DNA of 64,000 bases. It comes from a virus. Shown one piece after another: positions 1 to 64,000 of this stretch. The position numbers and the translations under genes were made by a program. The stretch is from positions 1 through 64,000 of the IMG/VR virus record IMGVR_UViG_3300045988_131228; one strand, 5' to 3'. The notes beneath the pieces are model-generated. The model was not told the origin of the DNA and made no database searches. It saw only the letters and a program-made list of their open reading frames with translations. Position 1 is the first letter of the stretch, and each line of letters opens with the position of its first letter.

Positions 1-873
1 CTATTCTTTCATCTGCTTTTTATTTCTATATGATTCCATATACCATTCCAAAAAGTCACCATATAGATGTTTTTCCGCTTCTTTTCTGGCACTTGCAGCA
101 TCTTCTATAGTATCGTAAGTGCCAAGCCAATATGACTGCTTCTGGAATTTAATTGCTGCTCCCCATTTTCCGTTAGCCCTATGCACTCCATTGACTCCCG
201 ATGTATTATCTTTTCTCATCTTTTGACCATTTAAAACAATTGATGCTTTAGTATGTTTTTCCTTTTCTATATCATCAGCACATCCGCATGAGCGTTTCCA
301 CTCAAGATCAGATGCAGTACATGTTATCGTGTTACCACAATCACATTGACAAATACAAGACAGCCCATTTTCTTTCGTAATTCCCGTTACTTTCAGCATA
401 CCTATACGTTTTCCGATTAGATTATAAGATGTAGAGCATCCACAACTTATACTTTTACCATATATAAGATGGTATGGTGAAACTTCTTTGATTGTTCCGC
501 ACTTGCATTTACATACCCACATCTGTGTGTTATTCTTATATTCGCCTTTTTTCAAAACTGTCCAAAATCCAAATTGTTTTTCAGTGAGATCTTTTAACAC
601 AATTGCATCTTCATTGTAACAGTTTTTTCTTAATGTATCTTTTCTTTTTTCTTTGATACATTTATCGCACATTGTTGCGCTGCCACCCTTTAGTAGCTTT
701 ACAGAAACTTGTCTTGTACCACCACACAAATCACACAAACATTCCCATATAGCATATTTATTTTTAACTCCTACAATCCTCTGTGGAATTAAATGTCCAA
801 AGTGCTGCCCTTGTATGTTTTTGATACGACTACCATTAAAACGAATATATTCATCCATTTTTATTCCATCCAT
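1..873 (-). CDS. Zn-ribbon-repeat plus AP2-domain DNA-binding protein (homing-endonuclease-associated type; no nuclease motif seen)
   Basis: 290-aa ORF. Three CxC..CG...CGC-type repeats, then C-terminal AP2-like GVNGVHRANGKWGAAIKFQKQSYWLGTYDTIEDAASARKEAE. Confidence 0.6.
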   Translation of the reverse strand: MDGIKMDEYIRFNGSRIKNIQGQHFGHLIPQRIVGVKNKYAIWECLCDLCGGTRQVSVKLLKGGSATMCDKCIKEKRKDTLRKNCYNEDAIVLKDLTEKQFGFWTVLKKGEYKNNTQMWVCKCKCGTIKEVSPYHLIYGKSISCGCSTSYNLIGKRIGMLKVTGITKENGLSCICQCDCGNTITCTASDLEWKRSCGCADDIEKEKHTKASIVLNGQKMRKDNTSGVNGVHRANGKWGAAIKFQKQSYWLGTYDTIEDAASARKEAEKHLYGDFLEWYMESYRNKKQMKE

Positions 874-1106
874 ACGTCCTCAATGATATTTTCTGAATTT
901 ACAGTGAATAAAAATTGTTCAGAACCTTCTGCATTTATATATGCAATTTTATCATATCCGTTATTATCACTATCTCCGACATAAACAGAAGTCTCTCCAT
1001 CAACTTCGTAATCTTCAAATGCACAGATAATATCATCTTCGTCAAATTCTTTTCCAATAAATTGCTTTAAATTATTTAACACCATATCACTTGTCATAAT
1101 TTTCAC
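861..1106 (-). CDS. hypothetical early protein
   Basis: 81-aa acidic ORF. Overlaps the start of the downstream gene in the leftward array. Confidence 0.5.
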   Translation of the reverse strand: MKIMTSDMVLNNLKQFIGKEFDEDDIICAFEDYEVDGETSVYVGDSDNNGYDKIAYINAEGSEQFLFTVNSENIIEDVWME

Positions 1107-1233
1107 CCCGTTTTATTGAATATTCTTTCTGTTATTTTACCATAAATCAATCAATCTGTCACTCACCATCAATTATCTCCCGTTCTTTATATGTGTTGTT
1201 TGTAAGATCCTCATCTTGAAAACTGGTATTCAT

Positions 1234-1386
1234 CTACTTATTGAATCTGTCTATGAAAAAATTTCCAGCATATGTTATATAAGCTATTTGATAATATTTT
1301 TCTGTTTCCCAAAATTCTATGGGAGAAGCACTTATATTATTTTCTTTTAGAATTTCTTTTGCCTTAAATAATTCTTTACTTGTCAT
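1234..1386 (-). CDS. small hypothetical protein (50 aa)
   Basis: Below the ORF-track cutoff. GGAGGGTAT precedes the ATG at 1386; stop TAG at 1234-1236. Confidence 0.4.
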   Translation of the reverse strand: MTSKELFKAKEILKENNISASPIEFWETEKYYQIAYITYAGNFFIDRFNK

Positions 1387-1413
1387 ATACCCTCCATGAA
1401 ATTCTCGTTCTAT

Positions 1414-1662
1414 TTATACGTCAATATTTAATTCCTTGTCTTTCTTTTTTAACATTGATAATTGTTTTTGTAATTTATTTAATCCTTCTAGCATTCCCCT
1501 ATTGTTATTTCTTAATGCTTTAATAGAATTTTTCAACCGCATATTTTCCGCTTCCAGTTGCTCTATATACAAATTTAATTCTTTAATTATTACGTCTACG
1601 TCATTCTCTTTTACAAAAGCATCGTTACTATCTGGCATATAATATACTTTAACGTTCTGCAT
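1414..1662 (-). CDS. hypothetical coiled-coil protein
   Basis: 82-aa ORF with heptad-like IEQLEAENMRLKNSIKALR. Confidence 0.5.
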   Translation of the reverse strand: MQNVKVYYMPDSNDAFVKENDVDVIIKELNLYIEQLEAENMRLKNSIKALRNNNRGMLEGLNKLQKQLSMLKKKDKELNIDV

Positions 1663-1747
1663 TTTTTGATTCTCCTCTTAACTTAATAATGCTATAATAA
1701 ATACCGCAATTCCTACATATGCAATTATACATCCTAATGTATACATA

Positions 1748-2422
1748 TCATCTACTCTCCTTTCCACTTGTCACACACATAAACAAGTACAAATCATTCC
1801 TACAAATCCACCAATAATGAATCCAATTACAATTCCTACGATCATTTATTTTCCCTCTTTCGCAGCAAAATACTGTTTTTGTTATATGTTTCGTAGCTTC
1901 ATAAGTTCTATGTATTTCTTTTGCAATCTCTTTATTGCTCATACCTTTTATCAACATATTTTTAATTGATAGCTTCTCAAAGTCAGTTATCTTATTTCTA
2001 TGTCGTTCTGGTTTACCGTTATCTTTCTTCCATTCATAGTTAATCCAGGATGGCTCTGGAAATAATGTTTCTCTTTCATATTTCTTCCAATTAATTACAT
2101 CCTGATGATTTTCAGCCCATTTCCAAAACTCTGCTGCGTCAATCAAATATCGTGTCTGATTTTTCAATTTGACCTTTTTACAAGGAAGATCATATTTATC
2201 AATCCATCTCACTACTACGCTTATATCTGAATGAAAGCATTTTGCAAGTGTTTTCGCACTAATTCTTTCACCATAATAATGATTTAGTCCCATTTTGCTT
2301 GCTTTATGCTTCACAGAAGATACACTTCTATCCAGAAATTTTGCCGTAGTTTCAACTGATTGATTCAAATACCTTCTATACATATAAGTTTCTTCATCTT
2401 TTGTCCATTCTCTTCTTCCCAT
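1748..2422 (-). CDS. putative HTH DNA-binding protein (Myb/SANT-like N-terminus, LuxR/sigma-r4-like HTH)
   Basis: 224-aa ORF. REWTKDEETYMYRRY at the N-terminus; GMSNKEIAKEIHRTYEATKHITK HTH-like segment. The C-terminal tail may be read-through. Confidence 0.45.
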   Translation of the reverse strand: MGRREWTKDEETYMYRRYLNQSVETTAKFLDRSVSSVKHKASKMGLNHYYGERISAKTLAKCFHSDISVVVRWIDKYDLPCKKVKLKNQTRYLIDAAEFWKWAENHQDVINWKKYERETLFPEPSWINYEWKKDNGKPERHRNKITDFEKLSIKNMLIKGMSNKEIAKEIHRTYEATKHITKTVFCCERGKINDRRNCNWIHYWWICRNDLYLFMCVTSGKESR

Positions 2423-2473
2423 ACACTACCTCTTAGCTTCTAGCTTTCAATAAAATACGATTTTCATTTACTC

Positions 2474-2734
2474 TTATGGTTCAATTAGTTTCATATAGTT
2501 CCCATCCGCAATTACTATAAATCTAGGATTTTCTTTAGATCCCATTAATGTAATTGCAATTTTACCGTTTGTCCAACAATCCCATATAAGTACATCACCT
2601 ATAATTTCACGACATTTAATGCTATGAAAATAATTCAATAATCTTCCATACAGTTCATCATATGATAAACCTCTTCTTGTTACTAATCCATTTTTCCCAT
2701 CTTTATGTGCTTCTTGAAAAGTCATATCATTCAC
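2474..2734 (-). CDS. hypothetical early protein
   Basis: 86-aa ORF in the co-oriented array. Confidence 0.5.
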   Translation of the reverse strand: MNDMTFQEAHKDGKNGLVTRRGLSYDELYGRLLNYFHSIKCREIIGDVLIWDCWTNGKIAITLMGSKENPRFIVIADGNYMKLIEP

Positions 2735-2888
2735 CCCTTGAATTTAAATTTACTTATGTAACATTTCTTTTAACCATGCATTAAAATTGAAATTCTCCAT
2801 ATTCTCTTCTCTTTCCGTATAGTTCCCGTTATAATTACGAAAACAGTTTCCAGAATCACGTTTGTCTTTATCCCAACATGATACATGC

Positions 2889-3155
2889 TTATTTGTCCCT
2901 TTCATTATTTTTCACCTCTTCCATCAGATATGATAATCCCTTACTATAGTGACGATTGAACCAATCATATACAGTATTCTTATTAGTTCCTTTTGGAAAT
3001 GCATACCATGCAGCTTTAAGATTTCCATTACGATCAACAGGAACGTTCTGAAATTCTTTCCATGAAGCTTCTACATTCTTATCAATTGTGTCTTGTAATG
3101 TTAGTTTTGATATTTCCAGTTCTTCATTTGCTGTTGTGATATTCATATTCTCCAT
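2889..3155 (-). CDS. hypothetical early protein
   Basis: 88-aa ORF in the co-oriented array. Confidence 0.5.
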   Translation of the reverse strand: MENMNITTANEELEISKLTLQDTIDKNVEASWKEFQNVPVDRNGNLKAAWYAFPKGTNKNTVYDWFNRHYSKGLSYLMEEVKNNERDK

Positions 3156-3393
3156 ATGTATTCACTGTTCCTTTCTACAAATTAATTGGATTTATAAATA
3201 TTACTTTATGATTCGTAATTTCCTTTTTGAACTTCATTTTTAATATAAAGTGGGATAATCCCAAATAACCAAAATGAAGTTTGCTTTATATATTGTTCAC
3301 CAACTTTTGTATAATAACCAGATTGCTTAACTTTTTTAATGTAAAATCTTTCTCTTTTAACTAACATATAACAATTTCCTTTCGATCAAAAAA

Positions 3394-3771
3394 TTATTTT
3401 AATTCTTCTATTGAAAATCCATATTTTTCTTCGAATTCATTTTCCCCGTAAGTCTCTAACATATCCATAATATTAGGATGTTGCCAATCAACAAATTCAA
3501 ATAATTCTTCTGCCACATCTTTGTACCCATTACATTCTTCTACAAAATCGTTGCCTGTGTAACAACTATTAAGAACATTTTTAATTTCTTCCTTATTTAA
3601 TTTTGTATCTATATTAATTTCATTCAAATCAATATCTGGAATATAAATAATATCATCAGTTATTTCAAAATCACTTTTATATATAATACAGTCTTGTCCA
3701 TCCGAAAAATCAAATAAATCTTTAAGTCTATATCCTTTGATTAATTTTTTCTTTAATTCTTTTACTGTCAT
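3394..3771 (-). CDS. hypothetical acidic protein
   Basis: 125-aa ORF, rich in D/E. Confidence 0.5.
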   Translation of the reverse strand: MTVKELKKKLIKGYRLKDLFDFSDGQDCIIYKSDFEITDDIIYIPDIDLNEINIDTKLNKEEIKNVLNSCYTGNDFVEECNGYKDVAEELFEFVDWQHPNIMDMLETYGENEFEEKYGFSIEELK

Positions 3772-3801
3772 ATTTATTATTCCTTTCTTAAAATCATCAT
3801 T

Positions 3802-3951
3802 TCATGCCAATTCTAACCAATATGAGTTTTTTAATCCTCTTGCTGTTTTTATCGTCCCATTACAGATTTTAAATTTTACACCTAATAACATTGCTGTATT
3901 TCCATTTATCTCATATCCTTTACTCTTTAAGTGATGTAAAAATTTATTCAT
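3802..3951 (-). CDS. small hypothetical protein (49 aa)
   Basis: GGAGAATAAAG precedes the ATG at 3951; stop TGA at 3802-3804. Below the track cutoff. Confidence 0.4.
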   Translation of the reverse strand: MNKFLHHLKSKGYEINGNTAMLLGVKFKICNGTIKTARGLKNSYWLELA

Positions 3952-4072
3952 CTTTATTCTCCTTATATTTTCTTAAAATAGTTTCAATTTTATCCGCAAA
4001 TTTAGATGTTGTAAGTGTCGGTGTACCATTTAATGCGTTCATAACTATCTGAATTTCTTTTTCTGTTAACAT
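3944..4072 (-). CDS. small hypothetical protein (42 aa)
   Basis: GAGGTAATC precedes the ATG at 4072. Its 3' end overlaps the next start, suggesting coupling. Confidence 0.35.
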   Translation of the reverse strand: MLTEKEIQIVMNALNGTPTLTTSKFADKIETILRKYKENKDE

Positions 4073-4139
4073 GATTACCTCAATTTTCAGCATAAAACTC
4101 TTGTTTCATCTATAATATTTTTCTTCTAAATATGTACTG

Positions 4140-4325
4140 TCAAAAAGTTCCTTCTAATAAAATTTCTAATGTGCTTAAATCAACAATCCTGCACCAGAAT
4201 CCTTTGTATTTTCCCAACATATCTAAAATTTCTTCTGGTTTATTAAATGCTTTTTCTGCTACCCATGTATTAATATTATTTTCTCTATATATAAACAATT
4301 TCCATTTCATAATATTTCTCTCCAT
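4140..4325 (-). CDS. hypothetical early protein
   Basis: 61-aa ORF. Confidence 0.45.
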   Translation of the reverse strand: MERNIMKWKLFIYRENNINTWVAEKAFNKPEEILDMLGKYKGFWCRIVDLSTLEILLEGTF

Positions 4326-4352
4326 TCTTCTGTTAAAAATATTGTTTTATCT

Positions 4353-4670
4353 CTACTGACTAATTTCCATTAATCCATGTTTGTAGCAATATTCAACCTT
4401 CTTCATCATATATTCTGGATTATCACTACATAACATATAATCAGTTCTTAATTCTGACGGATGACAACCTTTTGCAAGACCTTGCTTCTTTCTTATTCTG
4501 TCATTCTTCGTTTTGTTATAAATACAAACACTATTGTATGAACCAAGCCAAGTATTAGGATTCCATTTATTTGCAAATACGCAAAGATAATCTTTTCCAA
4601 CTGTTACATCATAATACTTCTGGTTATCGTTTTCTCCATATTTCCATTCATATTTCATAAAATTTTCCAC
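4353..4670 (-). CDS. hypothetical early protein
   Basis: 105-aa ORF. Confidence 0.5.
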   Translation of the reverse strand: MENFMKYEWKYGENDNQKYYDVTVGKDYLCVFANKWNPNTWLGSYNSVCIYNKTKNDRIRKKQGLAKGCHPSELRTDYMLCSDNPEYMMKKVEYCYKHGLMEISQ

Positions 4671-4688
4671 CTTTCTGAAACTCTTATC

Positions 4689-5027
4689 TCAAAGTTCCTC
4701 ATATTCTGTTCTAATCCTTGAACCAACAAAAAACCAATTCTTAGGCTGACTTCTCCATGAATTAGGATCAGCTTCTTTATGTTTGTTATCATATCCGATT
4801 AATAAATTATTTCTATCCAATGAATTAACAGTTCTCCCATTAATCTTATAATCGCAAATGGGTAAATATTTTTTCTCACCTATTTTATGAATGATAAACC
4901 GTATTTTCCAAAAGTCATTGACATATCGTAAAAACACATTTCCTTTGCCGTATTTTGATTCTAAACGTTTATATTCTTCTATTAATTCATTCTGTTTTGG
5001 TGTAAGTTTCATAATATTTTCATCCAA
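4689..5027 (-). CDS. hypothetical early protein
   Basis: 112-aa ORF. Confidence 0.5.
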   Translation of the reverse strand: MDENIMKLTPKQNELIEEYKRLESKYGKGNVFLRYVNDFWKIRFIIHKIGEKKYLPICDYKINGRTVNSLDRNNLLIGYDNKHKEADPNSWRSQPKNWFFVGSRIRTEYEEL

Positions 5028-5044
5028 TCTAAAACTTTATTTCA

Positions 5045-5281
5045 TTAATAATTATTTCTCACATGTTTGATTTTGTTTTTAATTACTCTTAAAAATCCAC
5101 CATCAATTTTTAGGTTTTCACAATTTGAAGAATCTTTTTCTAACCAATATTCCATCTGTGCGCTCCATAAATCACGTTTACATGAGTCTGGTATATCAAT
5201 TACAATGTTTCCGTTTTTATCAATAGTTGCATTCATTTCGTCCTGTAAAGCTATAGTTAATTTCATATTTGTTTCCTCCAA
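5045..5281 (-). CDS. hypothetical early protein
   Basis: 78-aa ORF. Confidence 0.5.
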   Translation of the reverse strand: MEETNMKLTIALQDEMNATIDKNGNIVIDIPDSCKRDLWSAQMEYWLEKDSSNCENLKIDGGFLRVIKNKIKHVRNNY

Positions 5282-5307
5282 TCTTCAATTTGAAATATCT
5301 CTTTCAT

Positions 5308-5679
5308 CTAAAGTAAATCATATTTTTCTTCCCATAAAAGAAGTTCTTCTTCCGGCATCTGATCTAAAGTATCTCTTACTTGACTATGTATATCTTCTGG
5401 TGCGGTAAACGTTAATTCATATCCAAGAAATTCTTCTATCATGTCAACAGATTCATTGGAAATAATTTCCTCTAATTTATCTTCTATTGATTCATAACTA
5501 TTAGTTCTTTCCATTTCCTGAATATTATCACACCAGCTATTCTCACATTCTTCTGGTGGATTTTCTTCTCCATTACAAATCATATCTCTTAAAATTTCCT
5601 CTGCTTCTTCTGGTGAGTTGGCTTCAATTTCATATGTTTTTCCATAAGTTTCGTGATATTCAATACTAAATTTTTTCAT
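5308..5679 (-). CDS. hypothetical acidic protein
   Basis: 123-aa ORF, strongly acidic. Confidence 0.5.
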   Translation of the reverse strand: MKKFSIEYHETYGKTYEIEANSPEEAEEILRDMICNGEENPPEECENSWCDNIQEMERTNSYESIEDKLEEIISNESVDMIEEFLGYELTFTAPEDIHSQVRDTLDQMPEEELLLWEEKYDLL

Positions 5680-5684
5680 TTTCT

Positions 5685-5888
5685 TTACATCCTTTCCAAT
5701 ACTTTACAACAACGATCTGCAAGTTCTTCCATCTGTTCTTCTGTGATATGTCTAAATTTCCAACACCAGTCAATTCTATTACATATCCAGCCAATACTTT
5801 TATCATGCCAAGGTTTATATTCCTCATAATCCTTTAAAGCATTATCAATTTCCTGATAATAGTTTCTCTGTTTCTTTTCTTTCTTCAT
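5685..5888 (-). CDS. hypothetical early protein
   Basis: 67-aa ORF. Confidence 0.5.
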   Translation of the reverse strand: MKKEKKQRNYYQEIDNALKDYEEYKPWHDKSIGWICNRIDWCWKFRHITEEQMEELADRCCKVLERM

Positions 5889-5949
5889 AACGCATATTCT
5901 CCAATTAAAACAGGTGGCACTCTATATCAAGTACCACCTTTATGTAATA

Positions 5950-6711
5950 TTATCGTTCTGTATATTCCCATTCAGCAATAAAGTCAAATGCTTCATTATA
6001 ATACATAGGGTTTAAATCCTTGTAAGAACTACATCCAAACCTTTCCTTTAACTCATTCCACATATTAATAAAATAGCTTTTGGAGTAGCATTTGTATTTA
6101 GTCCCATGCGCTCCATCCAGAAGTTTATTGATTCTGTCTTTCGCTGCTTTATACAACTTCTGTTGCTGTCTAGTGGATAACGTCATATTTTCCACCATCT
6201 TGTTAAGCATTTCCGTTTGCTCTCCGAGAAGATCTTCCATTGCATTGATTTGAACTTGCATTCCTTCGATACGTCCTGTAAGTCCTAAATCATTAAACAA
6301 TTCTTGTTTCTGTTCTTCTGTTCCGAAAAATGCCTCGTGAAGTGTTTTAGCAGCTTTTAATTGATATAAAACCAGTTTTTGTACACCTTCTGGATTATTC
6401 CTTCTCATAGTAGGAGTAAGAGAAATTTTAGCAAGCCATAATGTAACATAATCTTCAATGACACATAATGTTTCCTGTTCTCCACCTTTGGAAGGGTAAC
6501 GCAAAATTGCGATTCCTTTTGAAAGCACGATATCTTTTCTTGCATTTTCAACCTGTCTCCTAGTCTGACCATCCGAAAACCCTAAGTCATAACAAACATT
6601 TCTGATTGCCAACCATAATTTTCCAGAATCATCTTTGATTCCTAACAGTTCACTACCTTCAAATGGAATTTTCTTTGTTTCTACCATAATTGATTCCTCC
6701 TGTACTTGCAT
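5950..6711 (-). CDS. phage antirepressor-like protein (Bro-N/Ant-type N-terminus plus ORF6C-like C-terminus)
   Basis: 253 aa. N-terminal IPFEGSELLGIKDDSGKLWLAIRNVCYDLGFS; C-terminal KLYKAAKDRINKLL...FGCSSYKDLNPMYYNEAFDFIAEWE. Confidence 0.6.
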   Translation of the reverse strand: MQVQEESIMVETKKIPFEGSELLGIKDDSGKLWLAIRNVCYDLGFSDGQTRRQVENARKDIVLSKGIAILRYPSKGGEQETLCVIEDYVTLWLAKISLTPTMRRNNPEGVQKLVLYQLKAAKTLHEAFFGTEEQKQELFNDLGLTGRIEGMQVQINAMEDLLGEQTEMLNKMVENMTLSTRQQQKLYKAAKDRINKLLDGAHGTKYKCYSKSYFINMWNELKERFGCSSYKDLNPMYYNEAFDFIAEWEYTER

Positions 6712-6757
6712 ATTATTTAGTTCTCAATGTGCATTTGTAAAATATTGGAAATTTTCT

Positions 6758-6802
6758 GATTGACTAATCGTGTTGAAATGATATATAATAGATAAGTCAA
6801 TC
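6758..6802 (+). promoter_or_regulatory. rightward sigma70-like promoter inside an 8-bp inverted repeat, antisense to the RHH-ant operon
   Basis: TTGACT (6760-6765), 18 nt, TATAAT (6784-6789). Flanked by GATTGACT (6758-6765) and AGTCAATC (6795-6802). Confidence 0.45.
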
Positions 6803-6880
6803 AGTTAATGGTTTTCCATGCTGATGGCGGTTAATGGTGGTTTCTAGTTTCTCAGGCTGTGAACCACCATTTCTATTTCT
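6796..6880 (+). ncRNA. candidate short antisense RNA (sar-like) opposite the 3' end of the RHH gene
   Basis: Predicted start just downstream of the 6784-6789 -10 box. Hairpin GGTGGTT (6836-6842)/AACCACC (6862-6868) is followed by ATTTCTATTTCT on the plus strand only. Confidence 0.3.
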
Positions 6881-7028
6881 GCTTATCTTTCTCCCGTTCT
6901 ACAAGAATCATTCTTATGAGATTAGAAAAATTTGTCCCCTTTTCTTGTGCTTCTCTTTCCAATGATTCCTCCAATTCTTTTGAAATATAAACAGACTTTC
7001 TTATTCCATTCTGCTTAGGTTTCGCCAT
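6873..7028 (-). CDS. Arc/CopG-type ribbon-helix-helix protein (51 aa)
   Basis: Not in the ORF track. GGAGGAAATCCA-ATG. MAKPKQNGIRKSVYISKELEESLEREAQEKGTNFSNLIRMILVEREKDKQK shows a beta-strand then two helices. Confidence 0.6.
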   Translation of the reverse strand: MAKPKQNGIRKSVYISKELEESLEREAQEKGTNFSNLIRMILVEREKDKQK

Positions 7029-7051
7029 TGGATTTCCTCCTTACGTCTATT

Positions 7052-7080
7052 ATATTATCATTTTAACAGGTACTTGTCAA
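7052..7080 (-). promoter_or_regulatory. sigma70-type promoter of the RHH-antirepressor operon
   Basis: Minus strand TTGACA (7075-7080), 17 nt, TAATAT (7052-7057), about 25 nt upstream of the RHH start. Confidence 0.55.
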
Positions 7081-7164
7081 CATCTATTTTCATTATTTTT
7101 ATGTTCATAAGCACTATCGTAGTTACTAAAATTTCCATTCTAGCAACTACTAACTACAAACGAA

Positions 7165-7491
7165 TCATGCTATATGTAATCCTGATGCTTTCAATAATGC
7201 TTCAAATGCGTTTATCAATTCTATCCTCATTTTCTTTTTAGCAACTGAACCTTTTCCGCCTTCTCTTATACTATTATCCAGGCGTGTTTTGTATTTTCTT
7301 ACTTTATCATTCGCAAACAGATCAATCTCTTCTATTTTTCCGTTATCCATCTGCATTCTCATAAAAACGTGTGTATTCTGTTTATTTCCATCTGTATACT
7401 CTATGAAGCTTGCTAAATTCTGCATATGTATATCCTCCATCAACTCAGTATTGCTACTATAATAAGTATTGTAAGTCCAATTCCCAAACAA
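7165..7491 (-). CDS. hypothetical early protein
   Basis: 108-aa ORF. Confidence 0.5.
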   Translation of the reverse strand: MFGNWTYNTYYSSNTELMEDIHMQNLASFIEYTDGNKQNTHVFMRMQMDNGKIEEIDLFANDKVRKYKTRLDNSIREGGKGSVAKKKMRIELINAFEALLKASGLHIA

Positions 7492-7639
7492 TAACCTAAC
7501 TCGTACATTTTAATCTTCTCCTTTAATCCTGTTCTAAGTATAAAATTAGCCTTATAGATTTATTCTCTACAAGGCTATAAAAGATACATTTCATTGCATT
7601 TTTAATCTGCTTAATATTTTTATTATAAGTTCACTATAA

Positions 7640-7873
7640 CTACAATGGTTTCTTATAAGGTTTACAGTTATGTTTCCATGCTGTTATTTTCACTCTAACT
7701 TCACCTTCGTCTAACGACCAATACCAATCTCCATCGTGTCTATACGCAAATGCATCACAATGAGGCTCATGATCATTGTATCCAATATATGTTACTTGTA
7801 CATCTTCCATATCATCTGGAAATAAACCAGAACTAACGGGAGTCCAACTATTATTCTTCATAATATTTTCCAC
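7640..7873 (-). CDS. hypothetical early protein
   Basis: 77-aa ORF. Confidence 0.5.
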   Translation of the reverse strand: MENIMKNNSWTPVSSGLFPDDMEDVQVTYIGYNDHEPHCDAFAYRHDGDWYWSLDEGEVRVKITAWKHNCKPYKKPL

Positions 7874-7878
7874 CTTTC

Positions 7879-8172
7879 TTATGGTATATAATCAAATTCT
7901 TTTAAACCGCCACTAGCCATCACAAATGCTTGTGCAGCTTCTATATATGTTCCATCAAAGTTTCCGTTCTCTGTATCGTAATCACTAACATGATCTCCAA
8001 TTTCCATCTCATAGAAACAAAAGATATTAGATATGAGATTTTCCACATCTGTTTTAGGTTCATATCCCTGTTCTCTAATCCAGATTGCCATATAATCATA
8101 ATCACATAATTTTTCTTTTGGATATGTACTATAATCTTTTTCCTCTGTCCATCTTCCGTATGTGTCTACCAT
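7879..8172 (-). CDS. hypothetical early protein
   Basis: 97-aa ORF, 5 nt from its neighbour. Confidence 0.5.
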   Translation of the reverse strand: MVDTYGRWTEEKDYSTYPKEKLCDYDYMAIWIREQGYEPKTDVENLISNIFCFYEMEIGDHVSDYDTENGNFDGTYIEAAQAFVMASGGLKEFDYIP

Positions 8173-8173
8173 T

Positions 8174-9280
8174 CTAACAAACCTCCTTATATAAAGGATT
8201 TACACCAGCAGATTTTTCAATAGTCTTTCTTGCATTCTCAATCATCTGCTCTGCATTTCCCATCTTGTCAATGTTTACTTTTAAATTTTCCATAGCTTCT
8301 AAACGTGTTTTCCCTTTTGCAATCAGCAAGCCAACTCTTTTAACAGATATTTTCCATTCGTCATTATCACGTAAAATAAAGAAGTCTATTCCATATTTAG
8401 TAAAGCATTCCGCAATAACTTTTCTCCATTCAGAATGATCTTTATTATGAAATGCAATGTAAACTTCCTGGATATCCTTTTCTTTCTGTTCTGCTCTCTT
8501 ACGTGGTTTATACTCAATAGGTTCTTTAAAATCTGAACTTGTTATACTTTCCAGATATGCCATTCTTTCCTTATAACCTTTAGGAAGTTTCAAGCCTGTT
8601 ACACACTCAAAGATTTTAATGCTTGCTTTATTTCCATTATGTAAACGTTCTTTAATCTGATTCTTACAATATGGAATATCATAATAATGGATTAATGGCA
8701 ATAAATTATAATTCCATTTCTTTTCTATGCCATATACATCAAGAAAAATATCATCAATAATTTTAGTTTCCATTTCTGGTAAACGTTCCATATCTTCTGC
8801 AAGTAAAGTCTTAACACGTTCTATTTCTTTCCGTTCCTGTTCTGCTTTTTCCAACACAGCACGTTCATTTTCTTCCTGCAAACGTTTCTGTTCTTCCATA
8901 CATACCTTATAATCTGCAATAGCTTTTTCCATTGCCTGTTCTGTATCAAGTCCGTTATTGATAAGATATTCGACAAAATCATATTCTGTCTTTTTCAGTT
9001 CTATATAAGTCTTTTCATTCTTGTTGACAAACTTATATAATGTTTTCGGTTTGGTTAATTCGCCATTACGCTTATAGTATGTATAGTTCTCTACTTTTTC
9101 CAGATAGTAACCTTCTAAAAGCTTTAAGCAAAGATAATCTACCATATTATATATTTTTCCATCATATCTAATTAATTTATCAAGTAAGTTTTCCACTTTT
9201 GTTTTACGTGGTTCTTTGATATTGTCTGTAAATCCAAAATAAAAGCTATCTGTTTCAATCATGTTCTTATCCTCCATCAC
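8174..9280 (-). CDS. hypothetical protein with central coiled coil
   Basis: 368-aa ORF. EEQKRLQEENERAVLEKAEQERKEIERVK segment. Confidence 0.55.
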   Translation of the reverse strand: MMEDKNMIETDSFYFGFTDNIKEPRKTKVENLLDKLIRYDGKIYNMVDYLCLKLLEGYYLEKVENYTYYKRNGELTKPKTLYKFVNKNEKTYIELKKTEYDFVEYLINNGLDTEQAMEKAIADYKVCMEEQKRLQEENERAVLEKAEQERKEIERVKTLLAEDMERLPEMETKIIDDIFLDVYGIEKKWNYNLLPLIHYYDIPYCKNQIKERLHNGNKASIKIFECVTGLKLPKGYKERMAYLESITSSDFKEPIEYKPRKRAEQKEKDIQEVYIAFHNKDHSEWRKVIAECFTKYGIDFFILRDNDEWKISVKRVGLLIAKGKTRLEAMENLKVNIDKMGNAEQMIENARKTIEKSAGVNPLYKEVC

Positions 9281-9810
9281 TCACATTTAAAACTGTCTAA
9301 TACGTTCTTTAAATTTTCCAACTGATTCTCTGCTTCTGTTCTTGCGTATTCGTCAACAAGAAATTGCTTTCTTTCCTGTCGGCATTCTTCAAGAATATTA
9401 TGTAATTTTGTATCTGTACTATTAATAATAACTATTTCCGCAGCTTCCCAGTCCTCTACTTCTTGCGATTCTCTTTCTTCAAGATAACGATTATATAAAC
9501 CACGTTCTTGTAATTTCTGTTCTATGTCATCGTCTGGAATAGGATCATCAATCCAATTCTGCATACAGAAATGAATTAACTCTAAAGATTTTCCGTTATA
9601 TGTAGACATATGGAAATTGTTTCCACCAGCTACGTCATACCACATTGTTATAGTTCCATTTTCTGAAATTTCCACAATGTAACGCAAGTTTTTATTTTCT
9701 AAAGATTCTTTATAGGCTTCGATTCCTTTGTTGATAATTCTTTCTTTATTCTGCTCAATCAGTTTTAACCATTCTCTATTAGTCATTGTTACACCTCCAA
9801 AATTTTCCAC
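9277..9810 (-). CDS. hypothetical early protein
   Basis: 177-aa ORF; 4-nt overlap with the downstream gene. Confidence 0.55.
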   Translation of the reverse strand: MENFGGVTMTNREWLKLIEQNKERIINKGIEAYKESLENKNLRYIVEISENGTITMWYDVAGGNNFHMSTYNGKSLELIHFCMQNWIDDPIPDDDIEQKLQERGLYNRYLEERESQEVEDWEAAEIVIINSTDTKLHNILEECRQERKQFLVDEYARTEAENQLENLKNVLDSFKCE

Positions 9811-9897
9811 TAAAAAAGGAAACTAAATTAAATTAGTTTCCTTTTGGTATTCTCTGTTATTCTATTACATTTAGCAACTTATAAAATGTTATCTTGT

Positions 9898-10140
9898 TCA
9901 TAATATTTCAACTTCTTTCACATTCCATGTGATTTTTGTTAAATCATCAGAAATTTTCCCATCATAGTTCTGATGTGTAGAATCCCATATAAGTTCTACT
10001 GTATCATCTGGACGTACACAAGCCCATAAATGATCATGATTTACTTTTGTGATACAGATAATTCCTGTATCGTCAAATGTTCTATGCTTTTCTGCTCTTT
10101 CCTGTTTTAATAATTCCATTGCTTTTTCATAATTTGTCAT
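9898..10140 (-). CDS. hypothetical early protein
   Basis: 80-aa ORF. Confidence 0.5.
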   Translation of the reverse strand: MTNYEKAMELLKQERAEKHRTFDDTGIICITKVNHDHLWACVRPDDTVELIWDSTHQNYDGKISDDLTKITWNVKEVEIL

Positions 10141-10144
10141 AGCT

Positions 10145-10504
10145 TTATTCCTCCATCACGTTCTCTGTATAACTTTCCATATAACTGTTATACAAATTAT
10201 AATAAGTTTCCGCATTATCTGTCAATATCAATTCCAATGTGCTAGTCCATGTATTAACAAAACGTTCTAATACAATCAGATATTTTCTTAATTTCCATCT
10301 GGACAGCTTCAAATTGCTTTCCCCTACTTCACAAAAGTAATTGTCAAGCGTTCCACCTGGAACATATTCTACATCATAATTTCTTTCTTGTAATGAATTT
10401 ACAATATTATCGCACGTTTCCATTGTGGTTCTCATTCTTACATCTTTCATGTTATCAATTCCTTCCTTATTATGTAATGTTCTGTTTAATCGTTCAATCG
10501 GCAT
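10145..10504 (-). CDS. hypothetical early protein
   Basis: 119-aa ORF. Confidence 0.5.
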   Translation of the reverse strand: MPIERLNRTLHNKEGIDNMKDVRMRTTMETCDNIVNSLQERNYDVEYVPGGTLDNYFCEVGESNLKLSRWKLRKYLIVLERFVNTWTSTLELILTDNAETYYNLYNSYMESYTENVMEE

Positions 10505-10535
10505 ACAGAACTATTTTCCGTATACCTATCAGCGG

Positions 10536-10745
10536 TCAAACATTGTTGTATAAGCGGTCAATTGTTCTCATAATCTTCATCATCAAACCATATTCTGTTA
10601 AACCTTCCCACATAACAATAGAAGTCTTTCCGTTTACGGTAACAAACACGCTTTCCGATTCTTCTGAATACGTCACTGTTACTCTGTTTCCGTTTGTATA
10701 CGGATTTTCTTCTAACATTTCATTAAGTTTGTTGATCCATTTCAT
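10536..10745 (-). CDS. hypothetical early protein
   Basis: 69-aa ORF. Confidence 0.5.
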   Translation of the reverse strand: MKWINKLNEMLEENPYTNGNRVTVTYSEESESVFVTVNGKTSIVMWEGLTEYGLMMKIMRTIDRLYNNV

Positions 10746-10761
10746 TTTTCTTTTCTCCTGT

Positions 10762-10971
10762 TCATTCTGTTAATTCTTCTATTGTTTCGCACAATCTTAA
10801 AAGAGCAGCTTTCACCACACTATTCCCGTTAAGTTGTGATAACTCATTATACAGTTGTATTTCCGCTTCTTCTCTGTTTTCTTCATCGTCATAACCGTCC
10901 GAAAGACAATCTATGATCTTTCTTGCTAATTCTGAACTATTCATTCTTATTTCCTCCTCAAATAATCCCAC
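10762..10971 (-). CDS. hypothetical acidic protein
   Basis: 69-aa ORF. Confidence 0.5.
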   Translation of the reverse strand: MGLFEEEIRMNSSELARKIIDCLSDGYDDEENREEAEIQLYNELSQLNGNSVVKAALLRLCETIEELTE

Positions 10972-11246
10972 GCATCACTTAATTTATCATAATTCAAACG
11001 TTTCTTAACTGTTAATATATCATCATTGTAAACAATGTTTTCCAACTCTTCTAAAAGTGGTTTATACTCTTCTTCCGTGGCTTTTAAAGTGTCCCAATAG
11101 TATTGTAAAGTTGCTTCACTATGTTGACCAATGTGCATATAACAAAGAATATTCCCGTAATTAACAGGGTATTCTGGTAAAAAAGCAACTACTTCTTTTG
11201 TATTCTTATCTTTTCTAAATATTACGTCCATCCTGTTTCCCTCCAT
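10947..11246 (-). CDS. hypothetical early protein
   Basis: 99-aa ORF overlapping the downstream start. Confidence 0.5.
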   Translation of the reverse strand: MEGNRMDVIFRKDKNTKEVVAFLPEYPVNYGNILCYMHIGQHSEATLQYYWDTLKATEEEYKPLLEELENIVYNDDILTVKKRLNYDKLSDAWDYLRRK

Positions 11247-11258
11247 GAAATTGTACTT

Positions 11259-11855
11259 TTATCTTGAAATTTTATCCGCATATTCCATCATAAATTGAGC
11301 TGTTTTCTTAATTGTTTTTGATTTGTCGACTACTTCATCATTAAAACAAATTGTAAATACATCGCCAACATTGTCATCAACAATCCAGTACGGTATATTC
11401 TTACGGGGTTTCCAATATGTTGTCCAATAATTATAGTTGTAATTGTCACCAATTATATTTTTTCTATAAAAGTTAGCATCTTCGATTCTTACTGGATGAC
11501 AAATACCATAACCATCAAAAAGCTCTTTTGTAATTATTCTACTATTTTGATATTTTTTAATTGCTTCTTCTTTACCAAAACAAGCAATCCAATTGTATGT
11601 TAAATCTTTTTCCGTATCATTAAAATATTTATAATTCATCATCTCTTTTTCGTTCCGTGGTGTACTATATGACATTTCCCAATTAAAAGGATTGTCTAAC
11701 GCCGGATTTTTCATTCTAATAGGATATGCTTGATCTCCATTTTTTCTAAGTTCAATCCATGCATTTTTTCCACTATCAAGACATGATAATAACATTATCA
11801 TAGCCTTATTTACGTTTGTTGTTGCTTCTGTCCATGTTGTATGTACTTTGCTCAT
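11259..11855 (-). CDS. hypothetical early protein
   Basis: 198-aa ORF. Confidence 0.55.
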   Translation of the reverse strand: MSKVHTTWTEATTNVNKAMIMLLSCLDSGKNAWIELRKNGDQAYPIRMKNPALDNPFNWEMSYSTPRNEKEMMNYKYFNDTEKDLTYNWIACFGKEEAIKKYQNSRIITKELFDGYGICHPVRIEDANFYRKNIIGDNYNYNYWTTYWKPRKNIPYWIVDDNVGDVFTICFNDEVVDKSKTIKKTAQFMMEYADKISR

Positions 11856-11994
11856 ATGTTTAAATTCCTTTCTTTATCTATTCTTTAATGCCTCTATAAC
11901 GCTGTTAAACTCACTTTAACAGTGGTCAAATTGTAACTATTTCCGCTGTTCTCTACATTGATAACTTTTCCACCTGCATAGATATTAATTTCCA

Positions 11995-12189
11995 TTAACG
12001 TTCCACCACCTCTCTGATATAATAGTCTTTCAGATAATAACGACTTGAGCGTGGGTTATTACGCTTTATAACGTAACCTCTTCCGTATCTGCCCTTATAC
12101 GGTTCTTTGATTTCTTTCCCGACAGGAATATATCCCCTGTCGCTTGCGGTATGGTGATATGTATACTTAACTTCTTTCATGCTTTCCAC
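11995..12189 (-). CDS. hypothetical basic protein
   Basis: 64-aa ORF, rich in R/K/Y. Confidence 0.45.
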   Translation of the reverse strand: MESMKEVKYTYHHTASDRGYIPVGKEIKEPYKGRYGRGYVIKRNNPRSSRYYLKDYYIREVVER

Positions 12190-12192
12190 CTT

Positions 12193-12600
12193 CTACTGTA
12201 TAAAGTCCCAACGTTCTATAACGTCATCATCATAATTGCTATATGGGTTATATACGCAATAAGTAATGATTGTATCTCCAATTTCTGCATCATCTACGCT
12301 TGCATAGCTGATATAATAGCCTCCATCAACAGGCGGATTGAGTACAGTTCCGTTCTTTTCATTATCGGTTACTTTTCCGATAATGCGCTCAATGTACATA
12401 ATGTTATGATCTGCTCTTGTTGTAAGCATTTCCTCTGTTAAGTCATTACAATCAATGACTTTTGTGATAGGTGCATTTTTTGCGACATCTGGAAATGTTC
12501 TTGCCTGTACAGGTGCGCTTGTTACGTTTCCGATAATGCTAATACTTGCAAGTGTTATAATTAATGCTTTCTTAATTCTGTTCATCATAGTTCTTTCCAC
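12193..12600 (-). CDS. putative secreted protein
   Basis: 135 aa. N-terminal Sec-type signal MMNRIKKALIITLASISIIGNVTSAPVQA. Confidence 0.55.
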   Translation of the reverse strand: MERTMMNRIKKALIITLASISIIGNVTSAPVQARTFPDVAKNAPITKVIDCNDLTEEMLTTRADHNIMYIERIIGKVTDNEKNGTVLNPPVDGGYYISYASVDDAEIGDTIITYCVYNPYSNYDDDVIERWDFIQ

Positions 12601-12615
12601 CTTTCTTATATATAA

Positions 12616-12771
12616 TTAATATCCTTTTGCAATGTAGTCTAAAAACATCCAAACAGGCATTGTAAACAGGAAGAAAGCGCAAATATATGTAAGTGCTGTT
12701 TTAACTTTCCGCTTGCGTTCCTGTTTAAATACTGCTTTCCAATAACTTCTAGTTCCATAAATCTTTTCCAT
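12616..12771 (-). CDS. small membrane protein (51 aa)
   Basis: Below the track cutoff. Basic N-terminus then a TM-like ALTYICAFFLFTMPVWMFL. Confidence 0.4.
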   Translation of the reverse strand: MEKIYGTRSYWKAVFKQERKRKVKTALTYICAFFLFTMPVWMFLDYIAKGY

Positions 12772-12878
12772 AGTAGTTCCCCTTTCTTTTATGTTGTGTT
12801 ATTTGCCATTATAAGCACTATAAAAGGCACGAATGATATAATTTCCATTCATGCCCTATTTAGTGATTATAAAGCGGT

Positions 12879-13235
12879 TTAGGCTTCATGTTTCCGTTCT
12901 AATTCTTTGCAAATTTCAGAATCGTAGCTAAACGGATATTCTTTCACAAGTCCATTCTTACTGTAAATACTTGTGATAAACTTCACATCATAGAATGATG
13001 TATAATTCAGTGAATATGTAATTGTGTTATTAATATAAATGTTTACGGATTGCCCGTTATCGTAATACTGAAAAGGTACGTCCGATATTTCCAGATCATC
13101 AAGAACTTTCTTTCCTTCATAATAATTTCTTTCAAACTGTTCTTTATTTCCCCATGTTTCACCTTTTGTAAGTTCCTGTAACATTGATACGATTGACATA
13201 TTATTCCACCTCTTCATTTCATCTTTCAAAATCAA
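12879..13235 (-). CDS. hypothetical early protein
   Basis: 118-aa ORF. Confidence 0.5.
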   Translation of the reverse strand: MILKDEMKRWNNMSIVSMLQELTKGETWGNKEQFERNYYEGKKVLDDLEISDVPFQYYDNGQSVNIYINNTITYSLNYTSFYDVKFITSIYSKNGLVKEYPFSYDSEICKELERKHEA

Positions 13236-14160
13236 TCTGTAATGGTTTTACTTTTCCGCTTCTCAATTCTTCCAGTGCGATTTTATTAACTTCATTTGTA
13301 AAATAATCCACCTTGTAAGAATCAATAATTTTGTTTTGATTGTTCATTCTGGTATAAAATTCTTGTGAATTATCTTCCCAGTACCATACAAAATAAGTAT
13401 GAAGAATACAATTTTCATCATCATATACACGCTTACAACGTCTTTTATTTCCATTCATTAAGAAAATATCTTCTGTTACGTTTAATGCGTCATACTCTGT
13501 ATTTGAACAATGATGTTCTACTTCTTTATATGTCCAGATGACCGATCCGCCCCAGGTTTTTCCTGTCACAATAGCTCTATGAGTTCTTAACCACGCTTGC
13601 ATTTCTTCTTCTGTTCTCCATGCGTGATTCTCTATAAAATACTGATAATCACTATCTGATTTTCTATGAGACAGATAATATTTATCATGTGTTTTTGTGG
13701 AAAACATTTCTTTATTATCGTTACATTCCCACAAATTAACAGTTGCGGTAAAATAAACTCCACCATTTGCACATGCCCCGTTATGTCCAAATGTCCAGAA
13801 AATATTAGTTGTCTTTCCAATATATGTAAATCCGTTCATTTCATGATGGCTAAATGAACCACCAGAAGTACTATGACAAAATTCGCCTTCATAAATATTT
13901 GTATACATGCTACCGTGTTCACAAATTTCCGCATCGTCATTAATTTTGGTTATCATTGCGTGTGAGAAATATTCCCCGTATTCATTTGTATATTGCACTA
14001 CATCCCCAACCTGGACACGTTCTCTTGATCGTGAATTTTCGATCATGTCAATGATTTTATTGGCTTTTGTTACGTCTGCTTCTCTAATGCCATGTTCATA
14101 ATCAAAATGATAATTTTCTTTCTTTAATGTTTCCACTGTATATCTTGTCATGTTTTTCAC
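13219..14160 (-). CDS. hypothetical early protein
   Basis: 313-aa ORF. The internal same- and opposite-strand 62-64-aa ORFs are judged spurious. Confidence 0.55.
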   Translation of the reverse strand: MKNMTRYTVETLKKENYHFDYEHGIREADVTKANKIIDMIENSRSRERVQVGDVVQYTNEYGEYFSHAMITKINDDAEICEHGSMYTNIYEGEFCHSTSGGSFSHHEMNGFTYIGKTTNIFWTFGHNGACANGGVYFTATVNLWECNDNKEMFSTKTHDKYYLSHRKSDSDYQYFIENHAWRTEEEMQAWLRTHRAIVTGKTWGGSVIWTYKEVEHHCSNTEYDALNVTEDIFLMNGNKRRCKRVYDDENCILHTYFVWYWEDNSQEFYTRMNNQNKIIDSYKVDYFTNEVNKIALEELRSGKVKPLQIDFER

Positions 14161-14175
14161 CTATTTAACCTTTCT

Positions 14176-14682
14176 TTATAAGTTCTGATTCTTTAAAAAA
14201 TTGTAGCTATTTACTTTATACTGTTCTTCTTCATCTTCATAAATATCAGAAGAACATTTAAAAGTATATCCATGTTCATTTGTATATAATTCGTTACAAG
14301 TACCTTTATATGATTGATTTTGCAAAAATAATTCGTTACCGATATAAAGACAACATGGAAAATATTTCCGTTCTTTTATGTACTTCTCGACATGGTTTAA
14401 ATCATCAAATTTTAAAAATATTTCCATTCCTACGCTTGCCACATCTGGTAAAAACTGCCCAGATGATTCTAAAGGGATATAAATTTCTTTCCCTTTACAA
14501 TCCGTTGAAACAAGACAAATTGCGTTTCCAACGTTTTTATAATAAATGTATTCAACACCTTGATATATGTAATAATTCGGCATTGAAAAATATTTCTTTG
14601 ATTCTTCCAATGTTTCCTTGTTTATCTCTGAAATGGATTTTGTAAGTTTCCCGTTCCTGTCTCTAAATCTTTTGTTTATCAT
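14176..14682 (-). CDS. hypothetical early protein
   Basis: 168-aa ORF. Confidence 0.55.
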   Translation of the reverse strand: MINKRFRDRNGKLTKSISEINKETLEESKKYFSMPNYYIYQGVEYIYYKNVGNAICLVSTDCKGKEIYIPLESSGQFLPDVASVGMEIFLKFDDLNHVEKYIKERKYFPCCLYIGNELFLQNQSYKGTCNELYTNEHGYTFKCSSDIYEDEEEQYKVNSYNFLKNQNL

Positions 14683-14703
14683 GATCTCATTTCCTTCCGT
14701 TCT

Positions 14704-14976
14704 CTATGATATATATGCAAAATCACCTTGCACACCTGTAACAATTACCATTTTCCCGTCATTACGACGATAAACCACGCCACAACCACGGCTATTTGAC
14801 CATACACGCCAACCTTTATTAGTAACAGGTTGTTGATTCTTATAGTCATAAAATGCAAAGTGTGGATTGATTCCATCTTTTTCCTGTTGTAATGCGTTGT
14901 TGATAATTTCTGATTCTGTAGCAGTAAGAATCTTTCCATCTTTTTCACCGATTAAATACAGTTTTTCGTTTGCCAT
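14704..14976 (-). CDS. hypothetical early protein
   Basis: 90-aa ORF. Confidence 0.5.
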   Translation of the reverse strand: MANEKLYLIGEKDGKILTATESEIINNALQQEKDGINPHFAFYDYKNQQPVTNKGWRVWSNSRGCGVVYRRNDGKMVIVTGVQGDFAYIS

Positions 14977-14980
14977 GTTT

Positions 14981-15133
14981 TCACCTCCATATCAGAGCGT
15001 TGATTGTTTCAACGTTCTTTAAAAGCTGTTTACGTGTTTCCTCATAATCTCTTGACATTGCTTTAATCTCTGCAATGTCTTTCTTGATGTGATCCGTGTA
15101 TGGATTCGTGCGACTGAATAACTTTTTGAGCAT
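14981..15133 (-). CDS. small hypothetical protein (50 aa)
   Basis: Below the track cutoff. ATG at 15133. The stop TGA at 14981-14983 lies inside the SD of the next gene. Confidence 0.4.
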   Translation of the reverse strand: MLKKLFSRTNPYTDHIKKDIAEIKAMSRDYEETRKQLLKNVETINALIWR

Positions 15134-15214
15134 TGTTGCATCTTCCTTTCTTATTCTCTATTTATAAGCATTACAAAAGGCACAACGCTTGTTTTGTTGT
15201 GCCATCTCTAAAAC

Positions 15215-15421
15215 TTATAAGGCTCTTTTTACTTTTGTCATATCAAGAACGCCTGTTTCACAAAAGCCTATGAAAGCTTTTACAAGGTCATTCTCTAAAA
15301 AATCAGTGGTATAAAGCATTGTAATAACGCCTTGAGCGACTGATTTATGTAATTTATCATTGGTTACATGGAAGTCTCTTAAAACTTCTTTAATTGCCTT
15401 TTCTGCCTGTCTTGCGTTCAT
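15215..15421 (-). CDS. hypothetical early protein
   Basis: 68-aa ORF. Confidence 0.5.
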   Translation of the reverse strand: MNARQAEKAIKEVLRDFHVTNDKLHKSVAQGVITMLYTTDFLENDLVKAFIGFCETGVLDMTKVKRAL

Positions 15422-15447
15422 GTGTTTACCTCCTTAAAACATGGATT

Positions 15448-15651
15448 TCATTTTGTGTAATACTTTAAAACGTTGATGGTATCTTCAAGGTCGCACATCT
15501 TACAACCTTTAACATTTTCAATCTGCTCTTGAATATCAACAGGAAAAGCAAGGCTCTCAAACGTTTCTTTGCATTCCTGGAATATCTGATTTTGAATTGT
15601 TTCGGGCAACTCACATACATAGGTATGAGCTGTTATCTTTGTTTTTGTCAT
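15448..15651 (-). CDS. hypothetical early protein (first gene of the leftward array)
   Basis: 67-aa ORF. AGGAGGTATAACA precedes the ATG. Confidence 0.5.
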   Translation of the reverse strand: MTKTKITAHTYVCELPETIQNQIFQECKETFESLAFPVDIQEQIENVKGCKMCDLEDTINVLKYYTK

Positions 15652-15926
15652 TGTTATACCTCCTGTTATATATTGTTTATTCTCTTTTTGTTCTCATTTT
15701 TGCAAGCCATTATAATTCAACATTAGAAATTATTTATACTTGACTACTACTCACCGCCACGGGTCTTACGCTTTTGCCCGTCTTTCAAATAACTTTGCTT
15801 GTTGATAATGCCTTGCAACCTAAGTAAAACAAAAAAGTAAATGCTTTATGATATAGAATCAACCACATTTACAAGAATTAACTATTTCGGCAGTCATCCG
15901 CTTTTAACGATTGTATGTTATCGGAA

Positions 15927-16471
15927 AGTTTTATGTATCATTGATAGATGTTACCTTTCAAACTATTTCAGTCTAAACAAAATCTTAGGTCTTTGTTTTG
16001 CATCTTTCCCCGTTTTTTGATCAGATACGGACAACTGAACTTTTTGTTATTGTTACCCTGTTCACATGGGCTTTTGGTTAGACTTTTTATTTACTTGCTA
16101 TCTTGTCAGTATCGCAACCCTTGCAAGAAACTTTATAGCAGTTTATACTTTGTTGCTCTGTATTTTACAAGACTTCTCTTGTCTGGATTTAGTTTATGTA
16201 TTACCAGAATCAAAAATCTGTTTTTTTTGAAAAGAAATAGATAAAACTTTTTGTTGCAATTGCTTTTTAAGATTTTAAAAATCTTTTGAGATATCCGATT
16301 AAAGCTAACCAGATGTCGTTAGACTTGAGGTATCTACTTTTTCAAACTCGACGCGCCCTCACGGGATACTACACGGCTCATAGCTATTAACTAGAGATCT
16401 CACGAATTATTTCGCTTTACCTCACAAGCGGTAACGACTCCGCTTGTCACAATATGAAGTTTTATGTATCA
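15927..16471. repeat. 14-nt direct repeats AGTTTTATGTATCA bracketing an ORF-free, relatively GC-richer core
   Basis: Exact copies at 15927-15940 and 16458-16471. The core contains hairpin ACAAGCGG (16424-16431)/CCGCTTGT (16440-16447). Confidence 0.5.
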
Positions 16472-16505
16472 ACTTGTTTCCCTCTGTTGATGGTATTACT
16501 ATAAC

Positions 16506-16604
16506 ATAGGGCACCCTATTAGTCAATAGGTTACCCTATGATTTTTTATGTTTGTGAATTGTGTATAATTTACATATTTGTATAGGGTACCCTATTAGTA
16601 TAAT
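16506..16604 (+). promoter_or_regulatory. rightward early promoter region with three 14-bp palindromic operator-like sites
   Basis: ATAGGGCACCCTAT 16506-16519, ATAGGTTACCCTAT 16526-16539, perfect ATAGGGTACCCTAT 16582-16595. TATAAT boxes at 16564-16569 and 16599-16604. Confidence 0.5.
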
Positions 16605-16728
16605 ATATACAAATGACCATAGAAAAGTTGACAAGATAAAGCTATAATGTTAATATGTAATACTACTCTTACACCAAAAATGAAAAGAGAATTATTACAT
16701 ATAATAAATAAAGGAAGGTGTAAGAATT

Positions 16729-16917
16729 ATGGCATATAGCCCAAAATCACAAAAAGATTATAATGATAGATGTACAGTTGTAAAACTTAAATATACACCA
16801 GAAGAAACGGAAGAATGTGCAAGAATGAAACGGTATGCAAAAGATAATAACATACCAATGAGCGTATATATCAAGAAGCTAATACAGGATGATCTTGACA
16901 GAAAAGGTTATAAATAA
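16729..16917 (+). CDS. putative ribbon-helix-helix/Arc-like regulator
   Basis: 62 aa. C-terminal NIPMSVYIKKLIQDDLDRKG resembles an RHH helix. It is the first gene downstream of the operators. Confidence 0.4.
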   Translation: MAYSPKSQKDYNDRCTVVKLKYTPEETEECARMKRYAKDNNIPMSVYIKKLIQDDLDRKGYK

Positions 16918-16921
16918 ATAT

Positions 16922-17368
16922 ATGATAGACGATAAAATAACAAAAGAGCACATAGAACATTTAAGAGACATAAACTATTATGATGCTTTAAAGTTGTTTG
17001 ATAATGGAAATATACGTTATTTATATGATGATTTATTTATAGAGTATATACGCCACATAATAAAGAAATGCTTGTTTATAACTGATACTGATAACATGAC
17101 AGATATAATATATAAATGTTTTGTTGTATCTGGTAACGTGTCAAGATGTCTTAATATGCTTAGATATAATAATATACAGTATAATCAAAAGTTATCAAAT
17201 GGAAGATATAGAGTTAATAAGGAAGACGTATATAACGCTTTGAATAATGGTAGATGTGCAGATATTGAAATAGATTTTATAGCACATTTATTATGGTATG
17301 GAAGAAACTACAATGAATTAGATAGTTATATAGATACTATGTTGTCAAAGATAAAACAGTTGTATTAA
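16922..17368 (+). CDS. hypothetical early protein
   Basis: 148 aa from the ATG at 16922. The track ORF starts at 16889 in the same frame. Confidence 0.5.
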   Translation: MIDDKITKEHIEHLRDINYYDALKLFDNGNIRYLYDDLFIEYIRHIIKKCLFITDTDNMTDIIYKCFVVSGNVSRCLNMLRYNNIQYNQKLSNGRYRVNKEDVYNALNNGRCADIEIDFIAHLLWYGRNYNELDSYIDTMLSKIKQLY

Positions 17369-17760
17369 CCGCATATAATAGGAAGTAACCCTTTATCAAT
17401 CATTGTGATCTGCATAACCTGTTATCATGCGTAAAATGTACAGATAGCCTTGTAAGCGTGTAGAATGCGTTTTAAGCGGTTTTGATGCTTATATGATAAT
17501 TATATCGGATAGTGTGCCTAAAGTCGTTTATATAGCGTTTTACAAGGTTGTTTTTAAGATAGGATGTACAGAAAAGGCTACATCTGGACTGTTTAAAACG
17601 TGCAGCATGATGATATTTTTGTATCATTTTAATACATTTTTGAGTGTATTTTTACGTCAATTTGCGTCAAAATGTGCGTTATTTTATGCAAGAATATTGT
17701 ATATTTATACATTATTTGTAATGTGTTTTTATGCAAAAATTTGTATAGAATAGCGTTGCT

Positions 17761-18540
17761 TTTGTGTGTTGGAATGGGTGAAATATTGCGGTAAAGTGTG
17801 AGTATTTTTGTCTGATTTATGATTGAAACGTGATGTATTTTTATCTTGTTTAGAGTATAATTTTATCTGTTTTTATGTGGTTTTTATGTACTGTTTTAAG
17901 TTTTGATCGTGTGATATTTTAATCCCTGGACAGTGTTAGGATACTGTATTTACAATGGTTTTATAGGATGCAGATTGTATAATATGGTGTGGTTAGTGTG
18001 GTTATATTGTGCGTTGTATTATGTGGTATTATGTTAGAGTGAGTGTGTATTGTAGTATATTGTATGGTATGTTAGAGGTATTATAATAGTAGTATTATGT
18101 GATAGGATGTAGATATATAGTGTGATATAGATATATGTATATTGTAAGTTATATGTATGGTTATGTATGATATATAATGTATATTATATTGTATATTATT
18201 GTGGGTTTATGTATAGGTTATTTGATGTTATCGTGTGAGTGTATTGTGTTATGTTTATATAATTTTATATTGTGTTTGGGGATGTGATCTTGTCTTCTGT
18301 TGTGCGTCCAGATTGTTTTATTATGTCCAGATTTTTGTATTATTAAAGTGTGTTACAATTTTTGTGTTACATTTGTGTATTATTTTGTAGTGGTGTGCTA
18401 TCCCATTTTTACCGTTGTTTTTGATGTCAAAGTGGAGCGTATTATTCTGATTTGTTACATTTTTGTGGTGTAAGTGGTGATATAAGTTTGTGTTATGGTT
18501 TTGTGTTACAATCTTGTAATCAAATTTTTTGTTGGAAATT
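17761..18540. other. C-depleted (G/T/A) non-coding block
   Basis: About 40 C in 780 nt by manual count. Uninterrupted C-free run at 18013-18231 (219 nt). No credible ORF. Confidence 0.8.
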
Positions 18541-18580
18541 CAACATAACGAACAGAATTGACCGATAGTCATTTATTCAC

Positions 18581-18630
18581 GTTTTTTCTCTCATTTTCTC
18601 TTGTTTTCTCTTATTTTCTCACTTTTTCTT
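18581..18630. repeat. five tandem 10-bp phased repeats (nnnTTTTCTC)
   Basis: gttttttctc tcattttctc ttgttttctc ttattttctc actttttctt, in exact 10-bp register. Confidence 0.85.
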
Positions 18631-18959
18631 TTTTCGAGTATACTATAATAATATTTATAATTGTCTATACAATTAAAATCTCCCATCCGTGATCGGCAGT
18701 CAATCCACCCGATAAAATTTTAGTTTCATTACATTAATTTTATATCCTGCACCGCCCCGTGTTTTTACCCCTATCAAAAATGTCAAGAAATAACAAAACT
18801 TGACTTTTTACACTTCCCACAAAAGTGCAAAAGTTAGTTTTATTCAACAATAGCAAGGCTTTTCGGGAATTGCATATTACACTATTTTAATCCGATTTTA
18901 TGATTCTGTTTTATAATGTATACCAGTAGGACGGGGATAGTTTACATTTGTAATTTTAA

Positions 18960-19800
18960 TATGATATTGTCATATCCACTGATGAGTTCGACTCACACTA
19001 CTTGTCCAAAAATCAAAACTGGTAATCCATCACCCCACACTCACCACCAGTAGAAAAATTTCTCATCATCATACCACCTCATAAATTACACCAAATCTAC
19101 ACACAATTCACTAAAATATTTAAAATGAGTTCGAGACAGAGTTCGACCGCACCCTTACATATCAACATAAAATAAATTTTCTGACAATTCTAAATCACCA
19201 ATTTTTACCCAAAATTACCTGCTCCAAATCACAATATCCCTTGCAAAATCTAACAATTTACGAAGTCCTCTCGAAGTGATACCATTACATAACAAATTTA
19301 ATCTACACACAATTCCAAATAATTCACTCTATCTTAATCCTGCAATATCCCAAATTCCCTTGCCACATCTACCTAAAACGCAGCAATCATTTCCTATTAA
19401 AAGTACACATCACTCTCCCATATCAATCAAAATTATCACCAAAAACACCTATCTCGAAGTCCACAATCTCACATCATCAGGAAATACCGTTCTAAATTGT
19501 GTCAAATTTCCACACAATTCTAATCACAAAAATTCACTCAAAAATACATCATAAAAACTTGAAATGCCAAAATGACACTTCAAGATACAATCATTTCAAT
19601 TTCATATTAATCTCATATCATCTACAACTCTAAAATCAATTTTATTCTCACTATTCTAATGTACAACTTAAAGTAAACACTACAATTACTCTCGCCTTAA
19701 CAATTTAACATCTGTACATTATAATTTTCAAATTAAATCTACATCATATAATCTACAACAAATATAGCAGAATCTCAAACAGAGAATCTTAGATAGAAAG
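18960..19800. other. G-depleted (C/A/T) non-coding block with degenerate internal repeats
   Basis: G-free runs at 19054-19126, 19502-19560 and 19585-19660. ACACAATTC recurs at about 19101, 19307 and 19512. GAGTTCGA occurs three times (18984, 19127, 19139). Confidence 0.8.
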
Positions 19801-19994
19801 ATAAGAGGTGGGGAGTACTTTTACATCTATAGAAAACCACTACTCTCATATTCCACCTATCCCAAAATTTTCACCAGCAAATAGATCCTCTTTATCTTGA
19901 ATGGAGAATCTATAACCAGAAACATGCAAACCAAATATTTCAATCCGTAAAGAGAGAAATAAATATTATTAAAAATAAAAAGGAGATTTTGTAA

Positions 19995-20210
19995 ATGATT
20001 ACACAAGAAACTAAAACTTTTATTCAAGTTGAAACAGAATATTACTTTCATGAAAACGGATTATATATTGATCCAATGTTACTGGTATATCCATTAGTAA
20101 CAGAAAACTATTCTTATCATCACTATAAGCAAGAATTAGACAACCATATTAAACATCTTATACGATATTTAATTTTAATTGATATTTTAAGCCAAGTAAA
20201 ATACTACTAA
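19995..20210 (+). CDS. hypothetical protein
   Basis: 71-aa ORF. AAGGAGATTTTGTAA precedes the ATG. Confidence 0.5.
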   Translation: MITQETKTFIQVETEYYFHENGLYIDPMLLVYPLVTENYSYHHYKQELDNHIKHLIRYLILIDILSQVKYY

Positions 20211-20223
20211 GGAGATTACGCAA

Positions 20224-20823
20224 ATGACATACCCAGAAATTAACACATTAACATCACCATTATACTGTTTACCGATTAACAAACCAATCATCTCATATTC
20301 CACTTACATAAGAAATAAACATAAAGATTTAGATTGTAATTATTGGAGAGTACATACATCTGATGGATATATTGAATTTGATTCACAACATTTCTATGGA
20401 ATATTCAATCATCATAAAAGTAATAGCATTCTTTCATCGGCAATATTATCAAAAATCACAGATATAACAAATAAATATCTTTCCGATAAGAAAATCTATA
20501 TACCAGGAATAACACCAAAATCATATTATCATCTCTCAAGAGGTTATGGTAAATCAATCAGAGAATTGCGTTATTTCATGAAACTAATATCAGATTCAGA
20601 AAAGAGTCAATTTTCATATAATCCATATTCACCAGAATATACAGTACAAAATTATAAATCTGATATGGAGAATTTATATAAAAAGATGATATCTGAAAAG
20701 ATACTTAACTCATATGAAACACAAAATAACTCTACAAAACAGAGAAGTAATAACAAAGAAGAAATGAGCTGCTTAAAAATTATTGCCGATAAAAACAATA
20801 CAAATAAGAAATTTCACAAATAA
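20224..20823 (+). CDS. hypothetical protein
   Basis: 199-aa ORF. AAGGAGATTACGCAA precedes the ATG. Confidence 0.55.
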   Translation: MTYPEINTLTSPLYCLPINKPIISYSTYIRNKHKDLDCNYWRVHTSDGYIEFDSQHFYGIFNHHKSNSILSSAILSKITDITNKYLSDKKIYIPGITPKSYYHLSRGYGKSIRELRYFMKLISDSEKSQFSYNPYSPEYTVQNYKSDMENLYKKMISEKILNSYETQNNSTKQRSNNKEEMSCLKIIADKNNTNKKFHK

Positions 20824-20838
20824 AGGAGATCAACCATT

Positions 20839-21699
20839 ATGAGAAAATCAAAAGACGACAAAAACAACACAACTACTACTATTACACCATCAGCATCTGA
20901 TAAGACACCAATTGAGATTGCATTACAGATTGATAAAGACGGAATGACAACGGCAAGTAAGTTATATTCATTTCTTGAATTAGATATTACTCATTTTTCA
21001 AGATGGTGTCGTAAAAATATTGTAAATAATAAATTTGCTACTGAAAATGAAGATTATGTAATTTTAGCCATTAATGGCGATAATTCATCTAAAGGTAGAC
21101 CAAAAACAGATTATAAACTTACATCTGAATTTGCAAAGAAACTTTCAATGACAGGTAACACCGAAAAACATGAGCAAGCAAGAGATTATTTTATTGCTTG
21201 TGAGCAAGGATTTAAAATTGCTACTGTTAAACTACAAGCAAGAAATGATGATATTCAAGCTTTAGCACAAAATGTAAATAATCTTGTACAAAAGATTGAT
21301 AGTAAATTTGATTCATTAGAAACAAGAGTATCTACATTAGAAAACAACACTACTACTCTAAAATCATTACCAAAGAAACAGCGATTTACATACTGGTCAT
21401 CAAAAATGTTTCCTAAATATCAAGCATTAGCAGAATATTTTGAAATTCAACTGAAAGATCTCTATAAGAATCTATATAGAGAATTTCAGAATATGTATCC
21501 TGATATTGAGCTAAACCAGATTGTAGATGATTATTGCTATGAGAATAAATTAGAAACTTGTTACACCTTAGACGCAATAGAGCATGATAAAACCGTAAGA
21601 GTATTATTTGAACAGTTAGTAGATACTCTTTTGGAGAAATATGATTTAGTACTTCATAAAGAGAAACTTGTAATGTCAACAATTTTTGACACAAAATAA
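20839..21699 (+). CDS. AntA/AntB-type antirepressor-domain protein
   Basis: 286 aa. ASKLYSFLELDITHFSRWCRKNIVNNKFATENEDYV and GRPKTDYKLTSEFAKKLSMTGNTEKHEQARDYFIACEQ. Confidence 0.55.
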   Translation: MRKSKDDKNNTTTTITPSASDKTPIEIALQIDKDGMTTASKLYSFLELDITHFSRWCRKNIVNNKFATENEDYVILAINGDNSSKGRPKTDYKLTSEFAKKLSMTGNTEKHEQARDYFIACEQGFKIATVKLQARNDDIQALAQNVNNLVQKIDSKFDSLETRVSTLENNTTTLKSLPKKQRFTYWSSKMFPKYQALAEYFEIQLKDLYKNLYREFQNMYPDIELNQIVDDYCYENKLETCYTLDAIEHDKTVRVLFEQLVDTLLEKYDLVLHKEKLVMSTIFDTK

Positions 21700-21762
21700 T
21701 TATCCTTTGTGAGAATAAATAAAAAATACACCAAAAATCAATTTGAAGGGAGAAACACATAA

Positions 21763-21969
21763 ATGTCCACTAAGACCATTACAATTGAAAATCACAGTCC
21801 AAAATATAATAGATTACTGAAAAACTTAGTAAATCAATCAACTGATACTATCCTGGAATGGAAAACGTATTTCAAAAAATGTAAAGTAAATCCAAAATGT
21901 AACACTGACTATTTCATAATGGCTATTCAAGTGTGTGAAGATATTCTAAAAGAAAGAAGAGAGAAATAA
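21763..21969 (+). CDS. hypothetical protein
   Basis: 68-aa ORF with an SD. Confidence 0.5.
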   Translation: MSTKTITIENHSPKYNRLLKNLVNQSTDTILEWKTYFKKCKVNPKCNTDYFIMAIQVCEDILKERREK

Positions 21970-21974
21970 TACAT

Positions 21975-22181
21975 ATGACCGATTTAGAAAAGAAATTAAA
22001 CAAGATTTACAATTACGCTGATTTAATTCATTCAGAGAATCTATTAATATTATCAATTATTGGCTCTCTGTTAAGAGAGTCTGATAAACCAGAGATTGAA
22101 AAATGTATTAAGACTTATATTCAGCAAAGAGAGAATATACGAAAAGGGATATACGAAGATGATGTTGAGATTACACAATAA
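21975..22181 (+). CDS. hypothetical protein
   Basis: 68-aa ORF. Confidence 0.5.
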   Translation: MTDLEKKLNKIYNYADLIHSENLLILSIIGSLLRESDKPEIEKCIKTYIQQRENIRKGIYEDDVEITQ

Positions 22182-22284
22182 TACAAGCAAGATGTGGTTT
22201 TTTTAAAATATATTTTATTTATGAATGTAATGAATAAATAAAATATATTTGTCTGTCTTATTAAAAAGTAGTATATCTTCTTTC

Positions 22285-22376
22285 TGTTCAGTTTATGGGA
22301 ACTGGGTATTGTCAGATGAACACTCATTTGAGGTTTTCATAGGACTCAGCGCACATAAACTGAACGCTCGTAAAAT
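22285..22376. repeat. copy 1 of the TGTTCAGTTTAT..CGTAAAAT element, split by a 72-nt hairpin-forming insert
   Basis: GTTCAGTTTATG (22286-22297) is the exact reverse complement of CATAAACTGAAC (22354-22365). An uninterrupted copy lies at 24285-24304. Confidence 0.6.
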
Positions 22377-22385
22377 GAATATGGG

Positions 22386-23561
22386 GTGAGAATCATTAAT
22401 AAAAACACAAATAATTATAAAGTGTATATACATACTAACATATTAAATGATAAGAAATATATTGGTATAACAAAAACATCAGAAAGAGAAAGATGGAATA
22501 ACGGAAATGGTTATCATAAAAATCAAAAATTCTATGAAGATATTCAAAAATATGGTTGGGATGATGGATTCACTCATGAGATCATACAAGACAATTTATC
22601 ATATAGTGAAGCAAGGCGTTTGGAGAAGTATTATATATCAAAATATAATTCTGTTTCAAATGGATATAACAATGCAAATTTTAATTTAAGTGGATCTTTA
22701 CAATTTGATTTTGATAATTTCATTCCAATAGATAATCCTGATGGAGAAATAAATAATAACAAGGAATATTTTACAAGAGTACCAAATGAATTTATACAAA
22801 TTGACATTAGAAAGAAATATAATCTTCACAGAATATTTTATGTTGTATATATTCTTATTGATAAACATAGAAGTTACGAGGATAAATCATACATTGTAAT
22901 TTCAGAAATATTTGATTTATGTGGTTATAAACTTGGTAAAAACAAACCAAAGGTATTTTATGAAATTATAAAATGTTTACTATTCTTAAATGAAAGTAAC
23001 ATGATTAGAATTACATCTAATTTTGATATTTACGCTGTTGGATATACTGATTGTATTCAAATGGATATTATATATTCTAATTTTGACGCAACAGATAAAT
23101 TCTCAAAAATTACATCTTCACAACTTGACTTTATAATGATGAGTGAATCAAGTATTAATAAAGAGAATATATTAATGGCATTCCTTTATATCAATTCTTA
23201 TATTTTTATTCGTCCAAAGAATAAAAATAATGAAGAAATAATAAGTGATCCGAAATCTAAACCAGAAGCATTTTTTCGCAGCATGGAAAGTATGGCAAAA
23301 GAATTGGCAATTTCAAAAGATACATTAAATCAATGTATTCAATGTTTAACTTCTTCTAGTGAAAACCAAAAACCTCTTTTGATAAAAAGAGAAGTAGGTA
23401 GTATACAACCAGATCCTAAAAAGCCACCACAAAATGTTCCAAATATCTATGTACTTAATAAAGAAGGATATGAACAAGAAATTGAATGGGCTATTTTAAA
23501 GATGCTAGAAGTATATAATGTAGATTCATTTGGAGAATTAACAGGTAAGGATGTGAAATAA
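22386..23561 (+). CDS. GIY-YIG family (homing) endonuclease with a long C-terminal extension
   Basis: YKVYIHT..KKYIGIT..RW..YSEARRLEKYYISKYNS..NGYN matches the GIY / YIG / R / E / N motif order. 391 aa. Confidence 0.75.
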   Translation: MRIINKNTNNYKVYIHTNILNDKKYIGITKTSERERWNNGNGYHKNQKFYEDIQKYGWDDGFTHEIIQDNLSYSEARRLEKYYISKYNSVSNGYNNANFNLSGSLQFDFDNFIPIDNPDGEINNNKEYFTRVPNEFIQIDIRKKYNLHRIFYVVYILIDKHRSYEDKSYIVISEIFDLCGYKLGKNKPKVFYEIIKCLLFLNESNMIRITSNFDIYAVGYTDCIQMDIIYSNFDATDKFSKITSSQLDFIMMSESSINKENILMAFLYINSYIFIRPKNKNNEEIISDPKSKPEAFFRSMESMAKELAISKDTLNQCIQCLTSSSENQKPLLIKREVGSIQPDPKKPPQNVPNIYVLNKEGYEQEIEWAILKMLEVYNVDSFGELTGKDVK

Positions 23562-23699
23562 ATTTGACGGATAGAAAGGACGTTGATGATACACATGATT
23601 GAATAAATAAAAAAGAGAATATACATATATAACTATTAACCAGTATCACAAAAAGGAGTGATGCAATTATGAATTTTAAATCAAAGGAGAACATTAAAT

Positions 23700-23954
23700 A
23701 TGACAGAAACAGAAAACAGAAAAAACCATGAATACAGCTATAACAAAAGCTATAACAAATATTATACTATGCCAAGCAGAGAAGAATTACATAGAGGATA
23801 TAGTGGTTGGTTAAACAATGCGGATTTCATTATGTCAAGAGGAAATAATCAAAAACAATCCAGAATTGCAGAAAAAATTGCATCCGATTGGCGATTCGAT
23901 GAACAATGCCATAAAAATATTCTTAGTAAAGAAAGAGAGAAAAACAATGACTGA
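23700..23954 (+). CDS. hypothetical protein
   Basis: 84-aa ORF. Confidence 0.5.
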   Translation: MTETENRKNHEYSYNKSYNKYYTMPSREELHRGYSGWLNNADFIMSRGNNQKQSRIAEKIASDWRFDEQCHKNILSKEREKNND

Positions 23955-24264
23955 AAGAAATTTTGATAACAATAATGAAAATTGTATTGAGTTTTTATCT
24001 GGTGAACGATATGCCGTTGCAACTTTTACAAACAGGAAACATATCACTCGTTTGAAGAAAATTTATGCTGAAAGAAAAGATGAGATTAAATACTTTAGAG
24101 AAAATAAAGATGGTAGTATTTGTGTGAAATTTCCTCTTAAATGGGTAAAGATAAATCCTGGCTCTATACCTGATCCAAATAAACCCAAAAAAGTATTAAC
24201 AGAAGAACAAAAGGAAAAATTGATACAGAATTTGCAAAAATATCGTGAGTCTAAAAAGAAATAG
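23947..24264 (+). CDS. hypothetical protein
   Basis: 105 aa from the ATG at 23947, overlapping the upstream stop. The track ORF starts further upstream at 23818. Confidence 0.5.
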   Translation: MTERNFDNNNENCIEFLSGERYAVATFTNRKHITRLKKIYAERKDEIKYFRENKDGSICVKFPLKWVKINPGSIPDPNKPKKVLTEEQKEKLIQNLQKYRESKKK

Positions 24265-24432
24265 TATATACCACTACTCTCTTATGTTCAGTTTATCGTA
24301 AAATTATAAAGAAATGATAGTCAAATTTCAATTCTACGGTATCTATAGTTAAAGTTGTTCCACCTACAACTTAAAATCGAAATTTACCCAAAATTTATCA
24401 ATATATATTGAGAATAATTAAATAAGGAAAAT

Positions 24433-24876
24433 ATGATGAGAAAAATTGATTACAAATATTTCTCAAAAGCCAAGCAGATTGCACAAGTGTCTGATTTTCC
24501 AAAGGTACATATTGGATGTATCGCTGTTTATCAGAATCGCATTATCGGAATTGGTTGTAATACAAATAAAACCCACCCAACCCAGAAGTATTATAACCGA
24601 TATAGAATAGATGACAACGATTTTGATAATTCTGAATCACTTCTACCAAAACTCCACGCAGAAATTAATTGCATAAATCAACTGAAACATTTGAATATTA
24701 ATTTTTCAAAGGTGAAGTTATACATATACCGCACTAGGAAAGATATTGTGTGTGGAATGGCTAGACCTTGTGCAAGCTGTATGCAAGCAATAAAGGATTT
24801 AGGGATTAGAGAAATATATTATACAACAAATGATGGTTATTCATATGAAAAGTTAGAGAAAGGATGTGCTGTTTAA
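24433..24876 (+). CDS. dCMP/cytidine deaminase-family zinc enzyme
   Basis: HAEINCI zinc/catalytic motif plus PCASCMQAI. 147 aa. Confidence 0.85.
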   Translation: MMRKIDYKYFSKAKQIAQVSDFPKVHIGCIAVYQNRIIGIGCNTNKTHPTQKYYNRYRIDDNDFDNSESLLPKLHAEINCINQLKHLNINFSKVKLYIYRTRKDIVCGMARPCASCMQAIKDLGIREIYYTTNDGYSYEKLEKGCAV

Positions 24877-25100
24877 TGGTGTGCACAGGTTGCCACATGA
24901 GCTATTGCCCGTCAACGTGTCCTAACTATATTCCTGAGAATGTAACTCACTACTGCTCTATTTGCGGTAATGGAATTTATAATGGAGAAGAATTTATAAG
25001 GAATGATGATGGTGATTATGCTCATTGGGAATGTTTTGATGGAAAGAACGACTTAGCTGAATGGTTAAATTACGAGATTGGAATTATGGAGGAAAGATAA
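24864..25100 (+). CDS. small Cys-rich zinc-finger protein
   Basis: 78 aa. CTGCH..C..C and CSICGNG...HWEC. Confidence 0.5.
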   Translation: MCCLMVCTGCHMSYCPSTCPNYIPENVTHYCSICGNGIYNGEEFIRNDDGDYAHWECFDGKNDLAEWLNYEIGIMEER

Positions 25101-27971
25101 ATGATTGATTTAACAACAGGTGTATATATTCCAAGTGTGGATGCGAAAGACATTTATCTTTCTGCACATTATTATAATTATGAAAATCACGACTACGATT
25201 TAAAACTTAAAGATGGTAATTATAATTTAAGAAAATTTATTAATACTCTTGATTACAGCTTGGACTTAATTGAGTTATTGAATATTTATTATAAAAAATA
25301 TCGCAAGAATGATTTTCTGTTTACTGTAAAAAAACACAAATATACTACAAATGTTATTAATCTCACATTCAAATATTCTGTAAAAGAATGGAATCAAATG
25401 AATAAGAATACATTTGTAAAGTTTGGCTATAACTATAGAGATTTGACGTTTGATGATTGCATTGCAAAAAATAAGATAGGTGAAATTGTTGGTATTCAAA
25501 TAAATTCAAAAGTAAAAAATAAATTAGAAATACCATCTCCATTTGTCGTGGAAAAAGTTGAAATTAAAGATAAGAAAGATAAATCAGTTGTAAAAGAGGT
25601 TCAAATACAGTATCAGAAAAAAGGTGAGCCTAAGACTTTAAAAACAAATGCTCAATTACGAAGTGAATTATATAAAAATGGTTTTACTTGTAATGGAGTC
25701 AAATATTGCAGGATGAAACGGTCTACTGGATCAGCTAGAGTTGGAAAATGTCTCTTCATTAATGAGTCATTATTTAAGCCATTATTAAATTTCAGTTCTG
25801 GGGCAATCCGTTTAAATCCTGGTGACGAAATAGATCTTGCTGCATATGAGGGGTATATCGCTCTTCCCTCGAGTAGCATTATTGATACTCTACCAATTAA
25901 ACCAGAGAATATTTTATTAATTGATGATTATGATAGTGTATTCAATGAAGATGTAATTGAAACGCATGACGAAAACAATTGGCTAAAAACAACTGAAAAG
26001 AATTGTACTATTACCAATACGATATGGGATGGACAATCATTAATGGATATATCTTTGTTTGGTGATTATTCAGAATATGGAATGGTGCTTCTCAGAAACT
26101 TAATGTTTAAGTCATGTTGTTTTAATTGTAATATTCAACAATGGTTTAAGGATAATAATATTACAGATATTTCACAATTAAATGGGAAAACAAGAGCTAC
26201 CAAAATTGAAGATGTAAAATTAATCACTACACCAAATAGTATTAAATATTTGAAATTTAGTACATGGGATGAATGGCTTGATAATTTATATCCTAATTTT
26301 GGAGTTGTAAAACATGATAAGAAGACTCACTTTTTTGAAGGTAGACTTGTTCAAACTCATTACCAGCTTTTGAATACTTTACAAATGTCAAAAGATGAAG
26401 TAAATGATTTTTTATCAGAAGCTTTAGACTTTGCACAATTATTACGCAATAATCCAGAGGTTGTACGATATTACATTAAATATCCTGATATTGATGAGTT
26501 AGATCCATTATCACAGCCTATGAACAGTAAAAATGATGTTGTATATAATTTGATGAGTATTAATGATAACTTCACAAAGACTAAATATTATAAAGATTTT
26601 TTAATTGATTTACTCAGGTCATATTATAAGAATCTAAAAAATGGACATGTTTATGTAAATGGAAATTATTCTACTTTGCTAGGAAATCCCATTGAAATGT
26701 TACAACAATCAATTGGTAAATTTGATGGTAAAAGTCAAATTGGAATTGGTAATATACATAGTATACGATTTGATTACAACAAAACACTATTGGCAAGCCG
26801 TAGCCCTCATGTAACAATTGGTAATATTTGGCTTCCGTATAATACAGAAAACAAACTGATAGATTGTTATTTTAATCTTACACCTGAAATTATATGTCTT
26901 AATTCAATTGGAGAAAATGTTTTACAGAGGTTATCAGGAGCAGATTTTGACAGTGATACCGTATTATTAACAGATAATGAAATATTGATTCGTGCAGCAA
27001 AAAGGAATTATCATTTATTCAAGACTCCTACTTCTTTTGTATCAGCTCGAAAAGTTAAAAGATATTATACTCCTGAACAACAAGCAGATCTTGATATTAA
27101 AACATCTGTAAATAAAATTGGAGAAATTATCAATCTTTCTCAGGAGCTAAATTCTTTGTTATGGGATAGAATGTATTATGGAGAAACTTATGATGATATT
27201 AAAGAGCTATATTATGACATTTGTCAATTGGATGTAATGTCTGGTATCGAAATTGATAAAGCAAAAAAAGAATTTGATGTTAATAATGTTAAAGAACTTG
27301 ATAAATTAAGACAAAAATACGCACCCGTCCTTGAACACATCGAAAAAGACGAAAGTGGTAAAGATATAAAAAAGAAAAAAGTCCCACACTTCTTCTCTCA
27401 TATTTCAAAACAAAAAGGTTTCTATAATCCAGAAAAAAAATACTATTGTAAATATCATACGACTATGGATTATTTACAGACAATAGTAAATGGATTCAGA
27501 ATAAAAAATCCATATAAAAAAGATTGGTCACCATTTACAGCATTATTGGATAATGAAAAATACTACAGCTATAATGTAAATCAAAATCAGATTGATAAAA
27601 TTTACACTATGCTCAAAAAATATGTTAATGATAGAAAGTTAATATATTCATCCGATTCGGACTCAAAAGAAGATAAGAATGAAAGATCCAATAAATTAAA
27701 AGTTGATTTAATTTCGGATATTGAATCTGAGACTATAGGATACTCTACAATGTATAGATTATTATCTTCTGTTGAAGATAAAGAAAATGCACAGATCAAA
27801 AATTTATTATTAGAGATATTATTTTTATGTGGAAATAAAAGTTTTAACGAGACAATAATTCAATCTTCTAATGAAATAAAACAGTTAGAAATTGACGGAA
27901 ACGACATAAAAATCTTTGATATTGGTTTTAAAATTGCAAAAAAGCGGATAAATTCATGCAAAAATGAGTGA
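25101..27971 (+). CDS. large protein with a DxDxD motif; candidate YonO-like single-subunit two-barrel RNA polymerase
   Basis: 956 aa. LSGADFDSDTVLL resembles the NADFDGD metal-binding loop of beta-prime/YonO/RdRP double-psi barrels. No Walker A motif. Confidence 0.4.
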   Translation: MIDLTTGVYIPSVDAKDIYLSAHYYNYENHDYDLKLKDGNYNLRKFINTLDYSLDLIELLNIYYKKYRKNDFLFTVKKHKYTTNVINLTFKYSVKEWNQMNKNTFVKFGYNYRDLTFDDCIAKNKIGEIVGIQINSKVKNKLEIPSPFVVEKVEIKDKKDKSVVKEVQIQYQKKGEPKTLKTNAQLRSELYKNGFTCNGVKYCRMKRSTGSARVGKCLFINESLFKPLLNFSSGAIRLNPGDEIDLAAYEGYIALPSSSIIDTLPIKPENILLIDDYDSVFNEDVIETHDENNWLKTTEKNCTITNTIWDGQSLMDISLFGDYSEYGMVLLRNLMFKSCCFNCNIQQWFKDNNITDISQLNGKTRATKIEDVKLITTPNSIKYLKFSTWDEWLDNLYPNFGVVKHDKKTHFFEGRLVQTHYQLLNTLQMSKDEVNDFLSEALDFAQLLRNNPEVVRYYIKYPDIDELDPLSQPMNSKNDVVYNLMSINDNFTKTKYYKDFLIDLLRSYYKNLKNGHVYVNGNYSTLLGNPIEMLQQSIGKFDGKSQIGIGNIHSIRFDYNKTLLASRSPHVTIGNIWLPYNTENKLIDCYFNLTPEIICLNSIGENVLQRLSGADFDSDTVLLTDNEILIRAAKRNYHLFKTPTSFVSARKVKRYYTPEQQADLDIKTSVNKIGEIINLSQELNSLLWDRMYYGETYDDIKELYYDICQLDVMSGIEIDKAKKEFDVNNVKELDKLRQKYAPVLEHIEKDESGKDIKKKKVPHFFSHISKQKGFYNPEKKYYCKYHTTMDYLQTIVNGFRIKNPYKKDWSPFTALLDNEKYYSYNVNQNQIDKIYTMLKKYVNDRKLIYSSDSDSKEDKNERSNKLKVDLISDIESETIGYSTMYRLLSSVEDKENAQIKNLLLEILFLCGNKSFNETIIQSSNEIKQLEIDGNDIKIFDIGFKIAKKRINSCKNE

Positions 27972-27996
27972 TTTCGTCCTAAATTTAGGACGAAAT
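27971..27996 (+). terminator. perfect palindromic stem-loop at the end of the 956-aa gene
   Basis: ATTTCGTCCTAA / TTAGGACGAAAT, then TTTAAGTT. Confidence 0.45.
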
Positions 27997-28102
27997 TTAA
28001 GTTACTATGGAGAGGGTAGTTTTCAAATTATTATTTTAACGATTACTACCCTACTCTATCTTGTGTAACTTATCTTAATCTGAAACAGAGGAGGAATTTA
28101 AC

Positions 28103-28420
28103 ATACAAGAAAATTATACATATATTTCTCAAAAGGAAATTTCACATGAAATCGAAAAAAGATTGGGTTGTTCTGCACATGATGTATTTAAAATATTAGA
28201 TACATTAAGTGATGTGGTAAAGGATAAAATTAGTGATACGGATAATGCAGAAATAAAAATATTTCCTGGACTAAAAGTAACTTCTAAGTGTGTACCATCA
28301 GAACAATATAATTCTAATTTAAAAAATGTAAATATACCATCTAACCATGTTTTAAAATTATCTGTATATTTTACACATGATTATAAAAGAAAAATAAGAG
28401 AAACATATAAAACTCATTAA
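28103..28420 (+). CDS. divergent HU/IHF-like DNA-binding protein, apparently starting at ATA
   Basis: Frame is open from 28079. GAGGAGG (28088-28094) lies 8 nt before ATA at 28103. The N-terminal helix ISQKEISHEIEKRLGCSAHDVFKILDTL sits upstream of the only canonical start, TTG at 28163. Confidence 0.5.
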   Translation: MQENYTYISQKEISHEIEKRLGCSAHDVFKILDTLSDVVKDKISDTDNAEIKIFPGLKVTSKCVPSEQYNSNLKNVNIPSNHVLKLSVYFTHDYKRKIRETYKTH

Positions 28421-28494
28421 TTGGCATATAATCGGCGGTTGCACTGATTCTTCCCCTTTCGTTACAGTGCTTCCGTTGATTAAAAATATAATAA

Positions 28495-28567
28495 TGCGGA
28501 TTAGAGAAGTAGTTAACTCGCTTGGCTCATAACCAAGAGAACATTGGTGCAAATCCAATATCCGCTA
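28495..28567 (+). tRNA. tRNA-Met (anticodon CAT) with initiator-like features
   Basis: Hand-folded cloverleaf. Anticodon stem CTTGG/CCAAG, loop CTCATAA, T arm ATTGG-TGCAAAT-CCAAT, U8, A14, A21, 1:72 U-U mismatch, A11:U24, A73. Confidence 0.7.
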
Positions 28568-28599
28568 TTTGATGCGTTTTATGACGCATCATAAATTTT

Positions 28600-29478
28600 A
28601 CAATGTTATTGTTACGATTATGTGGCTTGACACAGATAGTATATCGTGAGGTATATAAAGATAGATTTACACCCTATCGCTATAGAAATATAGTCAATTC
28701 AAGCAAAACTGACATACCAGTAACTCAAAAGGTTGCGTTTCGCAATTGAGTCTATGCGGAAATAGTATGTATTATAAGGAGCGATAAAGTGATTTAGGGG
28801 CGACCGCTGAGAATTACTTTTTGACCGCAAATCAGATAGCTCATGCAAACTTATATGCATATAATGGTGAATCAGGAGGATAAATAGTGCGAGAAATTAT
28901 TAATCGAGTGCATTATCCATTTATATGAGTATATTACTTATATGAACGTTTAGTAGGGATTATAACTGAAAGACATGAAGGTGTGATGTATTTTTGTTCT
29001 CAAAAGGAATGAAAGCGTCTGGTGTAGCACATCTTCTGTAACTTGGACTTAAACTTGTTGTAAAGTAGAATAATATTATCGGGAATGGTGGAATGCCGTT
29101 TACGTTTAAAAGGTAAAAGAATATTTATATACTTAAATATTACATACAAAGCGAAAGTCTACACCTCTACATGGTGAAAACAACCTAATTCCATAGTACT
29201 TATAAGAGTATAATATGGACATTAATAAGTCTCGCAAGACTTTGAGATGTTTGATCGAGTTTGCACAGTTCTCTTAGCGGAGATTTATAGCACGGCGGTG
29301 TTAATGGAATAATAAAATCAGAGTAGTCATGTAGTAAAAGAGAAATGCCACTCTTTCAAAAAGGCGGTTGTGGAAGTTTACTATATATGCGTAAGGTATA
29401 TAGTGGATACGGAAAGAACTCATAATGTTCTAAAAGAACTTCTGTATAAATGTGTAATCTCAGCATTTATAATAATAA
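28600..29478 (+). ncRNA. candidate large structured non-coding RNA between tRNA genes (ROOL/GOLLD-class hypothesis)
   Basis: About 0.9 kb with no ORF of 60 aa or more on either strand. TTGACA at 28627. Many local hairpins, e.g. 28922-28944, 29228-29241, 29381-29403, 29412-29430. Confidence 0.3.
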
Positions 29479-29556
29479 TGATATATAGCTCAATTGGTTA
29501 GAGCGATTGTTTTCGTATGGATTTGGTAGATTTAGGTTCAAAGCCTAATATATCAA
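29479..29556 (+). tRNA. tRNA-like element or pseudo-tRNA with a degenerate anticodon stem
   Basis: Perfect 7-bp acceptor TGATATA/TATATCA, canonical D arm GCTC-AATTGGTTA-GAGC and T arm TTAGG-TTCAAAG-CCTAA. Only 3 of 5 anticodon-stem pairs form and the variable region is 9 nt. Confidence 0.45.
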
Positions 29557-29647
29557 TTAAGCCAGGAATAATCAAACTCTCTTAAATATACTGGCGATAG
29601 GGGACGTTGTGAGATGTCCCCTAAATGAGTTAGAAAGTTGGTAAATT

Positions 29648-29815
29648 ATGTATATAGAAAAAGATGGAATACCTTATATACATGATAATGAAAATAAAAT
29701 CAAAGATAAAATTTTAACAATTCTCTCACATGAAGAATTCACTTTAGCTACAACAAAACATCTTTTTGATAGAATTATTCAAGAAATTAATGAGAATAAT
29801 AAAATTAATTTATAA
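29648..29815 (+). CDS. small hypothetical protein (55 aa)
   Basis: Below the track cutoff. ATG at 29648, TAA at 29813-29815. Preceded by hairpin GGGGAC..GTCCCC (29599-29621). Confidence 0.4.
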   Translation: MYIEKDGIPYIHDNENKIKDKILTILSHEEFTLATTKHLFDRIIQEINENNKINL

Positions 29816-29860
29816 ATTTTCAGATTGTTCTTTTCTTCTTTGATCATTAAGTTCAGAAAT

Positions 29861-30007
29861 TTAGTTGAATGCTTCTGTATATGTTTCCATATACTTTTTA
29901 ACGAATGTTTTTACTTGAAGTGGTTGAGAACCAACAGAAGCACTTCTTTTAGCTACATAATCAGCTAATTCTTTAATTTGATTAAGATCTAAAGTTGTAT
30001 CTCTCAT
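29861..30007 (-). CDS. small hydrophilic protein (48 aa), a lone leftward gene in the tRNA island
   Basis: GGAGGTATACAA-ATG with its own promoter. MRDTTLDLNQIKELADYVAKRSASVGSQPLQVKTFVKKYMETYTEAFN. Confidence 0.45.
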   Translation of the reverse strand: MRDTTLDLNQIKELADYVAKRSASVGSQPLQVKTFVKKYMETYTEAFN

Positions 30008-30036
30008 TTGTATACCTCCGATGTATTTTTCTTACA

Positions 30037-30065
30037 ATTATACAACTTATGATGCGATTATTCAA
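30037..30065 (-). promoter_or_regulatory. sigma70-type promoter for the 48-aa leftward ORF
   Basis: Minus strand TTGAAT (30060-30065), 17 nt, TATAAT (30037-30042). Confidence 0.5.
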
Positions 30066-30198
30066 TATTTGATTATAAAAATCCAACAATGAGTGTCGAT
30101 TATTACGTTATTCGACTAATAAAATGCGTGTTAATAGTATGTTTGATATATCATAAAAATACATCACCGCTACTACTCATGGCGGTTGGATAAAATCA

Positions 30199-30287
30199 GT
30201 ACAGGTGGCAGAGTCGGGTTTAATGCGGATGCCTTGAAAGCATTTGATGGATAAAACCATCCGTGGGTTCAAATCCTACCCTGTACG
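30199..30287 (+). tRNA. tRNA-Ser (anticodon TGA), class II with a long variable arm
   Basis: Acceptor GTACAGG/CCTGTAC, anticodon stem GATGC/GCATT, loop CTTGAAA, variable arm GATGG-ATAAAA-CCATC, T arm GTGGG-TTCAAAT-CCTAC, G73. Confidence 0.85.
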
Positions 30288-30356
30288 TTACTCTCCTACT
30301 TGGAGAAATAAATGCAAAGGACGTGAATTGTTATAAAAGCAATTAATAAAAAAGAA

Positions 30357-30509
30357 ATGAAATACCTTATGAATAAAGGGTTTAAGTTCCATGAAGACAT
30401 TTTTAAGACATATAGTGGTAAGAATAAATACTACTATAGAGAATGTAATGCTATTAATAAGGCATTAGATGATTACCATAATGGATTAAGTGTTATGGAA
30501 TATAAATGA
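30357..30509 (+). CDS. small hypothetical protein (50 aa from the ATG)
   Basis: Ends in an ATGA overlap with the next start (30506). The frame is open upstream to 30328. Confidence 0.4.
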   Translation: MKYLMNKGFKFHEDIFKTYSGKNKYYYRECNAINKALDDYHNGLSVMEYK

Positions 30510-30708
30510 CAGGAAAGAAAGACAAAATATATAGGAAAGGTGGTAAGTTACCATCGGAAAGAAAAAGAAAAACAGTGTTAAAATATCATTTGTAGACTCA
30601 CCATCATCAGAAGATGTTACAGGGAGTCTTATTTATATTTCAACACAGAATCATAGAATTTTAGTTGATTGTGGCTTACATCAGACAAATGACAAGTATA
30701 AAGATTTT

Positions 30709-31986
30709 TTGGTAAACAATCGTAAATATAAAGAATTTAAACCAAAGGACATTGATTTTGTATTTATCACTCACAATCATGGGGATCACTGCTTGTTATT
30801 ACCGAAATTATATAAAGAAGGATGTAGAGCTGCCACTATTGTTTCAGAAGGATCAAAGCAAGTTTTGAAAGATATGGCAATTGATTCTGCTTTAATTAGT
30901 GAAAGAGACATATTGGTTATCAATTCTCAGAATAATAAGAATTATTCTCCACTTTATTCTATAGAAGATGTAAATAAAATGTTGGAATACACATTGGAAA
31001 AACCAGTAAATGAAAAAATTATTATTGATGATGAATTAGCTTTTGAGTTAATTCCAAGTGGTCATCTTCTTGGAAGTTGTCAAGTGAAATTATATTTTAC
31101 TGTTGATGGATTGACAAAAACCTGTTTAGTCACAGGAGATTTAGGAAATAAGATAATTCATAATAGATTTGTTGGTGAATATCAACAAGTAGATTATGCT
31201 GATGTTGTTATTGGAGAATCAACATACGGAGATAGACCAGATTTAAAAACTGGACTTAAAGAACGAAAAAATGATTTAGAAAAATTTAAAGCAATTATAG
31301 AAACACAAGTTCATGAAATGAAAGGACGGGTTGTTATCCCAAGTTTTGCGCAATCAAGACTTCAACAACTTGTGCTGATGATTTATGAAATGTATAAAGA
31401 TTCTCAATGGAAACCAAAAGTATATATAGATTCACCATTGTCTATTAAAATTTTTGATGATTATGACGAATGCTTGACTGGTGAAGATAAAAAACTTTTT
31501 GATGAAATGATTCAAGATAAGATGTTTACTTTTGTAAAAGAATCCGAAGACAGTAAATCACTTGTACAAAGTAATGAACCTTGTGTAATTTTATCGACCA
31601 GTGGAATGTGCATGGTCGGCAGGATCAGGCATCATTTAAAAAAATGTATTCCAAATCCTAATGCTACGATGCTCTTTGTGGGATTCAGTACAGATGGAAG
31701 CCTTGCTTCACTTTTAAAGGATAATAAACAAAAATTTGTTACCATTGACCAAAAAGAATATCCTTGTAGATGTGCTTCTTATTCATTAAAATCAATGAGT
31801 GGACACGCACCATTCTGGCAACTGATAGATGACTATACAAAAATTAATAGTCAAAAGATTGTCTTACATCATGGTTCCAAACAAGCAAAAGAAACTTTAA
31901 AAATTGCTCTGGAAAAAGAATTGGAGAAACAATGTAAGTCAACAAGAGTTGTAATTGCTAACTCAAGTTTGAAATTTACATTATAA
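30709..31986 (+). CDS. metallo-beta-lactamase-fold beta-CASP nuclease (RNase J/CPSF-like); the true N-terminus lies upstream of this TTG
   Basis: FVFITHNHGDHCLLLP carries the HxHxDH motif. The same frame is open from 30547 and encodes KISFVDSPSSEDVTGSLIYISTQNHRILVDCGLHQ. Confidence 0.75.
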   Translation: MVNNRKYKEFKPKDIDFVFITHNHGDHCLLLPKLYKEGCRAATIVSEGSKQVLKDMAIDSALISERDILVINSQNNKNYSPLYSIEDVNKMLEYTLEKPVNEKIIIDDELAFELIPSGHLLGSCQVKLYFTVDGLTKTCLVTGDLGNKIIHNRFVGEYQQVDYADVVIGESTYGDRPDLKTGLKERKNDLEKFKAIIETQVHEMKGRVVIPSFAQSRLQQLVLMIYEMYKDSQWKPKVYIDSPLSIKIFDDYDECLTGEDKKLFDEMIQDKMFTFVKESEDSKSLVQSNEPCVILSTSGMCMVGRIRHHLKKCIPNPNATMLFVGFSTDGSLASLLKDNKQKFVTIDQKEYPCRCASYSLKSMSGHAPFWQLIDDYTKINSQKIVLHHGSKQAKETLKIALEKELEKQCKSTRVVIANSSLKFTL

Positions 31987-32059
31987 TAAAATATAAAATA
32001 GAAAGAGGGTTATTATTATAGAAGTTTTAGATATTGCTTTACCTCAAAATTTAGAAAAT

Positions 32060-32635
32060 ATGTCATTACCATCACCAGAACTGGTGAATTATTATAGATT
32101 AGCTGAAAATAGAATTTTTTATATTGATTATGAAATTGATGAATCAGTATTAGAAGTTCAAAAAGCAATCATTTATTATAATATTATTGATAAAGATATT
32201 CCTGTTTCTGAGAGAAAACCAATTATTATCTTATTAGATACCCCTGGTGGATTACTTGTGGAAACATTTTCATTGGCTCAAACAATGGTTATGTCAAAAA
32301 CAAAAGTGATTACGGTAAATATTGGTACTGCTTATTCTGGCGGTGCATTACTTTTACTTGCAGGACACGAAAAATATACTCTAAAATATTCAAAAGCTAT
32401 GATTCATTCTGGAAGTACATCTGGTGGAGGCGGCACATTTGAACAAAATGAGGCGGCACAAAAGATTTATAAACAACAGATTGATGATATGGCAGAGTTT
32501 ATCTTAGAAAGATCAACTATTGATCCTAAAGTTTTTAAGAGAAATAAAGCAAAAGATTGGTATTTTAGTTCAGAAGAACAAGTAAAATATGGACTTGCAG
32601 ATAAAATTATTACAAGTTTAGACGAAATTATCTAA
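32060..32635 (+). CDS. clpP: ClpP-family serine protease homologue
   Basis: IIILLDTPGG, GTAYSGGALLLLAG, AMIHSGS. 191 aa. Confidence 0.7.
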   Translation: MSLPSPELVNYYRLAENRIFYIDYEIDESVLEVQKAIIYYNIIDKDIPVSERKPIIILLDTPGGLLVETFSLAQTMVMSKTKVITVNIGTAYSGGALLLLAGHEKYTLKYSKAMIHSGSTSGGGGTFEQNEAAQKIYKQQIDDMAEFILERSTIDPKVFKRNKAKDWYFSSEEQVKYGLADKIITSLDEII

Positions 32636-32695
32636 GGAGAGTTATCACTACTCTTCTATTTTTATGCAAATATATAGATTCAAGGAGAAGAAAAT

Positions 32696-32896
32696 ATGAT
32701 CAAGATCAACGAAACACCAGAAAAATTGAATCCACGCAAGAGAAATATCCAGCTTAAAAATATTTCATTACATGACCTAAATATTATTGATACAGATACA
32801 GGTGAAAACATTACTCAAGAAGTCATTGATGCCTTACCAGAAGGAACAGAAACAATTGACTTCAATATGAGTGTAAAACTTCCAGAAGAAGAATAA
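32696..32896 (+). CDS. hypothetical protein
   Basis: 66-aa ORF. AAGGAGAAGAAAAT precedes the ATG. Confidence 0.5.
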   Translation: MIKINETPEKLNPRKRNIQLKNISLHDLNIIDTDTGENITQEVIDALPEGTETIDFNMSVKLPEEE

Positions 32897-32904
32897 GTTG
32901 GGCG

Positions 32905-34071
32905 GTGGATGATATAAATAAAGTTGAGTTTTTAGAGCAACAGCTAGATTTATTAAAACGTAAACAGAAAGATTCAAACATTGAATGGCAAGATATCGCT
33001 GATTTCAGATCAGATTACAATGGGGAATCTGAACATAGAGATACTATCCGTAAAGGAAGTAAACTTTTGTATGAATACTTAGATGCAGGATGGGTACATG
33101 AACCAACATCAATGAGTATTTCTGAATCCGATGAAATTATTAGATTAAAGAAAGAACGTCAGAAATTGTCTGACGCAAGAGTTGAATATAATCGTCAAAT
33201 TAGACAGGAAGCTCGTAAGGAGTCTTATTCTGAAATGGTTAAAAGAATTATTTGTGAGAATGTAGAGCCAACTGATTTAAAAGTACAATATCATACTTTT
33301 AATAGTAATACTGATTTACTGGTACACCTCACTGATATTCACACAGGGATTGAGATTAATACTTGGAATAATACATTTAATCAAGATATTCTAAAAGAAC
33401 GAATTGAAAAATTCACTTCTGAAATTCTTAAAATTAGAGATTTACATAAATCTGAAAATTGTTATCTAGTCATCGGTGAAATCCTGTCAGGTATTATCCA
33501 TAACAATCTTCGATTACAAAATAACATGGATTTAATGGAACAATTCAAATATGTTTCAGAATTAATTTCTGCAATGCTAATTAGAATTGCAAATCATTTT
33601 AATAATATTTATGTATATGTTACACCTGGTAATCATTCAAGAATTTCACCTAAAAAAGAAGATGCTTTAGATGGTGAAAATATGGATGTATTATTACCAT
33701 TTTATTTGAAAGCAAGATTACAAAATATTAAAAATATTGATATTTGTGAAAATAATATTGATTCTGAGATTGCAATGTTTAATATTCGAGGAAATAATAT
33801 TTTTGCATCACACGGTCATAAAGATGCACCCGCAAGTGTTGTTCAAAATTTTACAATGATGTTTGGAATTAAACCAGACATTGTGCTATTAGGACATAGA
33901 CATTTGAATGGATTAACTACCGTATATAATGCAAAGGTTATTGAGTCAGGATGTTGCTCAGGAACAGACCAATATGCAATGTCTATTAGAAAAACTAATC
34001 GTCCTGAACAGACCATATCTGTTGTGGGACAGGATGGTTTAGTTTGTTTATATGATATTCAATTGGATTAA
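32905..34071 (+). CDS. calcineurin-like metallophosphoesterase (SbcD/Mre11-like fold)
   Basis: HLTDIHTG, PGNHSRI, SHGHKD, LLGHRH in the canonical order. 388 aa. Confidence 0.65.
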   Translation: MDDINKVEFLEQQLDLLKRKQKDSNIEWQDIADFRSDYNGESEHRDTIRKGSKLLYEYLDAGWVHEPTSMSISESDEIIRLKKERQKLSDARVEYNRQIRQEARKESYSEMVKRIICENVEPTDLKVQYHTFNSNTDLLVHLTDIHTGIEINTWNNTFNQDILKERIEKFTSEILKIRDLHKSENCYLVIGEILSGIIHNNLRLQNNMDLMEQFKYVSELISAMLIRIANHFNNIYVYVTPGNHSRISPKKEDALDGENMDVLLPFYLKARLQNIKNIDICENNIDSEIAMFNIRGNNIFASHGHKDAPASVVQNFTMMFGIKPDIVLLGHRHLNGLTTVYNAKVIESGCCSGTDQYAMSIRKTNRPEQTISVVGQDGLVCLYDIQLD

Positions 34072-34078
34072 TTGATAT

Positions 34079-34110
34079 GGAGAGTACATTTGCTACTCTC
34101 CTATTTTTAT
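34079..34110 (+). terminator. intrinsic terminator of the GGAGAGTA/TACTCTCC family
   Basis: GGAGAGTA (34079-34086), catttgc, TACTCTCC (34094-34101), then TATTTTTAT. Confidence 0.6.
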
Positions 34111-34143
34111 ATAAAAATATATGAAAGATGAGGAAATTTTTAA

Positions 34144-34446
34144 ATGACAAAAGTAGATTTTATTAATCATATGTACGAAAATGCAGTTGAAATGAACGAA
34201 GATGAAGAGAAAAAAGTATTCAAAAAAGATTCTGATTTTTATTTAGAAGTTTTTACTAAGTCATTAGCTGAAATTCTTAAAGCAGGAGAAAAACTTTCAA
34301 TTGTTGGACTTGGTACATTTGAAGTTGTCGAAAGAGCTGAAAGAGAAGGTCGCAATCCCCAAACTGGTCAATCTATTATGATAAAAGCATGTAAAATGCC
34401 AAAGTTTAAACCAGCAAAGGCACTTAAAGACCTTGTTAATGCATAA
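34144..34446 (+). CDS. HU/IHF-family DNA-binding protein
   Basis: LSIVGLGTFEVVERAEREGRNPQTGQSIMIKACKMPKFKPAKALKDLVN. Confidence 0.85.
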   Translation: MTKVDFINHMYENAVEMNEDEEKKVFKKDSDFYLEVFTKSLAEILKAGEKLSIVGLGTFEVVERAEREGRNPQTGQSIMIKACKMPKFKPAKALKDLVNA

Positions 34447-34462
34447 TAAGAGGGCTGATTAT

Positions 34463-35059
34463 ATGAATAAAATTCCAACTATTTGTTTTGAAGATATTTA
34501 TGAATTCTGTGAATCTATGGATTCTGAATTTAATAGACGATATTATGCATCTAAGTCAGATGAATCTGTAGATATTTCAATCTTTGCAAAATATGACAAT
34601 GCAAGAAAAATCATTAATCTTCTTACTAACTATGATTATGAACTTGCTAATATAAATTTTCATGATCCTGAGATTGATGGATATGAAGATGAATTTATAA
34701 TTACGTTATGCGCAAGAATCAGTAATCATGATACACCTGAAATCTGGGTTGAGCCTGCTAAACGAAAAGACGGTTATCTTCTGAATGAAGCAGATGCAAC
34801 TTATATTCTTGACGAATGTAGTAGAGCACTTTTACCACAAGTAGAAACTGCTAAAACTTACTTTGTTGAGTTAAAAGAAAATGTTGACGATGAATATGAT
34901 GATTTTGCAGATGACTTAGAATTAGGTAATTGTTACGATTGCTGTTGCCATCATGATTGTGTAGATTGTGATATGGATGACGAAGAATATGTAAATGTGA
35001 CTCTTCCTAAAGAAGATATTGAAACTTTACATATGCTTTGTCGTATTTTCAAAGTGTAA
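34463..35059 (+). CDS. hypothetical acidic Cys-rich protein
   Basis: 198 aa from the ATG at 34463. The track ORF starts at 34433 in the same frame. Confidence 0.5.
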   Translation: MNKIPTICFEDIYEFCESMDSEFNRRYYASKSDESVDISIFAKYDNARKIINLLTNYDYELANINFHDPEIDGYEDEFIITLCARISNHDTPEIWVEPAKRKDGYLLNEADATYILDECSRALLPQVETAKTYFVELKENVDDEYDDFADDLELGNCYDCCCHHDCVDCDMDDEEYVNVTLPKEDIETLHMLCRIFKV

Positions 35060-35091
35060 TCTATCTTTATCAGGGACATAGATCTCCTTTT

Positions 35092-35128
35092 AGAGTGCGT
35101 GGGTGTCATAGCTTACGCACTCTTTTTA
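35092..35128 (+). terminator. intrinsic terminator
   Basis: AGAGTGCGT (35092-35100)/ACGCACTCT (35115-35123), then TTTTT. Confidence 0.6.
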
Positions 35129-35348
35129 TATCCATTGGATTGTTTTGTTCAATGGAGAATTAATTATTGGGTGACAAACCCAAATTGCTCAATGTTAGTG
35201 TCATAGCTGATGTTGGGATTTAATGTCATTAACGGAACTCAAATATATGGTATGTTCCTATTACGTTAATGTCGGAGAGCCTGGTGGATAATTACCACCC
35301 TCTCTCCTTTTATTGTATATAAAAATACTTTAGAAGGAGGAATTAAAA

Positions 35349-36884
35349 ATGGGATTAGTATTACCACAACAAATTGAAATTCAAGTTGCAGTAAATATGG
35401 CAAAATATTATGAAAATTTAGGATATGAAATACCTAAGAAATATAATAAAAGAGACCATAAATGGGTGTATGATCGTAATGCAACTATGAAAGTCGATGT
35501 TAGAGATTTAAAACCAAGTTCAAATTTATTAGTGAAATGTGAATGCGATATCTGTAAAGAAAGAGAAAAGATTCCAAAATCAGAATATACAAGAATTAAT
35601 GGTTATGTATCAAAATATGGATATGATTATCTATGTCTTGATTGCAAATTTGATGTAATGCCCACGGCAAAATTAAATGTTGGAACTTTTAAAGATAACA
35701 AAGAAAAGATACAAAAATTTCTTGTACGGAAATTAAAAAGTTATGTTGAAAGTAATGGTTATCCACAAAATAAAAAGTTAGCTTTTAAGCCCAAAAATAA
35801 AATGCCAACATTAAGAATGTATGAAGAATATCTTGATGGTGATTTGGTTGATTGGCTTGAATTGTGTGGATACAAATTATCCAATGAAGAAAAATACGAA
35901 ATGAGAACTCGTGGTGGACAAAATAAAAATTATACAAAAGATGATTGTATTTCAATAATTATGAATATGCAAAAGCATCTTGATCGTCCATTGGAATACA
36001 AAGATTTTAAATACCCTACTCCTGATACTCTAGGAGTTACTCATATTAAAAAATATTGGGGTTCTGTCAATAAAATGAAGAAAGAACTTGGACTTGAAAT
36101 TGTTCAAGAAAATATGATGGATAAACAACTTACCAAAGATGATTTTGATAAAGAAGTGCATTATATAGTAAATTTTATAAAATTGGATGGAAGAAATTTC
36201 ATAACTACTAGAGAAATAAATGAAAATAGCGATTGGATGAGTTACGGTACTTTAGATAGAACATGTAAGAAATACTATAATATTGGATTGGTTCAGCATC
36301 TATCATCTTTTGGTATATCCTTTGGGAAACAGGGAAACGGGATAAATTATGATTTTGAAGATGGAGAACATGTTACGAGTCAATTTGAATACATGTTTTC
36401 CAGATATTTAAAAGAACATGGATTCAAATATCAAATAGATTATTTTAGAGATGTAAAATATTCTAATTTTATTGACGGTTATAATGGTAATATGAATTGT
36501 GATTATGTAATTCATATTGATGGTAAAATTATTTACATAGAAATTGCAGGAATTATTGCAGATTATAAAACTTGGTATTATGAAAATAAAATCATTTCTT
36601 ATAGCAAATCTAAAGAACAGTATAGAATCAAACTATTAGAAAAAGAAACTATGTTAAAAAATGAAAATCTCCATTATTATATATTATTCCCATGTGATTT
36701 AACAAATAATAATTTTCAAAATATATTATTCAATGATAATTTGGATTTAAAAAATAAAATTGAATCATTTTATAAAAATAATATTGATTGGAATAAAGTT
36801 AGAAGTATTGGAGAATTGGATTATTCTCAAAATGTAATTAGAGATTTTAAAAAATATAATGAACAACAAAAAGAGGCAGTTTAA
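35349..36884 (+). CDS. homing-endonuclease-like protein: N-terminal DNA-binding module plus C-terminal PD-(D/E)XK-like nuclease
   Basis: 511 aa. The N-terminus is paralogous to the HNH protein at 41731. C-terminal CDYVIHIDGKIIYIEIAG shows a D..E-x-A/K pattern. Confidence 0.5.
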   Translation: MGLVLPQQIEIQVAVNMAKYYENLGYEIPKKYNKRDHKWVYDRNATMKVDVRDLKPSSNLLVKCECDICKEREKIPKSEYTRINGYVSKYGYDYLCLDCKFDVMPTAKLNVGTFKDNKEKIQKFLVRKLKSYVESNGYPQNKKLAFKPKNKMPTLRMYEEYLDGDLVDWLELCGYKLSNEEKYEMRTRGGQNKNYTKDDCISIIMNMQKHLDRPLEYKDFKYPTPDTLGVTHIKKYWGSVNKMKKELGLEIVQENMMDKQLTKDDFDKEVHYIVNFIKLDGRNFITTREINENSDWMSYGTLDRTCKKYYNIGLVQHLSSFGISFGKQGNGINYDFEDGEHVTSQFEYMFSRYLKEHGFKYQIDYFRDVKYSNFIDGYNGNMNCDYVIHIDGKIIYIEIAGIIADYKTWYYENKIISYSKSKEQYRIKLLEKETMLKNENLHYYILFPCDLTNNNFQNILFNDNLDLKNKIESFYKNNIDWNKVRSIGELDYSQNVIRDFKKYNEQQKEAV

Positions 36885-36909
36885 TTATTATTAATCTGCT
36901 TCTTTTATT

Positions 36910-37977
36910 ATGCAAAAATTTATGAAAGGAAGTGAGCAAATGGCAGGAAGAACTGTACAATATAATGTTTTAACAACACCAGAAAAATTACAACAAGTTA
37001 ATCCAGATAATGTTGAATTAGGAAATGACTTTTTAGATTATCTTGTATCAGTAGACAGAGCAAGATCAACAATTGACGCATATGCTCACGATCTTAACGT
37101 TTTTTGGGTATATCTATTAGAAAAATGCAACAACAAATTTTTTATTAATTTGTCTAAACGTGAAATTTCTAAGTATCAAAGTTATTGTTTAACGGAATTG
37201 AAATGGAGTCCTGCGAGAATTAAAAGGGTTAAATCTACTCTCTCATCTCTTAGCAATTATGTTGAAAATATGTTGGATGATGAGTATGAAGGATTTCGTC
37301 CAATTATTCGTAAAATAGAAAATCCAACAAATGAAAAAGTATTAAAGAAAACTGTATTCACAGAAGAACAATTACAAGGTTTATTAGATCATCTTGTTGA
37401 AAAGGAACAATACGATAAAGCATGTATGCTAAGTATGGCTATGAATAATGGTAGACGTAAAAGTGAATTGCCACGTTTTAAAGTTTCATATTTTGATGAT
37501 GAAAATATCATTTATGGTTCTTTATATAAAACTCCCGAAACTATCACTACTAAAGGTAGAGGATCAAGAGGAAAACAACTTATCGTATATACATTGGTAA
37601 AACCATTTAAACCATATTTAGATTTATGGCTGAAATATAGAGAAGAAAATAATATTACTTCTGAATGGTTATTCCCTAAAAAAGTAGGAAATAAATATGT
37701 TGATGAACAAATTTCTACAGATACCTTGGATAGTTGGGCTGAAACATTTAGTAAAATATTAGACATTCCGTTTTACTGGCATAGCCTGAGGCACTATTTT
37801 ACGACAAGTTGCGCACGTAGCGGTCTTCCAGATAATGTAATTCAAATGATTATCGGATGGTCTTCATTGGATATGGTAGGGTTATACAAAGATATTGAAG
37901 TAGATGAAGAATTTGAAAAGTATTTTGGTGAAGATGGAATTAAAAAAGTTGAACAAGCTTCGTTAGCAGATTTATAA
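36910..37977 (+). CDS. int: tyrosine recombinase/phage integrase (XerC/D-like)
   Basis: SAM-like N-terminus DFLDYLVSVDRARSTIDAYAHDL. GRRKSEL, HSLRHYFTT, GWSSLDMVGLY. An SD-supported ATG is also present at 36940. Confidence 0.85.
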   Translation: MQKFMKGSEQMAGRTVQYNVLTTPEKLQQVNPDNVELGNDFLDYLVSVDRARSTIDAYAHDLNVFWVYLLEKCNNKFFINLSKREISKYQSYCLTELKWSPARIKRVKSTLSSLSNYVENMLDDEYEGFRPIIRKIENPTNEKVLKKTVFTEEQLQGLLDHLVEKEQYDKACMLSMAMNNGRRKSELPRFKVSYFDDENIIYGSLYKTPETITTKGRGSRGKQLIVYTLVKPFKPYLDLWLKYREENNITSEWLFPKKVGNKYVDEQISTDTLDSWAETFSKILDIPFYWHSLRHYFTTSCARSGLPDNVIQMIIGWSSLDMVGLYKDIEVDEEFEKYFGEDGIKKVEQASLADL

Positions 37978-38186
37978 TCCCCTCAAAAGCCCGTAGTGTA
38001 GACCAAACACACCTATATGGAAACAAGCGCACGACATCGGACTGTCAAACCGCTTCGGGCAAATATCTTTTTCTATATATTTTTCTTGTTTCATATTTAC
38101 TCTTCAAAGAGACATAACTTTTCATATGATCTCTTCTCCTGAAAAAGGGCAGTTCACTACTGCCCTATCTAAAAGTAAACTTGTCC

Positions 38187-38213
38187 TTTACAATATCTTT
38201 CAATTGTGATAAT
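38187..38213 (+). promoter_or_regulatory. extended -10 promoter for the DUF262 gene
   Basis: TTTACA (38187-38192) and TGtGATAAT (38205-38213). Confidence 0.4.
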
Positions 38214-38244
38214 GTAAAAATATCAAAAATTGGAGGTGTTATAT

Positions 38245-39222
38245 ATGGAGTTCAACAGAAAGACACAAACTGTCAAGTCATTTGCAAGAGATATGGGAAA
38301 TGGAAAATATAATATGTTCCATAAACTGCAACGCAAAGAAGGACAATGGAAAAATTATGAGCAGAGCTTATTAATTGACTCAATGCTTCGCAACTATCCT
38401 GTTGACCCGATTCGTTCAGAAGAGAAAGAAGATAAAATCAGATATGTATTTGACGGAGTTCAGCGCAGCACAACTATCAGAGATTTTTTAGCTGATAGTT
38501 TCAAATTAAGTCAAAAATTGAAACCAGTATTAATTGAAGGCACTGTATATAACATTGCAGGTAAGAAATTCTCACAGTTGGATGAAGTTGTTCAGGATAA
38601 AATTAATGACTATGAAATGATACAATATATCTTTTCTGATTGTACAGATGAAGATATTCGTGAAATGTTCCGTAGACAGAATGGTGGCAAACCATTATCA
38701 AACACTCAGAAAAGAAAGTCATTAGAGAGTGATGAAGTTAGTGCAATCATCTTTGATGTTGCAAATCATCCATTCTTTGCAAAAGTGTTATCTCCAACAC
38801 AGTTGAAAAAAGATGTTGCGAATGATATTGTGCGCCAGGCACTTATGCTGATTAATACTACAGATGATAATGATTTTACATCATTCAGAGCGAAAGATAT
38901 TGATACATTTGTAGAATGGTATAATGAACATGTTGATGAGAAAGATATTATTTTATTGAAATCTGCTCTGGCATTCTTGGATGAAAAATTTGAAGAAAAA
39001 CTTAATCTCAAGTCTACTTCTCTTCCGATGATGTTATATGCTGCATATACATGTGTGAAGAATGAAAAGGACTTTGATGAATTTGTAAATATTGTGCAGA
39101 CATTTGTAGATAGCTATGGTGATAATATAGATTATGTTCAGTATTGCACCAGTGGTACATCTTCTGCTCAATCTGTTCAAGGAAGATTTAATTATTGGAA
39201 GAATATTTGCAAAGGATTATAA
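38245..39222 (+). CDS. DUF262 (ParB/Srx-like nuclease superfamily, GmrSD N-terminal type) protein
   Basis: LQRKEGQWKNYEQSLLIDSMLRNYPVDPI...FDGVQRSTTIRDFL. The ATG at 38245 follows GGAGG. Confidence 0.65.
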   Translation: MEFNRKTQTVKSFARDMGNGKYNMFHKLQRKEGQWKNYEQSLLIDSMLRNYPVDPIRSEEKEDKIRYVFDGVQRSTTIRDFLADSFKLSQKLKPVLIEGTVYNIAGKKFSQLDEVVQDKINDYEMIQYIFSDCTDEDIREMFRRQNGGKPLSNTQKRKSLESDEVSAIIFDVANHPFFAKVLSPTQLKKDVANDIVRQALMLINTTDDNDFTSFRAKDIDTFVEWYNEHVDEKDIILLKSALAFLDEKFEEKLNLKSTSLPMMLYAAYTCVKNEKDFDEFVNIVQTFVDSYGDNIDYVQYCTSGTSSAQSVQGRFNYWKNICKGL

Positions 39223-39252
39223 ATATATAGAAACTTAATATTGAAATTTATG

Positions 39253-39282
39253 AGAAGTCGCCTTATTGGTGGCTTCTTTTTG
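39253..39282 (+). terminator. intrinsic terminator after the DUF262 gene
   Basis: AGAAGTCGCC/GGTGGCTTCT (two G-U pairs), then TTTTT. Confidence 0.55.
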
Positions 39283-39300
39283 TATACAGGAGAAAATAAA

Positions 39301-39531
39301 ATGTATAATATTTTAATCAAACATAATGATAGCAAAAAACTATGGCAACTATATGGAACTACCACTTGTGCTACATCAAATACGGAAACATTTACACCAT
39401 TCGAGGCAGATAATTTAGAAAATTTAAAAGCGGAAGTTATTCGATTAGATGCAATGTATGGTCATGAAAACATTAAAGTTGTAAAAACTATTGAATATAC
39501 AGTGGATGTAACTATCTCAGACGATAAATAA
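39301..39531 (+). CDS. hypothetical protein
   Basis: 76 aa from the ATG at 39301, after GGAGAAAATAAA. The upstream part of the track ORF overlaps the terminator. Confidence 0.5.
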   Translation: MYNILIKHNDSKKLWQLYGTTTCATSNTETFTPFEADNLENLKAEVIRLDAMYGHENIKVVKTIEYTVDVTISDDK

Positions 39532-39545
39532 GGAGGTGTCAAATA

Positions 39546-39794
39546 GTGGCAGCTAATATATTAAAAGTTGGTAACGATCCAAACTCAGCAATTAAAACAT
39601 TTTGCGTAGATACTATTGAAGAAATTGCAAAACTTCCTACTATGGAACATGGCGCAACAGGCGATTTTACAAATATTCCTGGTCTTGAATCTCCTGCCCC
39701 AATGGGAAGTCAAGCTATTGTAGGAAATGAATCAGGCACAGTGAAAATCTATATGCTGTTTTCATTTGGTTGGAAAGATACAGGCACAGAATAA
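39546..39794 (+). CDS. hypothetical protein
   Basis: 82 aa. GTG start after AAGGAGGTGTCAAATA. Confidence 0.5.
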   Translation: MAANILKVGNDPNSAIKTFCVDTIEEIAKLPTMEHGATGDFTNIPGLESPAPMGSQAIVGNESGTVKIYMLFSFGWKDTGTE

Positions 39795-40045
39795 TGGACG
39801 TATTATCTTATATCATTGCAAGTAGACTTCTCTCCTGTCCTGGTGGAAATGGGGCAAATATTAAACTAGATGAAAATGGAAATATTATTACAGATGAAGA
39901 TGTGACATTATATGTAGATTTCCCTACCGCAAGTTTGATGACTGATGGAGATATATTCTCAGTTGCAAATAGTTATTTAATCGCAAAAATTATTGGTGAT
40001 GTTGCTGAATCAAATAAGAAAGCATGGATTTATTCTATGTTGTAA
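39794..40045 (+). CDS. hypothetical protein
   Basis: 83 aa. TAATG stop-start overlap with the upstream ORF. Confidence 0.5.
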   Translation: MDVLSYIIASRLLSCPGGNGANIKLDENGNIITDEDVTLYVDFPTASLMTDGDIFSVANSYLIAKIIGDVAESNKKAWIYSML

Positions 40046-40243
40046 AAGAGTCATTCACGATGATGTGGGTGGCTCTTTTATTATGCAATTTTGTTGTTTC
40101 GTATAGAGTGATTATTTCACTCTATGATTATATTTAAAGGTTTCCTTCATAAATGTAGCACGACTATCATTCCACCCCTATCAACCCAAAATAGTCGCTC
40201 TATACGAGACAATAAAATATTTGAAAATTTAATTGAGACATGT

Positions 40244-40413
40244 AAACCGCAGTTTCGCTGAAACTACGGTTTCGACTCCACTTTGCTAAGGCAAAGCGGT
40301 GTCGGAGATATAGATACTATTATTGTGTCAAAGCATTAATGGTAATTCAGAAAGAGGAATAGCACGATTAGCTCTCGTGTGAATGGTGGTCTTACTCTCC
40401 CACTTCCTCTTTC
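40244..40413 (+). ncRNA. candidate structured intergenic RNA
   Basis: Adjacent hairpins at 40244-40272 and 40273-40304, plus a 10-bp stem GAAAGAGGAA (40350-40359)/TTCCTCTTTC (40404-40413). Locally GC-richer. Confidence 0.3.
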
Positions 40414-40463
40414 TAAAAAATATATGGTTAGTGAGAGTAAAGAAAGAGAGATAATGTATTATA

Positions 40464-41375
40464 ATGGAAAATCAAATTCAAGAAACAAAAATGGATCAGT
40501 TTGTAAATTTAACAACTGGTGAAATATTAGGTGAAGGCATTTTTATGTCAAAAGAAGAATTAGAACGAAAACAGGAGGCACAAATAAAAAGAATCAACTA
40601 TGCGTATTTGATGAATAATCGTTCAGAGTTTCAAACTCATATTAGCTCAAATTTTGGCTCTTTTTATTTTAATAACTATATGAAATTATTAACTAAATTA
40701 AAAAATAATCCTGCCCTTTTGTTTAGATTTTTATATCTTTGTACATATGCAAATTATGATGGATATTTAAAATATGGTCTTAATAGTTCTTTGTATATGA
40801 AAGAAAACGATTTTGGTGAAGTTTTTAAACTATCAAAAGGGATGGTTACAAAACTGAAAAAAGAGTTATATGATAATAAACTAATTAAGAAATATGAAGA
40901 TGGTAGAATTGTCGTAAATAATGACTACTACAGCAGAGGTAAATTATATTTAGGGGATATGCTTAATTCGTCCAGAGTATTTGACAATGGAATCAGAGAG
41001 TTATATCTTAATTCTAATCCAAGAGAACATAAACGTATTGGTGTTATTGTTCCACTTCTTCCATATCTGAATAAATATTATAACATCTTATGTGAAAATC
41101 CATTAGAAAAAGATGAGAATTATATCAAGCCTTTAACTTTGACAGAAATTTGTAATATTGTAGGATATGATGTTGCAAATAGAGATAAATTAAAAAAGAT
41201 GTTAGAAAATGTAACCGTAAATGGAAAACCAACTGTTGCATATATTAGCCATGCAGATGCTAGATTCTTTCTTGTTAACCCTGCGGTATTTTATAAAGGT
41301 AATTCTGTTTCTGATTTAGATGTAATTTCAAAACTATTTAACTTAAAAAATAAAAAGAAGAATGAAAATGAATAG
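40464..41375 (+). CDS. putative replication initiator/replisome-organizer-like winged-helix protein
   Basis: 303 aa. FRFLYLCTYANYDGYL...LSKGMVTKLKKELYDNKLIKKYEDGRIVVN. Iteron-like repeats lie just downstream. Confidence 0.3.
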   Translation: MENQIQETKMDQFVNLTTGEILGEGIFMSKEELERKQEAQIKRINYAYLMNNRSEFQTHISSNFGSFYFNNYMKLLTKLKNNPALLFRFLYLCTYANYDGYLKYGLNSSLYMKENDFGEVFKLSKGMVTKLKKELYDNKLIKKYEDGRIVVNNDYYSRGKLYLGDMLNSSRVFDNGIRELYLNSNPREHKRIGVIVPLLPYLNKYYNILCENPLEKDENYIKPLTLTEICNIVGYDVANRDKLKKMLENVTVNGKPTVAYISHADARFFLVNPAVFYKGNSVSDLDVISKLFNLKNKKKNENE

Positions 41376-41437
41376 AATTAACACTAATTTAGATTATAAG
41401 AGAAAATGCTAAAATCCCTTGGTATACTTGAAAACCT

Positions 41438-41504
41438 TGTTCACAGAAATACTATGATAGGAGTTCTATGTTCACAGAAATACTATCTTTTTAATTTTGT
41501 GAAC
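41438..41504. repeat. two exact 18-bp direct repeats plus an inverted half-site
   Basis: TGTTCACAGAAATACTAT at 41438-41455 and 41469-41486 (31-bp spacing). TGTGAAC at 41498-41504. Confidence 0.7.
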
Positions 41505-41697
41505 TCATATTATGATTTTTATGGAGAGTGGTTTACACTGCTCTCCTATTAATTTGGAGAAATATTGACTATAAACGGTTGGCGTTTGTTGTCCTGTCGG
41601 TGGGACGTAGTTGAATCTTAATAGAGTGAGAAACCTTTGACTGATCATCTTAGGTATAGTAGATACTCGCACTACTCTCTCACTCTATTTACTAAAG

Positions 41698-42870
41698 ATG
41701 TTTGCGAGTGGAAAGCGAGAAATTGAAATTATGGGTTTATTAACAAAAGAAATTGAAGTAACATTAAATTCAAGAAATATAGAGCATTATGCGAATTTGG
41801 GATATGAAATTCCAAAATATTATAATAAAAATAGTTGTACTTGGAGAGTGAAAAGAAATACTAAAATAATAGTTAAAATTGAAGATGTTCCAAAATTCAC
41901 AAATTATTTAGTTGATGTTCAATGTGATAATGAAAATTGTGCTAATGTTTTACATATGCCATACCAAAGATATAATTATCATCTTAAAAACGGCAAATAT
42001 TATTGTCAAAAATGCGCAATGGCTATTTATAATAGTGGAGAAAATAATCCTTCATGGAATCCCAATCTAACAGATAAAGAAAGAATTACAGGTAGACATT
42101 TTCCAGAATATAAGGATTTTGTCAAAAGAGTTTTAGCAAGAGATCATTATACGTGTAAATGTTGCGGACATTCTAGTACAAATTTAGAAGTTCATCATCT
42201 TAATGGATATAATTGGTTTACAGAAGGAAGAACTGATGAGACAAATGCAATTACATTATGCGAAAATTGTCACGCAAGTTTCCATTCTATTTATGGTCAA
42301 GGTAATAACACCAAAGATCAATTTGAAGAATGGATTGGTAAATCAATTGAAATCTTGGATAAGTTTGACGGGAAATTGCCAATTGGTAGAAATGTTATTT
42401 GTTACGAAACATTAGAAACATACGATAGTCCAGTAGATGTTGAAAATAAAACAGGAATACTTTCACAAATGATAATTGATTGTTGTAATAAACGTGATTA
42501 TACTATAAATGGACATAGGTCACGTGTAATTACAGCGAATGGTAATCATTATTTTTGGTTGGATGAATATAAAAATATGTCACAAAAAGATTTCGATAAT
42601 TATTTTGAATGGTGCAAACCAATTAAAATTAAACGTTCTGGAAAAGATTTATATAATTCTAAGAAAGTAATTTGTTTAACTACATTGGAAATCTTTGATA
42701 GTATGTCTGATGCCGCAAGAAAATACGAAAATGCACATATGGCTAATATAAGTAGATGTTGTAAGGGAATTACAAAGACTTGTGGTAAACTACCTGATGG
42801 TACAAAACTTAAATGGATGTATTATGAAGATTATTTAACAAGCACTGCTTCTTCGGAAGTTAGTGCTTAA
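41698..42870 (+). CDS. HNH homing endonuclease with NUMOD-like C-terminal repeats
   Basis: HYTCKCCGHSSTNLEVHHLNGYNW...NAITLCENCHASFH. Repeats VICYETLETYDSPVDV.. and VICLTTLEIFDSMSDAARKY... A paralogue-supported start is the ATG at 41731. Confidence 0.8.
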   Translation: MFASGKREIEIMGLLTKEIEVTLNSRNIEHYANLGYEIPKYYNKNSCTWRVKRNTKIIVKIEDVPKFTNYLVDVQCDNENCANVLHMPYQRYNYHLKNGKYYCQKCAMAIYNSGENNPSWNPNLTDKERITGRHFPEYKDFVKRVLARDHYTCKCCGHSSTNLEVHHLNGYNWFTEGRTDETNAITLCENCHASFHSIYGQGNNTKDQFEEWIGKSIEILDKFDGKLPIGRNVICYETLETYDSPVDVENKTGILSQMIIDCCNKRDYTINGHRSRVITANGNHYFWLDEYKNMSQKDFDNYFEWCKPIKIKRSGKDLYNSKKVICLTTLEIFDSMSDAARKYENAHMANISRCCKGITKTCGKLPDGTKLKWMYYEDYLTSTASSEVSA

Positions 42871-42900
42871 TTTATTTAGAAAGAAAGGTGAGTTTAAACT

Positions 42901-44076
42901 TTGTCAACAAAAAAAGATGCAAAAAAGAAAAAATGTCCTATTTGTGGGAAAGAAAAATCTATCTCATCAGGATTTTATAAAAGTGCATCTCCACTATATC
43001 AAGAAGATGGATGTGTTCCAATTTGTATTTCTTGTGTTAAAGAAGATGTAACTAATGAAGACGGAAGTATCAATAAACCAAAATTAAAAACTATGCTACA
43101 AAGATTAGATAAACCTCTTTATTGGGATGATTTAGAATCTGCATACGCTCAATATCGTAGAGAACATAGCTATTTTACCGATGATGAAGTTGCAAAACAT
43201 GGAAAAGATATTGTTGGATTGTATTTTAAAAATACAATGCTTAGACAAAATAAAAATAAAAGTTTTGCAGAATCAGAAAAAGACAATTTCATTCACGTAA
43301 ATGGTAATACTCCACGTCAAGAAATTGATAGAATTGTAAAAAAATATACTGATGCTTCTGCTGATGATATTGATATGGACATGTATAAAGAACGTGCAAA
43401 TGACAAAGGTGTAAAAACACAGGTAACAAAAAAAGATGATGACGAAGCAATTTTTCTTGATAAAAATGATTTTGAAGTAACTCAAGATATGGTTGATTTG
43501 TTTGGAGAAGGTTATACTCGTTCTGAATATAAAAAGATGGTTAAAAAATATAAAGAAATGAGTCAAACTTATGTTATTCAGACAAGTATTCATAAAGAAG
43601 CTCTTGTTACATATGTGCGTTTTAAAGTCAAAGAAGAGATGGCTACTGTAAAAGGTGATGTAGCGGAAGCCTCAAAATGGTACATGGCTGCTCAGAATGC
43701 AGCGGAGCAAGGTAAATTGACTGCAAAACAGCTTTCAAAAGAAGATTTACAAGGTGGTATTGTAAACTTTAGTGATATATTTACTGCCGTTGAAGGAGCA
43801 AAGGAACGAATTAAAATTTTCCCAGAATTTAAGTATCAACCAAAAGATGCCGCAGATTTTATTATTTGGTGTTATATAAATTATGAACGTAATCTAAACA
43901 ATATGCCAGAAGTAGAATATAAAGATATTTATGAATTTTACGATAAAAAGAAAAAAGAATATGTCGATACTTATGGAGATCCTTATGGAATATTTACCAA
44001 TGATACAACTGAAAGTAATCGAGATACTATAGAAAAATTCATTACAGTTCCAAAAGAATTTGATGATAGCGAATAG
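42901..44076 (+). CDS. packaging-associated protein (possible small terminase, by position) with an N-terminal zinc ribbon
   Basis: 391 aa. CPICGKE...CISC. Lies immediately upstream of TerL. Confidence 0.3.
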   Translation: MSTKKDAKKKKCPICGKEKSISSGFYKSASPLYQEDGCVPICISCVKEDVTNEDGSINKPKLKTMLQRLDKPLYWDDLESAYAQYRREHSYFTDDEVAKHGKDIVGLYFKNTMLRQNKNKSFAESEKDNFIHVNGNTPRQEIDRIVKKYTDASADDIDMDMYKERANDKGVKTQVTKKDDDEAIFLDKNDFEVTQDMVDLFGEGYTRSEYKKMVKKYKEMSQTYVIQTSIHKEALVTYVRFKVKEEMATVKGDVAEASKWYMAAQNAAEQGKLTAKQLSKEDLQGGIVNFSDIFTAVEGAKERIKIFPEFKYQPKDAADFIIWCYINYERNLNNMPEVEYKDIYEFYDKKKKEYVDTYGDPYGIFTNDTTESNRDTIEKFITVPKEFDDSE

Positions 44077-44097
44077 ATTGGAGGTGGAAGACCAACG

Positions 44098-45720
44098 ATG
44101 AATAATAGTTCTTTTAATGTGGATAATTGGGAATATTTTTGTAGTTTCGCACGTTGGTATCCTGACCTCTTTTTAGATATGATAAAACCGCAAAAGGGTG
44201 GACTTAATCTACATTTAGATCAACGCATTTATTTAAGAGTTATGTTGCGCTTTACTTCTTTTTATGGGGTGTTTCCAAGAGGATACGGAAAGACTTTTGA
44301 TGAAGTTCTTGCATCTATGCTCGTTTGTGTATTTTTTTCGGAAATTTCAATATCCCTTTCGGCTCAAACCAAGGAAAATGCGGCGGACTTACTGAAAGAT
44401 AAATATAATGAAATTATTCGTTTTTATCCTATGTTGAAAAACGAAATAGAAAAAGCTAATTTTGCAAAAGGTGATGCCTTGATAGTATTTAAGTCTGGTG
44501 CAAGATTGGATAATCTGGCTAATGCACAATCAAGCAAGGGACAAAGACGTAAGCGAATGAATATGGAAGAATCTGCTCTTATTGACAATGATACATTCTT
44601 GGATGCACTTCTTCCTATTGTTGAAGTTCCTCGTGTGTGTGTTGGTAAATATTCTATTACTGACCCAGAGGAATTAAATCAGCAAATAAATTTCTTTACT
44701 ACTGCTGGATTCAAAGGTTCTGATGAATACCAACGATCTGTTGATATGTCAAAGGACATGATTAATTTAAGTGGTAAAATTATATTAGGTTCTAGCTTTT
44801 GGCTTCCATGTTGGTATGGAAGAGGTAGTACAAAAAGTCAGATTTTTCAAAAGAAACGTGATATGACAATGGTTTCATTTGCACAAAACTATGAATCTAA
44901 ATGGGTAGGTGCATCAAATGGAGCATTGGTCAATATTAATAAATTAATGAATTGTCGTTCTCTCCCATCTCCTATTCTTCAATCAAAAAATGAATCTGAT
45001 GAATACTATTTAGGAGTGGACGTTGCAAGAAGTCAAAATACAAATAATAACCAATCATTTATAGCTGTAGTCAAAGTAAACAGGTCTAAAGATAAATCCA
45101 GAATTGTATCTATGGATTTAGTCAATCTTATTAATATCCCAAATATTATGAATTTTACTGCACAGGCATGTGTGGTTAAAAAATATAAACAATTATATAA
45201 TGCAAAAGCTGTTGTTGTCGATGGAAATGGACTCGGTGCAGGTTTAATAGATGAATTATTAAAAGAATCATTTGATCCAATTACTAAAATGTCTTTAGGT
45301 GTATGGGACACCATTAATGATGATAACGAGCCAGAAATTCCCGATATTGCGGAAAAAATATTATATAATTTAAAAGCTCAATCAGTACAAAGTAAAGTCG
45401 TTACAAACTTTATTGATGTTGTAGACAGTGGAAAATTTAGAATCCTTGAGCAACGTCAACAGTCTGAATTTAGCGAAAAGGAATATGATGATTTTGATAA
45501 TTGTGTAGCACCATTTTTACAGACAGATATGCTTTTTGAAGAAATTGCAAACTTAAAATTAAAGCATTTGAATAATGGTGGAGTCACTATTGAAAAAGTT
45601 GTAAATAAACTTGATAAGGATAGAACTATGGCTACACTTTATATACTTTGGTATATAAATGAATTTTGTAGAGATTTATATGCCAATAGTGATTATGAAT
45701 ATTGTACCTTAATAAACTGA
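44098..45720 (+). CDS. terL: terminase large subunit
   Basis: Walker A-like FPRGYGKTF, Walker B-like MNMEESALID. Nuclease-domain motifs YLGVDVARS and VVVDGNGLGAGLIDEL. Confidence 0.85.
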   Translation: MNNSSFNVDNWEYFCSFARWYPDLFLDMIKPQKGGLNLHLDQRIYLRVMLRFTSFYGVFPRGYGKTFDEVLASMLVCVFFSEISISLSAQTKENAADLLKDKYNEIIRFYPMLKNEIEKANFAKGDALIVFKSGARLDNLANAQSSKGQRRKRMNMEESALIDNDTFLDALLPIVEVPRVCVGKYSITDPEELNQQINFFTTAGFKGSDEYQRSVDMSKDMINLSGKIILGSSFWLPCWYGRGSTKSQIFQKKRDMTMVSFAQNYESKWVGASNGALVNINKLMNCRSLPSPILQSKNESDEYYLGVDVARSQNTNNNQSFIAVVKVNRSKDKSRIVSMDLVNLINIPNIMNFTAQACVVKKYKQLYNAKAVVVDGNGLGAGLIDELLKESFDPITKMSLGVWDTINDDNEPEIPDIAEKILYNLKAQSVQSKVVTNFIDVVDSGKFRILEQRQQSEFSEKEYDDFDNCVAPFLQTDMLFEEIANLKLKHLNNGGVTIEKVVNKLDKDRTMATLYILWYINEFCRDLYANSDYEYCTLIN

Positions 45721-45733
45721 AAGGAGGCGACAC

Positions 45734-47389
45734 ATGCCAGAAGAAGTAAAACGCAAGAGGGGTCGCCCTCCAAAACAAAAACCAATAGAGCAACAGGTTG
45801 TAGAATCAAAATCGCAATCTTCAACTGTACAAAATAATAACTATGAATTTAGTAGTTGTGTTACTACAAGTTCTCTGAATTTAGATAGTCTTCTATTTTC
45901 ATGTGGACTATATAATTATTTTTCAAAGTCTACAATTGACTGTGTAATCAGAGATCCCGTTACTTATCATGATGAAGCCATTCGTTTATCTGATTTAATA
46001 TATACAAAAAATGGTATTGTATCTAATTCTATAGATTACATGACTGCTCTCCCATGTCTGGATAGAGTGATTACCATAAAAAGTAAACGTAGTGTAAAAA
46101 AGATAAAAGAGAATAAAGAAAAAATGTCAGCTACATTGAAAACCATTGATGATAAATTGTTTATTCGTGATGCACTACATACAGAAATGCGTGAAGGCAT
46201 AGCTTTTTATTATTTTGATATACGAAAACCAAGTAACGACTTTCAACAATCTATGTCTGATTATGATGTAGAAAACATCGTTGAAATTAATGAACTTGGA
46301 ATCAATGCAAGGATTGTTACTCTTCCTTGGCAATATACAAAAATTGTTGGAAAGAAAAATGGTCGTTATGTTCTAGCTTTTAATCTTAGATATTTTGATG
46401 ATTTCACTGGTGATACACAGGAAAGAAAATTAAAGAAATATCCAAAAGAAATATCAGATGGATATAACAAAAAACGTAAAGGATTAATTAAAGATTGGTT
46501 AATTCTTGATAGTGATAAGACCATGTGTAGAAAAATCAAATGTAAAGACTCTGAGCCTTGGGGACGAAGTTTGATTATTGCTGCATTAGAAGATGTTTTA
46601 TATAAAGATTATTATACTGACACTAAGCGTAATGTGTTAGATGAAATCAATAATAAGATAATTTACGAAACATTTCCAGAAGGTAAAGATAAAGGTACTT
46701 GTGCTTTAAGTAAAAAACAGCAAGAAGATCAACATAACACTGTCAAACAAGCTATTATGACTAAAAATAGTAAAGGTGGAACAAGTTTCTTCTCTGTCGC
46801 AGCAGGTACAAAATTAGATTCTATTGATATTGATTTAGATATTTTTGATTCTAAAAATGAATCAGACTTAAATAATAATATATCTTTAGATTTAGGTATT
46901 TGTGCATCATTAATCGGTGCAATGTCAACGGGTAATTTTGCATCTGGACAATCAAATTTGGAAATGATAACTGCGCAACTATATACATGGGTTTATGAAT
47001 GGCAAACAGAATTAAATTATGTAATAAATAAAAATATCATTAAAGATGATAAAAATAAAGTGGAAATCTACTACTTCCCTACTTCTTTTGTAAATAGAAA
47101 AACATTCTTTGATCAAATGAAGACACTATATTCGGAAGCAAGCGGTTCATTAACTTTCTTGGTAGCAAGCGCAGGTATTGATCCTGATGTGTATTTTAAT
47201 ATTCTTGACCAAGAAATTGAAGATGGTATATACGACCGCTACAAACCCCATGAAACAAGTTACACTTTAAGTAAAAATCAAGAAGATTCTAATGGAAGAC
47301 CACAAATAGATAATCCTACAAATGAAAATACTATTAGATCAAAAACGAATAACAGTAATGATATGCCTAAGCCATCTAATAATAAATAA
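45734..47389 (+). CDS. portal protein (position and size based)
   Basis: 551-aa ORF directly after terL. Confidence 0.55.
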   Translation: MPEEVKRKRGRPPKQKPIEQQVVESKSQSSTVQNNNYEFSSCVTTSSLNLDSLLFSCGLYNYFSKSTIDCVIRDPVTYHDEAIRLSDLIYTKNGIVSNSIDYMTALPCLDRVITIKSKRSVKKIKENKEKMSATLKTIDDKLFIRDALHTEMREGIAFYYFDIRKPSNDFQQSMSDYDVENIVEINELGINARIVTLPWQYTKIVGKKNGRYVLAFNLRYFDDFTGDTQERKLKKYPKEISDGYNKKRKGLIKDWLILDSDKTMCRKIKCKDSEPWGRSLIIAALEDVLYKDYYTDTKRNVLDEINNKIIYETFPEGKDKGTCALSKKQQEDQHNTVKQAIMTKNSKGGTSFFSVAAGTKLDSIDIDLDIFDSKNESDLNNNISLDLGICASLIGAMSTGNFASGQSNLEMITAQLYTWVYEWQTELNYVINKNIIKDDKNKVEIYYFPTSFVNRKTFFDQMKTLYSEASGSLTFLVASAGIDPDVYFNILDQEIEDGIYDRYKPHETSYTLSKNQEDSNGRPQIDNPTNENTIRSKTNNSNDMPKPSNNK

Positions 47390-47404
47390 AAGAGGTAAAA
47401 ATAT

Positions 47405-47575
47405 ATGGATGTAAAACTTTATACATGCTACTCTCTCCCTCTTCGCAATTACTTACGGAACAATGGAGTGAAATATAAATTAGCAGCATTAAATCCAAAT
47501 AGTAAGAAATTATTTTGGGTTTATGTAAAAGATGAAAAACTTGATAATTTGTTAAATGAGTGGTCTGCAAAATAA
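47405..47575 (+). CDS. small protein (56 aa), paralogous to 51494-51673
   Basis: MDVKLYTCYSLPLRNYLRNNGVKYK...LFWVYVKDEKLDNLLNEW. The shared pattern with the paralogue is CYS..L..(n)..G...(n)..D. Confidence 0.45.
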   Translation: MDVKLYTCYSLPLRNYLRNNGVKYKLAALNPNSKKLFWVYVKDEKLDNLLNEWSAK

Positions 47576-47616
47576 GCAGATCACTTTTATTATGTAAAAA
47601 TATTTGGAGGTATAAA

Positions 47617-48567
47617 ATGGCAAGAAAACTAACTCATGATGAATGGATTAATAAATACAAAGACAATATAGATGATTCATTAGAATTATTATCAAAATAT
47701 GATGGTACTAAAAATAAAATACAAGTACGATGTAAATTTTGTGGAAAAATATATTACACTCTTCCATCAGTTTTAGTTAATGGATGTAAGTGTAAACATT
47801 GTTCTTTAACAAAAACAAATGAACAATTTGTAGAAGAGTTAAGCTCTATAAATAAAAATATTTTACCTTTAGAAAAATATCGTTCAGACGGAACGCCGAT
47901 TTTAGTTAAATGTTTGATTTGTGGACATGAATGGAAAGCTATTCCTACGCATTTGTTGAAAAATCATGGGTGTCCACAATGTGCACGAAAACTTGTGGGA
48001 TTAAAAAAGCGAAAAAATTTGAATGATTTTTTATTAGACTTAAAAAAGAAAAATCCAACCGTTGCTTATATAGACGGGTTTGAAAAAATGCATTCAAAAG
48101 TAACATTTAAGAGTAAAATATGTGGACATACTTGGAAATCAACGCCTAATAATGTCATCTATGGTGGTTCAGGATGTCCAATTTGTTCGATGTCTCAAGG
48201 TGAAAGAAAAATATATACTTTTTTATCTGATAATAATATAGAGTTTGAGCCACAAAAAGTATTTGATGATTTATTTGGCGTTAATAATGGACTTTTATCT
48301 TATGATTTTTATCTTGAAAAATATAATTTGCTTATTGAATATCAAGGGCAACAACATGAAAAACCAGTTGTTCTGCCTTTTGTAAAACGCAAGAAAATTA
48401 CGCCAGAAGAACAGTTTAAAATTCAGCAAGAACATGATAAACGTAAACGAGAATATGCAAAATCTCATAATATTGAACTAATGGAAATTTGGTATTGGGA
48501 TAAAGATAAGATAAATGAAATTCTAAGTAACAAATTAAATATTAATAATATTAAGAAACTTGCATAA
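47617..48567 (+). CDS. homing-endonuclease-like protein: three Zn-ribbon repeats plus a PD-(D/E)XK-like nuclease
   Basis: Repeats of type C.(F/I)CG..W...P..L...GCP.C occur three times. C-terminal SYDFYLEKYNLLIEYQGQQH. The ATG at 47617 follows GGAGGTATAAA. Confidence 0.55.
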   Translation: MARKLTHDEWINKYKDNIDDSLELLSKYDGTKNKIQVRCKFCGKIYYTLPSVLVNGCKCKHCSLTKTNEQFVEELSSINKNILPLEKYRSDGTPILVKCLICGHEWKAIPTHLLKNHGCPQCARKLVGLKKRKNLNDFLLDLKKKNPTVAYIDGFEKMHSKVTFKSKICGHTWKSTPNNVIYGGSGCPICSMSQGERKIYTFLSDNNIEFEPQKVFDDLFGVNNGLLSYDFYLEKYNLLIEYQGQQHEKPVVLPFVKRKKITPEEQFKIQQEHDKRKREYAKSHNIELMEIWYWDKDKINEILSNKLNINNIKKLA

Positions 48568-48614
48568 TCAAGTTTCTTTTTATTATACAACTTTTTAACA
48601 AGGAGGATTAAATT

Positions 48615-49847
48615 ATGTTAAATAATATCCTCGAAATTTCTAAACGTGCTTCTAAAAATGGTCGTGTACCAATCAAGATTGCTCTTCTAAAAATCCATAA
48701 TGATTCAACAAGTACAAATAAAAATGGACTTCATTGGAAAAAAGAATATGTTCAAAATGCAATGGATAGTGTAATTGGTATGCCATTATGCACTGAATTT
48801 GCAGATGATGATAAAGAAGTTCCAATTGGTCATGGATTGACAGGAAGTGAGTATGACTCCAATGGAAATGCTCAACCTGTTTTTGAAAACTCAGTTGTAG
48901 TTGGAACGTGTGAATCAGTTTCTATTGAAACTATTATAGATGAAAACGGAAACAAAATAGAAGTTCTTGCTACAGATGGATATTTATATAATCAGCGTTA
49001 TCCAAAATTTGTCAAATGGGTAAGAAAAAATTATGCAATTGGAAAAGTAGACACATCTATTGAGATTATGGGAACACCAGAAAACGAAAATCAAATTATT
49101 TATGAAGAAGATGAACCAAAAGAAGAGTTTCGTACTCCGAAAACATTTTGTTTTACTGGTTCAGCAATTCTTGGTGTTTCACCAGCAGATGATGATGCCA
49201 TTGTATTAGAAGTCGCTCAAAAGAAAGAAAACAAGGAGGAAAACAAAGAAATGGAATTTAATATGGATGAAATTAAAAGCACAATCCAAGCTACTATTTC
49301 TGAGATGAATGAGAAATCTGAATCTTATGAAACAAAGATTTCTGAGTTAAATTCTCAGATTGAAGCAAAAGATGCCGAATTAGCAGAAAAGGATTCTAAA
49401 ATTTCTGAACTTAATGCTTCAATCGCTGATATGCAGAAAGCTCTTGATGACATTAGAGCAGAACAATCATCTTCTTGGGATCAAATGAGAATCCTTGAGG
49501 AAGAAATTGCTAAAGCAAAAGTAGCCGAAAAACTTAGTGAAGTCGACTCTGCTCTTGGAGAATTTAGCGCAGAAGAAAAAGAAGTTGCAAAAGATGATAT
49601 TGATAAATTAAAAGAAAATATTAACGCTTGCAAAAAGAAAGAAGAACTAAATAACGTTACTTCTGAAATCAATTCTATCAAATCTAAAATCTGTATGAGC
49701 ATTGTTGAAAAACAGAAAAAAGCCGAGGCTGATGCAAAAATCGCAGAACAAAATTCAAAAAAAGAAACTGTAGAAACTGAGGATATTTTCTCAGAAATGT
49801 GTACAGAGGTTACTACTTCTGATGAAGAAGACCTCAATATTTTTTAA
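48615..49847 (+). CDS. scaffolding protein (possibly a prohead protease-scaffold fusion)
   Basis: 410 aa. Globular N-terminal half and an acidic coiled-coil C-terminal half. Positioned between portal and capsid genes. Confidence 0.5.
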   Translation: MLNNILEISKRASKNGRVPIKIALLKIHNDSTSTNKNGLHWKKEYVQNAMDSVIGMPLCTEFADDDKEVPIGHGLTGSEYDSNGNAQPVFENSVVVGTCESVSIETIIDENGNKIEVLATDGYLYNQRYPKFVKWVRKNYAIGKVDTSIEIMGTPENENQIIYEEDEPKEEFRTPKTFCFTGSAILGVSPADDDAIVLEVAQKKENKEENKEMEFNMDEIKSTIQATISEMNEKSESYETKISELNSQIEAKDAELAEKDSKISELNASIADMQKALDDIRAEQSSSWDQMRILEEEIAKAKVAEKLSEVDSALGEFSAEEKEVAKDDIDKLKENINACKKKEELNNVTSEINSIKSKICMSIVEKQKKAEADAKIAEQNSKKETVETEDIFSEMCTEVTTSDEEDLNIF

Positions 49848-49864
49848 TTAAGGAGGATAATTAA

Positions 49865-50281
49865 ATGATTAAATTTAATACTATCGGACAGATTGAGCAT
49901 GGAGAGTATCCATTTGAAGATGCTATTGCTTCCGCAGACACATTTAATGGAGCATATGGCGAAGTAACTTCTGGTTCTTTTGCTGTAGGAGCTAAAAAAG
50001 GTAAAGTTATCATGCAAGTTGAACGTGGCGATGATGAATATATGCCTACATATAAAATCGTAAAAGGTGAACATGTAAGAGTTCTTGATCTTGCAAAATT
50101 AGAAGGAAAAATTGTAGAAGTTTATGGTGATGAACTTCCAGCAGATGTTGCTAAAGGTGACAAACTTGAATCTGATGCAACTGGAAAACTCGTAAAAGGT
50201 GCTACCGCAGCTCCATACCTAGAAGTTACTGCAATCGTAGGAAACCATCTTGGTGTTGAAGCCAAGGTTGTAACTGCCTAA
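49865..50281 (+). CDS. putative head decoration/auxiliary capsid protein (position based)
   Basis: 138-aa ORF immediately upstream of the major capsid gene. Confidence 0.4.
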   Translation: MIKFNTIGQIEHGEYPFEDAIASADTFNGAYGEVTSGSFAVGAKKGKVIMQVERGDDEYMPTYKIVKGEHVRVLDLAKLEGKIVEVYGDELPADVAKGDKLESDATGKLVKGATAAPYLEVTAIVGNHLGVEAKVVTA

Positions 50282-50300
50282 TTAAAGGAGGAATAAAGTA

Positions 50301-51401
50301 ATGTCTTATACATTTGAATTAAATAATGAAAGAAAAGATGCTAATTTTGTTAGCGGAAAAATTAATGGGAAATCTGCAATTGTAGAAATTTTCTCTGCAA
50401 TGAGAGATGGAAAAGATCTTGCACCTTATGGCAAGAAAGCAGATGTAGCTGCTAAATATATTAAGGAATTAAATGAGAAGGCAAGCAACAATGACTTATC
50501 TGCCATCTCCGAATTAAATGAGATTCGTAGATTCTCTATGCAACCAGTTCTATTGCAAGAAATTAAATTACTTGGTATTTACGGTAATTACAAACCAATT
50601 GGTTACAACGAATCTTGCGAAGTTGAAATTCCAGTGTTTGCAAATCTTTCTGCAAATGAGCAAGCTCTTGGTCAGGACGTTAAGTTCCCTGTAGTCAGAA
50701 AGAAACGTGTACCAATTTCTACAACCACTATTTCTGGCGGTTACGCTGTAGATTATAGAAAAGCTGCTCTTGGTGATATGAGTGACGAGAATGAATTACA
50801 GGATCAAGTACGTGTTCAGATTAGAAATAAAGCAGCAAAATATGTTGTTGATACTGTATACAAAGCAATCAAAAACGCAACTGGTGTAAAATACTTCTTT
50901 GAAGGAAGTGGTCTTACAAAGACTGGTGTTGATGGAGTTATTTCTAAAGTAAGACGTTTTGGTAAACCAACAGTATCTGGTGATTATGCACTTATTTCTC
51001 AGTTCAATGGATTTGCAGGATACCAAGGTGTTACACCTACTGTAAATGGAATTTCCGAAGCAGTTATGAACGAGATTCATAACACTGGTCTGATGGGTGT
51101 ATATAACGGTACAACTCTGAGCGAAATCCCAAATGCTTATGATATGACTACTCTTACAGCAGATGGAACAAATTTTGAAACAATGCTTCCAGCAGGTCTT
51201 GGATTTGTAATGCCTACAGGTGGACAATCTCCAATTTATACAGTTACTCGTGGTGGTCTTACATCCATCTCTGGTAATGACATTACAACTGGTCAGTTAA
51301 TTTCAAGATTTGACCTTGAGGTAGGATGTCTTGTTGTTCCTGGTCAGGAATATCGTGTAGGCATGGTGCATGATACAAATCTTGATTCATTAGCAGATTA
51401 A
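50301..51401 (+). CDS. major capsid protein (position and size based)
   Basis: 366-aa ORF after the scaffold gene, with a strong SD AAAGGAGGAATAAAGTA. Confidence 0.6.
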   Translation: MSYTFELNNERKDANFVSGKINGKSAIVEIFSAMRDGKDLAPYGKKADVAAKYIKELNEKASNNDLSAISELNEIRRFSMQPVLLQEIKLLGIYGNYKPIGYNESCEVEIPVFANLSANEQALGQDVKFPVVRKKRVPISTTTISGGYAVDYRKAALGDMSDENELQDQVRVQIRNKAAKYVVDTVYKAIKNATGVKYFFEGSGLTKTGVDGVISKVRRFGKPTVSGDYALISQFNGFAGYQGVTPTVNGISEAVMNEIHNTGLMGVYNGTTLSEIPNAYDMTTLTADGTNFETMLPAGLGFVMPTGGQSPIYTVTRGGLTSISGNDITTGQLISRFDLEVGCLVVPGQEYRVGMVHDTNLDSLAD

Positions 51402-51493
51402 TTGTTAATCAAAGGTAATATTATATAGTCTTATTGTGAATAGAGTCACATTATTTGTGGCTCTATTTTACTTAGTCAAAAGGAGTCAACATT

Positions 51494-51673
51494 ATGAGAG
51501 ATTATTTCCATTGCTATTCTAAAAGGCTTGCTTGTTTCATCATGGCATTTGGTATTCGTTATGAGAAAAAACTTATAAATCAGAAAAACGGTATGCCTTA
51601 TTATACATTTAAGAAAACAGAACGAATGGATAAAATAATTGATCTATATAGAAAAGTAATTCACACAATTTAA
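51494..51673 (+). CDS. small protein (59 aa), paralogous to 47405-47575
   Basis: AAAGGAGTCAACATT-ATG. MRDYFHCYSKRLACFIMAFGIRYEKK... Confidence 0.45.
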   Translation: MRDYFHCYSKRLACFIMAFGIRYEKKLINQKNGMPYYTFKKTERMDKIIDLYRKVIHTI

Positions 51674-51712
51674 TCGTTAAGAAAGAAATATAGTCGATAA
51701 GGAGAATTTAAA

Positions 51713-52267
51713 ATGCCAACAAAAAGAACAACTACTACCACTACAAAAAAAGTTGAAGAAGTAAATCCAACAGAAGAAATTGTTGTAGAAGAAACCCCAG
51801 TTGATGTTGAAGAGGATTTTAATCTTGAAAAAAAAGTTACTGTAAGAAGTATTGCAGAATGGACAACAGGATTCCAAAGAATTGAAACAAATGGAGATGT
51901 TACTATTCCACCAAACGGAACAGTAAGATTATCCAGAGGTGAAATTATTTCACAGGTTCAGAATGGAAATCTTTTATTCACAGGAATAGACGGTCAAGGT
52001 TCTCATGCAACTCTTTATATTGAAGATAAACCTACGAGAATTGAAGCGGATTTTGAAACAGAAACTTCTCAACAGAATGTAATTAATAAAGAACGTATTG
52101 ATGATTTATTTGCTATCAGATCAATAAAAGATTTTGAATCTACATTACATTCTATGGTTGTTACAAGAGCAGAAAAATATGCAATTATGGGATTTATCCG
52201 AAAAGGAAACTTCAATGATTATAATAAAGTACGTGCAGTAGAGGATTATACAAAATTACAAGTATAA
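51713..52267 (+). CDS. hypothetical structural-module protein
   Basis: 184-aa ORF. Confidence 0.5.
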   Translation: MPTKRTTTTTTKKVEEVNPTEEIVVEETPVDVEEDFNLEKKVTVRSIAEWTTGFQRIETNGDVTIPPNGTVRLSRGEIISQVQNGNLLFTGIDGQGSHATLYIEDKPTRIEADFETETSQQNVINKERIDDLFAIRSIKDFESTLHSMVVTRAEKYAIMGFIRKGNFNDYNKVRAVEDYTKLQV

Positions 52268-52277
52268 GGATGGTGAA

Positions 52278-52676
52278 TTGATGGAGAAAAACACAACTTA
52301 TACGGAAGTCATAAATAGCTTCCATAGTACATTTCAAGACAAAGTTATAATACCAGAAGGACTTGAAAAAGTATGGTTTTTAAAAGCAGTTGGAAAATAT
52401 TCTTTTGAGATTGACTCCATCAATTTTGATGAAGAATTAAATGAGTTTGATTCTAAATTAAAAAGATACACAATAGATACTCTTGGTCTTATGATGAAGA
52501 AATTTTATCAAGAACGTGAGTTATCAAAAGTTAATAAACGTATCAGCATTGTTTCTAAAGATCTGTCTATTGATGGATCAAACGGAAGCAAAACCGCTAC
52601 ATTGAATGAACTTGAAAAAGTATCAGAAGAATTAGACGAAATGATATATAAGCAAACTCCTTCTGCTTATGATTAG
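52278..52676 (+). CDS. hypothetical head-tail connector-region protein
   Basis: 132-aa ORF. Confidence 0.45.
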   Translation: MMEKNTTYTEVINSFHSTFQDKVIIPEGLEKVWFLKAVGKYSFEIDSINFDEELNEFDSKLKRYTIDTLGLMMKKFYQERELSKVNKRISIVSKDLSIDGSNGSKTATLNELEKVSEELDEMIYKQTPSAYD

Positions 52677-52687
52677 GAGGTGTCTAA

Positions 52688-53707
52688 ATGCAAGAATGGT
52701 ATTTAATGACACCTGAAACAAGACCTAATATTACAGGTGGTTTTGAGAATGATGTTTTTTTAGATTACAAAGAAGATGCTTTTGCGGAAGCTCTTTCTAC
52801 AGATATAGCTAAAACAGTTATTTTATGCAATTCTGATATGACAGAAATTGGAGAAATCAGAGTTATTATTATGGATAATTTGGCTAATACGCAACTTAAA
52901 TCTATGGAACGTTCTGTTTTTGCTGTAATTGGTACATTAAAAGCAGGAATGTATATAAAGTTTGAGAATCAATATTGGTTGATTAGTGGTTATCCTGGTA
53001 ATAATGGAGTATGCGAAAAGGCTACCGCTATATTATGTCAATATGAATTAATATGGCAAGATGATGACGGAAAGATTATAAGACGTTGGGCTAATTTCAC
53101 CAGTGCCAGCAAGTATGATAACGGAAGAACGTTAGGGTCTACAATCATCCTTACATCAAATAACTTTACAATTTGGATTCCAGAAGATGATGATGGAACG
53201 ACTCTTGATGGACGTAGAGTGTTCATTGACAGAGTAAAGACTGGACAATTACCAACAAAAGTATTTGAGATAACAAGAAGTGATGATGTATTGTATCTTT
53301 TCGGAAAAGATCATGGTGGAATATTAAGTTTCATTGCAGATAAAGATGAACTTAATAAGGTGACAGATAGACAAGATTTATGGATCTGCAACTACAAATC
53401 CCCCACTACTCCTACTCTCCCACCATCAGAACCAGACAATCCAACTACATCTGTCACAATCACAGGTGGCGATACTCTCCGATACGGCAGAGCAAAAACA
53501 TGGACTGTTACTTTTTCTGATTCTGAAAATCAACCAAATTTCACATGGAATGTCGAATCAGACTTCAAAATCACTCAAAATATCACAGGTAATAAAATAC
53601 AGTTAAAATGTACAGATGATAAGGCAATCGACTGTATGTTTACGCTACAAGTTCTCGACAATGAAAGTAACATTTTATCTGAAACAACTATTACTATTGT
53701 AGGATAA
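52688..53707 (+). CDS. structural protein with a C-terminal Ig-like segment
   Basis: 339 aa. A PTTPTLPPSEPDNPTT linker is followed by SVTITGGDTLRYGRAKTWTVTFSD. Confidence 0.45.
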   Translation: MQEWYLMTPETRPNITGGFENDVFLDYKEDAFAEALSTDIAKTVILCNSDMTEIGEIRVIIMDNLANTQLKSMERSVFAVIGTLKAGMYIKFENQYWLISGYPGNNGVCEKATAILCQYELIWQDDDGKIIRRWANFTSASKYDNGRTLGSTIILTSNNFTIWIPEDDDGTTLDGRRVFIDRVKTGQLPTKVFEITRSDDVLYLFGKDHGGILSFIADKDELNKVTDRQDLWICNYKSPTTPTLPPSEPDNPTTSVTITGGDTLRYGRAKTWTVTFSDSENQPNFTWNVESDFKITQNITGNKIQLKCTDDKAIDCMFTLQVLDNESNILSETTITIVG

Positions 53708-53723
53708 ATCGGAGGTATATTAT

Positions 53724-54212
53724 ATGGCAAAATCAGTTGCCAGAGATTTGGCTTTTGTCAAATCAAAAGTAATTTCTCGTCTATTAGAATCTGATGAATT
53801 TGCAAAAGTAATGTTGCGTAAGGAAGATTTTACTGATGATGAGAAAAACGACATGGAGTATAAACAAGTATTTGATTATCCTTATGTTGATGGAACGCAG
53901 GAAGAAGTTATGCCTTTTGTTTGTGTAGAAACAGTTTGTAGAGGTACAAATCGTACCGTAAAATCTATGGACTTGTATATCTGGATTTTCGTGCATCGTA
54001 ATTGTATGCAAATGGAATCTAATGTAAAAAGTTACATGGGTAATCGTGCAGATGTTCTTACAGATATTATAGAAAGACTTCTACGTGATTCTGATGATTT
54101 AGGAATTGGAAAACCAAGTCTTGATGACATTGGCTATACTGTTCCACAGTCCAGTTATTATGGACGACAACTCAAATATAGCATTCCTGATTTTAAAATC
54201 AAGGAGGTGTGA
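53724..54212 (+). CDS. hypothetical head-tail joining-region protein
   Basis: 162-aa ORF. Confidence 0.45.
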   Translation: MAKSVARDLAFVKSKVISRLLESDEFAKVMLRKEDFTDDEKNDMEYKQVFDYPYVDGTQEEVMPFVCVETVCRGTNRTVKSMDLYIWIFVHRNCMQMESNVKSYMGNRADVLTDIIERLLRDSDDLGIGKPSLDDIGYTVPQSSYYGRQLKYSIPDFKIKEV

Positions 54213-54215
54213 TAT

Positions 54216-55007
54216 TTGAAAGGATTTTCAGAGTATGACTATCTCTGTGATGAACCTTATTTTTATGAAGGTATAGGTCATGTTAAATGCCCTACTCTTA
54301 GGGATATAAGACATATAACTTATGGACAATTCAATATTTTTCTCTCTTATATTTCTATTACTCAGAAGCAATTTCTTGAAACATTCGGTCTTACTGAAAA
54401 ATTCAATTCCCTGGACGAAGAAGAAAAAAATAAAAATACTATTTACAATTTACTTACATTCGGAATGAATCGTGCAGATTTTCTTGCCTACATGATTAGT
54501 TTCTTTGTTATGGATGATTTTCAGTATAATCCAGAACAGAATGCTTTTCTCATTGGCACTTATGAGAAGGACGATGATGGAAAGGAAATCTTTAACGAAA
54601 CGGGGAAAATTGATAATAGCAATTTTGATGAATTTCGTGCGTTTCTGCAAGTTATATTAGGAATTAAATCTGAGAAAGAAGTTGAAAAACCTAAATATAA
54701 AAATAAGTTAGCTCAACGTATTGCTGAGAAATTAGCAAAACATAAGAGTGAACAAAAAGAAAAACAAACATCTGCGGATGATGATTATACATTACCAAAC
54801 ATGATTGTGAAATATTGTACTCACAACAAAGTTGGAATCAATATATTGAATGTTTGGGATATGACATATTATCAATTCATGAAGATGTTTTTAGAATATA
54901 GGATGGGAAGACAAGCAGATATAAATGATATGATGGCTGCTAATTCATTCTCATTCAAAAACTCTAAGGATTATAAACCTATGGAGTATATGAACAAAAT
55001 TAAATAA
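54216..55007 (+). CDS. hypothetical structural-module protein
   Basis: 263-aa ORF. Confidence 0.45.
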   Translation: MKGFSEYDYLCDEPYFYEGIGHVKCPTLRDIRHITYGQFNIFLSYISITQKQFLETFGLTEKFNSLDEEEKNKNTIYNLLTFGMNRADFLAYMISFFVMDDFQYNPEQNAFLIGTYEKDDDGKEIFNETGKIDNSNFDEFRAFLQVILGIKSEKEVEKPKYKNKLAQRIAEKLAKHKSEQKEKQTSADDDYTLPNMIVKYCTHNKVGINILNVWDMTYYQFMKMFLEYRMGRQADINDMMAANSFSFKNSKDYKPMEYMNKIK

Positions 55008-55080
55008 TGAAAACTTTCAAACAAAGTCGCTGAGATTTCAGTGGCTTATTTTATTTTTAAGAAAATGGAGGAATTAAATT

Positions 55081-55821
55081 ATGGCAAATATTGCAACAGA
55101 TCTTAATATGGCGAATCGTCAGTGCTGTGATCTTGATATTAGAGATTATAAAACTAAAGCACCTTGGATGTTTGCAGATTTCTGTAATACTACTACTGCT
55201 AACATTTCTGCGGATGCTGTATATGCAAATAAGAAAGGTGCTAAATGCATTAAATTCGATAATCCATTAGAAGGTACTATTACTATGGAATTTCAGGTAT
55301 CTCCATTTAGAATTTACGCAATGCTTTCTGATGGTGAAATTGAAACTTCTGCTGTAATCGCACGTAGAGAAAGTGTAACAGGTGAAGCTAGTGGAGTACT
55401 TAATCTTACAAAGACACCTGTACCAGGAAGTGTATTTGCAATTGATCCAACTACAGGTAAAACAATTGAAGGTACAGTTGCAGACAAGAAATTTACAGCG
55501 AAAACCACATCTGATATTGTAGCAGATACTACATATGAAGTAGCTTACCTTGAATCCAAAACTACTGGCATTAAGAAAATTACATTTAATAACAAGAAAC
55601 TGCCAAAAGATTTCTTTATTCAAATGTCTACTCTTAACAAAGATGAGAATGGTGATCAAGTACCTATGAGATTAACAGCTTATAAAGCTTCTCCACAGAG
55701 AAACTTTGAAATTTCTTTTGCATCTGATGGAGATCCTTCCAGCGTAACACTAACTTGTGATCTACTCGAAGATCATGACGGAAATGTTCTTGATATGATT
55801 GAGATTACATCTGAGGAATAA
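55081..55821 (+). CDS. putative major tail protein (position based)
   Basis: 246-aa ORF with SD GGAGGAATTAAATT. Confidence 0.35.
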   Translation: MANIATDLNMANRQCCDLDIRDYKTKAPWMFADFCNTTTANISADAVYANKKGAKCIKFDNPLEGTITMEFQVSPFRIYAMLSDGEIETSAVIARRESVTGEASGVLNLTKTPVPGSVFAIDPTTGKTIEGTVADKKFTAKTTSDIVADTTYEVAYLESKTTGIKKITFNNKKLPKDFFIQMSTLNKDENGDQVPMRLTAYKASPQRNFEISFASDGDPSSVTLTCDLLEDHDGNVLDMIEITSEE

Positions 55822-55884
55822 TTTTATTTTTATAGTAGGATGATACAATATCATCCTACTATATTTATTAAAAGGAGTTAAATA

Positions 55885-57180
55885 TTGAGTAATCAAAAAA
55901 TAATGCCTAAATTCAAATTAGAAGTTGGAGCATTCTTAGTTTCTGATAAAAGACAACTTCAAATTATTGATCGTGAATATAGACCTAAGATAAAATATAA
56001 AAATGATAAACCATTTACATCAAACGAAAAATGGTACAAATATAAATGTTATAAGTGTGGAAATACTGATTGGGCTATAGAGCAAGCATTATGTGGAAAA
56101 CAAAAGATTGGATGTAACGTATGTTGCAACTCTCCATCAAAAGTTGTTAGTGGTATAAATGATTTAACTATTACCGCAAGATGGATGATTAAATATTTTG
56201 AAAATCCAAAAGATGCAGAAAAATATACCAGAGGTTCAAGTAAAATTGTTGATATGGTTTGCCCCGATTGTGGTAGACATCACAAGAATAAAATATCCAC
56301 AGTATATGCGAATCATAATCTTTCATGTCCATGTCAAGATGGTTGGAGTTATCCAAATAAGTTTATGTATTCAGTTTTAGAACAATCAGGTGTGAACTTT
56401 GAAACTGAGAAAATTTTCGATTGGTCTAAAGGAAGAATGTACGATGATTATATAGAATATAATGGTTTAAAGATTATTACTGAACAGCATGGAATACAAC
56501 ATTATATAGATCATCCACTTAATAAAAAATCACGCAATCTTAAAGAAGAACAAGAAAATGATAAAATGAAATATAATTTAGCTATGGAAAATGGTATAGA
56601 TTATTATTTTACAATTGATTGCAGAGAATCCACAAAAGAACATATCAAAAATTCTATCATCAATTCTGAATTATTTAAAATCTTAAATATAAATCCAGAA
56701 AATATTAATTTTGATAAATGTGATAAATTTGCTTCATCAAATATGGCTAAACAAGTATGTGATTATCGTAATGAACATCCTGATATGACGATGAAAGAAA
56801 TTGCGCCATTATTTCATGTATGCCACGATACTATAAGAAATTGGGTTAAAAAGGGTGCAAAACTTGGTTGGTGTACATATGAGAAATTTGATGATTTAAA
56901 ATTACGGTATCAACGTGAAGATATGCCTGTTAATAATCGTCCTATTCACTGTATCACTACAGATACATACCATCGTAGCGCAACAAAATTTGTAGAATAT
57001 TATCAATCTCTTACAGGAAAGAAACTCTGTGCAAGAAATATTCGTTCAGTATGTACAGGTAAACGTAATCATGTCAATAATATGAATTTTGAATACATTA
57101 CTCAAGAACAATTCAATCAATTAAAAGAAAAATATCCAGATAAAGTATACGGAGAACTATTTGTATCTCACGCATCATAA
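55885..57180 (+). CDS. homing-endonuclease-like protein: Zn-ribbons, PD-(D/E)XK-like core, HTH and a NUMOD-like tail
   Basis: 431 aa. YKCYKCGN..CNVCC, CPDCGRHH..CPCQ, MYDDYIEYNGLKIITEQHGIQH, PIHCITTDTYHRSATKF...IRSVCTGKR. TTG start after AAGGAG. Confidence 0.55.
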   Translation: MSNQKIMPKFKLEVGAFLVSDKRQLQIIDREYRPKIKYKNDKPFTSNEKWYKYKCYKCGNTDWAIEQALCGKQKIGCNVCCNSPSKVVSGINDLTITARWMIKYFENPKDAEKYTRGSSKIVDMVCPDCGRHHKNKISTVYANHNLSCPCQDGWSYPNKFMYSVLEQSGVNFETEKIFDWSKGRMYDDYIEYNGLKIITEQHGIQHYIDHPLNKKSRNLKEEQENDKMKYNLAMENGIDYYFTIDCRESTKEHIKNSIINSELFKILNINPENINFDKCDKFASSNMAKQVCDYRNEHPDMTMKEIAPLFHVCHDTIRNWVKKGAKLGWCTYEKFDDLKLRYQREDMPVNNRPIHCITTDTYHRSATKFVEYYQSLTGKKLCARNIRSVCTGKRNHVNNMNFEYITQEQFNQLKEKYPDKVYGELFVSHAS

Positions 57181-57197
57181 AGGAGAATATAACCACA

Positions 57198-57473
57198 ATG
57201 ACAAAAGAATGTAAAGTATTACTACGCAATCAGTGTGTTATGGTTGTTGATTTTGATGGAAAAGAAATTCAAATGCCGTCTGACCACACAGATAAAGATA
57301 CTGTATTCGTAAAGTATGAAAATGATAGATATTCTATCACTTGTAATTTAGAAGAAGAAAAGAAACCTGTAAAGGTTAAACCTGTTTCAAGAGTAAAGAA
57401 GCAAAAGAAAGTAACGGAGGTTGAGTTAGCTGATGATGTTGCAACAGATGAACCAAAGGATAAATCTGAATAA
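57198..57473 (+). CDS. hypothetical protein
   Basis: 91-aa ORF. Confidence 0.5.
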   Translation: MTKECKVLLRNQCVMVVDFDGKEIQMPSDHTDKDTVFVKYENDRYSITCNLEEEKKPVKVKPVSRVKKQKKVTEVELADDVATDEPKDKSE

Positions 57474-57569
57474 ATTAATCGTAGTTAGTATAAGTAATTA
57501 GTAGGGATGCTAGCTATGAATTAATGGCTTGTGTCCCTATTTTTTACGATTTTCAGGAGAAAACGTGAT

Positions 57570-57818
57570 ATGAAAAAACAATTATTTGATAGCTTCGAGG
57601 AAGTAGTTGAAGCTTTTGGAGAAGATAATCTTGTAGCTATTACTTTTATGCCACAGATTATTTTTTATTTAAGTAACTATAATATTCAACCTGTATGGAC
57701 TATTCCATCAGAAGTTAATAATGAAAAACTAGCCTTTTATTTTTTGAAAGCGGAAACAAAGAAGCCGTTTGAAGCATGGCAAAAACGTAGATTAGAAAAA
57801 GAACATAAGAAAGCATAA
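57570..57818 (+). CDS. hypothetical protein
   Basis: 82 aa from the ATG at 57570, after CAGGAGAAAACGTGAT. The track ORF starts at 57531 in the same frame. Confidence 0.45.
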   Translation: MKKQLFDSFEEVVEAFGEDNLVAITFMPQIIFYLSNYNIQPVWTIPSEVNNEKLAFYFLKAETKKPFEAWQKRRLEKEHKKA

Positions 57819-57837
57819 TCTTAAAGGGACATGAATA

Positions 57838-58356
57838 ATGGCAAGAAGTGTAGGTAAACAATTTGAAGATAATTTTAAGAAAAGTGTACCAAACTATACA
57901 CTCTCCTATCGTCCCCCTGATTCAGCACAAGGTTTTGATGTAGGATCAAGTAATAAGCTAAGATTCAGTCGTCACAGCCCATGCGATTTGATGGTATTCG
58001 ATGGATCACGAAATCTTTTTCTTACACTTGAATTAAAAACATTTCAAGGTTCATGTAGTTTTGAACGTGATAAAAGTGAAAAAGGAATTGTGCATTATTA
58101 TCAGATTAAGAGTTTAAAAGATTTTGCACAATATAATCGTGTTATAAGCGGATTAGTATTAGACTTTCGATCAAGTGATAATACATATTTTTTAAATATT
58201 AATCAATGGGATGATTTCATCTCACATATAGAAAAGAAAAGTTTTAACGAAAAGGATTTGCTTGAGTATGCAAGTCCTATTTTAATTCATAAAGAGAAAT
58301 TAAAAGTAAATTATAGATATGATTTAGAATCATTTTTAAATGATGTAAATTATTAA
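57838..58356 (+). CDS. PD-(D/E)XK nuclease, RecU/Holliday-junction-resolvase-like
   Basis: 172 aa. CDLMVFDG..LFLTLELKTFQGSCSF...YYQIKSL...GLVLDF shows a D..E-x-K core with RecU-like downstream spacing. Confidence 0.5.
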   Translation: MARSVGKQFEDNFKKSVPNYTLSYRPPDSAQGFDVGSSNKLRFSRHSPCDLMVFDGSRNLFLTLELKTFQGSCSFERDKSEKGIVHYYQIKSLKDFAQYNRVISGLVLDFRSSDNTYFLNINQWDDFISHIEKKSFNEKDLLEYASPILIHKEKLKVNYRYDLESFLNDVNY

Positions 58357-58684
58357 AATCGTAGTTAGGACTAATTGTTAAGTAGTCTATTTTATAGACA
58401 AGAGTGTAAATAAGTGGACAAATGTATTTTGCATTCCTTGTTCACACTTACTTAACAATAGGTTTCAAGCCTTAGTGACTGCTACTATCGAAAGATATGT
58501 TGCAGATATGAACTACGTTAGAGAAAAGGTTAAAAACACACCTTCAGATGTGCTCGTCAGTCGGAAGCTCTGTGAGTGCCAATCAAGAAACTATGCTAAT
58601 GTCCTGCATAGATAACAGAGAAACACATATACCCTCTCCAACATTGGCAAGACGAAAATTACTCCGAAAGGAAGGTATCCAGAG
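58357..58684 (+). ncRNA. candidate omega-RNA (IscB guide RNA scaffold) in the 328-nt leader upstream of iscB
   Basis: ORF-free. Long-range 11-bp stem ATTGTTAAGTA (58375-58385)/TACTTAACAAT (about 58449-58459) encloses nested hairpins (GTCTA..TAGAC). A further hairpin CTATGC..GCATAG follows. Position matches known IscB loci. Confidence 0.5.
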
Positions 58685-59932
58685 ATGGAAAATAAAATTG
58701 AATATTGTTTTGTTATTGATAAAAATAATAAACCATTAGCTCCGACAAAAATTAATAAAGGTTGGTATTTGATTAGAAAAGGTAGAGCTAAATTAAAAAG
58801 TAAATATCCTATGGTGATACAATTAGAAAAAGAAGTTAAATCTGATGAAGACGATGAAAGTCATATGGTTTGTGGCATAGATGACGGTTCTACACATGTT
58901 GGTTTAGCTATTGTTCAGAAATGTCTTACTAAAAATAAAGTAGTGTTTAAAGGAACGATTGAGCAACGCCAGGATGTAAAGCATCTTATGGATGTAAGGC
59001 GTGGATATAGACGTTACCATCGTTACCACAAAAGATACAGACAAGCAAGATTTAATAATCGTTCATCTTCTAAAAGAACTTGTAGATTAGCACCAAGCAT
59101 CAAACAAAAGAAAGACGCTATTTTAAGAGTATTATATCAATTAAATAGCTGGATAGATATTCAAGAATATTACCTTGAAGATGTTTGTATAGATATTCGT
59201 GCAATGACAGATGATTATAAACCTTATAGATGGCAATATCAGAAATCTAATCGCTTAGATGAAAATTTAAGAAAAGCAACTATCCTGAGAGATGGATGTA
59301 GATGTCAAGAATGTGGGAAATCTAACTGTATATTAGAAGTACATCATATTAGAGCAAGAAGATATGGTGGAGCTAATACCATTGGAAATTTAATTACTTT
59401 ATGTAAAAAGTGCCATGATAAAACAGAAAGTAGAGAAAAGGATTTTGAAGAAAGATATTTCAATATGATTAAATCTAAGCCAAAAAGATTTGATTATGCA
59501 ATGCATGTAATGCAGGGAAAAACTTATTTGAGAGAAAAGATTTCTGAATTAGGAATATTACATCTTACAAATGGTGGAGAAACTGCTAATAAACGTATTG
59601 AGTGGAACATAGTAAAATCTCATAGTAATGATGCCATATGTATTGCAGATGGCATCCCAGATACTTGTGATATTAAAGAGTGGATTATTAAACCAATGAG
59701 AAGGAAATCAAAGGCAAAAACTGATAATGTGCTAGGAATTAAGCATAGAGATTTAGTTTCTTATACATATAAAAGTGGAGAAACTCATACAGGATATGTT
59801 ACTGCTTTATATCCAGAACAATTGGCTTTAAATTTTCAATCAAAAACTAAACATTGCAAGAAAGTAAATGCACGAAAATGCAGATTACTTTGGAAATTCA
59901 ATAAAATTTACTGGTTAGAACAATGTGTATAA
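58685..59932 (+). CDS. iscB: IscB-type RNA-guided nuclease (PLMP/RRXRR domain, split RuvC with inserted HNH)
   Basis: N-terminal [15 protein letters not shown]; Ruv[17 protein letters not shown]; Arg-rich bridge [22 protein letters not shown]; Ruv[11 protein letters not shown]; [33 protein letters not shown]; Ruv[15 protein letters not shown]. Confidence 0.85.
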
Positions 59933-59982
59933 TATTGCACATTTATCTATAAATAAACACATTTTATAAAGGAGAAGAAAAT

Positions 59983-60702
59983 ATGAAGAAAAGCTTACTC
60001 AAAGTAAAAAATACAATCACATTTGAAGATAAACTCAATGCAATTGATCTTATTCTGAATGCTTTTTGGGATGATGAAACAGGTGAATATATACCTTGGA
60101 TGGAAGAACCTGCACGAGTTATCGCAGTTGGAAAATATTTCATTGAGGGATATACACTTGAAGATGGTGAAAATATTTTTAAACTATATTCATCAGATGA
60201 TGATTTAAAGAGTCTTATTGATACATTTATTAATCCAGACTATGAGTCAAGATGTGAATCTGTAAAAGAATACATTAAGGTCATGGATTTTGTAGACAAG
60301 ATGGTTCATGACAAACTTGAATGGACTAAGCAGAATATCATTCATGCAAATCCAGATATGGATAGAATTGTAGAAGGTGTTAATGTATTTATTGACGCAT
60401 TTAAGAATTTTGCTAATCTTGACCTTACTGCTCTCACGCCAGAAATGGTTAAAGATGGAGTATCTTTTATGGAAAAACTGAAAGAATCTGGTTTTGAAAT
60501 TAATGCAGAGAATCTTACTAAGATTGTAAAAGATGCTGCGGCATTTAATATTGACAAAGCTAGCCAGGATATTATTGATGCTAAGAATGAACAGATTAAG
60601 AAATTACAGGAAGAAAATAAGGAACTAAAGAAAGAGAAATTCAATGTAGTAAACGAAGATAATGTTTCTGGTGGAAAGACAAATAACAGAAAAAAGAAAT
60701 AA
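59983..60702 (+). CDS. hypothetical tail-module protein (acidic, coiled-coil C-terminus)
   Basis: 239-aa ORF. AAAGGAGAAGAAAAT precedes the ATG. Confidence 0.45.
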   Translation: MKKSLLKVKNTITFEDKLNAIDLILNAFWDDETGEYIPWMEEPARVIAVGKYFIEGYTLEDGENIFKLYSSDDDLKSLIDTFINPDYESRCESVKEYIKVMDFVDKMVHDKLEWTKQNIIHANPDMDRIVEGVNVFIDAFKNFANLDLTALTPEMVKDGVSFMEKLKESGFEINAENLTKIVKDAAAFNIDKASQDIIDAKNEQIKKLQEENKELKKEKFNVVNEDNVSGGKTNNRKKK

Positions 60703-60741
60703 ACTTATACAAGAACCAACACCCTTATAAAATAACAAATG

Positions 60742-60846
60742 CTATTTGCGTACAACGTGATCGTATATTATAAATGCAATGCCAATGATGTCACAAATGG
60801 CAGTCACTAACATGCACACGCTACCACAGTCGAGTGGGATATACAT
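60742..60846 (-). CDS. small hydrophobic peptide (34 aa), candidate type I toxin-like or membrane peptide
   Basis: Minus strand AAGGAGGTACATAT-ATG. MYIPLDCGSVCMLVTAICDIIGIAFIIYDHVVRK. It is antisense to the surrounding late operon. Confidence 0.4.
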   Translation of the reverse strand: MYIPLDCGSVCMLVTAICDIIGIAFIIYDHVVRK

Positions 60847-61100
60847 ATATGTACCTCCTTGTATTTTATATCTATGTGAAAGGCTAATGCCTGAGTTGTG
60901 AAATGTAGGCATAATCATATAGTTGTTATCTCTCGATTATATGCGCTTAATAGTTTACATCGTAAACCTGATAGCATTCCCTGTGGCATATAAGGATGTT
61001 GGCTCATGTCATATTTTACCAGATTATATTATGTAGTTCAATACAGAACGTTTGTTTAACGGAGGGTACTACTCTCCTATCTTATACGGAGGAAATTGTT

Positions 61101-61466
61101 ATGGGAATAATTATGGATGCAATTGATGCACAAATTATTAGACCAAGAGTTGAAGCTGCTGAACAAGAAGGCTTTCAAATGACTCAAACAGATATTCACA
61201 ATTTTTATTCAAGTGGATCACCTGTAAAATATATCAGAACTGGAACATATGAAAGTTCACCCCGTTCATCTGGTGTATCTGGTGGTAATGGAAATTATCA
61301 TTATGATATTCATTTGAATGTAGCAGAATATCCTTACGGCAAACATAGTGGTTTGCAGATCATGAGTGATATACAAAACAACGGTAGTGGGGTTTTGGGT
61401 ACACCTGGTACGTGGGATGATGCTGTACAGGATATTATAGAAGCCGTAAAAGCTAATTTTAGCTAA
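61101..61466 (+). CDS. hypothetical tail/virion protein
   Basis: 121 aa from the ATG at 61101, after GGAGGAAATTGTT. The track ORF extends upstream to 60996. Confidence 0.5.
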   Translation: MGIIMDAIDAQIIRPRVEAAEQEGFQMTQTDIHNFYSSGSPVKYIRTGTYESSPRSSGVSGGNGNYHYDIHLNVAEYPYGKHSGLQIMSDIQNNGSGVLGTPGTWDDAVQDIIEAVKANFS

Positions 61467-61545
61467 GAGGTATAGCTATCAAAAATCTATAAGAAAGAAA
61501 TAAAATAATGTAACAATTAAACAACATGAATCCTAAATTTCATCG

Positions 61546-61556
61546 TGCGATATAAT
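61546..61556 (+). promoter_or_regulatory. TGCGATATAAT -10 element on the plus strand; candidate antisense (antitoxin) RNA promoter
   Basis: This 11-mer also occurs on the minus strand at 61978-61988 and 62436-62446. Confidence 0.35.
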
Positions 61557-61593
61557 GCAAAAAGAAAAGAAGTCACTATGAAAAACATAGTAA
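61557..61593 (-). terminator. minus-strand intrinsic terminator of small-peptide locus A
   Basis: GTTACTATG ttttt CATAGTGAC, then TTCTTTTCTTTTT on the minus strand. Confidence 0.55.
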
Positions 61594-61662
61594 CTTCCCT
61601 CTCCCTCTCTTTACGACCTATATACACTTGTTTCCTCTTCTCATCTCCTGATAGACTTTGGA

Positions 61663-61821
61663 TTATTCTTTGTAGAATTTGCAAGAAAATTTTATTCCGT
61701 TTTGTAAACTAAAACTGAATTGCAATTCTCTTGCTTTCTTGGAAAGAATACGATGGATGGCAAAGTATCCTAACCCAAGTAACCCAAAGTCAAAACCATG
61801 TGACAGTATTAGGTCAACCAT
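61663..61821 (-). CDS. small hydrophobic peptide A (52 aa), candidate type I toxin
   Basis: GGGAGGTGAAAC-ATG. MVDLILSHGFDFGLLGLGYFAIHRILSKKARELQFSFSLQNGIKFSCKFYKE. Collinear paralogue of peptide B. Confidence 0.5.
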   Translation of the reverse strand: MVDLILSHGFDFGLLGLGYFAIHRILSKKARELQFSFSLQNGIKFSCKFYKE

Positions 61822-61977
61822 GTTTCACCTCCCTTCTGTTATTATCAACTTCGGGGAAATGATTCGTGGAGAACCCACGTAGATTGGATATTTCCATAAA
61901 GAGGTACTCACTTTCTCTGTCTTAGCAGAAAGCTTGGTTAATAAGTTACACTTCAAAGATGACTTTGATTCTTTATG

Positions 61978-61988
61978 ATTATATCGCA
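61978..61988 (-). promoter_or_regulatory. TGCGATATAAT -10 element driving locus A (about 150-nt 5' UTR)
   Basis: Minus strand TGCGATATAATC; TTGTGT lies 17 nt upstream. Confidence 0.45.
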
Positions 61989-62029
61989 AATGAACAATCA
62001 ACACAACAATAAAATCGCTACTGATAGAT

Positions 62030-62066
62030 ATATAAAAGAAAAGAAGCTACTATGCGATATGGTAAC
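62030..62066 (-). terminator. minus-strand intrinsic terminator of small-peptide locus B
   Basis: Imperfect hairpin GTTACCATATCGCATAGTAGC, then TTCTTTTCTTTT on the minus strand. Confidence 0.45.
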
Positions 62067-62123
62067 TTCTCTTTCTACGTCATGAAATTTTCATATGATC
62101 TCTCTTCTCCTATTTTTCAGCAC

Positions 62124-62279
62124 TTAATCTTTGTAGAACGAGCAATTAATATCTATATCCACAAGTCCGATATGAAAATGAAAATTTTTTACTCTCTTTG
62201 CGAAAATATGGTTGATACTAAAACATACAACACAAAGACCTGCAAATTTCAGTGCATAATCAAGTATAAGATCAATCAC
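62124..62279 (-). CDS. small hydrophobic peptide B (51 aa), candidate type I toxin
   Basis: AGGAGGTAAATC-GTG. (M)IDLILDYALKFAGLCVVCFSINHIFAKRVKNFHFHIGLVDIDINCSFYKD. Confidence 0.5.
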   Translation of the reverse strand: MIDLILDYALKFAGLCVVCFSINHIFAKRVKNFHFHIGLVDIDINCSFYKD

Positions 62280-62435
62280 GATTTACCTCCTTTCTGTTAG
62301 ACTACAACATTCAGGAAAATAAATTGTGAAGAACTCACAGAACTTATAAAGATTTTCATGAGATGTTATACCTTTCTTAATAAGCAAAGGTGTTTACAAG
62401 TTACACTTCTCAGCACGTAGCTTCGATTCTTTTTA

Positions 62436-62446
62436 ATTATATCGCA
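62436..62446 (-). promoter_or_regulatory. TGCGATATAAT -10 element driving locus B (about 150-nt 5' UTR)
   Basis: Minus strand TTGAAT, 17 nt, TATAAT. Confidence 0.5.
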
Positions 62447-62482
62447 GAAATTTAGACAATTCAATAAATAATATCGTAGTTC

Positions 62483-62520
62483 ACTCTCCTTTCTTTCGGA
62501 GAGTTTTATTTTTTTGTAAG
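62483..62520 (+). terminator. intrinsic terminator upstream of the tape-measure gene
   Basis: ACTCTCC tttctttc GGAGAGT, then TTTTATTTTTTT. Confidence 0.55.
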
Positions 62521-62538
62521 AAAGGAGAATAAATTACT

Positions 62539-64000
62539 ATGGGAGCGCAATTTCAAGTTGACGTAAATGTTGTTACTCATGGTGCAGAAAAAGTTAATGA
62601 GCTTGAACAAAAGTTAAGCAAAATGCAAAATAAATCTGTTGATATTAAATTCAATGTTCAAGGTCAAAATCAAATTAACAATATTATACAACAACTCCAA
62701 AATGTTCAGAGACAAGGAATAAACCTTAATCTCAATAATAACAATATGGCACGTTCTGCACAGAATGCAGCACGACAGTATGCGCAAAATTTTCAACGCC
62801 AGATAAATTCTTCAAAATTAAAATATAATATTGACACAGGAAAATATGCAGCCGCATCATCCAGAATGAGCAAACAATTAGGGGCATATGGAACTCAAGA
62901 TACTGCAAATATTCAAAAGGCTACAGCGGCTCTAGCTTCATATAATCAGGCTTTAGATAAACTTCAAAATCATTACAATGGATCTAATGTTTTAGGTAAA
63001 AAACAGTTACAACAAACTTTTCAAGATATAACTAAAGCAGGAGATACTTTTAAGAATACTTTGTCTCAAATTAGAGACGAATCGTCAAAAGCATTATCTC
63101 CGACAGTTGCTAGTGCATCTGGAAATAAAGTTGTTGAGTATATGAACGCTAACTCAAGGGCGGTTAAGAAATATGGCGCAAGTCTAAAAACACTTGAACA
63201 ACAATACCGCTCAATGACAACTATTGAAGAAAAGGCAAACTATGACAAGGTTTTTGCAAATTTAAAATCAAGAATTAGTGCAGAAGGACTATCAGGAAAT
63301 TCATGGTTTGGCGAATTAAAACGTGCCACAGGACAGATTGCGCAATTTGCTGGTGTATATGGTATGTTGCAAAATACTGTAATGCAAATACCATACAAAG
63401 CAATTACGGCAGTAAAAGATTATGATGCTGCTATGACTAATATGCAGATGGCAACAGGTATTTCAAATACCCAAGCGCAAGAACTGATGAATACTTATTC
63501 AGACATGGGTAAGCAATTAAAAGTTACTGGTGTCGATGTTGCTACTTCTGCTACAGAATGGATGAAACAAGGTAAAACAATTGAAGAATCAAACAAACTT
63601 GCACAAGATTCTATTGTTTTATCCAAGATTGGTAATTTGTCTTCCGATGATGCTACAAGAACCATTACCGCTGCTATGAAATCATATGATTTGAATGAGT
63701 CTCAAGTTATGGATTTTGTTGATCAGATTTCTGCAATTGATATGGCTTCTGCTACTGATGTTGGCGGTCTTGCAGATGCTTTTAATGAAGTTGCAGCCAA
63801 TGCCAATCAAGCAGGAATTAGTACAAAACAACTTCTCTCCTATGCTGCTGTAATTGGTGAAACAACTCAGGAGGGTATGTCTTCTGTTGGTACATCTCTT
63901 AATGCTATCTTTTCTCGTATGGGTAATATTAAACTTTCACGTTTAAAAGATTATCAAAATGGTGGAGAAGATTTATCTAATGTAGAAACTGTATTGAGAG
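62539..64000 (+). CDS. tail tape-measure protein (5' part; runs off the window)
   Basis: ORF open from the ATG at 62539 (after AAAGGAGAATAAATTACT) to the window end. TP901-type core AMTNMQMATGIS..AQELMN...ATSATEWMKQG...VGGLADAFNEVAANANQAGIS...VGTSLNAIFSRM. Confidence 0.8.
   Translation, partial: MGAQFQVDVNVVTHGAEKVNELEQKLSKMQNKSVDIKFNVQGQNQINNIIQQLQNVQRQGINLNLNNNNMARSAQNAARQYAQNFQRQINSSKLKYNIDTGKYAAASSRMSKQLGAYGTQDTANIQKATAALASYNQALDKLQNHYNGSNVLGKKQLQQTFQDITKAGDTFKNTLSQIRDESSKALSPTVASASGNKVVEYMNANSRAVKKYGASLKTLEQQYRSMTTIEEKANYDKVFANLKSRISAEGLSGNSWFGELKRATGQIAQFAGVYGMLQNTVMQIPYKAITAVKDYDAAMTNMQMATGISNTQAQELMNTYSDMGKQLKVTGVDVATSATEWMKQGKTIEESNKLAQDSIVLSKIGNLSSDDATRTITAAMKSYDLNESQVMDFVDQISAIDMASATDVGGLADAFNEVAANANQAGISTKQLLSYAAVIGETTQEGMSSVGTSLNAIFSRMGNIKLSRLKDYQNGGEDLSNVETVLR

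Follow-up and report, generated by a model that had tools for sequence, protein, structure and literature searches.

Two tandem leftward cassettes, A and B, were identified in a 64,000-nt stretch of viral DNA (positions 1 to 64,000 of IMG/VR record IMGVR_UViG_3300045988_131228, hereafter the window). Each cassette appears, from its sequence, to be a translationally locked membrane-peptide moron. Morons are autonomous promoter-gene-terminator units located between late genes. Every defining anatomical feature of phage morons is present here. A promoter and a terminator of their own, called in the window and in relatives, surround a gene unrelated to its neighbours; the units lie between genes of a late operon, are absent from a close relative, and vary in occupancy. 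Since morons are defined by anatomy alone, the label is silent on function. As to function, we tentatively favor a new type I toxin-antitoxin (TA)-like family, a reading that is quite possible and that is weighed against its rivals below.

The insert carrying both cassettes (~990 bp, 61467-62457) was delimited by an empty-site comparison with MT835469.1, a relative that is 93% identical and otherwise collinear and that contains no counterpart. In the empty-site sequence (L001), window positions 61011-61466 abut 62458 onward directly. Elsewhere among the relatives the same site shows empty, single, double or larger occupancy. The insert lies between a 156-aa gene and the tape-measure gene (start 62539), directly upstream of the latter. 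Its cassettes are on the strand opposite to the tail operon, and the terminase and portal genes are located upstream on the plus strand. A native rightward terminator or attenuator (62483-62504, plus strand) just upstream of the tape-measure gene is present at the empty site too. The terminase is nearest to terminases of SPbeta-like phages; the phage is SPbeta-like and from gut Clostridia. A search of 185,579 bacterial species representatives generated 0 prophage copies of the peptide patterns, and the terminase search returned matches in MAG contigs only. The 34-aa peptide encoded nearby had no match by tblastn.

An initial annotation of this region, made from the DNA letters alone, had described a pair of paralogous leftward small-peptide loci inside the tail operon, each with a strong Shine-Dalgarno (SD) sequence, an identical -10 element, a long 5' UTR with a conserved leader word, and a hairpin plus U-run terminator. 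All of the sequence features that it listed were found where it had placed them, and the loci do sit within the tail operon. The ~460-bp units A and B are paralogous: they align end to end with 78% mean column identity, and a repeat search recovered six families of direct repeats, collinear between the units and 455-474 nt apart. The evidence supports reading the loci as leftward units that are transcribed autonomously, each equipped with a promoter, a long leader, an SD and a terminator. The mRNA of each unit would be ~415 nt long, comprising a 5' stem-loop, a ~150-nt leader, a hairpin within the coding sequence (CDS), a purine-rich 3' UTR of ~60-100 nt, and a strong terminator.

The 11-mer TGCGATATAAT occurs exactly three times in the 64 kb, at 61546-61556 on the plus strand and at 61978-61988 and 62436-62446 on the minus strand. 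The two minus-strand copies are the identical -10 elements upstream of the two ORFs. Promoter B (62436-62464, minus strand) was found by promoter scan and consists of a -35 TTGAAT (62459-62464), a 17-nt spacer and a -10 TATAAT (62436-62441); its equivalent was also called in relatives L025 and L013. Promoter A (61978-62006, minus strand), with a -35 TTGTGT (62001-62006), a 17-nt spacer and a -10 TATAAT (61978-61983), was read by eye, its 11-mer being exact. The generic promoter scan yielded 11 sites compared with 11.0 in shuffled sequence, so the promoter assignments rest on motif conservation and not on the scan.

Terminator A (61553-61601, minus strand) was called by scan. It has a 16-pair hairpin (61565-61601) plus a U-run, and the hairpin covaries among variants. 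Terminator B (62034-62069, minus strand) has a hairpin (62043-62069) with one C.A mismatch and a U-run (62034-62042); it was not called by the scan, yet it aligns with perfect hairpins of relatives. Upstream of terminator A is the purine-rich 3' UTR of mRNA A (61602-61662, minus strand), recognized from sequence and alignment, and a purine-rich tract ahead of the terminator is also present in the D-type copies. Through its 3' arm, terminator B can also pair with the mRNA B 5' end (62417-62433), the two forming inverted repeat I2. mRNA A has a similar but weaker 5'-3' complementarity. Fold-back control by 5'-3' pairing is known from hok/sok, and mRNA B resembles that system in that its 5' and 3' ends are 88% complementary to each other over 17 nt. 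Unlike hok/sok, the pairing is used only in the minimum free energy (MFE) fold of window B, the terminator hairpin wins in the other variants, and a processing signal was not identified.

The leaders, whose transcription start sites were inferred, occupy 61822-61972 in mRNA A and 62280-62430 in mRNA B (both minus strand). Leader A contains a 5' stem-loop, the hairpin GUGGGUUCUCCAC (61866-61878), an anti-SD UCAUUUCCCC (61853-61862) and the SD GGGAGGU (61827-61833). Leader B has GAAGTGTAAC within its 5' stem-loop and further contains the GUGAGUUCUUCAC hairpin, an anti-SD (62313-62324) and the SD AGGAGGU (62285-62291). GAAGTGTAAC, the conserved leader word, is exact in both leaders and nowhere else (61945-61954 and 62400-62409, both minus strand). 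It was rejected as a special motif and is the 3' arm of the 5'-terminal stem-loop. The anti-SD pairs with the SD, whose unpaired probability is 0.00 in A, 0.03 in B, and 0.00-0.03 over five intact variants. This anti-SD:SD helix is maintained family-wide. Compensatory changes were found in 7/35 leader pairs, compared with 0-1 in slid controls, and in 19/86 pairs of the full-length fold, with the covariation coming mainly from two or three lineages and the structure being derived from those same sequences. Fold z-scores are -6.29 for mRNA A in the sense orientation and -3.59 in the antisense orientation, and weaker for mRNA B (-2.24). A long conserved hairpin in the 3' half of CDS A (61681-61734, minus strand, alignment columns 247-300) also has compensatory changes, and its G-U pairs in the mRNA sense favor a function on the sense strand. 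The leader is conserved in the D-type and metagenome copies and is the most conserved part of the unit across subfamilies, with the GUGGGUUCUCCAC hairpin almost invariant. The leader core and the peptide ORF occurred together in 51/51 metagenome hits, several of which are truncated or run off a contig end. Taken together, the folds show computationally an mRNA that is predicted to be built for stability with poor translation. A structured, translation-restricted mRNA is one of the features that define type I toxins, and it is found here in the paired SD, the compensatory changes and the fold z-scores.

CDS A (61663-61821, minus strand) encodes 52 aa from an ATG start (MVDLILSHGFDFGLLGLGYFAIHRILSKKARELQFSFSLQNGIKFSCKFYKE) and CDS B (62124-62279, minus strand) encodes 51 aa from a GTG start (MIDLILDYALKFAGLCVVCFSINHIFAKRVKNFHFHIGLVDIDINCSFYKD), with the lengths and the N- and C-termini that had been described. 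A strong SD is present at the correct spacing in all intact copies. The CDS A peptide is identical in four IMG/VR contigs. Across all variants the minus-strand peptide frame is the sole frame without stops. L008 and L004 differ by 7.3 synonymous and 3.7 non-synonymous changes (pN/pS 0.13), the D-types have a pN/pS of 0.37 with zero stops (15 pairs), and CDS B compared with the B' alleles gives 0.49-0.61. Even the conserved M(V/I)DLIL start is encoded with synonymous codon changes between copies. These sequence comparisons make a solid case that the minus-strand ORFs are real genes under purifying selection. The plus-strand ORFs at 61679-61882 and 62052-62300, which the initial annotation had doubted, were rejected as genes; their frames hit stops in variants and show no selection signal, and conservation tracks the minus-strand frame.

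A protein-profile search recovered the peptides as an unannotated family of 18 representative clusters among 1.84 billion proteins, all ~50 aa. Pfam, NCBIfam and PHROGs contained no match, a PDB profile search returned nothing significant, and tblastn and blastn against GenBank phages found no match; membership in a known protein family was rejected. A known RNA family was likewise rejected, as Rfam had no match in the region at the gathering threshold and no meaningful one even when E-values up to 10 were allowed. Nor was there a significant match to the known type I toxin and antitoxin families (Fst, TxpA/BsrG, YonT, the C. difficile toxins and the Rfam antitoxin RNAs). Members share a predicted transmembrane (TM) helix followed by a conserved tail, FSKxTKxF...SFYKE. 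Type I toxins are small (<60 aa) hydrophobic membrane proteins with a TM segment. The best 19-residue Kyte-Doolittle window scores 1.46 in A, 1.94 in B and 1.53 in B', placing A and B' slightly under the usual threshold of 1.6; the helices of distant family members are clearly hydrophobic. An AF2 model has a helix over residues 2-40 (pLDDT ~65). We predict a single-pass membrane peptide of ~51 aa. The whole-peptide net charge is +3 for A and 0 for B. The peptides resemble standard type I toxins less closely than the initial annotation had supposed: a basic juxtamembrane cluster, SKKxK/R, is conserved in the family, but hydropathy is borderline and the C-terminal half is a conserved domain of ~25 aa, in which the ~20 residues after the cluster form the mixed-charge motif FHxxIGxxGxxxxxSFYKE.

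The family is limited to these large gut phages, in which the unit recurs in ~60 distinct phage or metagenome contexts. Both neighbours are on the opposite strand in 27/36 assessable copies; both are on the same strand in only 1. Some copies have decayed. L003 and L027 have a mutated SD and a frameshift, L010 and L011 retain a B remnant without the leader and TM segment, and L059-64 and L073 are truncated.

The third copy of TGCGATATAAT (61546-61556, plus strand; TATAAT at 61551-61556) lies just past terminator A and is a candidate antisense promoter. The initial annotation had it pointing into locus A as the promoter of an antitoxin. The plus-strand copy is indeed present with a perfect -10, and the TATAAT is kept in all A and B' variants while the adjacent bases vary (TGCAATATAAT, TGTGATATAAT). 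Against a promoter, it has no -35 (ATGAAT is 19 nt away), it was not called by promoter scans in the window or in relatives, and locus B has no convergent counterpart, only TATATA/TATAAA at the equivalent place. Beyond these variants, most family copies have GAGAATATA(A/T)A there, which misses the last T of a -10 and runs into the T/A-rich tail of the terminator; in four subgroups no box is present at this position. The box is also one arm of an inverted repeat, I1, with promoter B. Being an inverted copy of the sense promoter region, it could be a remnant of duplication or recombination.

A hypothetical antisense RNA (61563-61745, plus strand) would start ~7 nt past this -10 and run across the complement of the terminator and the 3' UTR into the 3' end of CDS A. 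No plus-strand terminator was predicted inside the cassettes before 62483-62504. The antisense RNA might end at the hairpin plus UUUCUU at 61681-61740 or else continue to 62504. As an antisense terminator, the CDS hairpin with UUUCUU/UUUUUU is a weak candidate, with G-U pairs in the mRNA sense and no scan call, and it was kept as a possibility. Pairing in trans of the CU-rich tract of the antisense RNA with the SD region was dropped: by RNAduplex, 37/200 and 54/200 shuffles were at least as good, in a shuffle test that is crude for long RNAs.

Under the preferred type I TA-like reading, an opposite-strand RNA, pairing with the locked mRNA around its 3' UTR and terminator, would lower expression further. 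This RNA could come from the convergent -10 box (start near 61563), from rightward transcription of the tail operon, or from both. The sense-antisense duplex would be degraded, as bsrG/SR4 and yonT/SR6 duplexes are by RNase III, and the unit would then act as a type I TA module of the 3'-overlap class. Loss of the antisense RNA would let the peptide damage the membrane. Locus B, without a convergent promoter of its own, may rely on read-through antisense RNA or may be decaying. Counted in favor of this reading were the gene, family, moron and mRNA-structure evidence above, the convergent box at locus A, the 27/36 counter-oriented copies, the absence of a rightward terminator inside the cassettes, the decayed copies and the precedents described below; counted against it were the weaknesses of the convergent box and of the antisense RNA already listed, the borderline hydropathy of A and B', the conserved C-terminal domain, which is atypical of a type I toxin, and the lack of a known-family match. 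Of the proposed type I TA modules, the autonomous structured peptide loci are supported, as is a phage of the lineage that carries bsrG/SR4 and yonT/SR6; the antitoxin half is a candidate.

Several known systems are comparable. SPbeta carries bsrG/SR4 and yonT/SR6, whose RNAs overlap 3' to 3' and decay in an RNase III-dependent manner, and whose antitoxin promoter is very weak (PMC5848175). SR6 demonstrates that an antitoxin can do with a weak promoter and that a pair of toxin genes can share a single antitoxin (PMC5848175). The cassettes resemble bsrG/SR4 and yonT-yoyJ/SR6 in the related phage, the small membrane peptide (38-58 aa; putatively membrane-bound here), its own sigma-A promoter, the structured mRNA with an obstructed ribosome binding site, and a convergent partner at the 3' end, which is a candidate here. 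They differ in having no sequence similarity, a conserved C-terminal domain, a candidate antisense RNA that would start inside the terminator complement without a clear terminator of its own, and an orientation opposing the tail operon next to the tape-measure gene. C. difficile phages also carry several type I TA systems (PMC6563280, PMC7699646). The prophage systems CD0977.1/RCd11 and CD0956.2/RCd10 share with the cassettes Clostridia hosts, phage carriage in several copies per phage, peptides of 34-59 aa with a hydrophobic N-terminus, genes missed by standard annotation, and convergent overlapping toxin and antitoxin genes, the antitoxin being a candidate here (PMC6563280, PMC7699646). There is no homology by tblastn against GenBank phages. 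Type I toxins have a positively charged C-terminal tail (PMC7699646, PMC6563280), which is lysine-rich in the C. difficile toxins; the family here ends in its conserved mixed-charge motif instead. txpA/RatA of the skin element and fst/RNA II of pAD1 par are similar in convergent transcription over the toxin 3' end or shared terminator (a candidate here) and in a stable, structured toxin mRNA with translation-limiting 5' structure (predicted here). They differ in that the cassettes have no Rfam or NCBIfam match. In addition, par has a shared bidirectional terminator and direct repeats giving complementary 5' ends, whereas the repeat here is inverted, so the two RNA 5' ends would be alike and not complementary.

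The strongest rival is an accessory membrane-peptide moron without a dedicated antitoxin, and it is a serious possibility, if one we lean away from. The peptide would be a non-suicidal phage factor with a role such as superinfection exclusion, modulation of the host membrane or of lysis timing, or lysogen fitness. A sigma-A-type promoter of the cassette would drive expression, the leader alone would tune it, and the opposite orientation would silence it at the onset of late transcription; the plus-strand TGCGATATAAT would be an inert inverted copy. The anatomy and variable occupancy support this well, the conserved C-terminal domain suggests a specific partner over generic membrane damage, the antisense promoter is weak or inconsistent, and an antisense terminator was not predicted. 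The antirepressor and tyrosine recombinase encoded in the window are consistent with a temperate, moron-expressing phage. On the other side, SD sequestration kept by compensatory changes, the length of the 3' UTR, the tandem paralogy and the recurrent pseudogenisation fit a type I toxin gene better than an ordinary moron, and the TATAAT past the terminator is kept in every A and B' variant.

Promoter-stem-loop (PeSL) cassettes are found in T4-type phages, and the repeated promoter and hairpin ends may similarly be recombination substrates of a mobile mini-cassette. We consider this account, which fits either functional model, unlikely though worth carrying. The third TGCGATATAAT would then be present because cassettes swap via these ends, not from promoter firing. 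A and B' alleles occupy one site with the same flanks, the tandem A+B arrangement and its junction are common to several phages, both cassette ends carry an inverted repeat comprising promoter and transcript start, family copies are found at several tail-gene junctions, and homing endonuclease genes are close by. However, neither a target-site duplication nor a transposase was found, and the constancy of the TATAAT amid varying neighbours is left unexplained.

Two further accounts concern regulation. One, which we regard as rather improbable, is that late transcription of the phage's tail operon, reading antisense through the cassette, itself serves as the 'antitoxin', with or without the small convergent promoter. 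Peptide synthesis would be confined to cases in which late transcription failed or was absent, as in a lysogen under particular conditions, an aborted infection, or a co-infecting competitor without the flanking operon. If true, the cassette would be an orientation-dependent addiction or competition device shuffled between tail-gene junctions. The other, to which we give a slightly slimmer chance, is that the conserved leader regulates in cis, with no antisense RNA, by sensing temperature as an RNA thermometer or by responding to a ligand or protein, and opens the SD under a particular condition. The strong conservation of the leader, with its near-invariant hairpin, maintained SD helix and co-occurrence with the ORF, fits such a sensor, but Rfam had no match even at the relaxed E-values, and neither a ligand pocket nor another defined element was found. 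SD-occluding leaders are common in type I toxin mRNAs (PMC5848175), so a sensor would be compatible with the preferred type I reading. Finally, spurious ORFs, with the units being non-coding RNAs or the plus-strand ORFs being the real genes, are highly improbable: the strong minus-strand RNA structure would suit non-coding RNAs, but the peptide frame is open everywhere and under purifying selection while all others contain stops, the profile search recovers a peptide family, and intact copies have a strong, well-spaced SD.

If the type I TA-like reading is confirmed, the type I TA repertoire would gain a peptide-plus-leader family missing from Pfam, PHROGs, NCBIfam and Rfam, and such systems would reach beyond Bacillus and C. 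difficile prophages into large SPbeta-like phages of uncultured gut Clostridia. With ~60 contexts, nearly always counter-oriented in structural operons, and a conserved SD-locking leader, the family lends itself to clean studies of translational locking and of antisense control driven by the operon. Even if the peptide is non-toxic, gut phages would have in it a well-defined and widespread small membrane protein, one that automatic annotation overlooks or calls 'hypothetical'.

Two leftward cassettes encoding small peptides were examined downstream of the terminase (44098, plus strand) and of the portal gene (45734, plus strand), which lies with other structural genes. The tape-measure gene starts at 62539 on the plus strand, and the cassettes are therefore counter-oriented directly upstream of it. 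CDS A (61663-61821, minus strand) encodes 52 aa from an ATG start and CDS B (62124-62279, minus strand) encodes 51 aa from a GTG start. The features noticed in the initial annotation are all present. Both minus-strand ORFs begin with M(V/I)DLIL, end with C(K/S)FYK(E/D) and are preceded by a strong SD. The 64-kb window contains three exact copies of TGCGATATAAT, all in this region (61546-56, plus; 61978-88 and 62436-46, minus), and two exact copies of GAAGTGTAAC, one in each leader. Units A and B (~460 bp) align over their full length with 78% column identity, and a repeat search found six collinear direct-repeat families between them at a spacing of 455-474 nt. No further family copies occur in the 64-kb window. 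A terminator had been proposed for each unit. That of A was called by the terminator scan at 61601-61565. For B (hairpin 62043-62069, U-run 62034-42), where one position is mismatched, the scan made no call, but the hairpin aligns with perfect ones in relatives. The units are two paralogous, autonomously organised moron cassettes.

The ORFs are real genes, and their ~50-aa membrane-type products form a conserved, unannotated family. Of the six frames, only that of the peptide stays free of stop codons among the variants. Two closely related cassette-bearing contigs, L008 and L004, have 11 differences, 7.3 synonymous and 3.7 non-synonymous (pN/pS 0.13). Window B compared with the B-like alleles found singly at this site in relatives (B') gave pN/pS 0.49-0.61, and six divergent (D-type) genes gave 0.37 with zero stop codons. 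Among 5.8 billion proteins, a word-indexed search returned only 11 clusters, all members of this family, one labeled 'hypothetical protein [Caudoviricetes sp.]'. HMMER, run in full against 1.84 billion representatives, returned 18 family clusters, whose consensus is M-x-E-L-x-L, a ~20-residue hydrophobic helix, then H-x-I-F-S-K-x-T-K-x-F-H-x-x-I-G-x-x-G-x-x-x-x-x-S-F-Y-K-E. The helix is far more hydrophobic in distant members than in A or B, for which the best 19-residue hydropathy windows are borderline (A 1.46, B' 1.53, B 1.94). AF2 predicted a helix over residues 2-40 with modest confidence. Pfam, PHROGs, NCBIfam, PDB and GenBank phages contained no matches to the A/B peptides, and tests for membership in known toxin families were negative.

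Family-wide, the leader is conserved and locks the SD. Transcription starts were placed ~7 nt past each -10, and the ~415-nt transcripts and their folds depend on that placement. In the predicted fold an anti-SD lying upstream (UCAUUUCCCC for A, UUAUUUUCCU for B) pairs with the SD, and GAAGTGTAAC forms the 3' arm of a 5'-terminal stem-loop. The SD unpaired probability was 0.00-0.03 in five intact variants and 0.22 in L003, a contig copy with a mutated SD and a frameshifted ORF. For eight leaders of A and B, RNAalifold predicted 35 pairs, 7 with compensatory changes versus 0-1 in slid controls; two of the seven lie in the anti-SD:SD helix. The full-length alignment fold has 86 pairs, 19 of them compensatory, including a long hairpin in the 3' half of the CDS, where the G-U pairs are on the mRNA strand. 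In both analyses few lineages are represented, and the same sequences served to derive the structures. mRNA A folded much more stably than shuffled sequences (z -6.29; complement -3.59), while mRNA B was unremarkable (z -2.24, complement -2.61). D-type loci share the GUGGGUUCUCCAC hairpin, anti-SD and SD context. A metagenome scan with the leader core plus SD found 51 loci, and a family ORF follows the SD in 51/51, some truncated or running off the contig end.

The convergent antitoxin RNA proposed in the initial annotation fared less evenly. At locus A the plus-strand TGCGATATAAT 11-mer lies 8-9 nt past the terminator and is directed into it. RNA from this box would run antisense to the terminator, then to the purine-rich 3' UTR and the end of CDS A, the same geometry as SR4, SR5, SR6 and RatA (PMC5848175). 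A weak promoter has precedent, since SR6 is transcribed from a very weak one (PMC5848175). The TATAAT of the box is retained in every A and B' variant despite changed neighbouring bases (TGCAATATAAT, TGTGATATAAT). However, the box has no acceptable -35 and was not called by promoter scans. In inverted repeats I1 and I7 it is one arm, the other being the sense promoter plus transcript start. The equivalent place at locus B has TATATA/TATAAA only. Other subfamilies mostly have GAGAATATA(A/T)A, a box without the final T of a -10 that overlaps the T/A-rich terminator tail, and four subgroups have no box at the corresponding position. Rightward from the box, no terminator was predicted before 62483-62504. 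Trans pairing of the candidate antisense RNA with the SD region was no better than with shuffled sequences. The main rival, a non-toxic accessory membrane peptide without a dedicated antitoxin, accommodates these absences and is a serious though lesser possibility. Against it stands the retained TATAAT. A broader trait of the family is its orientation: both flanking genes are on the opposite strand in 27/36 distinct family copies with assessable neighbours, and both on the same strand in 1/36. Since the cassettes lack a rightward terminator, transcription of the operon must produce RNA antisense to them independently of any activity of the small promoter. The inverted repeat also gives mRNA B a 17-nt stretch at its 5' end with 88% complementarity to its 3' end (I2), and a weaker version is present in mRNA A. 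This pairing is used by the MFE fold of window B alone, so a hok-like fold-back is no more than a possibility.

Decayed copies are frequent. L003/L027 have a mutated SD plus a frameshift, L010/L011 retain a B remnant without leader and TM segment (-10 TATGAT), and L059-64, L073/L114 and L086/L107 are truncated. In the tandem arrangement the decaying copy is the internal one, without convergent promoter. This fits toxin-antitoxin logic, but relaxed selection would account for it equally well.

A third leftward small hydrophobic ORF, unrelated to the A/B family and with zero database matches, lies at 60742-60846 (minus; MYIPLDCGSVCMLVTAICDIIGIAFIIYDHVVRK, 34 aa) between 239-aa and 156-aa tail-region genes. 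It has an SD (AAGGAGGT, partly paired) and a ~160-nt leader, and its promoter, TTGAAC-17-TAAAAT (61041-61013, minus), is TG-extended and conserved. Relatives carry differing alleles there, all with an IYDH terminus.

The nearest annotated terminases are from SPbeta-like Bacillus phages (about 40% identity); the contigs that carry closer relatives were binned with MAGs of Lachnospiraceae, Eubacterium, Monoglobus and other Clostridia. A temperate lifestyle is hinted at by two plus-strand products, an AntA/AntB antirepressor domain protein (20839-21699) and a tyrosine recombinase with a Phage_integrase and a SAM-like N-terminal domain (36910-37977). The cassette-bearing metagenome contigs L081 (420 kb) and L101 (580 kb) are larger than any phage contig seen, so their cassettes may be integrated copies. 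The window also carries a GOLLD RNA (28976-29466, plus; 172 bits) flanked by three tRNA genes (28495, 29479, 30199), and a beta-CASP/RNase J-like ORF (30709-31986, plus) after that stretch.

In the 176-kb human-faecal phage MT835469.1, the counterpart of window 61011-61466 (93% identity) abuts 62458 onward, so the entire 61467-62457 is missing. In IMG/VR relatives the site is either empty or occupied by a single A-type or B'-type unit, by a unit accompanied by an unrelated 285-bp element, by the A+B pair found in the window, or by A with a deleted B remnant and another 56-aa hydrophobic ORF. That ORF (MDKLINHFRLMIIAIIAVTTIPIILDIAEF...) is leftward, beside the B-type remnant of L010/L011. The ~285-bp element (L013 3325-3381; also L002, L004) adjoins the cassette and has a near-consensus promoter, TTGATA-17-TATAAT with TG, then a GTGGAAC...GTTCCAC hairpin. 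No ORF is evident in this element, which is possibly a gene for a small RNA. Three homing-endonuclease ORFs (plus; 22386-23561, 55885-57180, 58685-59932; one GIY-YIG, two HNH-type), 2/3 inside the structural gene block, fit a region of frequent insertion. The rightward intrinsic terminator at 62483-62504 (plus), immediately before the tape-measure start codon, is also kept at the empty site of MT835469.1. Its conservation suggests that attenuation takes place between the chaperone-like genes and the tape-measure gene.

The variable occupancy of the insertion site shows moron anatomy within a recombination hotspot. We infer that the peptides would be toxic and under antisense control. The best reading, held tentatively and at a little under even confidence, is that the cassettes represent a new family resembling type I toxin-antitoxin systems of the 3'-overlap class, in functional analogy, from anatomy and literature precedent, to systems of SPbeta and C. 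difficile phages (PMC5848175, PMC6563280, PMC7699646).
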